A stretch of 64,000 nucleotides of DNA from NCBI GenBank assembly GCA_963662665.2, contig CAXXJS010000049.1:28373-92372 (forward strand), in the 5' to 3' direction. Positions 1 through 64,000 of the stretch are shown here, one piece after another. The position numbers were made by a program, and so were the translations under genes. The notes below the pieces were generated by a model. It was not told the origin of the DNA. It searched no databases and saw nothing but the letters and a program-made list of their open reading frames with translations. Each line of letters opens with the position of its first letter. Position 1 is the stretch's first letter. This DNA is from Candidatus Latescibacterota bacterium. Its GTDB lineage: Bacteria > Latescibacterota > UBA2968 > GCA-2709665.

Positions 1-269
1 TTCGCGCCACGCACTTTCAGTCCCGCCGCTCGCGCGAGCGCCCTGCCCGGCAGGAAGCAGAGGAGCGTGCCACCGCGGCGTGCGTAGTCCGTGAGTTGGT
101 CCCCGTCCTGATACGCCGGACAGACGAGTACCGGAACATCGGCTGGTTCGAGGGTCGGTACCCGGTCGCGGCAAACTGCCGTGCAGAGCGACAGTCCCCA
201 GGTCTTGAGAATCTCTGCAATGTAGGCCGAAAGGTTGGACGTGTCCGTCAGAATGCCGATTTTCATCAT
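1..269 (-). CDS. hypothetical protein, 5' part only (runs off the window start)
   Basis: Not in the ORF track. Reading the minus strand by hand gives an open frame MMKIGILTDTSNLSAYIAEILKTWGL... to base 1; the ATG overlaps the upstream TGA (ATGA coupling). Confidence 0.6.
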   Translation of the reverse strand, partial: MMKIGILTDTSNLSAYIAEILKTWGLSLCTAVCRDRVPTLEPADVPVLVCPAYQDGDQLTDYARRGGTLLCFLPGRALARAAGLKVRGA

Positions 270-1438
270 CCGGCGCTTTCGGGCATAACGCCAACGGGTC
301 TGGCGTTCGTCGGACGGAATTCGGGCACCTTCATGGGGTGGGTCCCGCGGTCGATGGAATCCGCCGCAAGGATGGCCGGCGCGGCGGTCTCGATGGCACG
401 GTAAACGTTGAATTCCTGCGCTTTGCCCTCACGGACGGCGTCGCGGAACGCGGCGTGCACGTAATAGTCGGCGTCGCCGTGGCCGCTTGCGCGGGCTTCG
501 GGCGGCGCGTCGGTGCGCTCGAAACGCCAGTCGACCTCGGCCATGTCGTGCATCTGTTCGTCGGCCAGCCACATGAGCGGTTTCCCTCTTTGCGAACGCT
601 TCCATTCAACGCTTCCCCTTGTGCCGAGCACCTGGTACCAATGGTGACCCCGGTTGCCGGGGATTTTCTGTGTGAATCCGGCGGCCATCCGCAATATCGC
701 ATCCTTTTCGGTTTTCATCAGCGCCACCTGGATGTCGGGCTGGCCGATTTCGGGATGGGAATAACTGGGCCCGGACGTGCTCATGGCCGTCACTTCCACC
801 ACCCGGTCGTCCAGCACGCGGAGCATGGGGCTGAGTTCGTGAGGAAGGTAGTGGATGGGCGGCATTTCTTGACGCCAGGTCGGTCTGGCCCCGGGATGCT
901 CCTCCAGTTCCTCGACCGTATGGAACGCTCCCGTGTCGGGATTCTGAAAGAAATGGCGCGTACCGTAGTAGCCGATATACTGGCCTTCGCAGAACGTGAC
1001 CCGGCCCAGCCGTCCCTGCGCCACGAGGTCCCGCCATGTTTCCACGAAACCCCAGTACCTCGTCTGTTCGGCCAGATGGTAGACCAGGCCGGTGCGTTCA
1101 ATTTGGGTGACGATCCGCCAACAATCTTCCATGGTGTGGGCGGCGGGCACCTCGGAGTTCACGTGTTTGCCGGCTTCCAGGGCCATGGCCGCCAGCGCGC
1201 CCTGTTCCCTGCAGCGGACGCAGAGCGCAATGGCGTCCACGTTTCCGTCCGCCAGAATATCTTCATATGCCGCATAGGCCCTGGCCGGTTTTTCAAGTGC
1301 GGCGAGCGCGCGTTCGTGCAGCGCGGCAATGGGGTCGCATACGGCGGTGATCCGGTAGCCGTTGAGACTCTGCAGAAGGCGGAGCCAGTGCAGACCCCGG
1401 TGACCGAGCCCCACGAGGCCCACGCGAATGTCATCCAT
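266..1438 (-). CDS. Gfo/Idh/MocA family oxidoreductase
   Basis: N-terminal Rossmann motif IRVGLVGLGHRG, AGKHVNSEVP and C-terminal GHGDAD; start moved to MDDIRV, which has a GAGG RBS. Confidence 0.9.
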   Translation of the reverse strand: MDDIRVGLVGLGHRGLHWLRLLQSLNGYRITAVCDPIAALHERALAALEKPARAYAAYEDILADGNVDAIALCVRCREQGALAAMALEAGKHVNSEVPAAHTMEDCWRIVTQIERTGLVYHLAEQTRYWGFVETWRDLVAQGRLGRVTFCEGQYIGYYGTRHFFQNPDTGAFHTVEELEEHPGARPTWRQEMPPIHYLPHELSPMLRVLDDRVVEVTAMSTSGPSYSHPEIGQPDIQVALMKTEKDAILRMAAGFTQKIPGNRGHHWYQVLGTRGSVEWKRSQRGKPLMWLADEQMHDMAEVDWRFERTDAPPEARASGHGDADYYVHAAFRDAVREGKAQEFNVYRAIETAAPAILAADSIDRGTHPMKVPEFRPTNARPVGVMPESAG

Positions 1439-1595
1439 TGAAGACCTCTGAAGATTGACGCAAGGATCGCATGTTCTGGGTGGGCATTCAAACGATGAGG
1501 GGGGATCCATACGAATATACGGATCTTCCGTCCGCGCGCAAGTATCGGATCGTACGGAACGCCAGGGCACCGGCGCCCGTGCAAGGGCGGACTTG

Positions 1596-2822
1596 CTAAT
1601 CGACGCGCTGTGCGGGGCCTGGATCCGTGGCACGGTGAGAGTAGTATAGGCCGATACCGCAGGCAACCGCCCCCAGGGCGAACACAACGCCGATAGCGAA
1701 GGGAACGGCGGGGCCCCAGTCGATTAGTTTACCGCCGCCCAGGCTTCCGGAAAGCATACCGGCGCTCCATGCCACGTGCGCGCTGCCGACCACCCGTCCC
1801 TCCTCGCCCTCGCCCGCGGTCAACTGCAGGATGCCGGGCATGGTTGTGGAGAGGGACCACGCGAAGACGGAAGCCATTATTCCGAAAATGTACAGGCCGG
1901 CAAGCGTGTGAGCCGTAAACGTGAGACCCACGGCGCTGACCGCGACAAGCGAAGACGAGACGAAGACGGGCTTCCACCGGCCGATGCGGTCCACGAACCG
2001 GCCCGTGAGCAACTGCGAGCCGCATGCGGCAACCAGGCTGATGGCGCTGTACGTGGTGACGGACGTGTTGGTGCCGGAGATGCGAAAGATGAGCAGCGGT
2101 ATCAGCAGGCTCACCGCGCCCCAATAGCTGGTCGGGAGGTACCGGATGGCCAGCAGCAGGCGGACTTCCCGGCGACGGCAGAGGCGGATGTATCCGGCGA
2201 GAGACCGCGTGGCCGACCTGTCGGAGTGTGCGTGTCTCGGGAGGCTGGGCAGCATTGCGAGGGTCAAAACGACGATACCGGCGGCGGTCGCGCAGGCCAG
2301 ATGTCCGAGGGGTTCGTATCCCAGGTTGTCGGCTACGGGTCCGGCCATCAGGTTGCCCGCGGCGCTTCCGAGCGTACTGCTCAGAAAATATCCCGCGGAA
2401 GCCATGCCCATCACGCCTGCGGGAGCGGCGCCCAGGAGGTAGCTCTGCCCGCCCGTGCTGCTGAATCCGAAGGTCATTCCAAGGCCGATGGATAAAGCCG
2501 ATAAAAGATAGGGGTCCCCCGTGAGAAACATGGCGCCCGCCAGCAGCGGCCCGAATTGGCCCAGGATCAGCACGCGCTTGATGCCGAAGGCGTCGCAAAG
2601 CATGCCCGCGGGCACTGAACACAGCCCCCCAAGCATAAAAAAGAGGCCGCGCAGGCCGGCGGTAAAGAGAGGCGACCGTGAAAGACCGGCTTCGACGTAG
2701 GCCGGAAGCAGCGACGAATAGAGGGGAGACGAAACAAGACTGGCAAGGAAGGAAACGACGAGAAGGGCGACGAAGCGGCGGTTCAGCAACTCCTTGAGGT
2801 CTGCTTGGGGCGGATCGGGCAT
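1596..2822 (-). CDS. MFS transporter
   Basis: About 12 hydrophobic segments; MFS motif A variants GMLCDAFGIK and GRFVDRIGRW. Confidence 0.9.
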   Translation of the reverse strand: MPDPPQADLKELLNRRFVALLVVSFLASLVSSPLYSSLLPAYVEAGLSRSPLFTAGLRGLFFMLGGLCSVPAGMLCDAFGIKRVLILGQFGPLLAGAMFLTGDPYLLSALSIGLGMTFGFSSTGGQSYLLGAAPAGVMGMASAGYFLSSTLGSAAGNLMAGPVADNLGYEPLGHLACATAAGIVVLTLAMLPSLPRHAHSDRSATRSLAGYIRLCRRREVRLLLAIRYLPTSYWGAVSLLIPLLIFRISGTNTSVTTYSAISLVAACGSQLLTGRFVDRIGRWKPVFVSSSLVAVSAVGLTFTAHTLAGLYIFGIMASVFAWSLSTTMPGILQLTAGEGEEGRVVGSAHVAWSAGMLSGSLGGGKLIDWGPAVPFAIGVVFALGAVACGIGLYYSHRATDPGPAQRVD

Positions 2823-3055
2823 TGTTGAACCGGGTTATGGCGATTCGCGTTCGAAAGCGCTGGACATCGGTTTGCAGCGAAAACATATTGGGGTATCGGA
2901 GGTGCCGCCTATTATGGACGATCGTCACCGCGATGTCAACCCAAAAGGGGATTCGGATTCGCGGTTGCCATTCCACTGGCGACACGAAACCGATGAATGT
3001 GTCGTCCGGAAACACGCTCGGGATTTTGGCCGATGAGGACGCAAGGGGTTCCGGC

Positions 3056-3586
3056 ATGGGAAAAACACGGAAAAGGGTGATACCGGGCTGGACCGGGAGG
3101 TGTTTTGAGGATTTCGAGGTGGGCGACGTCTACCGGAGCCGGTTCGGGAGAACGGTGACGGAGGCCGACAACCAGCTGTTCACGCACCTGACGATGAATA
3201 CCAATCCGCTTCACTTCGACGAGGAGTATGCCCGGAACACGCGGTGGGGAAAGATCCTGGTGAACAGCACGTTTACGCTCGCACTGGTGGTTGGCATGAG
3301 TGTGCCCGACGTGAGCGAGAAGGCGATGGCGAATCTCGGCTGGAGCGACATCCGGCTCCCCAATCCGGTATTTGTGGGAGATACGCTCTATTGTGAAACG
3401 GAAGTGCTCGCCACGCGGGAGTCGAAGTCGTTCCCGGAAGCGGGTATCGTAAAAGTGCACACGCGAGGCGTGAATCAGACCGGGCGCGTCGTCATCGACC
3501 TGACGCGCAGTGTAATGATCTACAAAAACGCGCACGCGCCGTCGGGAGTAACCTTTCCCGAAATTCGCGAGGAGAAGGACGGGTGA
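3056..3586 (+). CDS. MaoC-family (R)-specific enoyl-CoA hydratase/dehydratase (RipB/Ich-like)
   Basis: FEDFEVGDVY...RTVTEADN...NPLHFD hydratase-2 motif and PVFVGDTL; start at MGKTRK after AAGGGG. Confidence 0.88.
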   Translation: MGKTRKRVIPGWTGRCFEDFEVGDVYRSRFGRTVTEADNQLFTHLTMNTNPLHFDEEYARNTRWGKILVNSTFTLALVVGMSVPDVSEKAMANLGWSDIRLPNPVFVGDTLYCETEVLATRESKSFPEAGIVKVHTRGVNQTGRVVIDLTRSVMIYKNAHAPSGVTFPEIREEKDG

Positions 3587-4443
3587 AGGCGATTCGGTCC
3601 TGGCTGTTTGTGCCGGGGCACCGGCAGCGGATGATCGAGAAGGCATTCGATCTGGCGTCGGACGTCGTGATCTTCGATCTGGAAGACGGCGTCCCGACGG
3701 CTGAAAAGGATGTCGCGCGCCGACAGGTGGCTGAGGCGCTGTGTGGCGTGGCTGCAGGGACGGCCCCGTTCGTGAGAGTTCATGCGGCAGGGTCCTCGGA
3801 ACTGCACGCCGATTTGCGGGCGCTCGCCGGGGCGCGTCCGCAGGGACTCGTGATGCCCAAGGTACGGGGTCCGAACGATGTACTTGAGATGCACGGGTGG
3901 CTCGCCGGACACGAGAAAAAGGCGGGATTGCCGTCCGGCGCCGTCCGGCTTCTGGCGACCATTGAGAGCGCCGGTGGCCTGGTTCATGCTCCGTCGATTG
4001 CATCCGCCACGCCCAGGATGGCGGGGCTCATGTTCGGCGCGGAGGATTTCGCCTTGAATATGGGCCTCTTTTCGCATCCGGGGCAGGGTTTGTTTGATTA
4101 CGTCCGTTCGGCACTGGCGATAGCCGCGGCCAGCGGACAGATCCAGGCCATTGACAAGGTCTTTACAGCCATCCGCGACTCCGACGGGCTGGCCCGGGAA
4201 GCACGGCGGGCCCGGGACCTCGGGTTTGACGGAAAGGCCGTGATTCACCCGGATCAGATCGGCGCGGTGAATGATATCTTCAGTCCGACACGGGACGAGG
4301 TGACGATGGCCAGGAGGATCGTCACGGCCTTTGAACGCCACGCGGACGACGGCGCCGCAGCCGTGGACGGCCGGATGGTCGACAGACCGGTGCTGGAACA
4401 GGCTCGAAGGGTTCTGGACCGCCACGGGGAGGAACGCGCGTAG
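3583..4443 (+). CDS. CitE/HpcH-family CoA ester lyase (citryl/citramalyl-CoA lyase-like)
   Basis: RSWLFVPG, DLEDGV, MPKV, IESAGG, FGAEDF, GKAVIHPDQI, GRMVDRP; GTGA overlap with the MaoC gene. Confidence 0.9.
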   Translation: MKAIRSWLFVPGHRQRMIEKAFDLASDVVIFDLEDGVPTAEKDVARRQVAEALCGVAAGTAPFVRVHAAGSSELHADLRALAGARPQGLVMPKVRGPNDVLEMHGWLAGHEKKAGLPSGAVRLLATIESAGGLVHAPSIASATPRMAGLMFGAEDFALNMGLFSHPGQGLFDYVRSALAIAAASGQIQAIDKVFTAIRDSDGLAREARRARDLGFDGKAVIHPDQIGAVNDIFSPTRDEVTMARRIVTAFERHADDGAAAVDGRMVDRPVLEQARRVLDRHGEERA

Positions 4444-4502
4444 AGCGGACCGGCCGGCAGACTTTCCGTGAGGCGCACGGTGTTCGCGATCGCTCGCGGC
4501 AG

Positions 4503-5774
4503 ATGATGAAACGGTACGTTCCGGGCGTGTCTGCGTTGTCGGACGATTTCAGTGGACGAGAGGATCACTTGCACGAAAGACACCAGCACCCGCCGTTGGG
4601 CGGGATAAGGATAGTCTCGGTGGAGCAGTTCGGCGCGGGGCCGTGGGGGACGATGATGCTAGCGGACCTGGGCGCCGAGGTCATCAAGGTCGAAAACCCC
4701 GGGACACGCGGCGACGTCGCGCGTTACGTGCCTCCGTATACGGCCGATCGGGACAGCCTGTATTTCCAGAGTTTCAATCGGAACAAGAAGAGCATAACGC
4801 TAAATTTACAGCATCCGGGAGCCACGGAGGTGTTGCATCGCCTGGTGAGGATTTCGGACGGCGTGTTCAACAACCTGCGCGGAGACCTTCCCGCCCGGCT
4901 GGGCCTGGACTATCCGTCTCTGAGTGAGGTCAAGGCTTCGATCGTGTGCTGCTCGCTTTCCGCATTCGGGCGTAATGGGTCTCGCGCAAACGAGCCGGGT
5001 TACGACTATCTGATGCAGGGCTATGCCGGCTGGATGAGCCTGACCGGGGAGCCGGACGGCCCGCCAACGAAGACGGGACTCTCCCTTGTGGACCTTGGCG
5101 CGGGCGCGATGGCGTCTCTGGGCATGGCAAGCGCGATTTTCCGCGCCAGGCAGACGGGTCTGGGGTGCGACGTGGACGTGAACCTGTTCGATACGGCGCT
5201 CGCGCATCTGGGATACGTGGGGGCGTGGTACCTGACCCGAGGCTATGAGGCGAATCGGACGCCCGATTCTTCGCATCCGTCGCAGATCCCGTCGCAGGTG
5301 GTGCCCACAAAGGACGGATGGCTTGTGGTGATGTGCGCTAAGGAGAAGTTCTTCAGGAACCTGGTTCTTGTTCTTGGGGCGCCGGAACTGGCTGAAGATA
5401 CCCGGTTCCGCTCCTTTGCGGATCGTCTTGAGAATCGCGACGTTCTGGTTCCAATCCTGAAGGACCGCTTCCGCAGAAAGACAACCGCCGCCTGGCTCTC
5501 GCTGCTCAAGGGCAAGGTGCCCTGTGCGCCGGTAAACACCGTTGCGCAGGCCTTTGCCGACCCGCACGTGGACGAGAACGATATGATACTGGAACTGCCG
5601 CATCCCGAGTTCGGCGCGGCCAGGGTCGTGGCCAGTCCGATCAAGGTCGAGGGTCCGCCGGTTGAACCCCGGCGCGGACCCTCGCTGGGCGAACACAACG
5701 AACCGATTCTGAGCGACTATCTGTGCTATTCAGCCGCGGAGATCGAGAAGCTCCGCAGCGACGGAGCCATTTGA
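4503..5774 (+). CDS. Family III CoA-transferase (CaiB/BaiF)
   Basis: PLGGIRIVS, AGPWGTMMLADLGAEVIKVE, NRNKKS, GYDYLMQ (catalytic Asp), PSLGEHN; the true start may be about 20 codons downstream. Confidence 0.92.
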   Translation: MMKRYVPGVSALSDDFSGREDHLHERHQHPPLGGIRIVSVEQFGAGPWGTMMLADLGAEVIKVENPGTRGDVARYVPPYTADRDSLYFQSFNRNKKSITLNLQHPGATEVLHRLVRISDGVFNNLRGDLPARLGLDYPSLSEVKASIVCCSLSAFGRNGSRANEPGYDYLMQGYAGWMSLTGEPDGPPTKTGLSLVDLGAGAMASLGMASAIFRARQTGLGCDVDVNLFDTALAHLGYVGAWYLTRGYEANRTPDSSHPSQIPSQVVPTKDGWLVVMCAKEKFFRNLVLVLGAPELAEDTRFRSFADRLENRDVLVPILKDRFRRKTTAAWLSLLKGKVPCAPVNTVAQAFADPHVDENDMILELPHPEFGAARVVASPIKVEGPPVEPRRGPSLGEHNEPILSDYLCYSAAEIEKLRSDGAI

Positions 5775-5849
5775 ACTGCCGCATCCGGGAACGACAACTG
5801 GCGGGCTCGCGAGCTTTATCGGGACCGCAACCACAAGAAGGGAGGCCCG

Positions 5850-6695
5850 ATGGGAGAAATGTTAACGCTTCCGGCGCACTACTACCGTCAGCACGACGCG
5901 GATCTGGGCGCGGACGTTCCGGGACGCGGTTACGCGGGCTGGACGACCCGCACACTGGACGTGCCGCTTGAAAGGACGGCGCTGGTGAGCATGCACGCGT
6001 GGAATCCCGGTCTGGTAGACGAGATTCCACCGGGGCCCGGGTCGCCGTACGACGGCTGGTTCCGCATGGTGGAATATCTGCCCAGGGCGATGAGGATTTC
6101 GCGGGACGTCTTTCCGCCGCTCTTGGAAGCGGCAAGACACGCCGGTTTATCCGTAATTCACGTTGCATCGAGCGAGAGTTATACCGCGTCTAACAACGAA
6201 TACCAGCGCATCAAGGCGATGGCGGGGCCGGAGCCGGAATCGGCGCGGGGTGCGGCGGAAGATCCACTAAAGAAACAGTGGCAGACCGACCGCGGCAGCC
6301 AGATGACCGGCGCGCACAACCAGCCGGACATCGCGGCGGGATTCAAACACATCGGCTTTGCGCCACAGGCGATTCCCGATGCCGGCGAGCCCGTGGTGAT
6401 CAATACCCATCAGCTGAACGCCGTATGCCGTGAACGTGACATCTGGCACCTGATCTATATCGGGTTCGCCATCAACTGGTGTCTGCTGGCCAGCCCGGGC
6501 GGCATGATCGATATGGGGCGGCTGGGGTACGTGTGCTCGACGATCCGGCAGGCGACAACGGCCGTGGAGAACGGGGAAAGCTGTACCGAGGAACGGGCCA
6601 AGGAGATTGCGCTGTGGCGGGTATCGCTGATGTTCGGGTACGTGTTTGACGTCGACCCCGTGATCGACGCCCTGGGTCAGTTGTCGAACGGGTGA
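5850..6695 (+). CDS. isochorismatase/cysteine-hydrolase-like protein
   Basis: RTALVSMHAW, ARHAGLSVIHV, LIYIGFAINWC (nucleophile-Cys-like position), ATTAVE; strong GGGAGG RBS. Confidence 0.55.
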   Translation: MGEMLTLPAHYYRQHDADLGADVPGRGYAGWTTRTLDVPLERTALVSMHAWNPGLVDEIPPGPGSPYDGWFRMVEYLPRAMRISRDVFPPLLEAARHAGLSVIHVASSESYTASNNEYQRIKAMAGPEPESARGAAEDPLKKQWQTDRGSQMTGAHNQPDIAAGFKHIGFAPQAIPDAGEPVVINTHQLNAVCRERDIWHLIYIGFAINWCLLASPGGMIDMGRLGYVCSTIRQATTAVENGESCTEERAKEIALWRVSLMFGYVFDVDPVIDALGQLSNG

Positions 6696-6731
6696 CGGCG
6701 GTTTGGGAATCGACACCTCGCGCGGGGCCGT

Positions 6732-7355
6732 TTAGAGCGCCGTCACGAGGGCAATGCCCCCCACAACCAGCAGCGAGACAGCCCAGATCAGATCGAAATT
6801 GATCCAGTTTCGCCGGAGCACGGCCAGACCCAGTTTGCGGTACACGATCCACGCGACGGCGCCCATCACGAGCCACATGGCCAACGTGTGGACGCCCACG
6901 GCCAGTAAGACGTCTGTCAGAGAGTTCATATCCGGCGGACCGTGGCCGTGATTTGCGGTCGCCACGCCCAGCAGGGCAGGAATAACCATCAGACCCGCGC
7001 CGTGGGCGGTGGCCATCAGAAACGACCAGGCGAAGAGATCTCCCTGTCCGACCTTCATTCCCACCCATCGCGGATGCCGGTAATAGTTGAACAGCTTGTA
7101 GATTCCGAAGGCGATCAGCAGGAGGGCGGTAATCCACTGCAGGGCGGACAGGGAGATAAAACGGAGGCCTGCCAGGACAATGCCGGCGACGACGGCTATT
7201 GAGGCTGCATGGCCGGCCGCGATGGGGAAAAGGGCAATCCAGACGGCGCGTTCGCTGTTGTGCTGGAGCCCGAGAGACAGGGCAAACAGCCAGCCCATGC
7301 CGGGATTCAGTCCGTGAAAGGCGCCAAAGCCAATCATCGCCAGCCACGGCCCCAT
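6732..7355 (-). CDS. His-containing integral membrane protein associated with selenium-binding protein
   Basis: About 6 TM segments; FHGLNPGMGW, GHAAS, RHPRW, AHGAG, HGHG; starts 4 nt after the SBP56 stop. Confidence 0.75.
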   Translation of the reverse strand: MGPWLAMIGFGAFHGLNPGMGWLFALSLGLQHNSERAVWIALFPIAAGHAASIAVVAGIVLAGLRFISLSALQWITALLLIAFGIYKLFNYYRHPRWVGMKVGQGDLFAWSFLMATAHGAGLMVIPALLGVATANHGHGPPDMNSLTDVLLAVGVHTLAMWLVMGAVAWIVYRKLGLAVLRRNWINFDLIWAVSLLVVGGIALVTAL

Positions 7356-7359
7356 CCAG

Positions 7360-8757
7360 TCAGGAAGGGTAGCAAAAAGAGTCGGTGGAGGCATCTCCTC
7401 CTTCCAATCGGACCTGGTGGACGCGCGTTTCGCCGAAGTCGATGAAGAAACCGGGGTCCAATTCAAGCCCTCCGTCCGGGTCGACGTTGGCTTTCGCCAT
7501 CCAGCCGTCCATTCCCGACGGATAGAACTGGTCGTCCCAGGCGCTGTAGAGCGAATTGGTAAAGTAAATCCTCCGCCCGTCGCGGCTGATTTCCACCATC
7601 TGCGGACCACCCGACAATAAGCCGTCACGCTTCGCGTGCGGCGTTTTATTTACGATACCCCCGATGTCCACCTTGCCTGTCAGGACCGGCTCGAACGGAT
7701 CGGAAACGTCGTACTGATGCAGTTCACCCAGGCCCCAGCAGGAAACGTACAGAAATCTGTCGTCCAGGGAGAGATCGATATCGGTGACCAGGGGCGGTAC
7801 GGCTTCGAACGCCTTCAGTATCGGAGGCAGGTCCGCCGCACCGGCCGGCACGGCCGGAATCGTGATCACCTTTCGCATTCGCCAGGCGCCGTTTTCGCGG
7901 AACCACGTCCAGATGGAGGCGGACAGGTCCGCAGTGCTGACGACCACACCGGCGAAGCCGTAGGTCTTTCGCGGATCGTGCGCGGGCCGCAGTTCGAGGA
8001 GCATCTGATGTTCCGGGCCGATGTCAACTGTCTGATCGAGTCGGCGTTTTCTGAGATCCCAGAAATGGAGCCGGTGGCCGTATTTGTTCGCGAGCAGGTC
8101 CTCGGGTACCACCCCGTTCTCGAATTGCTCTGGCCTGCACCATTCGCTGCTCATCAGGACGTCCTCGGCAAGGTGCCACCAGAAGTCGTACGCCAGTTCC
8201 TGTGAACCGCGATGAATTTCCCAGGGCCCTATGACGTCGAAACTGAAGTGGTCGAGCAGGAAGATACCCCCCGGGCCATCGCCGCCGTTCGCCGGGCCCA
8301 ACGCGCTGACGTAGATCGCGTCGGGCCCGCAATGTACGGTGTGGGGCCGGCTGTAGCCCGACCTGGCCATGAGCTCATCCGGCTCTATGATCTTGACGAT
8401 ATGGGGACGGGTGGGGTCCGGCCTGGTATCCACAACGTAGATGCGCGACGTACGCAGGGCGGGCAGGATCAGGTAACGTCGTTCCAGGTGGGGATGAGGC
8501 GCATAGGGGCACAGGGCCGAGCTGCAGGCATTCCAGCCGAAATGGTGGAGTTCGTCCCCGTTGTACGGCATCTGGAGGGAGTGGATGTTTTGACTGTACG
8601 TGGGAGACGTCGGATCAAGATCCACGACGCTCAGGGCATCGGGTCGATCGTTCTCGCCGGGATTGAGAGCGGACACGTAACCGTACCGTTCCGGTGGCGC
8701 CTGCATGGCCATCCTGGGCGATGGATAAAATGATGGATCGGGTTTCCATAACGGCAT
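7360..8757 (-). CDS. selenium-binding protein SBP56 / methanethiol oxidase (SELENBP1-like)
   Basis: GDELHHFGWNACSS, SRPHTVHC, YDFWWH, GGPQMVEISRDGRRIYFTNSLYSAWDDQFYP, RLEGGDASTD. Confidence 0.9.
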   Translation of the reverse strand: MPLWKPDPSFYPSPRMAMQAPPERYGYVSALNPGENDRPDALSVVDLDPTSPTYSQNIHSLQMPYNGDELHHFGWNACSSALCPYAPHPHLERRYLILPALRTSRIYVVDTRPDPTRPHIVKIIEPDELMARSGYSRPHTVHCGPDAIYVSALGPANGGDGPGGIFLLDHFSFDVIGPWEIHRGSQELAYDFWWHLAEDVLMSSEWCRPEQFENGVVPEDLLANKYGHRLHFWDLRKRRLDQTVDIGPEHQMLLELRPAHDPRKTYGFAGVVVSTADLSASIWTWFRENGAWRMRKVITIPAVPAGAADLPPILKAFEAVPPLVTDIDLSLDDRFLYVSCWGLGELHQYDVSDPFEPVLTGKVDIGGIVNKTPHAKRDGLLSGGPQMVEISRDGRRIYFTNSLYSAWDDQFYPSGMDGWMAKANVDPDGGLELDPGFFIDFGETRVHQVRLEGGDASTDSFCYPS

Positions 8758-9070
8758 CGTCGTACGTTCCTTCCAATGAGTGATTACGGAGATTCACGGT
8801 GGCGCGGGAACCGTCGCCGCCGCGGCGACGGGACGAGCCGTCCCCTCGCAGTCAGGATCGGATTTCCAGCCGTCGTTAGCCTCAATTCGAAAAAAACAGC
8901 AACACGGCAACGAGGCGAAAACCCCTGAAACGAAGTGAAACGGTCGTCTTAGAGGACATTCTTTCAGTTCACGTCCAGTGACCTGGTGTATCCTGGTAAT
9001 CAGAAGTTAAATCGCCTTTAACTACTTGTATTTATTCGGTTTTACTTCCCCGAAGAATTTCGAATCAAGG

Positions 9071-11104
9071 TTAGAGCTTCCGATAGTCGATGGAACCCGA
9101 CTCCGAAACAAACGGACGCCCTCCAACTTCCAGTACGGAGCCGGCGGCGAGCAGGCCGGTGTCGACCTCGTCATCGACGGTTCGGACGTGCGCGAACTCT
9201 GCATCCGTCTGAATGTCGTTGAAAGTGACCGTATTGCCGGGTCCCGCGGTAAGTACGGTGTCGGCCGCGTTGCCCTGACCAATCCGAATGGCACAGCCAG
9301 CGGCGTTTCCGGCGGCGTCGATTTCGGGCGGGGACGTGTCCTTCCGGTAGGGGACTAATGCCACGATACAGAACAGCGGACTCCAGAACCAATCGTAGCG
9401 CAGCCGCGGATGGTCGTGGAAGACCTCTTCGCGCCAGCGGCCCGGCCAGGGTGTCGCGATCTGGACGTCGCACCGGTTTTCACGCCTGCATCCGGTAATA
9501 GTGACCCTGTCCCGTCCACAGTCCAGCCGATTGTCGGCGGCCGTATGCAACAGCCACGACAGCATCGGCCGGTCGTGCATTTCGAAATCGAGGCGGTCGA
9601 CGATAATCACGGCGGCGGGCGCGCCGCGTACATCCGGCAGGCAGAGCGTCCGCCGGACGAACCGTTGCGCGCTGACGTAACTTTCTCCCGCCTCGGACTC
9701 GATGTAGGGGAAGTCCCCCTGGATGTCCGCGCATACGATGCCGTCGTTGCCAGCCGGGCCGCGGCGTTGCATCTCGCCCATCACCAGCGGCAGATTGTGG
9801 GCTTCACCCAGCGCGCCAAGGCGCAGCACTTCGGTGGTGTCGGAAAGCCGCTCGAGGGCGTATCCCGAATCGCAGGCGAAAGTTTCTCCGAGGGCGTGCA
9901 GCGCGAAGTGGTTGCGATCGGCCTGCCGGTGTCCGCCCGCGGGGAAAACGTCGCACAGAAACGAAAGGAGGAAGTCTTCGGGCCGCCACCCGGATCGGAC
10001 GTCCACCAGCCCCCGGTTGCGAAAGTGCTTGACCCCCGGCATGTCCGGACGATCCGGCGAAACGGGCTCTACCGAGGGGTCGAAGTACAGCAGATAACGG
10101 GTGACGGTATCGCTCCAACCGTCGGCTGGCAGATGCCAGGTTTCGCCGCCGGCCGGCGGCTTATCGATGGTCTGCCAGAGCCATTGGGCGAGACCGCTGT
10201 TCTGTTGAGAAGCCAGAAGGGAAAGCCATTCGATGTGGAACCCGTCGTTGCAGTCGTTCAGCGGATTGGGCCGCCCCGTCGCGGGGATGAGTTCATACGC
10301 CAGACCCTCCGCGATGCGTTCCCATCCGGCGTGGCTCGTGAGTTCCCGGTCTCCGCAGACGGACAGCGCCAGGGCGAACGGCGCCAGGTAGTGTAACGTG
10401 GCGCTGCCGTAGGCCGGTCCTTCGTAGAATGCGCCGTCGCCGTCGTGACCCTTTTCGAGGAAGAGCAGGCAACGATTTTTTGAAAGGGTCAAAGCGTTTT
10501 TGAACCGGGACTCGTCCAGCACGCCGTAGCTGCGGAGTACGAGTCCGAGCAGGCCCAGGCCGATGAGTCCGATGGCGGCCATGTTCCAGTCGGGGCGGGT
10601 CTCCTCCGGGTCCGGCGGGTTATCGAGCGTGAAGTCGATGAACGGCAGGCAATAGGTACCGATTTCCACGCGTTCCGCGTCTGTCAGCTCGTGCCGCAAC
10701 AGGTCCAGTCCGATGGCCAGAACCATGGAACTTGCGCCGGCGTCCAGGCAATTGTCCCGCCAGGTGCTGTACGGACGCCCGTAGTTCGTGCCTCCGCAGT
10801 TCTCCACGATGCGGTGTTTCACAATCGTCCGGAGGATGTTGCAGGCCTCCGCAGCGTATTTCCCGTCGAGGAGAATGCCGCCCACGGCAAGGGTTTCTAT
10901 CGACTTGGGAAGCAGACGGCCGCCGGGTCTGGTCAGCCAGAAGTCCGCACGGCGTTCGTTATAGTCGATGTATGTGGGCGATGCCGCATCGAGATGGCCT
11001 TCGCAGGCCTTCCGGAGGTTGCCTTTCAGCGAGGCGACGATCGGACTGGCGTCAGCCCGGCGATTGGTGAGAATGCCTCGAAAAAGAGAATCAGGGATAT
11101 TCAT
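9071..11104 (-). CDS. heparinase II/III-like protein (polysaccharide lyase-type)
   Basis: WN...DGAFYEGPAYG, GLVDVRSGW, GHRQADRNHF..A.GE...DSG, AHN; alpha/alpha toroid plus beta-sandwich layout. Confidence 0.75.
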   Translation of the reverse strand: MNIPDSLFRGILTNRRADASPIVASLKGNLRKACEGHLDAASPTYIDYNERRADFWLTRPGGRLLPKSIETLAVGGILLDGKYAAEACNILRTIVKHRIVENCGGTNYGRPYSTWRDNCLDAGASSMVLAIGLDLLRHELTDAERVEIGTYCLPFIDFTLDNPPDPEETRPDWNMAAIGLIGLGLLGLVLRSYGVLDESRFKNALTLSKNRCLLFLEKGHDGDGAFYEGPAYGSATLHYLAPFALALSVCGDRELTSHAGWERIAEGLAYELIPATGRPNPLNDCNDGFHIEWLSLLASQQNSGLAQWLWQTIDKPPAGGETWHLPADGWSDTVTRYLLYFDPSVEPVSPDRPDMPGVKHFRNRGLVDVRSGWRPEDFLLSFLCDVFPAGGHRQADRNHFALHALGETFACDSGYALERLSDTTEVLRLGALGEAHNLPLVMGEMQRRGPAGNDGIVCADIQGDFPYIESEAGESYVSAQRFVRRTLCLPDVRGAPAAVIIVDRLDFEMHDRPMLSWLLHTAADNRLDCGRDRVTITGCRRENRCDVQIATPWPGRWREEVFHDHPRLRYDWFWSPLFCIVALVPYRKDTSPPEIDAAGNAAGCAIRIGQGNAADTVLTAGPGNTVTFNDIQTDAEFAHVRTVDDEVDTGLLAAGSVLEVGGRPFVSESGSIDYRKL

Positions 11105-11188
11105 GGAAGAATTCCTTCCGGGTTCGTGCGTTGTCGATCGCAAGAGACTCCGTTCGACTGTTCCGTCGGAGGACCGGTTGAGGCGGGA

Positions 11189-11953
11189 TCAGGTCGTTTC
11201 CATACCCGGCGGCATGAAGATCTCCCGCCGCCTTCCGTCGCTGTAACCCTCCACGTCGGAAAGCACCACGCCGGGGCTGGCCAGCGTCGCCCTGACGATC
11301 TGCCGGTTGAAGGTATGGACGTAGTCCGACGTCAGATATTCTTCAACGGGCATCCACAGACACTCTTCGATTTCTTCGGGCTGAAGGACGATTTCGTAAG
11401 AGAGCGGTTTGAGGCGGCAGACGAAGTAAATGTCGGATTTGTCGTGGCGGTAGCCGTGCCAGTGTCGGAAACACACCATCGCTTCAAATGACGTTTGAAC
11501 TCCCGTTTCTTCCCGGATCTCCCGGACGACGGCCTCGGCCAGATGTTCGCCGGGGTGCAGCGCGCCGCCCGGCAGCTTATAGTAGGGCCTGCTGCTTCCC
11601 CGGTGTTTTTCGCAAACAACCAGGATCTCTTCGTTTTCGCTGATCACCACTCCGCCCGCGCCTATATAGTGGGTGGCATATCCCGGGATAAACGCGTTTT
11701 CAACCAGCGGCAGGGTCATCATAAGGTAGGTATCGCCGCTGTGGTGAAATGTGAAACCTGCCTGTACGGCGACGGGTATGAATTCCGATTTCCCTATAGG
11801 AACCTCCAGCCACGCGAGCTGGTAGCCTCCCTCCGTCCAGATCTCCAGGGACATGGAGAGGCGATGGCTGAACGTTTCCACGTCTGAGGGAAGGCTTTCG
11901 TGGCTGATGACAATGCCGTTGAAGGCATTGGTGGTATGTTCGAGGACTTCCAT
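11189..11953 (-). CDS. NUDIX hydrolase (NUDT6/AtNUDT2-like with pre-Nudix N domain)
   Basis: Nudix box LPGGALHPGEHLAEAVVREIREETG; N-domain GFTFHH and IPGYATHYIGAGG; FRHWH..KSDIYFVC. Confidence 0.88.
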   Translation of the reverse strand: MEVLEHTTNAFNGIVISHESLPSDVETFSHRLSMSLEIWTEGGYQLAWLEVPIGKSEFIPVAVQAGFTFHHSGDTYLMMTLPLVENAFIPGYATHYIGAGGVVISENEEILVVCEKHRGSSRPYYKLPGGALHPGEHLAEAVVREIREETGVQTSFEAMVCFRHWHGYRHDKSDIYFVCRLKPLSYEIVLQPEEIEECLWMPVEEYLTSDYVHTFNRQIVRATLASPGVVLSDVEGYSDGRRREIFMPPGMETT

Positions 11954-12045
11954 ATCGGGATCCCCCGGTTCCTTGTCGGCGCGGACCTGAATGTAAACAG
12001 CCCGTGGCCGGTTCACAAGTGGTTTTGATACGGCGAGGTTTTGCC

Positions 12046-12074
12046 TTGACAGGGTGTAGGCCGCGGTTGATATT
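12046..12074 (+). promoter_or_regulatory. sigma70-type promoter
   Basis: TTGACA-N17-GATATT about 90 nt upstream of the SelA-like gene. Confidence 0.5.
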
Positions 12075-12164
12075 GACGGTCCTTTTTGGGTTTTCGAATG
12101 CGGGATTGTGTTCGCTCTTATATGTTATGTACGGTGTGCCGGATCAGAGGCCAGGAGGTGGTGG

Positions 12165-13364
12165 ATGAGCAGTGTTTATGAACGACTGGGTATTGGTACC
12201 ATAATCAATGCTTCCGGGCCGTCGACCCGGTTGAGCGGGTCGATCCTGCCGGTGGAGGTGGCGCAGGCCATGGCGGACGCCTCTCAACATTGCGTGGATA
12301 TCGCCGAGTTGCAGGCGTGGGCGGGCCGGGCCATTGCCGACGTCACGGGCGCCGAGTCCGGGTACGTCACGTCGGGTGCCGCGGCGGGCATCATGCTGGG
12401 CGTGGCGGCGTGCGTGACCGGGCTGGACCCGGGCAGGATGAACCGGCTGCCGGATACTCAGGGAATGAAGGACGAGGTGATTATTCCGCGAAGCCATCGG
12501 AATTTTTATGACCACGCCATCCGTGCGGTTGGCGTAAATCTCGTGGAGGTGGGGATTTCCGACAGGTACAGCGGCGCCGGGGTCCGGGATACGGAAGCGT
12601 GGGAGATTGCCGATGCGATTACCGACCGGACCGCGGCGGTCGCATATGTGATGAATGCGCGGGCGCGTCCGGATCTGACGGACGTTGTGAAAGCAGCCCA
12701 CGAGCGCGGTGTGCCGGTTGTGGTGGACGCCGCCGGGCAGCTTCCGCCCCAGTCGAACCTCCGGCGTTTTGTCGAAGCCGGAGCGGACGTGGTCTGTTTC
12801 AGCGGGGGAAAGACCATCCGAGGGCCGCAGAGTTCGGGGATTCTATGCGGCCGGCGAGATCTTGTATCGGCCGTTGCGCTTCAGCACCTGGACCAGGATG
12901 TGTTTCACGATCTCTGGAATCCGCCGCCTTCGCTGATCGACAAAGATCGGCTGCCGGGCGCGCCGCAGCACGGGCTTGGCCGGCCCTGCAAGGTAGGAAA
13001 GGAAGAGATCGTGGGCCTGATCACGGCGCTCAGGTTGTTTGTTGCCGAGGGGGACGAGGCGCGTCACGCCCGATGGGCGGCAGCGATTGAGAGCCTGGCC
13101 GAAGTCGTGAAGGGTTTACCGAACGTCCGCGTAACAACCAGCATCGACGCCGGCAGACCCATTCCCGGTTTGAACATTCAGATCGACGAGGCGGCCGCGG
13201 GCATCACGGGACTGGAACTCGCGCGGCGCCTCATCGGAGGGCAGCCCAGCATACACTGCAATACGGCGGAGGTGTATGAAGGCGTGCTGGGGTTCGGTCC
13301 CATGTGTCTGCGGGAAGGGGACGTGGAGGCGATTGGCAAGAGACTGGGTGAACTATTGGCTTGA
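12165..13364 (+). CDS. SelA-like/DgaE-family PLP-dependent enzyme
   Basis: IINASGPSTRLSGS, TSGAAAG, VVDAAG, FSGGKTIRGPQSSG (PLP Lys), GRPCKVGKEEIVG; AGGAGG RBS. Confidence 0.85.
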   Translation: MSSVYERLGIGTIINASGPSTRLSGSILPVEVAQAMADASQHCVDIAELQAWAGRAIADVTGAESGYVTSGAAAGIMLGVAACVTGLDPGRMNRLPDTQGMKDEVIIPRSHRNFYDHAIRAVGVNLVEVGISDRYSGAGVRDTEAWEIADAITDRTAAVAYVMNARARPDLTDVVKAAHERGVPVVVDAAGQLPPQSNLRRFVEAGADVVCFSGGKTIRGPQSSGILCGRRDLVSAVALQHLDQDVFHDLWNPPPSLIDKDRLPGAPQHGLGRPCKVGKEEIVGLITALRLFVAEGDEARHARWAAAIESLAEVVKGLPNVRVTTSIDAGRPIPGLNIQIDEAAAGITGLELARRLIGGQPSIHCNTAEVYEGVLGFGPMCLREGDVEAIGKRLGELLA

Positions 13365-13551
13365 AAGAAGAAAGGACAGGCAGACAGACAGGCGCGGAAT
13401 CAGAGAATGGTCCCCGGGCCTGACGCCCGAGGATGAACGCCGGCCGGCACGGATCCGGCGCGACAACATCGGCCGCGGCCGGCTTGGCCAACGTTGCAGA
13501 CCGGGTAGCCGGGGCATTGGCAGAAACAGAAAAATATCCGGAGATTCATCT

Positions 13552-14898
13552 ATGAACCTGGATTGGAATGCAGCGGGACGGGAGGCGGTGGACTGGCATT
13601 GCAGGTTGCTTCGATTCGACACCACGAATCCCCCGGGGAACGAATTGCCTTTGGTGCGGGACATTGCCGGGGCGCTGACCGGAGAGGGGCTTTCCCCCGG
13701 CATCCTGGAATCGGCGCCCGGACGCGGAAATCTGGTCGTGCGTCTCAAGGGCGACGGGTCCGAACGCCCCGTACTGCTGCTGTCGCATTTAGATGTGGTT
13801 CCGGCGGAGCCTGCGAAATGGACGCGCGACCCGTTCGGCGGTGAGGTGGACGCGGGGTACGTGTGGGGACGCGGGGCGATCGACTCCAAGCTGACGACGG
13901 CCGTCGGTCTACAGGTCGTGTTGTTGTGCAAGCGGCTGAATCTGCCACTGACGCGCGACCTTGTCCTGGTGGCCGCCGCGGACGAGGAACTCGGGGGGGT
14001 GCATGGGGTGCGGTGGCTTGCGGCCAATCATCCGGAGGTGTTCGACGCGGAATATGGGATCAACGAGGGTGGAGGCTTCGCGTTACTGATCGACGGTCGT
14101 CCGGTCTACACGTGTCAGGTGGCCGAAAAGGGTAGTGCCGAGCTGAACCTGGTCGCGCGTGGACAACCCGGGCACAGTTCCGTTCCCCATAGCGACAATT
14201 CGGTCTTTCATCTGGGAGGGGCCCTGGAGCGACTGAGCCGCGTGAAGATGCCTCATCGGATTACGCCCGGCGTGCGGGCGTTCTTCGAGGGCGCTGCCGC
14301 CGCGCAGGTCAGGGACGAAGTGGCGGATCTGCTGCTCGGGGTACTGGATCCGGATCGCTGCGATGCCTCGCTGAAGGCCATGCCCGTTGACGAGCCGACC
14401 CGGAAGATGTTCGACGCGATGGTGCGCAATACGTGCGCGCCCACCATGCTCGAGGCCGGCGTGAAGCGCAACGTGATCCCTTCGGAAGCCGTGGCTCGGC
14501 TCAGCGGCAGACCTTTACCCGGGGTGGGTGAAGACGGGTTCGTGGGGGAAGTTCGCGCTTTGGCTGGCGACGGCGTCGCTTTCGAAATGGAAAAGACCTT
14601 CAGGCCGGGTACGGAGTTCGACCATCGGACACCGTTGTTCGACGTGGTCCGGGCGGCGATCGCCCGGTTCGATCCGGATGGGGCCGTGGTCCCGTACATG
14701 CAGACGGGTGGCACGGATGCGCGGTTCCTGGGGGACCGCGACATCCACATCTATGGATTCCTGCCTATGCGGTACGAAGAGGGCGAGGCGTACTTCGACT
14801 TGTGCCATGGGCACGACGAACGGGTGTCCTTGGCGAATGTAAAGTTCGGCGTTCAAGTCCTGTTCGACGTCGTGTGCCGGTTGAACGGAATCGCATAG
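13552..14898 (+). CDS. M20/M25/M40 family metallohydrolase
   Basis: SHLDVVPA, WGRGAIDSK, ADEELGG, NEGGG, GHSS, GGTDARF, HGHDER. Confidence 0.92.
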   Translation: MNLDWNAAGREAVDWHCRLLRFDTTNPPGNELPLVRDIAGALTGEGLSPGILESAPGRGNLVVRLKGDGSERPVLLLSHLDVVPAEPAKWTRDPFGGEVDAGYVWGRGAIDSKLTTAVGLQVVLLCKRLNLPLTRDLVLVAAADEELGGVHGVRWLAANHPEVFDAEYGINEGGGFALLIDGRPVYTCQVAEKGSAELNLVARGQPGHSSVPHSDNSVFHLGGALERLSRVKMPHRITPGVRAFFEGAAAAQVRDEVADLLLGVLDPDRCDASLKAMPVDEPTRKMFDAMVRNTCAPTMLEAGVKRNVIPSEAVARLSGRPLPGVGEDGFVGEVRALAGDGVAFEMEKTFRPGTEFDHRTPLFDVVRAAIARFDPDGAVVPYMQTGGTDARFLGDRDIHIYGFLPMRYEEGEAYFDLCHGHDERVSLANVKFGVQVLFDVVCRLNGIA

Positions 14899-14904
14899 CG
14901 CCCT

Positions 14905-15068
14905 AGTGTTCTGTCCCGGAAATAAGTTGCCTGAATTCGGCCGCAGAGTCGCCCGGCTCGGAAGGCGCCAGAGCGCAGGCGACCTGGCATGGTCGGCGAG
15001 CGATGGCAACGCAGCGAGACGGGATGAATCTGCGGAAGAATGGTAAGGTATTTATGGGACAGGACACT
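14905..15068. mobile_element. MITE with IS630-like terminal inverted repeats
   Basis: Left AGTGTTCTGTCCCGGAAATA; right end reverse complement AGTGTCCTGTCCCATAAATA (17/20 match); CTAG at the left end; long internal hairpin; no transposase. Confidence 0.7.
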
Positions 15069-15960
15069 GTTCCAGAACGTGTCGAAGCGCGCCCTCAAGA
15101 CCGGGATGTTGAAAGTCGTATCCGGATTCCTGCAGCCGGGCGGGATCTACGCGGGTACTCGACAGCAGCAGAGCATCCGCCATTTCCCCGAAAGCCAGCC
15201 TGGCGGCGAAGCCAGGCATGGGGAAGAGCGTTGGACGGAAAAGGACACCCCCCAGTGTCTTGGTGAATTCCCGGTTTGTCGCCGGCGCCGGCGACACCGC
15301 ATTGACGGGGCCCTCCAGCGTTTCCGTTTTGAGCGCGTGGGCGATGATTCCCGCCAGATCGCTCAGAGAGACCCAGCTCATATACTGATCTCCGCTGCCG
15401 ATCACGCCTCCAACGCCCATCTTGAACGGGAACAGCATTTTGGCCAGCGCGCCGCCGTCTGCACTGAGCACGATGCCGATTCGCAGGTAAACAGTACGCA
15501 CGCCCGCGTCAGCCGCAGGGCGCGCGGCACTCTCCCAGGCAATGCATGTCTCCGCGAGGAAGTCGGCGCCAGGAGGGCTTTCCTCGTTGAGGACTTCGTC
15601 GCCGCGGTTGCCATAGTATCCGATCGCCGACGCGGAGATCAGAACACCGGGAGGCGTCTGCAAATCGGCAAGGCCCTGTGCCAGAAGCCGGGTACCATCT
15701 TCACGACTGCCGCGGATTCGATTTTTCTTTGCTTCGTTCCACCTGCCCGACGCGATATTCTCGCCGGCCAGGTGGACGACGGCCTGAATACCCTCCAGTT
15801 CGGCGGCGGCAAGTTCTCCCGTTTCCGGGTCCCACCGTCGTTCCAGGTCACCTTTCGGGCTCGCGCGAACGAGCCTCAATACACGGTGGCCGCTGGATTC
15901 GAGATGCGGTATGAGGGCCGAGCCGACGAGTCCGGATGAACCCGTTACGAGAACATTCAT
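15052..15960 (-). CDS. TIGR01777 family NAD-dependent epimerase/oxidoreductase (YfcH-like)
   Basis: VTGSSGLVG, HLAGENI..RW, SASAIGYYG, LRIGIVLSADGGAL, GDQYMSWVS. Confidence 0.92.
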   Translation of the reverse strand: MNVLVTGSSGLVGSALIPHLESSGHRVLRLVRASPKGDLERRWDPETGELAAAELEGIQAVVHLAGENIASGRWNEAKKNRIRGSREDGTRLLAQGLADLQTPPGVLISASAIGYYGNRGDEVLNEESPPGADFLAETCIAWESAARPAADAGVRTVYLRIGIVLSADGGALAKMLFPFKMGVGGVIGSGDQYMSWVSLSDLAGIIAHALKTETLEGPVNAVSPAPATNREFTKTLGGVLFRPTLFPMPGFAARLAFGEMADALLLSSTRVDPARLQESGYDFQHPGLEGALRHVLEQCPVP

Positions 15961-15978
15961 GGGTTGCCTCCTTGTCTG

Positions 15979-16392
15979 TTACAGCCGGTAGAGCATCAGG
16001 TAGATGATAACGCCACTGACGCACACGAACATCCAGACAGGCCACACCCAGCGGGCGAGGCGTCTGTGGGACTGAAAGTTCCCGCGCAGGGCCAGCCATA
16101 CGACTGCAAGGGCAAAAGGCGCATTCACGGCGGCCAGGACGACGTGCGGGATCAGGATGGCGAAATAGACGCTGCGGGTCCAGTCGTGGTAAGGGTAGGG
16201 TACCGACCCGATCCGGACGTGATAAACGAGATACGACGTGAGAAAGAGGGCCGAGAAGGCGAGGGCGCAGAGCATCATGCGCCTGTGTTGCCGGATGTTG
16301 CCGCGCCTGATTTGCAGATAGCCCAGCAGGAGAAAGCAGGCACTGATCGAATTGAACATTGCATTAAGGGCTGGCAGGTCGCTGACGGCCAT
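15979..16392 (-). CDS. DUF420 family membrane protein
   Basis: LPALNA, HRRMM, LFLTSYLVYH, YFAILIPH, HRRLARW..PVWMFV.VSG. Confidence 0.88.
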   Translation of the reverse strand: MAVSDLPALNAMFNSISACFLLLGYLQIRRGNIRQHRRMMLCALAFSALFLTSYLVYHVRIGSVPYPYHDWTRSVYFAILIPHVVLAAVNAPFALAVVWLALRGNFQSHRRLARWVWPVWMFVCVSGVIIYLMLYRL

Positions 16393-16583
16393 CCGAACCT
16401 CATTTCGCGTGGATCGGGCTCCGAACTGAAGTGTACTCATTTTTAAAGGCTTTGGCAACCGCATGGGATTCCAGCCGGCCGGGGATCCGGACACTGCCGA
16501 ACCGGTTGACACAGAGTTGAATTTCTACTTTTTTCGTATTCTGAGATTATCTTTAAGACGTTATAAAACAGGAGGAAAGTGGG

Positions 16584-16787
16584 ATGTCTGCAACGGGCGG
16601 ACAGTGGATGACACCCGGAGAAATCGAGCAGGCTCTGGGGCGCAGAAAATCCAGGGAGGTATTTGAAGACCTGATATATGACCGGCGCACCAGGCGGGAG
16701 ATACTTGATCTACTGATAGAAGCCACAGCCTGCAACGAATTTTCGGCGGAAGACTTCCTCCGGGAAATTGTGAAGACAAAGCAGTGA
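16584..16787 (+). CDS. small hypothetical protein (67 aa)
   Basis: AGGAGG RBS; helical, charged sequence; fills the gap upstream of nadB on the same strand. Confidence 0.65.
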   Translation: MSATGGQWMTPGEIEQALGRRKSREVFEDLIYDRRTRREILDLLIEATACNEFSAEDFLREIVKTKQ

Positions 16788-16835
16788 AACGTCCCGCCGT
16801 CGGGGCGCCTGCACCACGAGAGGGGTAGACCGATC

Positions 16836-18491
16836 ATGTCCGACGTCTGGGAAACCGACTATCTGGTCATCGGCAGCGGAATCGCAGGTCTGTCCTTTGC
16901 GCTCAGGGCAGCAGAGTCCGCCTCCGTCACCGTGATTACCAAGAAGGAGTCCCAGGAGTCGAATACCAACTATGCCCAGGGCGGCATTGCCGCCGTCTTC
17001 GATTCGGACGACTCCTTCGGCCAACATGCGGAGGACACGCTCTCCGCCGGGGCCGGGCTCTGCGGCCGGGATGTGGTGGACCTCGTGATTGGACAGGGTC
17101 CGCGGATGGTCCGGGAACTGATGGCCTGGGGCGCCGCGTTTACCAGGGAGCGGGACGGCCGCCGCCTGGCGCTAGGGAGGGAAGGAGGGCATACCAGAAA
17201 CCGGATTGTCCACGCGGCGGATCTCACAGGAAAGGAAATCGAAAGGGCGCTTACGGAGGCGATAGAATCCCATCCCGCCATAACGCGGTTCGAACACCAT
17301 ATGGCCGTCGACCTGATTACGGAACACCATCTTTTCGGCGCCAAGACGGAACCGCAGGGACGGATCCATTGCTGGGGAGCATACGTTCTGGATGCCGCTT
17401 CGGGCCGGGTCCGGCGATTTCTGGCCCGGGTAACGCTTCTGTGTTCCGGCGGGGCCGGGCAAATCTACACACACACGACCAACCCGGGCATCGCCACCGG
17501 CGACGGGATCGCCATGGCCTACCGGGCGGGGGCGCCAATAGCCAATCTGGAGTTTATGCAGTTTCACCCTACCACGCTCTACCATGCGGAGGGAGACTCA
17601 TTTCTGATTTCCGAGGCGGTACGCGGCCACGGGGGCGTCCTGATCGATCGGAACGGACATCCGTTCATGGACGCATATCACCGTATGGGAGCGCTCGCGC
17701 CGCGTGACATCGTCGCCAGAGCGATCGACAGCGAACTGAAGAAGAGCGGCGCACCCTGCGTATATCTCGACGTCACCCACGTGCCCGCCTCCGAGATTCA
17801 GGAGCGTTTCCCCGGCATCCACCGGCGGTGCCTCGAGCTCAAAATCGATATCACCCGACAGCCCATCCCGGTTGTGCCCGCCGCTCACTACATGTGTGGA
17901 GGCGTGTCGACGGACCTGTGGGGCCGCACGGAAATCGAAGGGCTCTATGCCTCCGGGGAGGTGGCGCACACGGGCCTGCACGGCGCGAATCGTCTGGCGA
18001 GCAATTCACTTCTCGAAGCACTCGTGTTTTCGGACCGCGTCCATCAGCACGCGTCCCGGCGCCTGGACATAGCAGCCGGGTTTCCCGACGTGCCGGACTG
18101 GCGGGAAGACGACGTGTTCAACACCGAAGAGTGGGTACTGCTGGCCCACGACCGGGTGGAGGTTCAGCGGTTGATGTGGGACTATGTCGGCATCGTGCGT
18201 TCCGACTTCCGGCTCAAACGCGCGGCGAGGCGAATTGGCGTCATTGCCCGGGAGGTCGAGGAGTTTTACAAGCGGACCAGGGTTACTGAAGCGCTCCTTG
18301 AGTTGAGAAATATCACGACGGTGGCCGCGCTCGCGGTTCGATGCGCACTGAAACGGCGCGAGAGCCGGGGGCTCCATTATAACGTGGACTGCCCCGAGGA
18401 CGGCTCGGCTGCCGGGGAGGATACGGTCCTGTCGGTCCGCGAGACCTGGCAATCATCCGAAGTTGACTGGCAGGCGGCCCTGGAAATCTAA
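16836..18491 (+). CDS. nadB: L-aspartate oxidase
   Basis: IGSGIAG, SNTNYAQGGIA, REGGH.RNRIVHAADLTG, QFHPT, LAPRDIVARAI, PAAHY.CGG, GLHGANRLASNSLLEA, RESRGLHY. Confidence 0.96.
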   Translation: MSDVWETDYLVIGSGIAGLSFALRAAESASVTVITKKESQESNTNYAQGGIAAVFDSDDSFGQHAEDTLSAGAGLCGRDVVDLVIGQGPRMVRELMAWGAAFTRERDGRRLALGREGGHTRNRIVHAADLTGKEIERALTEAIESHPAITRFEHHMAVDLITEHHLFGAKTEPQGRIHCWGAYVLDAASGRVRRFLARVTLLCSGGAGQIYTHTTNPGIATGDGIAMAYRAGAPIANLEFMQFHPTTLYHAEGDSFLISEAVRGHGGVLIDRNGHPFMDAYHRMGALAPRDIVARAIDSELKKSGAPCVYLDVTHVPASEIQERFPGIHRRCLELKIDITRQPIPVVPAAHYMCGGVSTDLWGRTEIEGLYASGEVAHTGLHGANRLASNSLLEALVFSDRVHQHASRRLDIAAGFPDVPDWREDDVFNTEEWVLLAHDRVEVQRLMWDYVGIVRSDFRLKRAARRIGVIAREVEEFYKRTRVTEALLELRNITTVAALAVRCALKRRESRGLHYNVDCPEDGSAAGEDTVLSVRETWQSSEVDWQAALEI

Positions 18492-18545
18492 GTTGATGTT
18501 TCAGGATACCTGATGGATCCCGAGCGCGAGCCCGGGGGAGCTTAT

Positions 18546-20345
18546 ATGCAAAACGGCATTGCCGTGCTGGATTTCGGGGGGCAATACGCCCATCTGATCG
18601 CGAACCGAATCCGCCGGCTGCGGGTCTATTCGGAAGTCTTCCTGCCCACTGTGGACACATCTGAATTAGACGGGTTTTCGGGCCTGATTCTGTCGGGGGG
18701 CCCCGCGAGTGTCTACGATCCGGATCAGCCGGCGTTCAATTCGGCACACCTGAGTTCCGGGCTGCCTGTACTCGGTCTCTGCTACGGGCATCAACTGGTC
18801 TGCCGGGAACTTGGCGGCGAGGTGGCCCGGGGGGACGTCCGCGAATACGGTTCGGCGGAACTGCGGATTCGTTCGAAGGCAGGGCTGTTCGCGGGCATGG
18901 CGTCGTCTCAGGTGGTGTGGATGAGCCACGGCGACGTGGCCAGCCGTCTGCCGGAGGGGTTCGAGGTGCTGGGTTCGACGGAAGACTGCCCGACGGCCGC
19001 CGTGGGAGACGCGCGGCGCAACCTCTACGGACTGCAATTCCACCCCGAGGTTGCGCATACTGCCCACGGAATGGAAATACTGGACAATTTCCTGAATATC
19101 TGCAAGGCGCCGCGTACCTGGACCATGGCCAATTACGCGGAAACCTCAATGGAACAGATTCAGGAGCAAGTGGGCCGGAAGCGCGTGTTTCTGCTGGTTT
19201 CGGGAGGCGTCGATTCGAGCGTGGCTTTCGCGCTGTTTAACCGGGCGCTTGGACCGGAGAGGGTGCTGGGGTTGCATATCAACAACGGGTTCATGCGCAA
19301 GGGAGAATCCGCCGGCGTAGCGGAAGCGCTCAGGGAAGAAGGATTCGAAAATCTCGTTGTAGAGGATGCCACGGAGAATTTCCTGCTTAGCGTGGAGGGT
19401 CTGGTGGAGCCGGAACAGAAACGGCTGGCCGTTGGCCGGGCGTTTATGGATGTTAAGGATCGCGTGCTGGCCCGGATGCACCTGGACTCGGACGGCTGGT
19501 TACTGGGGCAAGGCACGCTCTACCCGGATACCATCGAGTCCGGGGGTACGGAACATTCGGCGGTAATCAAGACGCACCACAACCGGGTCGACGTGGTCGA
19601 GGAATTGATCGCACAGGGACTCGTAATCGAACCGCTGTCGCATTTGTACAAAGACGAAGTTCGCGAACTCGGGGTCGCCATGGGACTGCCGCCGCACCTG
19701 GTCTGGCGCCAGCCTTTTCCCGGACCCGGATTGTCTGTGCGCTGTCTCTGCTCCAGCGGCGACGGCGCGGACGCGCCGGACGCGGAGGCCGAGGAAGTCG
19801 CCCGCGATATAGCGGTCCGCGCCGGGCTTGGGCTCCGGGTGCTTCCGCTCCGGAGCGTAGGCGTCCAGGGGGACTTCCGCACCTACGCGTACCCGGCGGT
19901 TGTCTGGGGTGAGGCGGACTGGACGGAATTGGAGGACGTTTCCACGCGAATTACGAATTCCGTACACGCGATCAACCGCGTGGTGTATCTGCTGGCGCCG
20001 TCATCGCTACCCGAGCTGAAGCTGAAACGGGCATTCCTGACGCAGTCTCGTCTGGATCTGCTCAGAGACGTTGATGCGCTCGCGATGACGGCACTCGAGC
20101 GCGAGGGACTGTCGTCGAGGGTGTCCCAGATGCCCACCGTCCTTTTGCCGCTGACATCCGACGGTAACGCGGAAACCGTGGTTTTGAGGCCGGTGGAGAC
20201 ACCGGACTTCATGACGGCGCGGTTTTCCGAGTTGCCGTTTGATTTCGTGCACAAACTCGCAGGTGAGATTAGCTCGGAAGACGGCGTGGAGGCGGTGTTT
20301 TACGATGTGACGCACAAACCGCCGGGAACGGTCGAGTGGGAGTAG
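18546..20345 (+). CDS. guaA: glutamine-hydrolysing GMP synthase (long form)
   Basis: LDFGGQY, GLCYGHQ, MSHGD, QFHPEV, SGGVDSS, QGTLYPDTIES, IKTHHN, RQPFPGPGL, KPPGTVEWE. Confidence 0.95.
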   Translation: MQNGIAVLDFGGQYAHLIANRIRRLRVYSEVFLPTVDTSELDGFSGLILSGGPASVYDPDQPAFNSAHLSSGLPVLGLCYGHQLVCRELGGEVARGDVREYGSAELRIRSKAGLFAGMASSQVVWMSHGDVASRLPEGFEVLGSTEDCPTAAVGDARRNLYGLQFHPEVAHTAHGMEILDNFLNICKAPRTWTMANYAETSMEQIQEQVGRKRVFLLVSGGVDSSVAFALFNRALGPERVLGLHINNGFMRKGESAGVAEALREEGFENLVVEDATENFLLSVEGLVEPEQKRLAVGRAFMDVKDRVLARMHLDSDGWLLGQGTLYPDTIESGGTEHSAVIKTHHNRVDVVEELIAQGLVIEPLSHLYKDEVRELGVAMGLPPHLVWRQPFPGPGLSVRCLCSSGDGADAPDAEAEEVARDIAVRAGLGLRVLPLRSVGVQGDFRTYAYPAVVWGEADWTELEDVSTRITNSVHAINRVVYLLAPSSLPELKLKRAFLTQSRLDLLRDVDALAMTALEREGLSSRVSQMPTVLLPLTSDGNAETVVLRPVETPDFMTARFSELPFDFVHKLAGEISSEDGVEAVFYDVTHKPPGTVEWE

Positions 20346-20490
20346 GTACAGGATGGCGAAGCATCGTCCGGCCGCGGCGTGACGGAGAACGGGCGGGACT
20401 GTGGGGGTGATTGTGAGTAGCCGGGGAAGAGACAGGAAATTGTATTGAATACGGTGAGGGGTACGAGGGAAGGGTTGGCATTGCAAACGG

Positions 20491-21180
20491 TCAGTCGGAG
20501 GCGACGGCCGTTTTTTCGTCCAGTGCAAGCCCGTCCAGCGCAAAGCGATCGATCGGGGCGGACTGATCGACAAGCCGGTGGCGGGCGGCGAAGGCTGCCT
20601 TGACCCTCGAACCGAGCAGTACGCAGATGAAGAAAACAGCGCCCCCTGCCAGCATGAGGTTGGTGAGATTCAGCATGTTTCCGATCAGTACGAAAATCAG
20701 GTACCGCGGAAATCGCCCCAGAAACACGGCGACCACGTATCGATGCAGAGGATAACCGCTTGCGGGACTGAGGATCCGGAATATGTAGAACGGGATAAAG
20801 GGAACCAGCGCCGCGAACCAGATGGCAAAAAACGGCGCCTTTCGGAAATAATGGACTGCGCCCTTGTAGACGTCGCTCTCACGTGTCCGTCTGATCCTGG
20901 GGATCTGAAACGCGAATTTCATGGCCCGGTAATCGACGAAGCAGGCGATCATCGTGCCGGCGACGGCGGCGAACGCAACAACAACCGGATGGTAGGACCG
21001 GCCAAAGTAAACCAGCGCGGGTTCGTGAGGAAAAGGAACGAATGAATTGGCGGGAATGCTGTAGAAGAAAAGAAAAGAAAGGTTGCGGTAATCCGGCAGC
21101 AGGAGGGCCGCGATGCCGGCAACCGTGAACAGGCCGGCCGAAGCCCCTAGAAACGCTTTCCAGCCCTTACTTATTTTCAT
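20491..21180 (-). CDS. VTT/DedA (SNARE-associated) family membrane protein
   Basis: PFPHEPALVYFG, GTMIACFVDY, VPFIPFY...ASGYPL..Y...VFLGRFPRY. Confidence 0.7.
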   Translation of the reverse strand: MKISKGWKAFLGASAGLFTVAGIAALLLPDYRNLSFLFFYSIPANSFVPFPHEPALVYFGRSYHPVVVAFAAVAGTMIACFVDYRAMKFAFQIPRIRRTRESDVYKGAVHYFRKAPFFAIWFAALVPFIPFYIFRILSPASGYPLHRYVVAVFLGRFPRYLIFVLIGNMLNLTNLMLAGGAVFFICVLLGSRVKAAFAARHRLVDQSAPIDRFALDGLALDEKTAVASD

Positions 21181-21221
21181 ACCCGTCAGTCCCTTTTCTC
21201 GGTGGGAAGTCCTGCTGCGTC

Positions 21222-21250
21222 AATATAAGGGAATCTGTTAAAAGTGTCAA
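21222..21250 (-). promoter_or_regulatory. sigma70-type promoter
   Basis: Minus strand TTGACA-N17-TATATT about 40 nt upstream of the DedA-like start. Confidence 0.6.
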
Positions 21251-21324
21251 CTTGTTTTCAGTTCGCATTCTGAATGTCGCCGATGCGCAGTTCCTTTATC
21301 GACTCCGCAAAGGGCGGACGGTAC

Positions 21325-22677
21325 CTAAAACGTGCTCTCCGGCGTCGTTCCCGGGCACCAGCGGGCCGTGGTCAAGGCCGGGATGAGCGCATTCAATGCC
21401 GAGGGGGTTCCGATTCGTCTGAGGGCCTCGGCGGCGTTGCCCCGCGCGTAACGATTGCCGTCCGCCAGTCCGTTACAAAGCTCCGGGACGGCGGATTCGG
21501 CTGCCGGTCCCAGTTTGGCCAGAGCCAGTGCGGCAATGCGGCGCACGTCGCCGTCGGCGTCCTTCATTCGCCTCCTCAATCCTGAGATCACGGCGGGTTC
21601 CGCAAGGGTGATATTTCCAAGGGCTTCCGCCGACCATTGGCGGACCTCGGGGTCTTCGTGTTCCAGGGTGTCGACCAGATCCGGCACGGCCGCTTCGGCG
21701 CCTTTACCAATATCCGCCAGGATCTGGACAGCCGTGACAGGATCGTTGTCGAGCCTTTCAATCATGCTGGGAACCGCTGGCGCCCCCATCGCGCTGAGGG
21801 CGTAGTGCGCGTTACGACGCACGGATTCAGTCGCTTCGTCCAGCACTCTGGTGAGGTCCGGAATCGCAGGAGCGCCGGCAGTGGCGAGGCGGTAGGCGGC
21901 GTTCAGTGCCGTGTTCTCGTTTGCGTGGTCAAGACACCCGGCAATCCCGGCCACCGGCGCGTTCACGCCGTTCGTGGACGCATGTCCCCGGTGCCAGTCC
22001 CACAGGTGGCCCCACAGCGGGGCGCGATCTTCCGCGCGTTCCCAAGCATCCCGCATCCGGCTGGGGTGCGCGGAATGCTTCCAGCTCGGGGCATCCGGTT
22101 CCTGCATCCGCGCGAACAGGAACTTCATCATATAGCGGGGTCCGTCGCTGGAATTCGCCATGGCCCGGTGCCAGAGGTCGTAGTGCACGATGGTGACGTC
22201 GCCCGCGTCACCGCAAAGCGGCAGTTCCTCGCTCTCTTCGGCGTTATAGGTGTTATTGTAATGGCTGCCGGGCACCACGCCGGTGGGGCCCAGGCGCAAC
22301 GGCGTGGGCTGGGGGTAATAGAACGCCATGGCCCATCGTGTATGGTGATGGCGCCGGTTCCAGCCGTCCATATGCATACGCTGTCCGGTGCTGCCCGGCG
22401 GGTTGCAGTGGCAGTGGCGGTGCGGATGCATGTAATAGTTGGCGCCAAGCAGACCGGTAAGTGCGCCGGCCACGTTCGCGTCGTCGAAGACCTGCCTGAT
22501 TTCCGGCAGCCGTGGAAGAAGGTTATTACCGGGGTTTCCCTCTTTCTCGAATATGGCATCGGTACGTTCGTAGACGTCCTGATGGAATTCCGGCGGAAGC
22601 GCCGTCCTGACGGTAATGAACCCGTTGACGACGTAGAACCGCAACTGCTCGTCCGTGAGTAACTTGACCTCGCGCAT
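21325..22677 (-). CDS. phytanoyl-CoA dioxygenase (PhyH) family protein fused to HEAT repeats
   Basis: HxD...H facial triad (HMDG, DLWHRA..N, PRYMMKF) followed by PBS-lyase/HEAT repeats (AIPDL..L...VRRNA..AL). Confidence 0.85.
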   Translation of the reverse strand: MREVKLLTDEQLRFYVVNGFITVRTALPPEFHQDVYERTDAIFEKEGNPGNNLLPRLPEIRQVFDDANVAGALTGLLGANYYMHPHRHCHCNPPGSTGQRMHMDGWNRRHHHTRWAMAFYYPQPTPLRLGPTGVVPGSHYNNTYNAEESEELPLCGDAGDVTIVHYDLWHRAMANSSDGPRYMMKFLFARMQEPDAPSWKHSAHPSRMRDAWERAEDRAPLWGHLWDWHRGHASTNGVNAPVAGIAGCLDHANENTALNAAYRLATAGAPAIPDLTRVLDEATESVRRNAHYALSAMGAPAVPSMIERLDNDPVTAVQILADIGKGAEAAVPDLVDTLEHEDPEVRQWSAEALGNITLAEPAVISGLRRRMKDADGDVRRIAALALAKLGPAAESAVPELCNGLADGNRYARGNAAEALRRIGTPSALNALIPALTTARWCPGTTPESTF

Positions 22678-22698
22678 GATAGAACCCCTTATTTCGCG

Positions 22699-23886
22699 TC
22701 ACATCTGCCGGCGTCCGGGTTGTCGCGGGTGCGCCAGCAGGGCTTCCTCCACAACGTCCGTGCCCCAGCCCGGCCCGTCCGGGACGGCCATGCGCCCGTC
22801 GACGATACGTGGCGGATTCGTCACCAGGTCGTCTTTCCAGGGCACGTCGTCGACGTCGATTTCCATGATGCGCACGTTGGGAAGCACGGCGCAGAGACTG
22901 GCGCTGATGAACGTTGCCAGGTGGCTGTAGTAGTTATGTGGGGCCACATTCAACTGATAGACTTCAGCGAGGTTCCCGATTTTTTGTGCCTGGGAGAACC
23001 CGTTCCAGGGTACGTCGACCATGAACACGTCGGCCGCCTGACGCTCAAAATAGGGAATATAGCCGCGCATGTGAAACAGATTCTCGCCTGTGCAGATGGG
23101 CGTGGAGGTGGACTCCTTGATCTGCAGGATGGCTTCCGGGTTGTACATGTCAATTTCAAGCCAGAGCAGGTTGAAAGGTTCCAGGATTTTCGCGATTCGC
23201 CTGCAGGCTTCCGGCTTGAAGTTGAAATTGAGGTCCAGGTTGATGTCGACGTCCGGCCCAACGGCTTCTCTCAGTGTTCCCACCAGAGCCTCGATATGGG
23301 CCAGCAGTCGTGTCGAGACGGTCTGGTCGGTCGTACCGGGTTTTCCGGCAAATCCAGGAAAGTAGACGGACCCGGGATTGCCAGGCATGAGGATGTTGGT
23401 CTTCAGCGCCGTGAAGCCCTTCTGCACGACCTCCCGCCCCAGCGCCGCAACGTCATCCAGCGTGCGCAGCGGCGGCTTGCCGATGAGTTCGTGCGCCCGG
23501 ATGCGGCTGGTGCCGCAGTGCGACCAGTAAACGCGGACGTCATCCCTCGTTGGACCGCCGAATAATTCGACTACCGAGATCCCGAGCGCCCGGGCCTTGA
23601 TGTCCACCAGGGCCAGTTCAACGCCTGCCATGGCTTTGGCGGCCGCTCCGTCCGGACTCTGGCGGCTCCATCTCGCCATATCCTGGAAACGCATCTCGAA
23701 CGGGCGCGGGTCCCGTCCGATCAGCACGCGTTTGAAGTCCTCCACGGCGCCGGCGACGCTTGCGGGCATTTTGTCGTCGCTGCATTCGCCCCAGCCGGCG
23801 ATGCCGCTATCGGTTTCCACCTTGACGAACAGCCAGGTACGCCAGCCGGCGTCGACGTGAAACGTCCGTATGTCGGTGATTCGCAT
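22699..23886 (-). CDS. mandelate racemase/muconate lactonizing enzyme family protein
   Basis: FVKVETDSGIAGWGE, GFTALKTN, NLDLN, WLEID, TGEN, APHN, IMEID, PDGPGWG. Confidence 0.92.
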   Translation of the reverse strand: MRITDIRTFHVDAGWRTWLFVKVETDSGIAGWGECSDDKMPASVAGAVEDFKRVLIGRDPRPFEMRFQDMARWSRQSPDGAAAKAMAGVELALVDIKARALGISVVELFGGPTRDDVRVYWSHCGTSRIRAHELIGKPPLRTLDDVAALGREVVQKGFTALKTNILMPGNPGSVYFPGFAGKPGTTDQTVSTRLLAHIEALVGTLREAVGPDVDINLDLNFNFKPEACRRIAKILEPFNLLWLEIDMYNPEAILQIKESTSTPICTGENLFHMRGYIPYFERQAADVFMVDVPWNGFSQAQKIGNLAEVYQLNVAPHNYYSHLATFISASLCAVLPNVRIMEIDVDDVPWKDDLVTNPPRIVDGRMAVPDGPGWGTDVVEEALLAHPRQPGRRQM

Positions 23887-23939
23887 TTTGCGTGCCTCTT
23901 TCGGGGATTCAGGGATTCCGGGCGGGCCTGGCATCACGG

Positions 23940-23978
23940 GAATAAAGAAACAGGGGGCGTTGATCCGCCCCCCTGTTT
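23940..23978 (-). terminator. rho-independent terminator after glnA
   Basis: AAACAGGGGGCG...CGCCCCCCTGTTT hairpin, followed on the minus strand by TTTCTTTATT. Confidence 0.75.
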
Positions 23979-24009
23979 GCGTACTTCGTTTATTCTATTA
24001 TGTATGGCC

Positions 24010-25428
24010 CTACGCGTCGAAATACAGCGCGAACTCGTAAGGATGCGGCCTGAGTCGCATCTCGTCGATTTCGTTCTTGCGCTTGTAGTCGATCCAGTGG
24101 TCGACCACGTCCTGGGTGAAAACGTTTCCCTTGAGGAGGAAATCGTGATCGGCTTCAAGGGCGTTGATGGCTTCTTCCAGCGATCCGGGCGTCTGGGGGA
24201 CTCTGGCCAGTTCTTCCGGTTCCAGATCGTAGAGGTCCTTGTCCAGGGGCTCGCCCGGGTCGATCTTGTTCTCGATGCCATCAAGGCCGGCCATAAGCAT
24301 GGCCGCGAAGGCCAGGTAGGGGTTGCAGGAGGGGTCCGGGCAGCGGAACTCGATCCGTTTGGCTTTGGGGCTGGGCGAATACATCGGGATCCGGACGCAC
24401 GCACTGCGGTTGCGCTGGGAATAGGCCAGGTTGACCGGGGCTTCGTATCCGGGTACAAGCCGTTTGTATGAGTTGGTGGTAGGCGCGGCAAATGCCAGCA
24501 ACGCGTGCGAGTGTTTGAGAATGCCGCCAATGTAGTGGAGCGCCATCTCGCTCAGCCCGGCGTAACTGGATCCTGCGAACAGTGGTTCACCGTTCTTCCA
24601 CAGGCTCTGGTGCACGTGCATACCCGTACCGTTGTCTTCAAAGAGCGGCTTGGCCATGAAGGTGGCTGTCTTGCCGTGTTTCCTTGCAGTGTTCTTGACA
24701 ATGTATTTGTAGAGAATCAGCTTGTCGGCGCACGACAGCAGCGGCGCGAATCGGAAGTCGATCTCGCCCTGACCGCCGGTTGCCACCTCGTGATGGTGGG
24801 CCTCGACTTCGATTCCGCAGTTGAGCATATGCAGGACCATCTCACTCCGTATATCCTGAAGGCTGTCGGTTGGGGGCACCGGGAAGTACCCCTCCTTGTA
24901 ACGGGGCTTGTAGCCCAGGTTCGGCTGCTCGTCGCGACCTGTATTCCAGCGGCCTTCGTCCGAATCGACGAAATAATAACCCGAATTGTTCGTCTGGTCG
25001 AAGCGGATATCGTCGAAGACGAAGAACTCCGCTTCGGGCCCGAAGGTGGCCGCGTCAGCGATGCCTGAAGATCTGAGGTAATTCTCGGACTTTTTCGCCA
25101 CGGTTCTGGGGTCGCGGGTGTAGAGATCTCTCGTGATCGGGTCTTCGATTTCGCAAAACAAAACGAGCGTGGGAACATCCAGGAAGGGATCTACGAAGGC
25201 CGTATCGGCATCGGGCATCACGAGCAGGTCGCTTTCGTCGATGGATTGCCAGCCACGCATGCTGGAACCGTCGAAGCCGAGGCCGTCTTCGAACGTGTCT
25301 TCCTCGACTTCGACCGCGGGCACCGAAAAGTGTTGCCACAGCCCCGGATAGTCCGTAAACCGGAAATCCACGATTTGCACGTTGTTTTCCTTGATCATGT
25401 CAAGGACGTCCTGAGGTGTTCGGCCCAT
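24010..25428 (-). CDS. glnA: type I glutamine synthetase
   Basis: [64 protein letters not shown], adenylylation region DKDLYDL. Confidence 0.97.
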
Positions 25429-25520
25429 TCTGCCGCTCCTTTCGCGTGTGGGAAGTTGTACGGTCTACTCCATATATATATCAGAACGAATCCGGAACGG
25501 CGAAAATATACGGGGCATAT

Positions 25521-25558
25521 GTTTCGTTTAAATTGCAAATATGTTAAATACATGTTAA
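25521..25558 (-). promoter_or_regulatory. 11-bp-periodic direct repeats upstream of glnA (putative OmpR/GlnR-type operator)
   Basis: Minus strand TTAAC-N6-TTAAC-N6-GCAAT-N6-GAAAC, including the perfect ATGTTAA-N4-ATGTTAA on the plus strand. Confidence 0.4.
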
Positions 25559-25657
25559 TAGCGTTGGCAGCGCGTTATGCCGGGATAGGGCGGCCGGGCA
25601 CCGCGGCGCCGGCGCGGAAATGGGGATTTCAGCCGATTCGGAGCTCCTGCAAAAGGC

Positions 25658-25686
25658 TTGACAATGACCTGGCATTCGTTTATCAT
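25658..25686 (+). promoter_or_regulatory. sigma70-type promoter for the hrcA operon
   Basis: TTGACA-N17-TATCAT. Confidence 0.7.
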
Positions 25687-25954
25687 TTGTTGGAATATGG
25701 AGTTTGTCAGGCTGCGAGAGTTTTAACTGCCTCCTTCCATGCGGGCTGGTATTGCCGTCCGGCATGTTTAAACGCCACCTTTCATGTTTTCCTCTCTTCC
25801 CCGGAAGAAGCCGTCGAAAGGTCATATACTTCACCTTAACAGCCCGTTGAAAAAGTCCATCCGGGCTGCGTCCGGCCCTTGTGGCCGAATTATTGCGTTG
25901 CGCTCCCTTCCGGATTCGACGCAGTCGCGCGCCTTGTCTACGGCCACAATGACA

Positions 25955-26027
25955 AGTGTTCTGTCCCGGAAATAGATTGCCGGAATTCGGCAGATAAATG
26001 GTAACATATTTCCATCGAAGGGACACT
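25955..26027. mobile_element. internally deleted copy of the 14905 MITE
   Basis: Identical 20-nt left end AGTGTTCTGTCCCGGAAATA, similar TTGCC.GAATTCGGC, then AATGGTAA..TATTT...GGACACT right end. Confidence 0.6.
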
Positions 26028-26045
26028 GAAGAAGGGGTGGGTTGT

Positions 26046-27077
26046 ATGTTGCTGTTACAGGAGCGGGAAGCAGCGATTCTGAATATTCTCATCGGTACGC
26101 ACGTCAATACCGGGGGCCCCGTTGGATCGAGGGCAATCGCCAGGTCCGGGCTGGGTCTCAGTTCCGCCACCGTGCGCAACTCTATGGCCGACCTGGAGGA
26201 GAAGGGCCTGCTCACCCATCCGCATACGTCGGCCGGTCGCGTTCCCACGGATAAAGGATACCGCTATTACGTCGACAGAGTGATGCCCAGGCAGACTCTG
26301 GAGGAAGAGGAACGCGAGCAGATCCGCGAGCGGGTGCGGGCATACGTCCGTGAGGGCGATATCGAAGCATTGCTCGAGCAGATGTCGAGAATGATCGCCG
26401 ATCTCTCGATGAATCTCGGAATGGTTCTATCGCCGAGGTTCGAGCGGGGGGTCTTCGACCGCCTGGAAATGGTCCATCTGTCCGAGGGAAGGCTCCTGCT
26501 GGTGCTTGCAATCAAATCGGGGCTGGTGAAGACGATGGTAATGGAGGTGGACTCCGCCATTGCCCCCGGCGAACTGGATGATACGTCGCGGGCGGTAAAC
26601 GAACGCCTTTCCGGTCTCAGCGTGGCGGAAATCAGAGATTCGGTTGCCGAACGGCTCCGTGAGGTCTCAAGCGGGTCTCCCAGACTCCTGCGCGTGCTGT
26701 GTGACAGCGCGCCAAGCCTCTTTCGCTTCCAAAGCGGTATGGATCTGCACTTCGGCGGGGCGGGCAATTTCATCATGCAGCCTGAATTCAACCGCAAGAA
26801 AAACGACCTGGCGGCCCTGATGGAATTGCTTGAAGCCCGGGAACCGATGATTACGATTCTGGACGAAAGAACCGAAAAAGACGGCATTTCCGTCACGATC
26901 GGCACCGAAAACGGACCGTCGCAACTCCGTGGCTGCAGCGTGCTTACTTCGAGATATCGGGTTGGCGCCATCTCGGGAGTTATCGGGCTGATCGGGCCCA
27001 CTCGCATCCCGTACGCGAGGCTCATACCTCTCACCCGGTATATGGCGGCACTGGCCGAGGAAATGTTGGATCAATAG
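26046..27077 (+). CDS. hrcA: heat-inducible transcriptional repressor
   Basis: PVGSRAI, SSATVRNSMADLEEKG..HPHTSAGRVPTDKGYRYYVD, IGLIGPTRI.Y. Confidence 0.96.
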   Translation: MLLLQEREAAILNILIGTHVNTGGPVGSRAIARSGLGLSSATVRNSMADLEEKGLLTHPHTSAGRVPTDKGYRYYVDRVMPRQTLEEEEREQIRERVRAYVREGDIEALLEQMSRMIADLSMNLGMVLSPRFERGVFDRLEMVHLSEGRLLLVLAIKSGLVKTMVMEVDSAIAPGELDDTSRAVNERLSGLSVAEIRDSVAERLREVSSGSPRLLRVLCDSAPSLFRFQSGMDLHFGGAGNFIMQPEFNRKKNDLAALMELLEAREPMITILDERTEKDGISVTIGTENGPSQLRGCSVLTSRYRVGAISGVIGLIGPTRIPYARLIPLTRYMAALAEEMLDQ

Positions 27078-27098
27078 CAGGAGGTTACACGGGCGCAT

Positions 27099-27692
27099 AT
27101 GGCGAAATCTAACGAAGTCAACGACGAAGAAACACAGGAGGAGACCGCCGAAGCGGAAGCTCCCGCGGAAGTGGAAACGCCGGATCCGCTGGCGGAAGCC
27201 CTCCGGGAGTCGGAAGAGCACCGGGATCGGTGGCTTCGGCTGGCAGCCGAATTCGACAACTACAAGAAACGGAGGTCGAGGGAATTCGATGCCCTGGTGC
27301 AATCGGCCAGCGAGAACCTGATACGAGAATTGCTGCCTGTTCTCGATTCGGTCGCACGCGCGTTGGACCATCGCGCCGACGGCGAGGACGATTCAGAGGG
27401 GTACAAACAGGGCGTCGCCATGATAATGGAACAATTCCCGAAAGTCCTCGAGCGTCGAGGGCTTTCGGAGATCGAGGCCGCGGGCCGACCGTTCGACCCC
27501 AACTTTCACGAAGCGCTGATGCAGATGTCTTCAGATCAGCACGCCGAGGGGCTGGTAATGGCCGTCGTGGAACGGGGGTACCGTATGGGCGATAGAGTCA
27601 TACGCCCGGCAAAGGTTGTCGTGAGCGGAGGGAGCGCGGAAGAGGAGCCCGCAAGCGAAGAAGAAGGCGAGGAAGAAAGTGAAGCGCGGTAA
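27099..27692 (+). CDS. grpE: nucleotide exchange factor GrpE
   Basis: RLAAEFDNYKKR, LLPVLD, FDPNFHEA, GYRMGDRVIRPAKVVV. Confidence 0.96.
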   Translation: MAKSNEVNDEETQEETAEAEAPAEVETPDPLAEALRESEEHRDRWLRLAAEFDNYKKRRSREFDALVQSASENLIRELLPVLDSVARALDHRADGEDDSEGYKQGVAMIMEQFPKVLERRGLSEIEAAGRPFDPNFHEALMQMSSDQHAEGLVMAVVERGYRMGDRVIRPAKVVVSGGSAEEEPASEEEGEEESEAR

Positions 27693-27749
27693 CTCTGAGC
27701 AGGGCCGGAAATCGGCTCTGTTGTTTGTTTTGCCCGACAGGAACGGATA

Positions 27750-28907
27750 ATGTCCAAACGCGACTACTACGAGGTCCTCGGTCTGCAACGCGAAGCAACC
27801 GAAGGCGAAATTAAGAAAGCCTATCGCAAACAGGCGATGCAATATCATCCCGACCGTAACGCGGGCGATGAAGAGGCCGCGGCCAGATTCAAGGAGGCCG
27901 CCGAAGCATATGAGGTCCTGGGCGATACCCAGAAACGTCGCGTGTACGACCAGTACGGTCATGCGGGTCTGGGCGGGCCGTTCCAGGGCGGGGGATTTCA
28001 ATGGTCCGATTTCACCCATGCAACCGATTTCGAGGACATTTTCTCCAATCTCGACGACGTGTTCGGCGGCGGTATTCTGGGCGATCTGTTCGGCCGACGC
28101 GGCGGCCGTCGCGGCCCCCAGCGTGGGGAGGACCTCCGCATTCCGCTCCGGTTGACCCTGGAAGAGATCGCGGCCGGCGCACAAAAGAAGATCCGATTTG
28201 CGCGGATGGAAAAGTGCGGCACATGCGACGGGAGCGGCGCCCGTTCCGGCGCTGCCGCCAGGACCTGCAGCGTCTGCAACGGGATGGGGCAGGTGCGCCA
28301 GGCGACCAGGTCGATGTTCGGCCAGTTCGTGAACGTAACCACGTGCCCCCAGTGCAACGGCGAGGGCAAGGTGATCGGCGACCGCTGCTCCGACTGCGGC
28401 GGCGAGGGCAGGGCGAAAAAGACCGTAAGTCTGGCAGTCAACGTCCCGGCGGGTGTGACCGACGGCAACTACATCCCGTTGCGGGGGCAGGGCAGCGTTG
28501 GACCCCGTGATGGCGCCGCCGGGGATTGCATGGTGCTGATCGAAGAGGAGGAGCACGAGTACTTCGAGCGGCACGGCAACGACATTCTCTATGAATTGCC
28601 CATCAGCTTCAGCCAGGCGGCGCTGGGCGCCGACGTGACGGTTCCCACGTTGAACAGCAAGGCGGAAATGAAGATTCCGGCCGGAACGCAGTCCGGACAG
28701 GTTTTTCGCCTGCGGGGCAAGGGTATACCGGAACTGAACGGGTACCGTACCGGCGACCAGCTCGTTCGCGTGATGGTCTGGACGCCAGCCCGTCTCAACG
28801 AGGATGAGAAGACGCTGTTCAGGCAACTCGCCGAACTGGAGAATATCCAGCCACCGGAAGGTGGAAAAGGCTTATTCGAACGTATGAAAGAGGCGTTCGG
28901 CGGTTAG
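27750..28907 (+). CDS. dnaJ: molecular chaperone DnaJ
   Basis: J domain with HPD, G/F region, four CxxCxGxG motifs, IPAGTQSG. Confidence 0.97.
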   Translation: MSKRDYYEVLGLQREATEGEIKKAYRKQAMQYHPDRNAGDEEAAARFKEAAEAYEVLGDTQKRRVYDQYGHAGLGGPFQGGGFQWSDFTHATDFEDIFSNLDDVFGGGILGDLFGRRGGRRGPQRGEDLRIPLRLTLEEIAAGAQKKIRFARMEKCGTCDGSGARSGAAARTCSVCNGMGQVRQATRSMFGQFVNVTTCPQCNGEGKVIGDRCSDCGGEGRAKKTVSLAVNVPAGVTDGNYIPLRGQGSVGPRDGAAGDCMVLIEEEEHEYFERHGNDILYELPISFSQAALGADVTVPTLNSKAEMKIPAGTQSGQVFRLRGKGIPELNGYRTGDQLVRVMVWTPARLNEDEKTLFRQLAELENIQPPEGGKGLFERMKEAFGG

Positions 28908-28947
28908 CGAATAGTACCCGTGTGTCTCCTTTACGCAATACGGGCGT

Positions 28948-28976
28948 CCCGTGCATCCGCACGGGGCTTTTTTTTT
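28948..28976 (+). terminator. rho-independent terminator after dnaJ
   Basis: CCCGTGC-ATCC-GCACGGG followed by GC and a T9 tract. Confidence 0.8.
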
Positions 28977-29004
28977 GGGGGGCCGATCGTCGCCGGACTG
29001 CGCG

Positions 29005-30447
29005 TTACGTTTTCCTCAGCCTGCGGAAAAGCGGTTGACTCTTCCTGATCTCCGATTTCGAAAAACTGGTTTCGATATGATCGGCGGTACACGGAAGAAA
29101 GGGTCTCAGGACCCGCGAAATGGCGCGAATCGAACCGACCCAGGCCGAGAGATTTTTCCGGAGCTTCCCGGCCTTTCCCTGTTTCAGAAATTCCCACGGA
29201 CGTTCCGCGTCGATTTCGCGGTTCAGACCGCCAACGCGCCGCCAGATGGCCCTCAGGCCGCCGGCAAAGTCGAATTCGTCTAGCGCGTGCGTGACGTCCT
29301 GTGGAACGCGGGCATCGGGCGTTTCCGCCCGACCGTAACCGCACCCTTCGCATAGGGCTTCGAGCCGGCGCACCAGGTTGCCCAGACCGTTCGCAAGGTC
29401 CGAGTTGTACACTTCCCGCAGCCTGGCTTCGGACACATCGCCGTCCTCTCCCGAACGGACTGCGCGGAGCAGGTAGTACCGGAGGGCGTCAGCGCCGTAT
29501 CGCCGGATCAGGGGGAATGGGTCCACGGCGTTGTCCAGCGACTTTCCGATCTTGCGGCCTTCCACGGTCAGATGGCCGTGGACGAAGATGGTTCGGGGAA
29601 GCGGCAGGCCGGCGGAGAGCAGCAGGGCGGGCCAGTAAACCGCGTGAAACTTGAGGATATCTTTGCCGATCACGTGGACCCGGTTGGGGCAGTTGCGCCA
29701 AAACCGATCGAATTTTTCGACCCCCGAACCATAGCCCAGACCGGTGAGGTAGTTGGTCAGGGCGTCGAACCAGACGTACATGACCTGCGTCGGGTGTCCA
29801 GGCACGGGCACGCCCCAGCCTCCGGAACGCTCCCGATTGCGGGAAATGCTGAAGTCACGCAGGCCCTGCCTGATGAATCCCAGCGCTTCGTTTCGGCGTG
29901 TTTCCGGGAGAATGCGAAGCTCTCCGGACGCGATCAGGCCCTCGAGCGCCTTCTGATAGGCGGATAGGCGGAAGAAATAGTTGGTTTCTTCCACGGACTC
30001 GGGTTCGACGGCGTGAACAGGGCATCGACCGTCCGAAAGGTCCCGCTTCAGGTAGAAGTCCTCGCATCCCGCGCAATACAGACCGCGGTACTGCCGGAGG
30101 TAGATATCCTCCTGCCGGCAGTCGGTCCAGAATCCGGATGCGCCGCGGAAGTGGACGTTGGAGGAGGAGCGGATGAAAGCGTCGGAAGAGACGTTGAGGG
30201 CTTCGACCAGGTTTCGGAAGACCGCGGCATTCCGATCGCAGAACTGATCGGGCGCAAGGCCCTGACGGGCGGCGGCCTGCACGTTTTTGAACGCATTTTC
30301 GTCGGTTCCGGTGAGGAAAAACGTCTCGTCGCCCAGGAGCCGCCGCCACCGTGCAATCGCGTCGGCCTGTACGAGTTCCAGCGCGAAACCCACGTGGGGG
30401 CGGGCATTGACGTAGGGGATGGACGTAGATACGTAGAACGTATTCAT
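29005..30447 (-). CDS. metG: methionine--tRNA ligase, short monomeric form with atypical HVGF/KIGKS motifs
   Basis: FYVSTSIPYVNARPHVGF, LTGTDE, YCAGCEDF...CPVH knuckle, YFFRLS, DFSISR, YVWFDAL.NY, IGKDILKFH...WPA, N.DLANGLGNL; no C-terminal tRNA-binding domain. Confidence 0.92.
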   Translation of the reverse strand: MNTFYVSTSIPYVNARPHVGFALELVQADAIARWRRLLGDETFFLTGTDENAFKNVQAAARQGLAPDQFCDRNAAVFRNLVEALNVSSDAFIRSSSNVHFRGASGFWTDCRQEDIYLRQYRGLYCAGCEDFYLKRDLSDGRCPVHAVEPESVEETNYFFRLSAYQKALEGLIASGELRILPETRRNEALGFIRQGLRDFSISRNRERSGGWGVPVPGHPTQVMYVWFDALTNYLTGLGYGSGVEKFDRFWRNCPNRVHVIGKDILKFHAVYWPALLLSAGLPLPRTIFVHGHLTVEGRKIGKSLDNAVDPFPLIRRYGADALRYYLLRAVRSGEDGDVSEARLREVYNSDLANGLGNLVRRLEALCEGCGYGRAETPDARVPQDVTHALDEFDFAGGLRAIWRRVGGLNREIDAERPWEFLKQGKAGKLRKNLSAWVGSIRAISRVLRPFLPCTADHIETSFSKSEIRKSQPLFRRLRKT

Positions 30448-30464
30448 CAGGAGGCCCTTTCCAT

Positions 30465-30502
30465 AAAAAAAACCCCACCGCCGATCCGTCGGCGGTGGGG
30501 TT
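30465..30502 (-). terminator. attenuator terminator in the metG leader
   Basis: Minus strand AACCCCACCGCCGA-CGGA-TCGGCGGTGGGGTT (14-bp stem) running into a U8 tract, 17 nt before the metG ATG. Confidence 0.9.
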
Positions 30503-30530
30503 GTCGATTCAGGTACACGTACGATTCAGT

Positions 30531-30689
30531 TCATTTCATGGGATGGTCCGCCGCGGGATGTCCGAATGAGATAGAGGACATCATGCACATCGAAATCACG
30601 GCGACACGGGTCGATGCATTGCCATGTGGAACGGCTGAGGATTGTACTGATAAACGCGAAACGTAGACCGAAATCTGAACCGATTTCAT
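30531..30689 (-). CDS. putative Met-rich leader peptide of metG (52 aa)
   Basis: GGGAGAG RBS, then MKSVQISVYVSRLSVQSSAVPHGNASTRVAVISMCMMSSISFGHPAADHPMK*; ATG TGC ATG ATG at 30590-30579; stop 28 nt before the terminator. Confidence 0.7.
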   Translation of the reverse strand: MKSVQISVYVSRLSVQSSAVPHGNASTRVAVISMCMMSSISFGHPAADHPMK

Positions 30690-30716
30690 CTTACTCTCCC
30701 CAATTGTGTGGGCGTA

Positions 30717-30745
30717 AAGATAGACGGCCAGCCATGAATTGTCAA
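30717..30745 (-). promoter_or_regulatory. sigma70-type promoter of the metG leader
   Basis: Minus strand TTGACA-N17-TATCTT. Confidence 0.7.
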
Positions 30746-30753
30746 GTTTCACG

Positions 30754-30935
30754 TGCGGACGTACCGCATTTCAGGTATCGCACCGTGCAATTCGCGCAGG
30801 GATGATCCCATGCTGCAGTAGATCCTTCGTCGGCCTGGCGGCCTCCTCAGGATGACAGTTTTACCGACACCTTACAGACAGACTTCGCCACCGGTTACCG
30901 CAACGCATGTCATTCTGAGCGCAGCGAAGAATCTC
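30754..30935. repeat. REP-like palindromic dispersed repeat, copy A
   Basis: Contains AGATCCTTCGTCGGCCTGGCGGCCTCCTCAGGATGAC and GTCATTCTGAGCGCAGCGAAGAATCTC; 30820-30858 is the exact reverse complement of 56297-56335. Confidence 0.85.
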
Positions 30936-31090
30936 ACGTACATCGTGAATCTGATATCTTCCCCTTGTCCTTTTGGCGGTATGGGCTTAAATTGACGAAG
31001 GCAGGAGAATCCGGGGTGGGCCTGCCGGTCACCCGGTTTCCGGGCGGTATTCTACTTTCGTGAATATTATTATAGAGTAAGGGATCGGTT

Positions 31091-32140
31091 GTGCTTTACT
31101 GGTTGGGAGAGCGTTTCTCGGACGTTTACGGGCCCCTTCGGCTGTTAACGTCCTATCTGTTTCTGGCCGTTCTGGGCACGGCGCTGGCCGGTTTATTCAC
31201 CTGGCGGCTGCTTCCCGGATTGTGGATGCGGCTGCCCAAAGACCGTGGCCGCGCGTATGCCGTCGATAACGAGCAGAGCCACGGCAAGCCCGTGGGTGCC
31301 GGCGTTATTTTCATCCCCATCTACCTGATCGTGTGTTTTCTGATCCTCCCGCCGGGTTCCCAGTACTGGCAGATTCTGGGCTGTCTGTTTCTCGCGATGC
31401 TGGCCGGGTTCCTTGACGATCGAAGTCCTGGCGGATGGGGCGAGTACCGCGTGGGAGCCATCGACCTGGGCATTTCCCTGCTGGGCGCAATGGTTATTTG
31501 CCAGTTGGAGTCCGTCGAGCTCTGGCTTCCGCTGATGAAGACGCCGGTACTGGTCCAACCGTGGATTTTCGTGCCCGGGGCCGCGTTATTGATCTGGGTT
31601 TCAATCAATGCCACCAACTGTACGGATGGCGTGGACGGGCTGTCGGGCAGCCTGAGTGTGCTCGCCTTCATCTATCTGGGCGTCATTCTATACGGGATTG
31701 TAGGGCACACGGACATTGCCCGGTATCTTCTTGTGCCGCACTATCCGGACGGCGCGGTCTGGGCCCTGTTCGCATTTGTCATGGCCGGGTGTCTGGCCGG
31801 TTATCTCTGGTATAACGCCTATCCCAGCGCAGTGCTGATGGGAGACGCGGGATCCCGGCCGATGGGCTTCCTGCTCGGGATACTGGTTCTGGCGTGCGGC
31901 AATCCGTTTCTGATCGTCGTGGTCGCAAGCGTGGTGCTGGTGAATGGGGCCACGGGACTGCTGAAAGTGGCGTTGCTGCGGTTTCTGAAGATCGGGATAT
32001 TCGAGACGGTTCGATATCCGCTGCACGATCATTTTCGGCACAAAAACGGATGGTCGAATACGCACGTACTCGTGCGGTTTATTCTGCTCCAGGCGTTTGT
32101 GACGCCGATTCTGCTGGTTTTGCTGGTTAAGATCCGCTGA
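31091..32140 (+). CDS. mraY: phospho-N-acetylmuramoyl-pentapeptide transferase (MraY-like), orphan
   Basis: MLYWL start, GKPVGAG, GFLDD, NATNCTDGVDGL, LWYNAYP..VLMGDAGS, PLHDHF...GWS. Confidence 0.75.
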   Translation: MLYWLGERFSDVYGPLRLLTSYLFLAVLGTALAGLFTWRLLPGLWMRLPKDRGRAYAVDNEQSHGKPVGAGVIFIPIYLIVCFLILPPGSQYWQILGCLFLAMLAGFLDDRSPGGWGEYRVGAIDLGISLLGAMVICQLESVELWLPLMKTPVLVQPWIFVPGAALLIWVSINATNCTDGVDGLSGSLSVLAFIYLGVILYGIVGHTDIARYLLVPHYPDGAVWALFAFVMAGCLAGYLWYNAYPSAVLMGDAGSRPMGFLLGILVLACGNPFLIVVVASVVLVNGATGLLKVALLRFLKIGIFETVRYPLHDHFRHKNGWSNTHVLVRFILLQAFVTPILLVLLVKIR

Positions 32141-32180
32141 GGGTGCAGGCGCGCGGCGAGATTACGCACAAAGGGAAACC

Positions 32181-33539
32181 ATGGACGCAAAAGAAACGCT
32201 AAAGCGGAAAATCTGTGAGGCCATCGACCGCCGGCGCGGACAGATCGAGCGGATCGGGGACCACATTATGGCCCATCCGGAGACTGGGTTCAAGGAATTC
32301 GAAACGTCCAGGCTGGCGGCGAATACCATGGAAGAGTTCGGGATTTCGCCGGAAACCGGGCTGGGGATTACCGGCGTGAAGGGCATTTTACGGGGTGCGA
32401 AACCGGGCCCGACCGTGGCCCTGATCGGCGAGCTGGATTCGCTTGTAGTGCCGGATCATCCCATGGCCGATCCCGAAACCGGCGCCGCACACGCCTGTGG
32501 ACACAACGCGCAGATGGCCGGGCTGCTGGGCGCGATGATGGGGATGGTGGACACCGGCGCGGCTGAGTCCATGGCCGGCAACGTCGTGTTTTTCGCGGTG
32601 CCCGCGGAAGAGTATATCGAGGTCGAGTACCGGATGGGACTGGTCAGGGAAGGAAAGCTGGAGTTCCTGGGCGGCAAACCCGAACTCGTCCGCCTCGGGC
32701 ATTTCGACGATATCGACGTGGCGGCCATGATCCACACGCACAGCGACCCTGGCATGAAGAAGGCGGCGACTGCCAAGTCGTGCAACGGATGTATGGTGAA
32801 GATGATCCGGTTCGTTGGCCGTGCCGCGCACGCCGGAGGCGCGCCTCACAGGGGAATCAACGCGTTGAACGCCGCCCAGATCGCATTAATGGCAATTCAT
32901 GCGCAGCGTGAGACGTTTCGGGATAACGATTCGATCCGGGTACATCCGATCATCACCAGGGGCGGCGACATCGTGAATGTGGTGCCGGCGGAGGTAACGA
33001 TGGAGACCTACGTCCGGGGGAAGACGAACGAAGCGATGCTGGACGCCAACGAGAAGGTCGACCGGGCGATCCGCGCGGGGGCCATGGCGGTCGGCGCTCG
33101 GGTGGAGATCGAGACGCTGCCGGGGTACATGCCCGTCAGGACCGATCCTGCGTTGAGCGAAGTGTTCGAATCGAATTCGAGAGCACTATTCGGCGACGAC
33201 GAGGTCTGTGAGGTCTCGCACCGGTCGGGATCCACGGATATGGGGGATCTGTCCCACATCATGCCGGCGATCCATCCGTACATGTCCGGAGCGGACGGCG
33301 TGGGTCACAGCGCGGACTGGCATATTTCGGACAAGGAGATGGGGTATATCGCGCCCGCGAAATCACTGGCGCTTCTGGCCGTGGACCTTCTGCACGGCGC
33401 CGGCGAGGAGGCGACGGGCGTGCTCCGGGACTTCGAGCCGGCGATGACGAAGGAAGAGTACCTGACGTTCCAGCGTGCGCTGTTCAAGACGGAGGTATTC
33501 GACGGGGCAGGCGGCGGGAAAGACGGGAATACGAACTGA
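32181..33539 (+). CDS. M20D family amidohydrolase
   Basis: HPETGFKEF, GELDSL, AHACGHNAQ, PAEE, AHAGGAPH.GINAL, GSTDMGDLSH. Confidence 0.92.
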   Translation: MDAKETLKRKICEAIDRRRGQIERIGDHIMAHPETGFKEFETSRLAANTMEEFGISPETGLGITGVKGILRGAKPGPTVALIGELDSLVVPDHPMADPETGAAHACGHNAQMAGLLGAMMGMVDTGAAESMAGNVVFFAVPAEEYIEVEYRMGLVREGKLEFLGGKPELVRLGHFDDIDVAAMIHTHSDPGMKKAATAKSCNGCMVKMIRFVGRAAHAGGAPHRGINALNAAQIALMAIHAQRETFRDNDSIRVHPIITRGGDIVNVVPAEVTMETYVRGKTNEAMLDANEKVDRAIRAGAMAVGARVEIETLPGYMPVRTDPALSEVFESNSRALFGDDEVCEVSHRSGSTDMGDLSHIMPAIHPYMSGADGVGHSADWHISDKEMGYIAPAKSLALLAVDLLHGAGEEATGVLRDFEPAMTKEEYLTFQRALFKTEVFDGAGGGKDGNTN

Positions 33540-33552
33540 TCCTTACGTCTGC

Positions 33553-34323
33553 TTAAATCACATTGATCTCGCGCGTTCCGGCGTTCCCGATGCGTTTCGG
33601 GCCGTCTCTTTCCAGCACCGCCGGTTCCTCCACCAGCCAGGATCCCTCCAGAGAAAGAACGTTCCCTTCCTCGAAAACGATCCCGGGCGCCACGCGTTCG
33701 TGGCCCGACGGGTAGGCGGAACTCATTCTGGGTTCCTCGTGAACGTCCATTCCCACCCCGTGTACCAACCATAGTGGCGCGTCTGTTTTTTCAGCTTCGA
33801 ACTCACGGCGGCAGGCCTCGAAGACTTCCCGTTTGGTCTTGCCGGGGCGCACTACGTCATACATAAACGCGATGCGGCGGACATGGGCGTTTACGGTTCC
33901 AACTGCTTTCGGTGTGGGTTCCCCGAAACAGAGTGGCAGTTTGAAGTCGCTCATGTAACCCTGGTAGCAAATGTTCCAATCAGGAGATAATCCCGCGTCC
34001 AGGCCGATCCGACCTCGATGAAGGTCCCGTTTCTTTAACTGATCGATTGTCACGGCAAGATAATCCTTCACGTAGTCGTCGGTCCCGTAGGTCTCTGACG
34101 GCATGTCCGGCAGGTTGAGGCCGCGGGCGCCCACGGTGAAAGATCTGTCGGGCGGCGCGATGACGCAGAACATCAGTATCCATCCATCGTTGGTATTGTT
34201 GTACATCGCATCCCGGAAGAGGAGGTCGCTGCGCAGGTAAAGGGTGTTCTTTCGTCCTGCGAGGATAAGGGCATCCAGCCCGCTTTCGGCGATGAGGGCT
34301 TTCAACCTCGGAATATTGGCCAC
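33553..34323 (-). CDS. M24 (prolidase/creatinase-like) protein, apparently internally deleted
   Basis: Creatinase-N (RL...I.E.GLDALIL..N..Y) joined directly to YQGYMSD, VHGVGMDVHEEP and SLE...VEE; only 256 aa; AGGAG RBS before GTG. Confidence 0.6.
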   Translation of the reverse strand: MANIPRLKALIAESGLDALILAGRKNTLYLRSDLLFRDAMYNNTNDGWILMFCVIAPPDRSFTVGARGLNLPDMPSETYGTDDYVKDYLAVTIDQLKKRDLHRGRIGLDAGLSPDWNICYQGYMSDFKLPLCFGEPTPKAVGTVNAHVRRIAFMYDVVRPGKTKREVFEACRREFEAEKTDAPLWLVHGVGMDVHEEPRMSSAYPSGHERVAPGIVFEEGNVLSLEGSWLVEEPAVLERDGPKRIGNAGTREINVI

Positions 34324-34719
34324 GTTGGAGTCTCCTGGTTAACGATTCTTGTTGTCATGAATCGGTCAGAAGGAAGAGGTAAGACGGGTTGGTAACCCTG
34401 TCAAATGACATCACCGAAACTGTATCTATCGATGTTCGAAAAGAAGCGAATTGTATAAGGGAGCGCGAGATTGGAGTTGGCCTTCATGCCAGCGTGTCGT
34501 AACACAAAATGTGAGTTTGTGGCGGAAAAAAACGTGACATTTGGGGTCCTGCGTTTTTATGCAGCACGCGAACTGACAGTTCGCGTTACGATCGGGTTCC
34601 GGTATCTGAGATCTTGGTTAGTGAGCCAGTTTTTCGGGACCGATAGGCGGGCTGCTCGCTGCTTCTCGCTACACTTGGGACCGTCGGCTTCCAGCCCTTG
34701 TGGCGCCGACGTTGGATTT

Positions 34720-34744
34720 GTAGGGGCGACCCTTGTGGTCGCCC
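34720..34744 (+). repeat. single GTAG-type REP element
   Basis: GTAG followed by the palindrome GGGCGACC-CTTGT-GGTCGCCC. Confidence 0.6.
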
Positions 34745-34861
34745 GCCCTCGCGACTTTTCCTGACAGTTGATAACTCTGTCTGCTAAAGTATCCTTGACT
34801 GTTACCGGAAACAAGCGGTTTGTCCCATGCGGCGGGCTATTGCCGTCAAAGGAGAATGAAG

Positions 34862-36490
34862 ATGCCACATCCGAATGACCTGAATATCGGCTGGAATGCC
34901 GTCAGCACGACGGGTGCGGTTGCCGCGGGTGGCGCCGGAGCCGTGGCAGCGGGAATCGGGATTCTGGAACGGGGTGGAAACGCGGCAGACGCCGCGGCGG
35001 CGACCATCCTCGCGCTGAACGTGACCGATCACGGCGCGTGCTCGATCGGGGGCGAGGTGCCGGTGATCGTCTACGACGCTGACAGACAGGAGGTCAAGAC
35101 GCTATCCGGTCAGGGGAGGGCGCCGCTCTCGCAAGAAGCGATCGACTGGTACATGGAACACGGCATTCCCGATAAAGACATCAAGATGGCGCCGGTCCCT
35201 TCGGTTGTTGATCTGTGTACGACGCTGCTCATAAAGTATGGCACCCAGTCCTTTGAACGGATTGTGGCTCCCACGCTGGAAATCCTGGATGACGGCGAGG
35301 AATCCTGGCATCCCCGGCTTGCCGACACGCTCCGCAGGCTGGTCAAGGCGGAACAGGCCGCACACGGAAACCGCCAGGAGAAGGTTGCCGCCGCGAGCGA
35401 CCGCTTCTACGGCCGCAACGGGGCGGGACAGGACGTCGCCGACGCTTTGGAGGCGGATTACGTCGAGAAAGGCGGTTTTCTGCGGAAAGCAGACCTGGCG
35501 GCCCACCGGACCCTGATTGAAGATCCCGTCACGGTCGACTACCGGGGTTACGACGTGTACAAATGCGGTCCCTGGACGCAGGGGCCGTACCTGTGCCAGG
35601 CGTTGCGCCTCCTGGAGGGCTTCGATCTGAAATCGATGGGCCATCTATCCACGGATTACGTACACGCGGCTGTGGAAGCGCTCAAGCTGGCGATGGCCGA
35701 CAGGGACGCGTACTACGCCGATCCGGACTTCACTGCCGTGCCGATGGACGAATTGCTGTCAAACGAATACACCGAAATCCGCCGGCCGCTGATCGATATG
35801 GAGCAGGCGTCGCTGATCGCCCGTCCCGGAGACCCGTACGGAATGAAACCGCTTCGGGGTGATGGCGTGTTCGAGCCGGGCATCGGGGGAACGACCACGT
35901 GCGTGGTCGCGGACCGCTGGGGGAACGTCGTTTCGGCAACACCGAGCGCAAACGTCTACCGCGGGGAAGATCCCCTCGGGGGGCAAACGGGCGTGTCATA
36001 CGGGAACCGCCTGAGAAGCCTGAACACGACCTCCGGCCATCCCAACTGCATCCAGCCGGGAAAGCGCCCGCGCATCACACTGACTCCGACGCTGGTCCTG
36101 AAAGACGGCAGGCCGATCCTGGCGATCAGCGTTGCAGGCGGGGACCTGCAGGACCAGGCGACGCTGAATCTGCTCCTGGACTTCATCGAATTCGGCATGT
36201 TACCGGAAACCGCCGTCCGCGCGCCGCGGTTCGCCACGGCGCACCACGAGGACTCGTTCGATCCCAATCCCGATCGGCCTGCGACGTTCAAACGGGCCGG
36301 ATCGTTGAATATAAGCGACAGCGTGAGCCGGGACGTTCGTGCCGAACTCGCATCGCGGGGGCATCACGTTACGACAAGCACCGGTCCGATTGCGACTCCG
36401 GTCATGCTATTCGTGGATCCGGAGGACGGCCGGTTCCATGCCGCCGGCGACCCCGATGCCGGGCGGCATGCGGCGGGCCTGGAGGGATAG
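34862..36490 (+). CDS. gamma-glutamyltransferase family protein
   Basis: GGNAADAA, IGGE, EALKLAMADR..YYADP, nucleophile GTTTCVVADRWGNVVSATPS, PGKRPRITLTP, GGDLQDQ, AGDP. Confidence 0.92.
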   Translation: MPHPNDLNIGWNAVSTTGAVAAGGAGAVAAGIGILERGGNAADAAAATILALNVTDHGACSIGGEVPVIVYDADRQEVKTLSGQGRAPLSQEAIDWYMEHGIPDKDIKMAPVPSVVDLCTTLLIKYGTQSFERIVAPTLEILDDGEESWHPRLADTLRRLVKAEQAAHGNRQEKVAAASDRFYGRNGAGQDVADALEADYVEKGGFLRKADLAAHRTLIEDPVTVDYRGYDVYKCGPWTQGPYLCQALRLLEGFDLKSMGHLSTDYVHAAVEALKLAMADRDAYYADPDFTAVPMDELLSNEYTEIRRPLIDMEQASLIARPGDPYGMKPLRGDGVFEPGIGGTTTCVVADRWGNVVSATPSANVYRGEDPLGGQTGVSYGNRLRSLNTTSGHPNCIQPGKRPRITLTPTLVLKDGRPILAISVAGGDLQDQATLNLLLDFIEFGMLPETAVRAPRFATAHHEDSFDPNPDRPATFKRAGSLNISDSVSRDVRAELASRGHHVTTSTGPIATPVMLFVDPEDGRFHAAGDPDAGRHAAGLEG

Positions 36491-36539
36491 GACACGGAAA
36501 GAGCAAGCTATGTCTAAAGGCAGTTTCGGGAAATCGGAG

Positions 36540-36738
36540 AGGTGCCGCGTACGTGTATCTGGCGCCACCGGTAAACCGTGCCGATATCGATGGCAGCGGA
36601 GAAATCGATCTGCCGGATTTCATCGCATTTGCCGCGGCTTTCGGGAACACTGATTACCGGTTCGACTTCAATGAAGACGGGACGGTTGAATTCTCCGACT
36701 TTTTGATGTTTGTCGGTCTACTCGGTCAGTCTGCCTGA
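36540..36738 (+). pseudogene. C-terminal fragment of an FG-GAP repeat protein with an EF-hand/dockerin-like module
   Basis: GAAYVY (FG-GAP end), then ADIDGSGEIDLPDF...DFNEDGTVEFSDF; no credible start or signal peptide. Confidence 0.55.
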
Positions 36739-36792
36739 CGGTTCGACCTCACGTCGCATCGGCGTTCGGTGCGGCGGCAACCGCTAAGACAC

Positions 36793-39180
36793 CTAAACGG
36801 CCGCTCCCAGACGATAGCCCACGCGACGTTGGGTGAAGATATAGGTGGGGTTGGTCGCGTCGTCCGCCAGCTTCTGCCGGAGGTTCTTTACGGCTGTGCG
36901 CAGTTGCCGGATATCGTCAGCCTCCCATTTTTCCCAAACCCTTTGCAGCAGGTACTCATAGGTCACGATTTTACCAACGTTGTCCGAGAGTTCCACGAGC
37001 ATCCGGTACTCGATGTCAGTTAATGGAACCGGCCGTTCGGCAACGGACACCCGGCGTGCGGCGTAGTCAATGACTAAATCGCCCATCACAAAGGGTTCTC
37101 CCGGAACGAACGGGACGGACGCGGTCCGCCCCCGCAGTGCCACCCTGATTCTGGCGGCCAGTTCAGTCGGCGAGAATGGCTTGACGATATAGTCGACGGC
37201 GCCCGCGTCGAGGGCCCGGGTTATTGCTTCTTCATGGCCGTAGGCGGACAGAAAGATGACGGGGACGTCGTTCTTGTCGAAAATAGCGGCCATAACCTCC
37301 ACACCGTCGGTCCCGGGCAATACCAGATCCATCACCACCAGGCTGGGACGATGCTTCTTCATGAGTCCTGGCACTTCGTCGGGGTTTCCGGTTACGACCG
37401 GGAGGTAGCCCGCTTTCGACAGGGCGTCCCAGACGGCTCGTAACGTTTGAGGATCGTCATCCACGACCATAATCGGAACTCGACTATCCCGCGTTGCCGG
37501 TCTCTGTTCGGCAGTCGTCTCGTATCTGATGGAGGTGGTATTCACGGGCTTTTCGGCAATTGGACAGGAAAAGGTTATCCGGGTGCCCATGCCTACGCCG
37601 TCGCTTTCCGCCCAGATTCGGCCGCCATGAGCTTCCACGATGCCCCTGCAGATAGACAGTCCCCAACCGGAACCAGAATCCGTGCCGGCCCGGTCTGCGC
37701 TATCGAGTCGGCCGAACTTCCGAAACAGGTGAGGCAGACGGTCTGCCGACACGCCCATGCCCTGGTCGGCCACGCAGACTGTCATGTAGGCCCCGTCCTG
37801 CACGGCGGTCACACGTATGGGTGAAGCTTCCGGCGAATGACGGGTTGCGTTGGACAAGAGATTGCTCAGAACCTGTACGATGCGTCGTCGGTCCGCCATT
37901 ACCGGAAGAAGGTCGGGTGACAATTCAATGCGCATGTTGTTTCGCTGTCGACCTGTCTGAACGGCTCGTCGGGCTTCGTCGACAAGCTCTGTCACGGACA
38001 CCGGTTCGGGACGGATCTGCAGAGTGCCAGTCTCGATTCGGGCGACGTCCAGAAGATCGTCGATAAGGTCGCTCATCTGATCGGCCTGTTGGTTGATGAT
38101 ATTGAAGAACTGGACCATTTCTGCCGTTCCCCGGCTTGATGCATCCTTGAGTACAGTAGTGGTCGAGCCCTTGACCGCAGCCAGCGGGGTTCGCAGTTCG
38201 TGGCTGACCATGGCGAGGAAGTCTGCACGCAGCCGCTCCAGTTCCTCAAGCGGCGCCATGTCCTGCAGGGTCACGACATACGACTCGACTGAACCGTCGT
38301 TGTCGTGAATGGGTGTGGCATTCAGGAGAGCGGAAACCGCTCGTCCGTCCGGGACGTTGAGGACGACTTCCTCCGCGCGCACCACCTCGCCCAATTTCAT
38401 CGCTTGCGCCACCGCCGGTTCTTCCCAGCAGAATTCGCGTCCATCGGATCGACGGACCGTCATCACCCCCAGGAGATCCTGCAATGTCTGATCCGGCATT
38501 CGCAGTGGCCGCAGGAACCTTCTCGCCTCGCGGTTAATCGACGTAGAGGCGCCCGTTTTTGCGTCGAACACGACAACACCAACCGGGGACGTGTTAATCA
38601 GGGTCTCCAGGCCCGACCTGGCACGCTGTTCGTCCCGGTACCGGCGGGCGTTGGCGATGACCAGCGCCGCCTGGGAGGCGAACATAACCAGAATCTCTTC
38701 GTCTTCCCGGGTGAATGACCGGCCGCCCTCCTTTTCTCCAACGTAGATGTTGGCCACGGATTCGCCCCCGTAGCGGACCGGCGACGCCAGAAAGGTCAGC
38801 GCTTCGCTGACTGGCATCGGGGCACGGAAGTCCGGAAGACCCATAGACCGGATGTGGCTCTGAAAGTCGCGCAACCGCAGCGGATCCTGAATCTCCCTCA
38901 GTAATTCGAAGTATTGCATCGCTCCAGGAATTTCCCACAGCTGCTGCCCCTGTTCGCGAGTCATCCCGGAAGCCAGGAAGTCCTGCACGTTTCTCTCTTC
39001 GTCGAATATCGTAATCACGCCGTATCGTGAGCCGGTCAACGCCCTGGCGCTGTCCAGGACCTCCTGCATTACAGTCTTGAATTCCAGGCTCTCGTTGATG
39101 CGCAGGCATGCCTCGCTCAGTTTCGACAGGCGTTCCCGCAGCATCTCATTCTCTCGTTCCGTCTCCTCTCCAGTTGCCAT
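36793..39180 (-). CDS. soluble hybrid regulator: GAF-PAS-HisKA-HATPase-REC-OmpR winged helix
   Basis: SHELRTPL, NLLSNA, DQGMG, GSGWGLSIC; REC VVDDD...MDLVLPG...KPFS; wHTH LTDIEYRML...LRQKL.DD..NP.YI.T.R.VGYR. Confidence 0.9.
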   Translation of the reverse strand: MATGEETERENEMLRERLSKLSEACLRINESLEFKTVMQEVLDSARALTGSRYGVITIFDEERNVQDFLASGMTREQGQQLWEIPGAMQYFELLREIQDPLRLRDFQSHIRSMGLPDFRAPMPVSEALTFLASPVRYGGESVANIYVGEKEGGRSFTREDEEILVMFASQAALVIANARRYRDEQRARSGLETLINTSPVGVVVFDAKTGASTSINREARRFLRPLRMPDQTLQDLLGVMTVRRSDGREFCWEEPAVAQAMKLGEVVRAEEVVLNVPDGRAVSALLNATPIHDNDGSVESYVVTLQDMAPLEELERLRADFLAMVSHELRTPLAAVKGSTTTVLKDASSRGTAEMVQFFNIINQQADQMSDLIDDLLDVARIETGTLQIRPEPVSVTELVDEARRAVQTGRQRNNMRIELSPDLLPVMADRRRIVQVLSNLLSNATRHSPEASPIRVTAVQDGAYMTVCVADQGMGVSADRLPHLFRKFGRLDSADRAGTDSGSGWGLSICRGIVEAHGGRIWAESDGVGMGTRITFSCPIAEKPVNTTSIRYETTAEQRPATRDSRVPIMVVDDDPQTLRAVWDALSKAGYLPVVTGNPDEVPGLMKKHRPSLVVMDLVLPGTDGVEVMAAIFDKNDVPVIFLSAYGHEEAITRALDAGAVDYIVKPFSPTELAARIRVALRGRTASVPFVPGEPFVMGDLVIDYAARRVSVAERPVPLTDIEYRMLVELSDNVGKIVTYEYLLQRVWEKWEADDIRQLRTAVKNLRQKLADDATNPTYIFTQRRVGYRLGAAV

Positions 39181-39307
39181 TCTTCCTCCTGATTGATCAA
39201 CAGCCTCCACGAGAATTACGATTCTCATGTTACCGGACGGAAAACGCGCCGGGCGACGATCGTAAAAACCTGGCATTTTTGGAAAAAATCACGAAAAAAT
39301 CATATAA

Positions 39308-41005
39308 TCTGAATAATTCACAAAAAAGGTAGTTTCCTTACCCAAGTCATTGTATTATATTATGGTTACGCGAATAACCTGATAACAATGAACCGGGAGG
39401 AAACTACCGTGGCAGGTCAAGATAAACAACAAAGGATGTCTTTCGCAAGTGTTTCTGGCAAACGGGTAGAAGCCGCCTTCGACGGGGGCATGCTGACCAG
39501 CGACACCGGGGCGATGCTGCTTCGAGAGGTGGAATCCAAAATCGGCATTTTGTGTCGGATCGTCGAGGCGATAACAGATCGTCGGCATCCAAGTTACGTG
39601 GATCACCCGTCGGTGGACCTGCTCCGTCAGCGTGTCTTTCAGATGGCGTGTGGGTATGAAGATGCGAACGACTGCAATACGTTGCGTAGCGACCCCGGCT
39701 TCAAGGCGGCCTGCGATCGGTTGCCGGTCACCGGTGCCAACCTGGCCAGTCAACCCACGATGAGTCGGTTCGAGAACCGGATCACCAGAGGTGATTTATA
39801 TCGGATCGCGACGGCCTTTGCCGATGCGTTTATCGCCTCGTATAAGCACCCCCCCGAAGCCATCCTGTTGGATATCGATGACACGGAAGACAAGGTGTAT
39901 GGATCCCAGCAGTTGTCGTTATTCAATGCGTATTTCAAGGGCTATTGCTACCAACCCCTGCATATCTATGAAGGGCAAACCGGCAAGTTGATCACGACGG
40001 TCTTGCGTCCGGGCCGCCGACCCACGGGCAAAGAGATCGTGTCGATTCTCAAACGGGTGATCGCCTACCTGCGTCACGCATGGCCCGATGTCAAGATCCT
40101 GTTGCGTGGCGATTCACACTTTTCGTGTCCGGAAGTACACACGATGTGTGACGAAAACGATGTGTTTTTTATCCTCGGACAAAGCGGAAACGCGGTGCTG
40201 CTGCGGTTGGCACAGCCCTTGATGGACCAGGCCAAAGCGCTGTATGCCGATGGGGGAAAACCTGTGCGCCTGTATCGCTGTTGGGACTATCAGGCCGGCA
40301 GCTGGTCTTCCCCACGCCGCATCATCTGCAAGGCAGAAGTCAACCCGCAAGGTCACAATGTCCGATTCGTGGTCACCAACCTGAACGGCGCACAACCGTC
40401 ATTCATCTACAAAACCGCTTATTGCTCACGCGGCAGGATGGAAAACTTCATCAAGAATCACAAGACCTTTCTGCATTCCGATCGCACCTCTTGCCACACC
40501 TTCCATGCCAATCACTTCCGGCTCTTTCTCCACAGCGCCGCCTATGTGTTGGTACACGCCCTGGCCCATATCGGGTTGCGCGGCACCACGTGGACGAACG
40601 CCCAGTTTAATACGCTGCAAAACCGCATCTTGAAAGTCGCCGGGCGCGTTTGTGAACTGAAAACCAAAATCACGTTCCATCTGCCAACGGCGTTTCCACT
40701 CAAACACCTCTATCGAACCATGCTCTACAATCTGGGAACCGCCATGCCATAACGTTTCCATCTGGACCAGGCCGCCTTCACGTCTTGATTGCTACCATCA
40801 AAAGCCATGGAGAAGTCTGTGCTCTTGGCAGTCACAGCAGGGTCATCCTGACGCCTCCACCCGACCCTGCTACAAAAACACACCCTGAAATCGCTTGAAA
40901 ACGCCAGTTCCGCACAGCCAGCTTTCTCCTGCGTTCTTAGACTCACTCGAAAGCTGCTTCTGCTGCACGAATCTGCAATCCCTGACGATTCATGAATAGG
41001 TCAGG
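39308..41005 (+). mobile_element. IS1380-family insertion sequence (1698 bp)
   Basis: Imperfect TIRs TCTGAATAATTCA and TGAATAGGTCAGG, flanked by the 4-bp direct repeat ATAA (39304-39307, 41006-41009); encloses a transposase. Confidence 0.8.
39388..40752 (+). CDS. IS1380 family transposase
   Basis: FDGGMLTSDTG, GYEDAND...LRSDP, ASQPTMSRFEN, LDIDDT, LRGDSHF, RFVVTN, YCSRGRMENFIK, DRTSCH.F.AN.FRL. Confidence 0.95.
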   Translation: MNREETTVAGQDKQQRMSFASVSGKRVEAAFDGGMLTSDTGAMLLREVESKIGILCRIVEAITDRRHPSYVDHPSVDLLRQRVFQMACGYEDANDCNTLRSDPGFKAACDRLPVTGANLASQPTMSRFENRITRGDLYRIATAFADAFIASYKHPPEAILLDIDDTEDKVYGSQQLSLFNAYFKGYCYQPLHIYEGQTGKLITTVLRPGRRPTGKEIVSILKRVIAYLRHAWPDVKILLRGDSHFSCPEVHTMCDENDVFFILGQSGNAVLLRLAQPLMDQAKALYADGGKPVRLYRCWDYQAGSWSSPRRIICKAEVNPQGHNVRFVVTNLNGAQPSFIYKTAYCSRGRMENFIKNHKTFLHSDRTSCHTFHANHFRLFLHSAAYVLVHALAHIGLRGTTWTNAQFNTLQNRILKVAGRVCELKTKITFHLPTAFPLKHLYRTMLYNLGTAMP

Positions 41006-41104
41006 ATAAATACGACTTTCGATCATTCTATCCTCACAATAAATGCCTATATTACGAAAGTTTAATTCATTCTCTCGTACAGGTCAAGTCCTTGTCCGCG
41101 GCAT

Positions 41105-42271
41105 GTGTTGATCCTTCACAATTCGCATCCGACCTTCCGCGAGAAACGGACCGTCTACCGGGGAATGCCACCTGAAAACCATACCGTTGAGGTGAGCGCC
41201 ATCGATCGCGACCTGAATTGCTCGGTACCGGCGGATGCGCGGCTGTCCGTTCAGACGTCGAAGGCCTTTGTTCACGACGGTACAGATGGCAAGGGCAGGG
41301 TGCTGATCGGAAAGAGCAATGCCCTTAAGGCGTTTCAATACAGACTCGCGGAGGTGGCAACTACAGACCTGACCGTGTTGATATTTGGCGAGACGGGTGT
41401 GGGTAAGGGACTGGCGGCGCGCGTGTTGCACGAGACCAGTCGTCACGGCGACGGGCCGTTTGTACACGTGAACTGCGGCGCGGTGTCCGAATCGCTGATC
41501 AACAGCGAGTTGTTCGGCCATGAGAGGGGAGCTTTTACCAGCGCGGTTTCCCGCCGTTTGGGCAAGGTGGAACTGGCCGGGGGAGGCACACTCTTCCTGG
41601 ATGAGATCGGCGATATGTCGTTCCGGACGCAGACCAGCCTGTTGCAATTTCTGGATGATGGCACGTACGAACGCGTCGGCGGCAGCGAAACGCTGCGAGC
41701 CCGAACCCGCATTGTTGCAGCCACCAACTGCAACCTGAAGGAAATGGTCGAAGCAGGCGATTTTCGGGAGGATCTCTACTATCGTTTCCAGGTCTTTCCG
41801 CTCTATCTTCGGCCCCTGCGCGAGCGCAAGGAAGATATCCCCGAACTTGCCGAGTATTTCAGGCATCGCGTCGCAATTCGCCAGGGCAAGCAAATTGCGC
41901 CTCTGTCGACGGTCATCGTGGAGACGCTGCAAACTTACGATTGGCCTGGCAACGTCCGGGAACTGGAACATTTAATCCAACGGACCGTTACCATCTGCCG
42001 TGGCTCGCGAATTTCGTTGACCGATCTGGAACTGGGGTCCTATCGATCTCGTATGGACGGCAAAGCTCAGGATCTGGTCCGGGCGCCCCCGGCCGCCTCT
42101 CGGAATCGCGATATTGCGCCGTTGGCGGAAGCCCAGCGGCGCCATATCATCAAAGTACTCGAGACCACCAACTGGCGGATTTCCGGGGCACGAGGCGCTG
42201 CTGCTCTGCTCGGATTGCCGCCTTCATCTCTGTATGGCAAGATGAGAAAACTGGATATCAGACGTCCTTGA
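41105..42271 (+). CDS. sigma54-dependent enhancer-binding protein (Fis HTH), copy 1, with remnant N-terminus
   Basis: GETGVGKG, GHERGAFTSA, LFLDEIGD, FREDLYYR, WPGNVREL, GAAALLGL; the N-terminus resembles a Y_Y_Y linker fragment (VEVSAIDRDLN); start uncertain. Confidence 0.85.
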   Translation: MLILHNSHPTFREKRTVYRGMPPENHTVEVSAIDRDLNCSVPADARLSVQTSKAFVHDGTDGKGRVLIGKSNALKAFQYRLAEVATTDLTVLIFGETGVGKGLAARVLHETSRHGDGPFVHVNCGAVSESLINSELFGHERGAFTSAVSRRLGKVELAGGGTLFLDEIGDMSFRTQTSLLQFLDDGTYERVGGSETLRARTRIVAATNCNLKEMVEAGDFREDLYYRFQVFPLYLRPLRERKEDIPELAEYFRHRVAIRQGKQIAPLSTVIVETLQTYDWPGNVRELEHLIQRTVTICRGSRISLTDLELGSYRSRMDGKAQDLVRAPPAASRNRDIAPLAEAQRRHIIKVLETTNWRISGARGAAALLGLPPSSLYGKMRKLDIRRP

Positions 42272-42296
42272 GAAATGAACAGGATTGCCTGAGCGT

Positions 42297-42329
42297 GGCC
42301 ATATACGGTTTTTTTGACTGTATATGGCC
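42297..42329. promoter_or_regulatory. palindromic putative enhancer (UAS)
   Basis: GGCCATATAC-N13-GTATATGGCC perfect inverted repeat; a degenerate copy lies at about 43636-43668. Confidence 0.5.
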
Positions 42330-42503
42330 GGTTTTTTTGTAAGCCCATTATTATTAATAATATAAGAGGTATCTCTGATGTACGGATGACCATATCCGGT
42401 TATTATGACCTTGAACCGATCCCCGCGGTGTTCTATTTGATGTTCAATTTATATATAATAAAAATAATAAGTTAGGGATGATTCTGTGTCAACGGTTACG
42501 CGC

Positions 42504-42518
42504 TGGCATTGAAATTGA
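42504..42518 (+). promoter_or_regulatory. degenerate sigma54 -24/-12 site
   Basis: TGGCATTGAAATTGA (GG-N10-GA) after an AT-rich tract, upstream of bEBP copy 2. Confidence 0.4.
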
Positions 42519-42644
42519 CTATAAATCGTCATTCCGTACAAGCTGACACTTGCATAGCGCGGGAGCAGTAATCGGCGTTACGTCCGTTTCCCGTGTATTC
42601 GAAGAGGCCTGGCCACACGGCCGGCATCAGTTGACGGAGGCAAG

Positions 42645-43610
42645 GTGCTGATCGGTCAGAGCGACGTCCTTAGTGAATTTAAGGCGGGACTGGCGGAGGT
42701 GGCCTCCACCGATCTTACGGTGCTGATACTTGGCGAAACGGGTGTGGGGAAGGGGCTGGCGGCGCGGACATTGCACGCGAAAAGTCGCCAGAGCGAAGGG
42801 CCCTTCGTACAGGTCAACTGCGGAGCTGTACTCGAACCGCTGATCAACAGTGAGTTTTTCGGGCATGAGAGGGGCGCTTTCACCAGCGCGGTTTCCCGCC
42901 GTCTGGGCAAGGTGGAACTGGCCGAAGGCGGCACACTCTTTCTGGACGAGATCGGCGATATGACACGACGGACGCAGACCAGCCTGTTGCAATTGCTGGA
43001 CGAGGGCACGTTTGAACGCGTTGGCGGCAGCGAGACGCTGAAAGCTCGAACGCGCATGGTGGCCGCCACCAATCGCAACCTGGAGGACATGGTCGAAGCG
43101 GGTGATTTTCGGGAGGATCTCTATTATCGCTTCCAGGTATTCCCGCTCTATCTGCCGCCCCTTCGCGCGCGCAAGGGAGATATTCCCGAACTTGCCAGGC
43201 ATTTCAGTCAGCGCGTCGGATCCGAATTGCGTAAGCAAATCGATCCGTTGTCGACGGAGATCATAGAGGTGCTTCAAGCCTACGATTGGCCCGGCAACGT
43301 TCGGGAACTGGAGAATTCGATACAGCGGGCAGTCGCCGTGTGCCAGGGTTCTCGAATTAAACCGGAGGATCTCGGGTCGTATCAATCGCGCATCAGAGGC
43401 GACGCCCTCGAAATGGAGTGGACGCCCCTGTTTCCGTCTCAGGGTGGCGAAGTCGTGCCACTGGAAGAATTCGAACGCCGCTATATCCTCAGAGTGCTTG
43501 AGATCACCAACTGGCGGATAGCAGGCGCCAAAGGCGCAGCGGTTCTGTTAGGATTGCCGCCGTCGTCGCTGTACGGGAAAATGAGAAAGCTGAATATCCA
43601 ACGTCCGTGA
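42645..43610 (+). CDS. sigma54-dependent enhancer-binding protein, copy 2, no sensory domain
   Basis: GGAGG RBS then GTG directly at the AAA+ domain; same motifs as copy 1 (GAFTSA). Confidence 0.88.
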   Translation: MLIGQSDVLSEFKAGLAEVASTDLTVLILGETGVGKGLAARTLHAKSRQSEGPFVQVNCGAVLEPLINSEFFGHERGAFTSAVSRRLGKVELAEGGTLFLDEIGDMTRRTQTSLLQLLDEGTFERVGGSETLKARTRMVAATNRNLEDMVEAGDFREDLYYRFQVFPLYLPPLRARKGDIPELARHFSQRVGSELRKQIDPLSTEIIEVLQAYDWPGNVRELENSIQRAVAVCQGSRIKPEDLGSYQSRIRGDALEMEWTPLFPSQGGEVVPLEEFERRYILRVLEITNWRIAGAKGAAVLLGLPPSSLYGKMRKLNIQRP

Positions 43611-43842
43611 ATCTGAATTGAGCCAACCTGAAAATGGCCGTATATGGTTTTTTATTCATATATGACTATTTTTTCTGTTAACCCTTTTAATATTATATAC
43701 TTAAGACAAATTTTCGGTTTCATATCAACCGGATTTGGTCAAAAAGGAGCGTCTATCCGGGCAGCGTGTTTTCCATCTGAGTATTTAATATATAAAATAA
43801 AAACAATAATTTATGCATAATCCAGAGACGACGATTTCCCAC

Positions 43843-43857
43843 TGGCACTGAATTCGC
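43843..43857 (+). promoter_or_regulatory. sigma54 -24/-12 promoter
   Basis: TGGCACTGAATTCGC (GG-N10-GC) after an AT-rich tract, upstream of the surface-protein genes. Confidence 0.6.
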
Positions 43858-44108
43858 ACTGAAATTGATGGTTCAGTACTGGTTGGTGCAACCAACCCTT
43901 CCTGCAAATCGTCGCCCATGCGATCCGCCGGAATGTCGAACTCCGAAGCCTGGCGGGCGGAAACACGACCAACCCGAAGGTCATCATGTATGTATTCTCC
44001 CGAATACCGTGGGTTTTCTCGGGCCTGGAATAGAGTCAGCGATTCATCCGGACCGGAGAGCGTATCGGTGGAATCAGAGACTCCGGAAAAAAACGAAAGG
44101 CCTGACGA

Positions 44109-46913
44109 ATGAAGATTGAATACCTGCGACTGCCGGTTCGAATCGCCACTGCTTCCATCTTAATCGGATTGTATGGCCTCCAAAGTCCGCCCGAGGCGGC
44201 CGCCCAACGTCCGTCCATCACGGAAGTCACCATGGGATCCACCCCCGCGCCGGAGCCGTTTGTGACTGGCCGGTATCCGGGAGATCCCGACGGCAAGACC
44301 TATGGTCTGGGCGAGACCATCAAGCTCCGGGTCGCGGTCGACGCCCCCGTCCGGGTCACCGGCGATGTCACCATGGACTTCTGGATCGGTGACTCCTTGA
44401 GAGTCGCCGAGTACCGGAGCGGGAACGGCTCGAGCATTCTGATCTTCGCCTACGAGGTGGGGCCGGATGACGACGACGACGACGGGATCAGCATACAGCG
44501 GGGCTACATCGACGATGAGGACAACCAGCACGGCCTGGGGGGCAGCGGGAAGATCAAGGGGTGGTTCAATGGACTCGAGGTGAAGCCCGCCTACAGCGGC
44601 AGCACCGACAAGCCGAACCACAAGGTGGACGGCAGCCTGGCTCCCTGGGTCACCGACCTGGCCATCGCCTCCACGCCGGCCTCCGGCAGCACCTACCGGT
44701 ACGGAGAGGACGTCGAGATCGACGTGACCTTCTCCGCTCCCGTGCGGGTCGGCAGCGAGAATCCACCCTGGCTGCCCGTCATTGTGGATGAGGTCGACTC
44801 GGACCGGGAGAGCGCCTCCGTACAGAGGACGGCCTTTTACAGCAGCGGAAGCGGCACCGCGAGGCTGCGATTCGCCTTGCGCGTGAAATCCCACTTCAAG
44901 GACGACGACGGGTTCGAGATCTACACAAGCACTCTCGGTGATACCACCGGCACCTCGGCGACGAACAGAGTCATCTGGGCCAAGGACCACGACGTGCGGG
45001 TGTACCTGCGGCACAAGAGGCTCGACCCGGACTCCGACCACAAGCTGAACGGGCAGCCGTACGTAAAACAGGTTGCCATCACCTCGAGGCCGGAGCGGGA
45101 CGACACCTACCGGCGCGCGGAGGTCATCCAGGTCACGGTCACCTTCGACCAGAAGATCCGGAAGAGTGGACAAGTGACCAAGGGCCTGTTGTTCAACAGC
45201 AACGGGGCCACCACGGTGCAGGCCGGATTCGCCTCCGGCGACGGCGCCAGGGCCCTGGTCTTCGAATACACCGTCGAGAGCGGGGACGGGGACACGGACG
45301 GCCTCACCGTCCTGGGCAGCGACAACGGCGGATGGGGCGGCGACGGGACCCTCCGGTCCGTGCCCGATCCAAACCCGTGGGAGGTGGTGGACGCCGACCG
45401 GAGCCACGGCGAGACGGCGAACGCCGGCCGGCACAAGGTGGACGGGTCCCTGGACCCCCTCGCCGCCACCATCTCGTCGATGGAGATCGTCTCCGATCCG
45501 GGAGAAGACGCCACCTATGTCGCCGGCGACTGGATCGGCGTGAAGGCGACCTTCGACAAGGATGTCGAGGTCACCGGGACTCCGCAGCTCGAGATTCGAG
45601 TGGGAACGCAGACGAGGACCGCCCGGTTCGGGCAAGGCTCGTTCCCGGGGAGCGTCCGACCCGGCAACCGCACGGCCGGCCCCGAGGTGTTCTTCGGCTA
45701 TCGGGTGGAGGTGGACGACATCGACACGGACGGGATCGCCGTCCGGGCGAACAGAATGACCCTCGACGGCGGCACCATCGTGGGCCCGGGCGACACCGCG
45801 GCGGACCTGAACCACGATCGGCTGACCGGGGATCCCGGCCACAAGGTGGATGCCGTGGCCCCCACGGTCTCGGCCCTCACCCTCAGCTCGGATGCGGGAG
45901 ACGACTCCTGGTACGGGGTCGGCGACACCATCGAGGTGACGGTGACCTTCAGTGAGGACGTGACCGTCACCGGCTCACCGCAACTGGAGCTGATGGTGGG
46001 CAACAAGGCCAGGGCGGCCGCCCATGATACCACCGAAGGGGCAGCAGCGATCTTTGCCTACGTGGTGCAGGAGGGGGACCGGGACGGCAACGGCATCGCC
46101 ATCGACGCCGACACCCTCGGCCTGCCCGCCGACGGCACCATCGAGGACCGGGCCGGCAACGCCGCCGACCTGTCCCACGAGGCCGCCGCCGCCGACGGCG
46201 GCCACAGAGTGGATGGATCGTACCCGAGGTTCAAGGAGGCGGTGGCCTTCTCGGGGGGATATGTCAACGTCCACTTCAGCGAGAACCTCACCGTGCCGGC
46301 GATTCTGAACACGATAAGCAGCTTCGTGAACGTGGAGCTCGGTCAGTTCTTCCTGGCCGTCATGCGAATCAAGGCGGATGGGGAAGTGGTGAGACCCACC
46401 TCCGCCCGCCTGGACGGGGCGAAGTTGAGGCTGAACCTCCCGGTGACCGCCGGCCAGTCGCTCCGGGTAGACTACGACAACATCTTCGCCCGCGATGCGG
46501 TGGGACTCTTCATCGACAGGGCCGGCAACCCGCTGGCCAACTTCGGCAGCAGCCATGTGTTGAATCAGTCAACGGTTGCCGCCACGGAGTCAGACGTGGG
46601 TGAGCTGAAGTTGAGTCTCACGGAGCTCAGGGTCGACGAAGGGGTATCCGAGACCTATACCGTGGCCCTGGAAGCCCAGCCCTCCGACAGCGTGGCCGTT
46701 GCCATTTCGAGCTCGACGACCAAGCTGTCGGTCAGCCCCGACAGCCTTTCGTTCACCACCGATGACTGGAACACGGCGCAGACGGTGACGCTCACCGCCG
46801 GCCAGGACGATGACGAGTACAACTACTGGGTCAGCGTGACCCACACGGGCACCGGCGGGGGCTCCGACGCGTCGAGCAAGGACCTGTACGTGGTCATCGA
46901 CGACGACGATTGA
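44109..46913 (+). CDS. large secreted repeat protein (Ig-like Ca-binding repeats, SwmB-like and Calx-beta-like C-terminus)
   Basis: Signal-like N-terminus; five repeats of TY..G..I.V.VTF...F.Y.V...DxDxDG...HKVDG; C-terminal EG...TYTVAL...LSFT.DDW.T.QTVT. Confidence 0.8.
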   Translation: MKIEYLRLPVRIATASILIGLYGLQSPPEAAAQRPSITEVTMGSTPAPEPFVTGRYPGDPDGKTYGLGETIKLRVAVDAPVRVTGDVTMDFWIGDSLRVAEYRSGNGSSILIFAYEVGPDDDDDDGISIQRGYIDDEDNQHGLGGSGKIKGWFNGLEVKPAYSGSTDKPNHKVDGSLAPWVTDLAIASTPASGSTYRYGEDVEIDVTFSAPVRVGSENPPWLPVIVDEVDSDRESASVQRTAFYSSGSGTARLRFALRVKSHFKDDDGFEIYTSTLGDTTGTSATNRVIWAKDHDVRVYLRHKRLDPDSDHKLNGQPYVKQVAITSRPERDDTYRRAEVIQVTVTFDQKIRKSGQVTKGLLFNSNGATTVQAGFASGDGARALVFEYTVESGDGDTDGLTVLGSDNGGWGGDGTLRSVPDPNPWEVVDADRSHGETANAGRHKVDGSLDPLAATISSMEIVSDPGEDATYVAGDWIGVKATFDKDVEVTGTPQLEIRVGTQTRTARFGQGSFPGSVRPGNRTAGPEVFFGYRVEVDDIDTDGIAVRANRMTLDGGTIVGPGDTAADLNHDRLTGDPGHKVDAVAPTVSALTLSSDAGDDSWYGVGDTIEVTVTFSEDVTVTGSPQLELMVGNKARAAAHDTTEGAAAIFAYVVQEGDRDGNGIAIDADTLGLPADGTIEDRAGNAADLSHEAAAADGGHRVDGSYPRFKEAVAFSGGYVNVHFSENLTVPAILNTISSFVNVELGQFFLAVMRIKADGEVVRPTSARLDGAKLRLNLPVTAGQSLRVDYDNIFARDAVGLFIDRAGNPLANFGSSHVLNQSTVAATESDVGELKLSLTELRVDEGVSETYTVALEAQPSDSVAVAISSSTTKLSVSPDSLSFTTDDWNTAQTVTLTAGQDDDEYNYWVSVTHTGTGGGSDASSKDLYVVIDDDD

Positions 46914-46939
46914 ACGCCAATCAAACCTGCAAGGAGAGA

Positions 46940-49342
46940 ATGATGAGGAGGGAAAAAGGGATTTCCAGGTTCCATTTACGTCGTGGTTCGGTCGCGGTCC
47001 TGATCGGCCTACTTGGGTCGATCGCGTTTCACTACCCGGCCCCGGTCGGCGCCGCTGACGAGTTCTATCTCGAGTGTGCTACCACCGAGGTTCGCGAAGG
47101 CGATTCCTTCGAGGTCACCCTCGTATACGTCGGCACCATCACCGGAGGCGATCGCATCGGCGCATTCTGGCACACCGATGCCGGCACGGCTGACTCCACC
47201 GACTACGTGCACCAGGACACCGGAGCTATCTGGGGCACCCCGGAGGATTCGAAGGACAGCCGGGTGAACCGAAGGGTCAGAACGCGGCAGGACAACCTGA
47301 TCGAAGGGGACGAGACCTTCACGGTTCGCTTCACCACCTCGGCCCAGATCGCGGACCCGGACGACCCGGAACGCGACAACAAGTGCGAGATTACCATCAT
47401 CGATGACGACCCGAACATCAGAAAGCTCGAGGTGACCTCGGACCCGGCCGTGCATGACAGCACCTACGGCATCGGAGAGGTCATCCGGATCTCCGCCACC
47501 TTCAGCACGAGAGTGGACGTGGAGGAAGGCGGCAATCCGGCGCTTGGCCTGCGGGTCGGAGACACCTGGAGGCAAGCGGGCTACCTCCGCGGGTCCGGGT
47601 CCAGGATCCTGGTATTCGGCTACACCGTGAAGTCGGAGGACCGCGATTCCGACGGCATCAGGATAAACCCCGGCTACCAGGACAGGCAGGGCGGGTGGCA
47701 CAACTTCCTCCGCCACGAGACCATCACCGCATCCGGAACGACCACGACCCCCTACCGGGTGTACGACGGCATCGACGACCAACCGGACCACAAGGTTGAC
47801 GGCAGCCTGTCGCTGGTCGGCACCCCCAGCATCATCTCCCGTCCCGACAGTGGCAACACCTACCTGTATGGGGAGACCATCGAGATCGCCATTGCATTCA
47901 GCGAGTCCCTGGACGTGGAGGGGACCCGCTATGTGAACCTGCGAATGGGAACCGATGACGGATCTCCCGGCAGCACCTCCTGGAGAGGTGCCGGGTACAG
48001 CAGGGGCTCCGGCACCGACACGCTGGTGTTCGCCTACACGGTCCGGTCCGGCGACCGGGACATCGACGGCATCACCATGGAGCGCACCCTAATCCAGGAC
48101 GGCAGAGTCGCCGGCCTCGGGGGCGAGGGGACCATAACCGTCTCAGGCACGGACAGCGAGGTGTCTCCGACGTTTTCCGGCCTGTTCAAACAGTCAGGCC
48201 ACAGGGTGGACGGGCGGGACCGCACGGCGCCGGCGGTGTCGTCGCTGGCCGTCACCTCCGGTGCAGGGGACGACTCCACCTACGCCGTCGGGGACAGCAT
48301 CCGGGTGACCGTGAGGTTCAGCGAGGACGTGGTCGTCACCGGGTCGCCGCAGTTGGAACTGGACTTCGACGGCATCGCCAGGACGGCCGGCTTCGACGGC
48401 ACCGCCGATTCCACCGCGGTCTTCGCCTGCGTGGTGGGCGAGGGGGACGCCGACGCCGACGGCATCGCCATCGGCGCCGACAAGCTCAGCCTGAATGAAG
48501 GCACCATACAGGACGCGCGGGGCAACGACGCGACCCTGACCCACGCGGCGGTGGCCGCGGATGCGGCTCACAAGGTGGACGGCGTGCGCCCGGCCTTCTC
48601 CAGCGCCGCGACCTCCACGGACGGCGACACACTGACCGTCGCCTTCAGTGAATACACCACGGTTCCGGCGCTGTTGCGCACCATCAGCACCCTGGTAAAC
48701 GTGGCTCTCGACGACTTCTTCATTGCCGTGGTGAGCGTCACGGTGGACGGAGACCGCGCGGTCCCCTCCGCCGCCGGCCTTTCCGACTCCACCCTCACGA
48801 TGACCCTGGATCCAGCGGTGACCATGAGCCAGGAGGTGGAGGTGGCGTACGACAATATTTTCGCCCGCGACGCCGTCGGCATCTTCATCGACGCCGCCGG
48901 AAATGACCTGCTCAACTTCTCCTCCCGGTCGGTCACCAACCAGTCCACGGCGGCCGACGCCGACGAGGAGGACCCGCCGCCGGACCTGACGCTGAGTCGG
49001 ACGGAGCTCGACATCACCGAAGGAGCGACCGCCACCTACACCGTGGTCCTGGGAAGCGAGCCCTCGGCGGACGTGACCGTAACCCTCGTGAGTTCTACGA
49101 ACAAGCTGTCGGCGTCTCCCGGAGGCCTCCTCTTCACCGCGGACGACTGGGACACGGCGCAGACGGTGACGCTCAGCGCCGACCATGACGATGACGAGCT
49201 CAACTACTGGGCGAGGGTGAGCCACGCGGCCAGCGGCGGAGGCTACGACGCGTCGTCGACGGATTTGTACGTGGTCATCGACGATGACGACAACGAAGAG
49301 CCGGCATTTAACGGAGGAAACCAACGAGGAACTGCACCTTGA
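46940..49342 (+). CDS. paralogous large secreted repeat protein with N-terminal Calx-beta-like domain
   Basis: Signal peptide; V.EGD...GTA...DY...D.LIEGDETFTV...TI.DDD; three HKVDG repeats; C-terminus shared with the previous gene; AAGGAG RBS. Confidence 0.8.
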   Translation: MMRREKGISRFHLRRGSVAVLIGLLGSIAFHYPAPVGAADEFYLECATTEVREGDSFEVTLVYVGTITGGDRIGAFWHTDAGTADSTDYVHQDTGAIWGTPEDSKDSRVNRRVRTRQDNLIEGDETFTVRFTTSAQIADPDDPERDNKCEITIIDDDPNIRKLEVTSDPAVHDSTYGIGEVIRISATFSTRVDVEEGGNPALGLRVGDTWRQAGYLRGSGSRILVFGYTVKSEDRDSDGIRINPGYQDRQGGWHNFLRHETITASGTTTTPYRVYDGIDDQPDHKVDGSLSLVGTPSIISRPDSGNTYLYGETIEIAIAFSESLDVEGTRYVNLRMGTDDGSPGSTSWRGAGYSRGSGTDTLVFAYTVRSGDRDIDGITMERTLIQDGRVAGLGGEGTITVSGTDSEVSPTFSGLFKQSGHRVDGRDRTAPAVSSLAVTSGAGDDSTYAVGDSIRVTVRFSEDVVVTGSPQLELDFDGIARTAGFDGTADSTAVFACVVGEGDADADGIAIGADKLSLNEGTIQDARGNDATLTHAAVAADAAHKVDGVRPAFSSAATSTDGDTLTVAFSEYTTVPALLRTISTLVNVALDDFFIAVVSVTVDGDRAVPSAAGLSDSTLTMTLDPAVTMSQEVEVAYDNIFARDAVGIFIDAAGNDLLNFSSRSVTNQSTAADADEEDPPPDLTLSRTELDITEGATATYTVVLGSEPSADVTVTLVSSTNKLSASPGGLLFTADDWDTAQTVTLSADHDDDELNYWARVSHAASGGGYDASSTDLYVVIDDDDNEEPAFNGGNQRGTAP

Positions 49343-50586
49343 AACCATTGATATTCGCAATTGCCGTGATGTTACCGCTCACCGTGCCTGTGGACGCCAG
49401 GGCGCCTTTGCCGCTGGACACGTGGGAACTTGTGGAAAACAGTCTGAAGTTCAACGTTGAGGCGATCATCGTCCAAAGTGAAGGGGACGACCCCGTCCCC
49501 GCGACACCTTACGTCACCCTCGAGCTGTACCGGGGCAATGCCTACCGGTTGTCCATCGGTGCCCGCGCGGCGGACGGATATGCGTTTCCTCATTTCCTGC
49601 CGGAACCGCCCGGCCACGCGGCTCCTTCTACACGGGCTACGGGAGGGTACGGATATTATACAGTGCACTCCGATACGCTGCGTTTCAGGGCCCATTTCGC
49701 GAGTCTGATCGCTGACGGCGTGGATCTGGGAGACGTCGTAAGCCAGTCCAGTGACCCGAGGGTGCAAAGAGAGTACACGCTGGCGCTTTCCCTGGTAAAC
49801 TCTGTATTTCTCGAGCTCTTCAACGACCTTTACGCGTACCGGTCCGGCGACAGGCTGGTCTTCGTACTGCCCGGCGACAGCGATTTCGCGGCGGTGGCGG
49901 GAGATTCCGGGGACGGGATCGTGTGGGAGTTGCGCAGGGTGGGAGGTCCTCCGTCCACTTCGCGGGCGGCGGTACAGGCCACGGTGATCGGGGGCGGGGC
50001 GGAAGCGCTGACGGTGGCGTTCGCGCGTTCCATCTCGGGGCGTGCCGTGCACTATGCCTGGCGGGCGGTGACCGACGGCGCCGGGCGTGCGGATCTGGAG
50101 ATTGTGACGCTGGACCGGTGGGGCGTCACGGGTTACTACAGCGCCCTCGCACGAGACGGGGAAGGTGCGATTGTGGGGAGGTGGAACAGCATTCCCCTGA
50201 ATGAGAACCGTCTCCAGGTCGTGGAGTTGGCGGTGCGCGGCCGGGCACGGGTGGTGTCAAACCGTGTCCTGAATGCGGCAAAGGCGGCGGCGCTGCCGGT
50301 AGAGCAGGCGGTGGCGGGTCTGGCGCCCAACTTTCCCAACCCGTTCAACAGCAGCACGCTGATCGTGTACCGGCTTGCCGCTGCTGGCGCGGTGCGGCTC
50401 GAGATCTTCAATTCGCTGGGACAGCGTGTGCGGACGCTGGTGGACGACCACCAGACCGCGGGGCGGTACCCGGTCCAGTGGGATGCCCGGGACGGACGGG
50501 GAGAAGGGGTGGCCGCGGGTGTCTATGTGATACGCCTGATCCATCCGGGCGGCGTGGACGCCCGGCGCATGCTTTTTCTCAAGTAA
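49339..50586 (+). CDS. secreted protein with C-terminal FlgD-Ig/T9SS-type-A-like domain
   Basis: Signal peptide; LAPNFPNPFNSST.I.Y.L...V.L.IFN.LGQRVRTLV...WD.RD..G..VAAGVY.IRL...RML.LK. Confidence 0.8.
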   Translation: MKPLIFAIAVMLPLTVPVDARAPLPLDTWELVENSLKFNVEAIIVQSEGDDPVPATPYVTLELYRGNAYRLSIGARAADGYAFPHFLPEPPGHAAPSTRATGGYGYYTVHSDTLRFRAHFASLIADGVDLGDVVSQSSDPRVQREYTLALSLVNSVFLELFNDLYAYRSGDRLVFVLPGDSDFAAVAGDSGDGIVWELRRVGGPPSTSRAAVQATVIGGGAEALTVAFARSISGRAVHYAWRAVTDGAGRADLEIVTLDRWGVTGYYSALARDGEGAIVGRWNSIPLNENRLQVVELAVRGRARVVSNRVLNAAKAAALPVEQAVAGLAPNFPNPFNSSTLIVYRLAAAGAVRLEIFNSLGQRVRTLVDDHQTAGRYPVQWDARDGRGEGVAAGVYVIRLIHPGGVDARRMLFLK

Positions 50587-50661
50587 CGTATCGGAATTCA
50601 ATAGTCGTGAACATATAAAGCCGGTGGGTGTTCTGCCTGAACTCGCAAAGGAGGAATTGCC

Positions 50662-51420
50662 ATGAAAGTTTCGCTGTACTTGCAAGTTGCCGCTGTTATG
50701 GTTTTTGCATCCGCTGTGGCGGCGGAGCAGGAACCGCTGGAGGGGCAGGTCGTGAATCCGATGTCGCGTCCGGTTCAACGTGCGCAGGTCGAACTCTACA
50801 GGCTTGACGATCCAACCGTAAGGGTGACGTCAATAACCGACGAAAACGGCGCATTCTCGTTGCCCGTCAGGGACCTTTTGCCACCCCCTGAGAACAGGCT
50901 CCGGCAGAATCATCCCAATCCGTTCAATCCGTCCACGCTCATCCCTTTCGAACTCTCGGCAGTAGGACACGTGCGGCTGGACATCTACAACATCCTGGGG
51001 CAGCGGGTGGTCACCCTGATTGACGGAGAACGGCCCGCGGGGTTCCAGCGGGTGCAGTGGAACGGCCTGGACGCTGCAGGCCGAGGTGTGGCCGCCGGAG
51101 TCTACATTTACCGGTTAAGCACCGGCGACTGGAACGATGCCCGGAAACTGTTGTTGCTCGACGGCGCGTCGGGACGTTCAGGCGGAAGCGCCGTGAGCTA
51201 CAATGAAGAAGCACGGGTCCACACGTTCGGCGTAAGTATTTCCGGCGAGGAAATAATCACCAGGACGTATACCTGGAACCCCGGCGCCGGGCCGTTGGTG
51301 GCAGAGGTAACAGGCATGGAAGACCTCATTCCGGCCGAGGACGGGAACTCGGAAGCCGAGGCCAATCCCTTCTCGGGAACCAGCCTGGCCTCCATCATCA
51401 AGGTCGTCTCCGGCCTTTGA
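50662..51420 (+). CDS. secreted protein: carboxypeptidase-regulatory-like Ig plus FlgD-Ig domain (possibly 5' half of a split gene)
   Basis: AGGAGG RBS, signal peptide, G.V..P..RP...A.V...TDENG.F, QNHPNPFNPST. Confidence 0.75.
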   Translation: MKVSLYLQVAAVMVFASAVAAEQEPLEGQVVNPMSRPVQRAQVELYRLDDPTVRVTSITDENGAFSLPVRDLLPPPENRLRQNHPNPFNPSTLIPFELSAVGHVRLDIYNILGQRVVTLIDGERPAGFQRVQWNGLDAAGRGVAAGVYIYRLSTGDWNDARKLLLLDGASGRSGGSAVSYNEEARVHTFGVSISGEEIITRTYTWNPGAGPLVAEVTGMEDLIPAEDGNSEAEANPFSGTSLASIIKVVSGL

Positions 51421-51423
51421 ACG

Positions 51424-52239
51424 TTGACAATGCCGGCCCCGCAGCCCCCTCATCCCACCCTGTGGGCAGCCGGCAGGCCACCACCCGCCAGCCCCAACGG
51501 GCACACCGGCGGGTGGTGGCGTCTTCTGCCTTCGCTTTGGTCGATTCTTTCGTCAGGACATACCGACAGTTTCTGTAACAGACGCAGCAATTGCGCCGCT
51601 TTCGAAATGGAGTGGCCTCCCACGTTCGCCTCCCGGGACGGCGAAGGCGTGCCATTGGCTTCGTCCGGAAACGCGGACGTGATCCGTGGCGAACATCCGG
51701 AGACGATGACGAGGTCCGTGAGCATTGCCCTGCAGAAGGCCGCCCCGCACTCTTCTGATTTCAACGGGAACGGGCTTGTGGACTTCGCGGATTTCGTGCT
51801 TTTCGTTGCAGGTTTCGGATATGTGGCCGGTGATGCGAAGTATGTGCCAGGACTTGATCTGGACAGCGACGGTCGGATTGGGTTCGCCGATTTCGTAATT
51901 CTTGCCAACAGCTTCGGGAGGGCCGTGAACCGCCCGCCCGCCTTCGCGCCGGTGCATCCCATCACGTATTCGGTTACCGGGCACGCGCCGGCAGGACAGC
52001 CGATCGGCGGCCCGGTCCGGGCGACCGACGCCGACGGGGACACGCTCACGTACAGTCTATGGGGCGCCGATGCGGACCACTTTGCGATTGACGCCGGCAC
52101 CGGACAGATCCTGACGAAAGGGACGTACGACTACGAGGAAAAGCGAGGATATGCCGTGATTGTGCGCGCCAGGGACGGCAAGGGCGGACGCGTCAGCGTT
52201 GTGGTAAGCATCGCAGTGACGGAAATTGCAGGTGCTTAG
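51424..52239 (+). CDS. EF-hand/dockerin-like plus cadherin domain fragment (in frame with the previous ORF)
   Basis: SDFNGNGLVDFADF...DLDSDGRIGFADF; cadherin N.PP.F...ATDADGDTL.Y...F.ID..TG.I...DYE; no RBS or signal peptide. Confidence 0.6.
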   Translation: MTMPAPQPPHPTLWAAGRPPPASPNGHTGGWWRLLPSLWSILSSGHTDSFCNRRSNCAAFEMEWPPTFASRDGEGVPLASSGNADVIRGEHPETMTRSVSIALQKAAPHSSDFNGNGLVDFADFVLFVAGFGYVAGDAKYVPGLDLDSDGRIGFADFVILANSFGRAVNRPPAFAPVHPITYSVTGHAPAGQPIGGPVRATDADGDTLTYSLWGADADHFAIDAGTGQILTKGTYDYEEKRGYAVIVRARDGKGGRVSVVVSIAVTEIAGA

Positions 52240-53003
52240 CGACCCCCGGATCCCGGAAGGCAAACGATTGGGCAATCAGTAGCAGAAGGACGAGGGCTTA
52301 AGCAGCCACGATTACGGCAGTCGTGTGGGCGGAGCCAGGGACATGAATGTGCGAAAGCTGACCCAAAAAGAGAGGCTTGCTTTGTAGAAGGCGAATCAGG
52401 CGAACATATACTCCCGTGCCAGGTTGAGAGAGATTCCGATGTGGCGGGCGGAACACAATGGCGTTGTGGGATACGGATTCACGCGAACGTACGCCGAATC
52501 CGATTGCCTGCGGCAATTGTAGTTGCTCTCAACACAAACCCAACGACTATGCCCTGCTGACATCGACGTCAGCAGGGCGTGTTTTGTGGCAGTGGGATCC
52601 GGTGACTCCGGTCTGGCGCCACGCGTGATTCTTCGATCCCGCGGTTTCATTTACGGTATCCATTTGAATATTCTCGCAGCATATTTATAATGCACCCTTC
52701 TGATGCACATCGCTTTTTTAAATAAAATAGGGAACCTCGATCCTGACCGAAGCGTAACACATCATGAGTCTCGCGAGATTGGACCCGGGTTTTTCTTCAG
52801 TCAGCCGATGAGCAGAGCGTTCATTATCCAGCTTCATTGGCAAGAGGACATGAACTGCTCCGCTAACTTGCCCATTTAACTCTTGGGAAATCGTTTAAGT
52901 GCGGCGCGGTAAAGCGCGCGGATGTTAAGAGAACTTTTGTTTGCGTAATCATTCGACCGCCAGCTTACCCGCGTCCGCCCGAAGCCCAGGAAGGAGGCTC
53001 GAG

Positions 53004-53861
53004 ATGTTCATTTCTGTCCAGAATGCATTCGCGCGTAGAGTGTCGACCGCCACGAATCCCCATTCCTGTTCGCGAATCCGTGAAACGCCGTTGAGCGCGG
53101 ATTCAGCTCGCGCCCAGGGGCGCTTGCGTAAATTGCTGCTCGTTTCAGCGGCAATCGCCTTCGTTGTGGGATTGGGTACGGCGGCGCCGGCTGCCGCCCA
53201 TTGCGGCCATTGTCACAAGGTCGCGGATTCGGCTTCTTGTCCGGTGACGATCGCCGACGACGATCATTCGCCGATGAGGGCCAACCGGCCGGCGTCCGTT
53301 CTTCCCGAAGTCCCTCTGGTGAGCGTTTCGCCCGCATCCCCGCGGGTGGGCGAAGTCCTGACCGTCATCGTTCGAATGGACCCGCCGACCCTGGCCGGGG
53401 CACCCAACATCACGGGCAGGGTTCTGATACGTGATCCGGGAATCTGCGGAGGCGTCAACTTGAATACCTTCGTCTTCCAGCCGGGTCAGGCCGGGGCCGC
53501 GGCAGCCCACTACTGGATACACGATTATGTAGGGTACATAGCGGATCGCAGAATCAGGGTATCTCTCAACCCGGCATTTGATGACTTTTACAACATCGGA
53601 CAGCCTTCGTCGATGACGGTTGTGGTGCAGTCCCAATACGCCGCAGGCAAAGTCGCGCTGTCCGAGCCGCCGGCGGGCGAATTCGTGGGGGCAAACCATC
53701 CCAATCCATTCAATAGCGTCTCCTGGATACCGTATCGCCTGGGCACTGCCGGAGACGTACACCTGGAAATTTACAATCTTCTTGGCCAGCGAGTTCGTAC
53801 GCCGGTTGACGGGGCGCCGTGCAACTCAGGCGTTTGCTCTACGTCAAGTAGCGCGATATAA
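53004..53861 (+). pseudogene. degenerate secreted protein with truncated FlgD-Ig domain
   Basis: GGAGG RBS before ATG 53004; hydrophobic signal, VTIADDD, NHPNPFN..., ending just after LGQRVRT without the WDG/GVY part. Confidence 0.5.
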
Positions 53862-53893
53862 CCGATAACCACATTGAATCTTTACGGAGGCCC

Positions 53894-53934
53894 TGCGCCC
53901 GCCCATCACATCGGATGGGCGGGCGCAAAGCTTT
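53894..53934 (+). terminator. strong hairpin, probable terminator
   Basis: GCGCCCGCCCATC-ACATCG-GATGGGCGGGCGC then AAAGCTTTT. Confidence 0.5.
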
Positions 53935-54109
53935 TGTGCAGGGTGCCAGGCTTTGCAAGCAAAGGCGTCACAATGATTCAATGCGCTTGATAACGAGCAC
54001 CGTTGACCCTGTTTTTAGTCGAGATTCTTGGATATGTGAAGGTACCCACAGTTCAAAAAGGGGCAGGACGTGCCCTGAGCCGAAGCCGCCTACAGTACCG
54101 CGTTCTCAC

Positions 54110-54148
54110 AAAAAAACAAATGCCCTGCTGATTGATTGTCAGCAGGGC
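54110..54148 (-). terminator. terminator downstream of tRNA-Glu
   Basis: GCCCTGCTGA-N7-TCAGCAGGGC, followed on the minus strand by ATTTGTTTTTTT. Confidence 0.75.
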
Positions 54149-54170
54149 CGTATTGATTGACTCTCTTATA

Positions 54171-54246
54171 TGGTGACCCCGAGGGGAGTCGAACCCCCGT
54201 TTCCAGGGTGAGAACCTGGTGTCCTAGGCCACTGAACGACGGGGTC
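54171..54246 (-). tRNA. tRNA-Glu (CTC)
   Basis: GACCCCG...CCAGG-TT-CTC-AC-CCTGG...GGTTCGACTCC...CGGGGTC-A-CCA cloverleaf. Confidence 0.96.
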
Positions 54247-54265
54247 ACCCGACAAAAGCGGGAGA

Positions 54266-54294
54266 AATCTACGCAAAACGGCCGGTTTTGTCAA
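54266..54294 (-). promoter_or_regulatory. sigma70 promoter of tRNA-Glu
   Basis: Minus strand TTGACA-N17-TAGATT. Confidence 0.7.
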
Positions 54295-54347
54295 GGGGTT
54301 ACCGGCACAACGGGCCGTGCGAAGGGTCGGTTCCGGAAGCCAGGTTT

Positions 54348-54719
54348 TCAGTCCCTCGGCGGCACCGCGCACAGGAAGCCCAGGGGTTCTTTTCCGGTAT
54401 TTTCGAACTGGTGCTGCTCGTTCGGGGGAATGTACACGACGTCGCCCGGACCGATGTCGAAGACCTCCCAGCCCATCATCAGCCGGGCGGTGCCCCGGAG
54501 GACGTAGACCCCATGGTCGTGGTCGTGGCGGTCGAAGGAGGTCTGCCCCCCGGGTGCGATCTCATAGTACCGCATGCCGAAGTTGACGGCCCCGTCCCGC
54601 TTGCCGATGACGACCTGTCTGCTGCCGCCCACGGCGCCATCGGTGTCGTACGCCTCGACCTCGACGCCGTCCCACGAGTAGTTGCCTTTTTCACCTGTAA
54701 AGCGGTGCAGAACGCCCAT
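54348..54719 (-). CDS. cupin domain protein
   Basis: FGMRYYEIAPGG.T..D.HDHDHGVYVLRG, GDVVYIPPNEQHQF.N...PLGFLC. Confidence 0.88.
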   Translation of the reverse strand: MGVLHRFTGEKGNYSWDGVEVEAYDTDGAVGGSRQVVIGKRDGAVNFGMRYYEIAPGGQTSFDRHDHDHGVYVLRGTARLMMGWEVFDIGPGDVVYIPPNEQHQFENTGKEPLGFLCAVPPRD

Positions 54720-54914
54720 AGTCGCCCTTCAGGAAACACCCGGTCCGATGCGCCAGGCGAAGTTCGGTTACCTGGAATTCCGGACGCCGCTTCCGTGGCG
54801 TTCGGATTTGCGTGCCGCAGACTTCGCGGTCGACCCCCGGCCAGACCGATTTGCCGATGCGTTATCCGTGCACCGCGCCATAGGGGTCGTGCAGGAGGTC
54901 AGTCGCGCCGTCGT

Positions 54915-56081
54915 CTATTGCCCGTTGTTTAGAACCAGTTTCACGAAGTCGCCGAAGTCGGTCGTGTCGAAAGTCCTGAAGGAGGTCAGCATGGACGGCG
55001 TCCACTCGTCGTGCCAGATCCAGGCGGTCCATCCGATATTGCGGGACTCGCAGAAATCGATCAGGGGCCGGGCATACTCCTGCCGGATCCTTCCCGGGTC
55101 TTCAGAATGGCCGTAACCCCATTCGCCCAGGAAGACCGCTTCGGTTTTATCCAGGTTGAAAAGAACGCCCTTCCAGGCCTCGCCCTTCCAGGGATACGGA
55201 TGGGTCTCGTACACGACGTTGGGCCGTACCACCGGGTCGTCCAGGGCGCCGGCCAGGTCGTACCCCCAGTCGATGCCCGAAACCAGGACGAGCGCGCGGG
55301 GTTCCACGGCGTGGATGACGTCAACCAGGGTCTCGGCAACGGGGCGCCACTCATCCCAGGTGATAAATGCGGGTTCGTTGAACGTGCCGTATATGACGTG
55401 CGGCAGATCGCTGTACCTTCGGGCAATTGCGTCGAGCGCCTCGATCGCCAGCGACAGGTCGGGGTTGTAAGGATTGCCGCGCCATGGGTGATCGTACCCC
55501 CATTCGGGGTGTTCCGTCTGTCCGGTGAGCGGGTTCCCGTGCGCGTGCCAGCCAAGAAAGATATAGATACCGCGCCGCTGCCCCCAGTCGACGATCGGAT
55601 CCACGAACGCGGGCAGGTAGTCCCTGTACCGCTGCCAGAGGCCCGGATGAATGGGGACCCGGATGACGTCCACGTTCCATTCATCCGCCAGGATGTTGAG
55701 GGCTTCCGTCCCTCGGTGGGTGGCGGCGTGCAGAAAGAACGGATCGACAACGGCCACGCCGCGCAGCACAACGTCCACTCTCTCACCGAACGTGTTTGCA
55801 AAGGCCAGAAAGTCGGCGAAATCGACGCTTCCGCTGTTGTTCAGGTCGTAATCGACGCTTAACGAGCCGTAGGCTTCCGCGAACAGAAGGAAGTCCGAAA
55901 GGTCAACCTGCCCACCGCCGTCGAAGTCCGCTGCCGCGGCATTCGCGCTGACGATTCTGTGTCCGTCTACCCGCAGCCTCGACACGTTTTCGGCGGCCCC
56001 TGCCAGGGCTGGAGGAAGGGACAGGGCAAGGATCAGAATGGTAAATACTGATTTACAGTATTTCAGGACTTTCATGGACAT
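54915..56081 (-). CDS. glycoside hydrolase family 5 (cellulase family) with inserted EF-hand/dockerin-like module
   Basis: Signal peptide; LRVDG..., VLRGV, VIRVP, GWH, FNEP (acid/base), YETHPY, GEWG (nucleophile), GWTAW. Confidence 0.88.
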   Translation of the reverse strand: MSMKVLKYCKSVFTILILALSLPPALAGAAENVSRLRVDGHRIVSANAAAADFDGGGQVDLSDFLLFAEAYGSLSVDYDLNNSGSVDFADFLAFANTFGERVDVVLRGVAVVDPFFLHAATHRGTEALNILADEWNVDVIRVPIHPGLWQRYRDYLPAFVDPIVDWGQRRGIYIFLGWHAHGNPLTGQTEHPEWGYDHPWRGNPYNPDLSLAIEALDAIARRYSDLPHVIYGTFNEPAFITWDEWRPVAETLVDVIHAVEPRALVLVSGIDWGYDLAGALDDPVVRPNVVYETHPYPWKGEAWKGVLFNLDKTEAVFLGEWGYGHSEDPGRIRQEYARPLIDFCESRNIGWTAWIWHDEWTPSMLTSFRTFDTTDFGDFVKLVLNNGQ

Positions 56082-56241
56082 TCAGGGTTCGTTCGCAAGA
56101 TAGCGGGTAATTCGTTGGCGAAAACTGTCTGTCAATTGTTGGCCGACACTGTCATCCAGGGGAGGCCGGCAGGCTGGCGAAGCGTCCGCGCAGAAGTTCG
56201 TCTGCGAAGGGCATCTGCTTCACGTACAATCCGGAAGACGG

Positions 56242-56419
56242 GAGATTCTTCGCTTCGCTCAGAATGACATGTTGTCCGATAGGCCCTCGGTTCCCGCTGT
56301 CATCCTGAGGAGGCCGCCAGGCCGACGAAGGATCTGCTGCAGCATCGGATCATCCCCGCGCGATTTGCACGTGGCGACACCTGAGAGGCGGCACGTCCGC
56401 ATCCACGCTCAGAATGACG
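56242..56419. repeat. REP-like palindromic dispersed repeat, copy B (inverted relative to copy A)
   Basis: GAGATTCTTCGCTTCGCTCAGAATGAC...CTGTCATCCTGAGGAGGCCGCCAGGCCGACGAAGGATCT...; a further degenerate unit at about 56150-56197. Confidence 0.85.
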
Positions 56420-56519
56420 GGGGGCCATTGTCAAGCCAGCGACATCCTTTCCGCAAAAGATAGGAATATTGCCCGCGACGAGCAAGGCCGAAGCTGATTT
56501 TTACTGTGGCCGGAGAGTC

Positions 56520-56548
56520 TTGACACCGCCAGATGAACATCGTATTTT
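56520..56548 (+). promoter_or_regulatory. sigma70-type promoter
   Basis: TTGACA-N17-TATTTT upstream of the two small genes. Confidence 0.55.
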
Positions 56549-56608
56549 CAAGGGGAACATATATCCTGGAATGATGGAATCGGCGTTATTGTCGAACTCA
56601 CCTCACGC

Positions 56609-56824
56609 ATGATTTCTCTGTCGCGTGTGATTGCCAGAGGCGAGCGAATCCGCGACATTCAGCGATTGGTACGCACGTATCGTGGTAAGAAATCCCGATG
56701 GACAAAGAAGAGCAGCCCCCGTTTTGAGATTGAGGGTCACATGTATGAGTTTCACTGGTACGAACACCCTGATCGGGGCCGTGTCGAACTGAAGCGGAAA
56801 GAGGTCGCCCGAAATGACGGTTAA
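56609..56824 (+). CDS. small basic hypothetical protein (toxin-like)
   Basis: IARG..IRD..RL...Y.....W.KKS...EFHWYEH...GR.E.K; very Arg/Lys-rich; the frame is open further upstream. Confidence 0.65.
   Translation: MISLSRVIARGERIRDIQRLVRTYRGKKSRWTKKSSPRFEIEGHMYEFHWYEHPDRGRVELKRKEVARNDG

Positions 56825-64000: not shown

Follow-up and report, generated by a model that had tools for sequence, protein, structure and literature searches.

How does a bacterium that already carries a canonical methionyl-tRNA synthetase (MetRS) control the expression of a second one? The question is raised by the window, as we call the whole 64,000-nt stretch of Candidatus Latescibacterota DNA analysed here, in which a short upstream open reading frame (uORF) with a cluster of methionine codons and an intrinsic terminator lie directly before a gene for methionine–tRNA ligase. 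The source organism is known from metagenome bins only, and among public runs none of RNA was listed for this stretch. Leader-peptide attenuation operates in the trp, his, leu, thr and ilv leaders and in Escherichia coli pheST (the pheM leader), and its textbook amino acids are Trp, His, Leu, Thr, Ile/Val and Phe. From the sequence arrangement listed here in the order of transcription, we consider it quite likely that a ribosome-mediated attenuator of this kind tunes transcription of the auxiliary MetRS gene to the supply of charged elongator tRNA-Met.

30717..30745, minus strand: sigma-70-type promoter, TTGACA (30745-30740), 17-nt spacer, TATCTT (30722-30717); 10 of 12 matches
30694..30701, minus strand: Shine–Dalgarno (SD) sequence of the leader ORF, GGGGAGAG, 4 nt 5' of its ATG; GG invariant in alignment A1
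30531..30689, minus strand: leader ORF, ATG at 30689, TGA at 30533-30531, 52 codons, MKSVQISVYVSRLSVQSSAVPHGNASTRVAVISMCMMSSISFGHPAADHPMK
30597..30602, minus strand: segment 1, upstream half, GCCGUG; can pair with CGCGGC of segment 2 (RNAduplex)
30579..30590, minus strand: Met cluster ATG-TGC-ATG-ATG, codons 34-37, the proposed regulatory codons
30576..30582, minus strand: segment 1, downstream half, GAUGUCC, overlapping Met36-Met37; partner GGACAUC at 30563-30557 (minimum free energy, MFE, fold)
30547..30563, minus strand: segment 2, GGACAUC (partner of segment 1) followed by the antiterminator strand CCGCGGCGGA (30556-30547)
30471..30502, minus strand: terminator hairpin, segments 3 and 4; 14 bp, 10 of them G-C, loop ACGG, -28.6 kcal/mol
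30465..30472, minus strand: U8 tract, its first two U paired with AA of the stem; ends 17 nt 5' of the MetRS ATG
30455..30462, minus strand: SD sequence of the MetRS gene, GGAAAGGG; GGAAAGGA-like boxes in orthologous loci
29005..30447, minus strand: auxiliary methionine–tRNA ligase of 480 aa; motifs HVGF and KIGKS, C-terminal tRNA-binding domain absent

The promoter, the ribosome-binding site with its 52-codon ORF, and the 14-bp terminator whose U8 tract ends 17 nt before the start codon all lie where the initial annotation had placed them, and the internal Met codons of the ORF are exactly 34, 36, 37 and 51. A GTG at 30752, which would open a 73-aa ORF, was rejected as the uORF start because it lies upstream of the -35 box. 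Our comparisons cover 18 Latescibacterota leaders that bear a terminator, 14 of them of type 1; since the genomes compared are related, the counts given throughout are not independent. The -35 box and the TCTAT of the -10 box are kept in 14 of the 14 type-1 leaders. Features of leader-peptide attenuators are predicted at this locus from the letters themselves: an SD sequence and start codon in the uORF, a cluster of cognate codons, an intrinsic terminator and an antiterminator.

The regulated gene had been called metG. It scores as a MetRS: the 480-aa protein has 394.1 bits against the TIGR00398 metG model, above the cut-off of 336.35, and 463.6 against the full-length model PRK12267, under its cut-off of 598. 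It is not the sole or housekeeping metG, since a canonical 634-aa MetRS (834 bits on PRK12267, cut-off 598) is encoded elsewhere in the genome, to which the 480-aa paralogue is 41% identical. A motif search over 80 loci matched 51 related genes, of which 20, Patescibacteria loci included, have H[ILV]GF. Orthologues of the 480-aa enzyme occur in 20 of 168 Latescibacterota genomes. Type-1 leader DNA is found as one copy per genome in 14 of the 22 genomes of the window's family, always adjoining the auxiliary MetRS gene, and the one congener without the gene is also without the leader; within the family, the two strictly co-occur. In the MetRS tree, all 17 leader-bearing rows fall inside one 30-row clade. 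This placement suggests that the auxiliary gene may have been transferred horizontally.

No family in Rfam accounts for the leader. Rfam returned no T-box, SAM riboswitch or other family for it at the gathering score in the window, nothing relevant down to E=10 in 30250-31100, and no family in 14 related loci. For the T-box (RF00230) in particular there was no match in the window at the gathering score and none to E=10 in 30250-31100, and the SAM riboswitch (RF00162) has no match anywhere in the genome, which is 92% complete; the T-box or SAM riboswitch that would have countered the attenuator reading was therefore not found. The Rfam Leu_leader model reached 13.4 bits against the leader region, on the opposite strand and against a gathering score of 50. 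One T-box-like match was seen in the genome, before pheS.

The pairing of a Met-cluster ORF with a terminator is more than chance. The 4.86-Mb genome, with 1,179 terminator-like hairpins counted, was scanned for ORFs of 12-90 aa that hold at least 3 Met within 7 residues and end at most 70 nt before such a hairpin. There were 2 matches genome-wide, one of them the MetRS leader; the other was dismissed as spurious, lying antisense inside a 359-aa ORF. At the 123 terminator-like sites with an ORF of at least 200 aa within 90 nt, codon clusters were recognized by eye only at trpS and the auxiliary MetRS gene. Directly 5' of the only trpS of the same genome stands MAARIDISGSWWWYDANRTGRLTAC, a leader with WWW, together with a terminator, and cognate-codon attenuation of synthetase genes thus appears to be in use here.

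All 18 terminator-bearing leaders have a uORF with an in-frame Met cluster, a terminator and, ahead of the stop codon, a segment complementary to the terminator 5' arm. Codons 34 and 36 are ATG in 14 of 14 type-1 leaders and codon 37 in 13 of 14 (13 of 13 and 12 of 13 where 13 were counted), so that 13 of 14 read M-x-M-M, the exception being L003 with M-Y-M-P. Counted from the conserved ATG, 13 of the 14 type-1 leaders retain the start, the frame and the length of 52 codons. Each of the 18 leaders has 2-4 clustered in-frame ATGs (just two in L003 and L111), and the diverged leaders of other genera and families carry SSMGMPMSM (L017), GMGMSM (L112), SMGMH (L111) and PMAMPRM (L113), with a terminator after each. 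The check on conservation of the Met cluster proposed in the initial annotation thus came out in its favour, in type 1 and beyond.

The terminator stem is invariant or nearly so among the 14 type-1 leaders, and hairpins of -22.7 to -28.6 kcal/mol are found in 18 of 18. In the window, the claimed 2:3 antiterminator with the 5' arm of the terminator was confirmed in place and extent: AUCCCGCGGCGG (30559-30548) pairs with CCGCCGACGGAU (30495-30484) at 10 of 12 positions (RNAduplex, -14.1 kcal/mol; 14 of 500 shuffles as good). When the region after the Met codons is paired with the 5' arm of the terminator, the best duplex begins 10-40 nt past the final Met codon and stops 9-17 nt short of the stop codon in every one of the 18 leaders; in 10 of them it is bettered or equalled by at most 25 of 500 shuffles. 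Each of arm positions 4-9 has a partner in 15-18 of the leaders, and positions 4-6 have one in all 18. Compensatory changes, drawn from a few lineages compared and from duplexes picked by energy, appear at arm positions 5 (G-C 14, A-U 3, G-U 1), 7 (G-C 13, G-U 3, A-U 1) and 9 (C-G 15, U-A 1, U-G 1). On alignment A1, 95.5% of 112 antiterminator cells are paired; inside type 1 the antiterminator varies so little that its covariation falls short of significance (the observed value is attained in 130 of 500 shuffles).

The opposing 1:2 pairing has a less simple form than first described. The GAUGUCC/GGACAUC hairpin is present in the MFE fold and does overlap the Met codons, as claimed; it does not by itself exclude the antiterminator, with whose strand it shares merely 3 nt. 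The predicted competitor is a longer interrupted helix that adds GCCGUG (30602-30597) paired with CGCGGC. On A1, 85.6% of 181 cells of this two-part helix are paired, falling to 33-48% if it is slid, and 0 of 500 shuffles reach the observed value; taken leader by leader, a 1:2 duplex with at most 25 of 500 shuffles as good is seen in only 3 of 18. In the window, segment 2 starts about 20 nt past Met37, as placed earlier, and 14-22 nt separate it from the stop codon, so that a ribosome terminating there would reach it only with the edge of its footprint. In L017 and L112 the core of segment 2 lies further upstream of the stop, and termination there would have to rely on the 1:2 pairing, which is strong in both.

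Equilibrium folding with ribosome footprints masked, over the whole leader and locally, did not discriminate the states, did not reproduce a switch and did not show the 1:2 pairing excluding the antiterminator. In the window, the antiterminator core has P 0.87-1.00 in all four states, the ribosome at the stop included; in L005, L009, L010 and L011 it has P of about 0 in all masked states, and the full-length leader always folds to the terminator (P at least 0.88). The attenuation model would therefore rest on kinetics.

We envision the process as follows. Transcription would start about 7 nt past the -10 box, and the 52-codon leader would be translated while RNA polymerase proceeds. When Met-tRNA is plentiful, the ribosome would pass the three Met codons and segment 2 (CCGCGGCGG, 14-22 nt before the stop) and reach the stop codon; with segment 2 either occupied by the ribosome or paired again with segment 1, the 14-bp terminator would form, and transcription would end at the U8 tract, which leaves 17 nt to the start of the MetRS gene. 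When Met-tRNA is scarce, because methionine is lacking or the housekeeping MetRS is weakened, the ribosome would stall at codons 34-37 and cover both halves of segment 1, leaving segment 2, 20 nt downstream of the stall, free to pair with the emerging 5' arm of the terminator, so that the terminator would be prevented and the polymerase would continue into the MetRS gene. Methionine shortage should also lower fMet-tRNA, and with it initiation on the leader.

Other readings of the same parts have to be weighed against this attenuator. If the 52-codon ORF encoded a small protein in its own right, transcribed from its own promoter to its own terminator, with the MetRS expressed by constitutive leak-through or from an unrecognised internal promoter and no regulated switch involved, one would expect the well-kept start and length of the ORF and a full-length leader that always folds to a strong terminator (-22.7 to -28.6 kcal/mol), as are seen. 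Against this, over codons 2-33 the variability of codon positions 1, 2 and 3 is equal (0.23, 0.22 and 0.26), so the peptide is not under selection there, and the N-termini of L002 and L016 are unrelated in sequence. The two alanine codons 46-47 are GCG GCG in 13 of 13 leaders, and in L010 a 1-nt deletion is tolerated that changes the peptide tail and keeps the nucleotides, with a stop nearby; the invariant codons and the frameshift point to a constraint that probably acts on RNA and not on the peptide. Nor is there a place for an internal promoter, as the terminator ends 15-27 nt from the MetRS ATG in the 11 loci with just this leader (17 nt from the U tract in the window) and a scan of 29000-32000 found no promoter-like site besides 30745..30717; the space between terminator and gene leaves no room for one. 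Given also that leader and MetRS gene always co-occur, we give the small-protein reading hardly any credence. A constraint on RNA could instead reflect binding of the leader by a protein or ligand, as in MetRS autoregulation or a riboswitch of a kind not yet described, with the uORF and its Met codons as by-products of pairing. The strongest RNA-level conservation does lie in segment 2 and the terminator, and AUG-containing stretches join the pairings; in the type-2 element of relatives (see below) a conserved AUG is base-paired with CAUG at the metG start. Against this, no Rfam family matches; the uORF has kept its SD sequence, its start codon, its frame and the place of its stop; ATG triplets over the 18 leaders fall 60 times in frame and 22 and 5 times in the remaining two frames; and Met clusters reappear in leaders with different surrounding RNA. 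Such binding is accordingly very improbable in our judgement.

The stalling itself might have another cause. The leader could be a general sensor of translation speed, of its nascent peptide or of drug-induced arrest (the ermCL/catA86L type), stalling on S-M-x-M-M-S-S or on a drug, with the MetRS as a drug-induced resistance gene. S-M-[CY]-M-M-[SA]-S is indeed kept as peptide in type 1, the leader would control a second, horizontally related synthetase, and relatives bear an ermC-type hairpin that sequesters the SD sequence; second synthetases of such a kind often confer inhibitor resistance. Across lineages, however, the Met cluster is the only peptide feature in common: the peptides around it diverge (SMCMM, SMYMM, MGMPMSM, MGMSM, MAMPRM) and its flanks differ (MGMPMSM, MAMPRM, MRMRGIP, NMMMPV). 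The clustered codon is moreover cognate to the enzyme, like WWW for trpS in the same genome. We regard arrest of this sort as improbable, and the leader is most likely, on the features read from its sequence, a classic kind of attenuator at a new place, before a spare MetRS gene.

With trp, his, leu, thr, ilv and pheST the leader shares a promoter, a short leader with cognate codons, and mutually exclusive antiterminator and terminator followed by the gene, and with pheST the use of this logic for a synthetase gene. It differs from the classic attenuators in its codon, AUG; in its length of 52 codons, of which 15 lie between the cluster and the stop; in an antiterminator strand that lies upstream of the stop codon, theirs lying downstream; and in its target, an auxiliary paralogue in an uncultured phylum, and it has no sequence similarity to them. 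Bacillus subtilis thrZ and tyrZ are second synthetase copies under T-box control and, like the proposed system, spare synthetases kept off by a leader terminator and induced by poor charging of the cognate tRNA. Their leaders sense uncharged tRNA by binding it, whereas here, where there is no T-box, the sensor would be the translating ribosome.

Related leaders extend beyond the phylum. A Met-cluster uORF with a downstream hairpin precedes related MetRS genes at 7 loci of other phyla (taxa Chloroflexota, Pelagibius and Actinorhabdospora), with a T run after the hairpin in 6 of 7, L081 being without; the antiterminator duplexes of these 7 leaders have z from -2.99 to +0.76, with two of them, L083 and L081, under -1.5 and L083 alone under -2. 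Some relatives carry a second kind of element, type 2, absent from the window, a hairpin that hides the SD sequence and start codon of the downstream gene and takes its 5' arm from codons of a uORF, a conserved AUG pairing with CAUG at the metG start. It resembles in this the translational attenuation of ermC and cat, whose uORF codons likewise lie in a hairpin burying the SD sequence and start; it differs in implying no drug dependence and in a uORF that extends beyond the metG start in a different frame.

Published precedents for methionine are few. In Streptomyces, attenuators were predicted before trpS and leuS (PMC1262725), and in S. lividans TK24 a metL leader peptide, MSTTSDRTPATEATTTPGARCMCRRMCAF, with C-M-C-R-R-M-C, precedes metNIQ (PMC8079986); as far as the accessible text of these papers goes, they share with our locus cognate-codon leader peptides before synthetase genes and a Met-containing leader proposed for a methionine gene. 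The metL leader differs in preceding a transporter, in being leaderless and, according to its authors in the accessible part of their report, in having no typical intrinsic terminator (PMC8079986). The 2005 Streptomyces survey, in its accessible portion, saw no conserved RNA structures upstream of methionine operons and contains no metG case (PMC1262725). In Campylobacter jejuni, MetL and CJsORF19 (MMYQMR) are candidate leader peptides supported by Ribo-seq (PMC11955535), and from the available portion of that work they are likewise short translated Met-rich uORFs proposed to regulate downstream methionine genes; CJsORF19 is much shorter and stands before a D-methionine transport gene, and in that portion the gene after MetL is not named, neither is reported before a synthetase and no terminator or antiterminator is analysed (PMC11955535). 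The predicted leaders of S. lividans and C. jejuni make Met-codon attenuation less unprecedented. The initial annotation knew of no characterised Met leader; predicted ones are thus in print for other genes (PMC8079986, PMC11955535), and for metG we found none. In the literature covered by our search, which left most subscription journals outside, methionine leader attenuators are a few uncharacterised candidates, none of them before a synthetase.

A wider reading takes leader and enzyme together as a mobile ‘sense-and-replace’ module: a spare 480-aa MetRS with its own sensor of tRNA-Met charging, spread among Latescibacterota, Chloroflexota, Alphaproteobacteria and Actinomycetota. The clade of the enzyme includes Chloroflexota and has the Patescibacteria-type enzymes as its closest neighbours. 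Scarce methionine, or poisoning of the housekeeping MetRS by a natural inhibitor, would switch the module on, with a second, translational tier in some lineages, where a Met codon of a further uORF would pair with the metG start codon. We offer this tentatively, as a possibility on the doubtful side; if true, it would amount to an inducible, self-contained immunity or backup for one translation step.

For the attenuator itself, the full terminator/antiterminator anatomy and its wide conservation make the leader suitable for modelling as a new RNA family and for the first study of how a Met attenuator works; such a study could bear on how sensing copes when one enzyme charges both initiator and elongator tRNA-Met. 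In Latescibacterota, ribosome-mediated attenuation of synthetase genes (trpS and the spare metG) would stand beside one T-box-like leader (pheS), and the leaders draw attention to a clade of MetRS duplicates that, judged by how they appear to be regulated, may serve for backup or resistance.

The element at 30448..30745 on the minus strand had initially been annotated as a methionine-sensing leader-peptide attenuator upstream of metG. Its listed features, promoter, Shine-Dalgarno (SD) sequence, leader ORF, Met codons and terminator, are all present on that strand. The promoter is the single promoter-like site between 29000 and 32000, and the internal Met codons of the leader ORF are 34, 36, 37 and 51, with no others.

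Features of the leader, its gene and the neighbouring ORFs
30745..30717, minus strand: promoter TTGACA-17-TATCTT (promoter-like site search)
4 nt 5' of the leader ATG at 30689, minus strand: Shine-Dalgarno sequence GGGGAGAG (sequence)
ATG 30689 to TGA 30533-30531, minus strand: leader ORF of 52 codons (sequence, ORF search)
Ending 17 nt 5' of the MetRS ATG, minus strand: terminator of 14 bp (10 G-C pairs) with a T8 run
29005-30447, minus strand: auxiliary MetRS gene, 480 aa (NCBIfam metG domain model)
Plus strand: three ORFs convergent with the MetRS gene, resembling hrcA, grpE and dnaJ on visual inspection
25998-28907, 31091-32140 and 32181-33539, plus strand: neighbouring ORFs

Neither a T-box nor a SAM riboswitch, the alternatives raised initially, nor any leader family was matched in Rfam: the whole window at gathering score gave two tRNAs only, and 30250-31100, searched down to E=10, gave terminator look-alikes only. 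The arrangement is also rare in its own genome (4.86 Mb; 1,179 terminator-like hairpins), where a scan for short ORFs with at least three Met in seven residues, ending at most 70 nt before a terminator-like hairpin, returned two matches. One is the window leader; the other, lying antisense within a 359-aa ORF, was rejected.

The name metG holds only in part. The 480-aa ORF is a MetRS by the metG domain model (394.1 bits, cut-off 336.35), but it is not the housekeeping copy, which is a 634-aa MetRS on another contig, 41% identical, scoring 834 bits (cut-off 598) and carrying HLGH and KMGKS motifs and a C-terminal tRNA-binding domain. The auxiliary protein reads HVGF and KIGKS. Because H[ILV]GF is also read in related genes of other phyla (20 of 51 motif-matching genes among 80 related loci, Patescibacteria loci included), we infer that the 480-aa MetRS is probably an active enzyme. 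In this MetRS clade (window 29005-30447, loci L034-L110) Phe replaces His as the last residue of the HIGH signature (HVGF or HIGF), and KMSKS is KIGKS or KISKS in many genes. Among the neighbours, a divergent MraY-like ORF scores 112.9 bits on TIGR00445, under the cut-off of 192, and an amidohydrolase scores 198.7 bits on TIGR01891.

Orthologues of the auxiliary MetRS (58-86% identity) occur in 20 of 168 Latescibacterota genomes: in 16/21 genomes of the window's family, its own genome not counted, in 2/3 and 1/76 genomes of two other families, and in 0/31 of the sister family. One sister-family genome holds a 51%-identical MetRS match (L018, G037:C132:5013-6332) that has one in-frame TGA and begins at query residue 36; its upstream region is coding sequence with no leader. 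Upstream regions were extracted for every orthologue. The alignment proposed initially as a check supports the annotation: a Met-cluster uORF and a terminator are kept in all 18 leaders. Fourteen loci of the window's genus, aligned together, share one leader form (type 1) in which promoter, SD and start are kept, the terminator is nearly invariant, and the ORF length of 52 codons recurs in 13/14, as does a spacing of 31 nt between the stop and the terminator arm's conserved CCCACCG. All fourteen have ATG at codons 34 and 36, and thirteen have it at codon 37. Type-1 leader DNA is found once per genome in the window's family, always next to the auxiliary MetRS gene, and the sole congener without that gene lacks the leader too. 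In one type-1 locus (L016, G011:C5:1245474-1246908) the leader is intact and the MetRS match changes frame at residue 136 (pieces 1-136 and 136-478), through either a frameshift or faulty assembly.

Four leaders are more distant, L017 belonging to a different genus of the family and L111, L112 and L113 to two families outside it, and they hardly align with type 1. Each combines an SD and a promoter-like box with a Met-cluster uORF (in-frame clusters SSMGMPMSM, SMGMH, GMGMSM and PMAMPRM) and a terminator, GGCCCGCUGUC...GGCAGCGGGCC, unlike that of type 1. Across the 18 leaders, non-start ATG triplets number 60 in frame versus 22 and 5 in the other frames. Among 13 type-1 leaders, excluding L010, the first 33 codons drift, with departures from the column majority of 0.23, 0.22 and 0.26 at codon positions 1, 2 and 3, and alanine codons 46-47 are GCG GCG in 13/13; the peptide N-termini of L002 and L016 are unrelated. 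In L010, a 1-nt deletion 3' of the Met cluster rewrites the peptide tail and moves the stop three codons early, while the nucleotides are kept. The drift, the GCG GCG invariance and the deletion together argue that the leader is under constraint for its Met codons, frame and RNA, not as a protein.

Both pairings named in the initial annotation are found in the sequence where it had placed them. The most stable duplex between the region past the Met codons and the terminator 5' arm, the putative antiterminator, in 18/18 leaders begins 10-40 nt past the last clustered Met codon, extends to 9-17 nt ahead of the stop codon and has a predicted energy of -13.1 to -22.1 kcal/mol; in 10/18 it is equalled or bettered by at most 25 of 500 shuffles. 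Of the 18 leaders, 15-18 pair at each of arm positions 4-9, and all do so at positions 4-6. Between lineages, position 5 reads G-C 14, A-U 3 and G-U 1, position 7 G-C 13, G-U 3 and A-U 1, and position 9 C-G 15, U-A 1 and U-G 1. We read these changes as compensatory, in a tabulation that uses energy-picked duplexes and is biased towards pairing. For type 1 alone, 95.5% of the helix's 112 cells are paired, versus 15-82% when slid; the helix hardly varies, and its covariation is reached by 130 of 500 shuffles.

The GAUGUCC/GGACAUC hairpin proposed as the competitor is present, but it shares no more than 3 nt with the antiterminator strand. The candidate for that role is a two-part helix between segment 1, which overlaps the Met codons, and segment 2 (1:2 helix), in which GCCGUG (30602-30597) additionally pairs with CGCGGC. 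It is 85.6% paired over 181 cells of the type-1 alignment versus 33-48% when slid, and none of 500 shuffles matches it. It is long in L017 (-29.0 kcal/mol) and L112 (-24.0 kcal/mol), and exceptional against shuffles in just 3/18 leaders. Folding of the alternative states, also suggested as a check, does not reproduce a switch: under equilibrium folding with ribosome masks the window antiterminator core has a predicted probability of 0.87-1.00 whatever the state, and in the complete leader the terminator forms in all cases. Since equilibrium folds show no switch, switching would be kinetic, like that of classic attenuators.

Immediately 5' of metG, seven orthologous loci have an additional uORF (type 2), which is absent from the window, whose terminator abuts the RBS.

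Second uORFs
L002:2920-3064, L003:2917-3061 and L016:2921-3065, minus strand: behind a type-1 terminator
L015:2920-3073, minus strand, and L014:1362-1515, plus strand: alone
L112:2917-3046, minus strand, and L111:1353-1506, plus strand: behind their own terminators

The peptide conserves S-x-x-G-G-[IVL]-x-x-M-[RC]-x-S, with one in-frame AUG kept in 7/7 and another in 3/7. A pairing of its codons CAUG.GCA.GUCC with GGAC.UGC-CAUG, a stretch covering the metG start codon and part of the SD, is predicted in the MFE of 6/7 loci and in the consensus fold. The uORF reads out of frame through the metG start and ends 68-956 nt beyond it. The arrangement looks like translational attenuation or coupling.

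Similar leaders may be found outside the phylum. A scan covered 450 nt upstream of 78 related MetRS loci, and 11 flagged or neighbouring loci were inspected. Seven of these have a Met-cluster uORF with a G+C hairpin after it, and in six a T run follows the hairpin.

Met-cluster uORFs with hairpins, 100-330 nt before the MetRS start
L053, L059, L060, L067, L087: Chloroflexota; four share M-x-M-R-G-[IFL]-P-R, encoded by a GCGCGG..CCGCGC hairpin
L083: Pelagibius sp., SNMMMPVTM
L081: Actinorhabdospora filicis, TRMMRP, weak T run

Three of the remaining four inspected loci have no Met-cluster leader and one is masked by N. The crude scan also flagged L056 (Rhizobium sp.), L066 and L075; of the Patescibacteria-titled loci it flagged none except L065, whose uORF overlaps its gene's start. 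Three of five such genomes have a second MetRS gene besides the leader-bearing one, which is the only MetRS found in two Chloroflexota bins, whose completeness is not given.

In a quick maximum-likelihood MetRS tree (78 rows, unrooted, leader labels from the crude scan), the 12 Latescibacterota rows group as a single clade (SH-aLRT 100) that adjoins an 18-row clade (98) of Chloroflexota, Thermomicrobiota, Actinorhabdospora, Rhizobium and Pelagibius, the join having support of 83. All 17 leader-labelled rows fall within this 30-row group. The tree left out eight of the fourteen type-1 loci (L004, L006, L008, L009, L011-L013, L016) and 15/80 related loci, namely six duplicates of G (genome) loci (L031-L033, L038, L043, L085) and nine cut or partial genes (L040, L045, L047, L059, L060, L071, L088, L095, L105). 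MetRS genes of bins titled 'uncultured Gammaproteobacteria' or 'Pseudomonadales' (L039, L042, L046, L048, L050, L064, L077, L078, L091-L093, L098, L103, L104, L108, L109) nest in Patescibacteria clades, some with starred support; wrong titles or misbinned contigs may account for this.

The window's genome holds other synthetase leaders.

Other leaders in the window's genome
L114:127-344 (C32 32726-32943): Trp attenuator; trpS gene at L114:345-1421
L116:65-352 (C50 93564-93851): T-box-like leader (RF00230); gene at L116:454-2037

The trpS leader, a classic Trp attenuator, comprises a promoter-like TTGACA box, a 25-codon leader MAARIDISGSWWWYDANRTGRLTAC, a terminator CGTCCCTGCCGG..CGGCGGGGAUUUUU, an SD GGAGGGAG and the trpS ATG, with trpS beginning 20 nt past the terminator. 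This is the only trpS, as it gives the genome's one match to TIGR00233 (308.9 bits versus a cut-off of 176.75). The sole T-box-like match (70.8 bits, E 4.5e-15, under the gathering score of 93) precedes an archaeal-type pheS (PRK04172, 526.6 bits), and no SAM-I riboswitch was found in this genome (92% complete). These three observations provide supporting context for a Met attenuator.

In anatomy and proposed logic, the window leader matches classic leader-peptide attenuators; in E. coli, pheST has such an attenuator ahead of a synthetase. The portions of published reports consulted describe predicted attenuators of Streptomyces trpS and leuS (PMC1262725), a Met-containing leader peptide proposed upstream of S. 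lividans metNIQ, for which those authors found no typical terminator (PMC8079986), and proposed Met-containing leader peptides in C. jejuni, MetL and CJsORF19 (MMYQMR), the latter before a D-methionine transporter gene (PMC11955535). No report of a leader-peptide attenuator of metG was found in the literature searched, most subscription journals lying outside it. Taken together, comparison across genomes indicates that the window element is real and conserved, and we consider it quite likely to be a Met-codon leader-peptide transcription attenuator. Its interest lies in methionine as the amino acid, in a spare synthetase as the target and in its spread over several phyla, and the Met leader would offer clean material for experiments.
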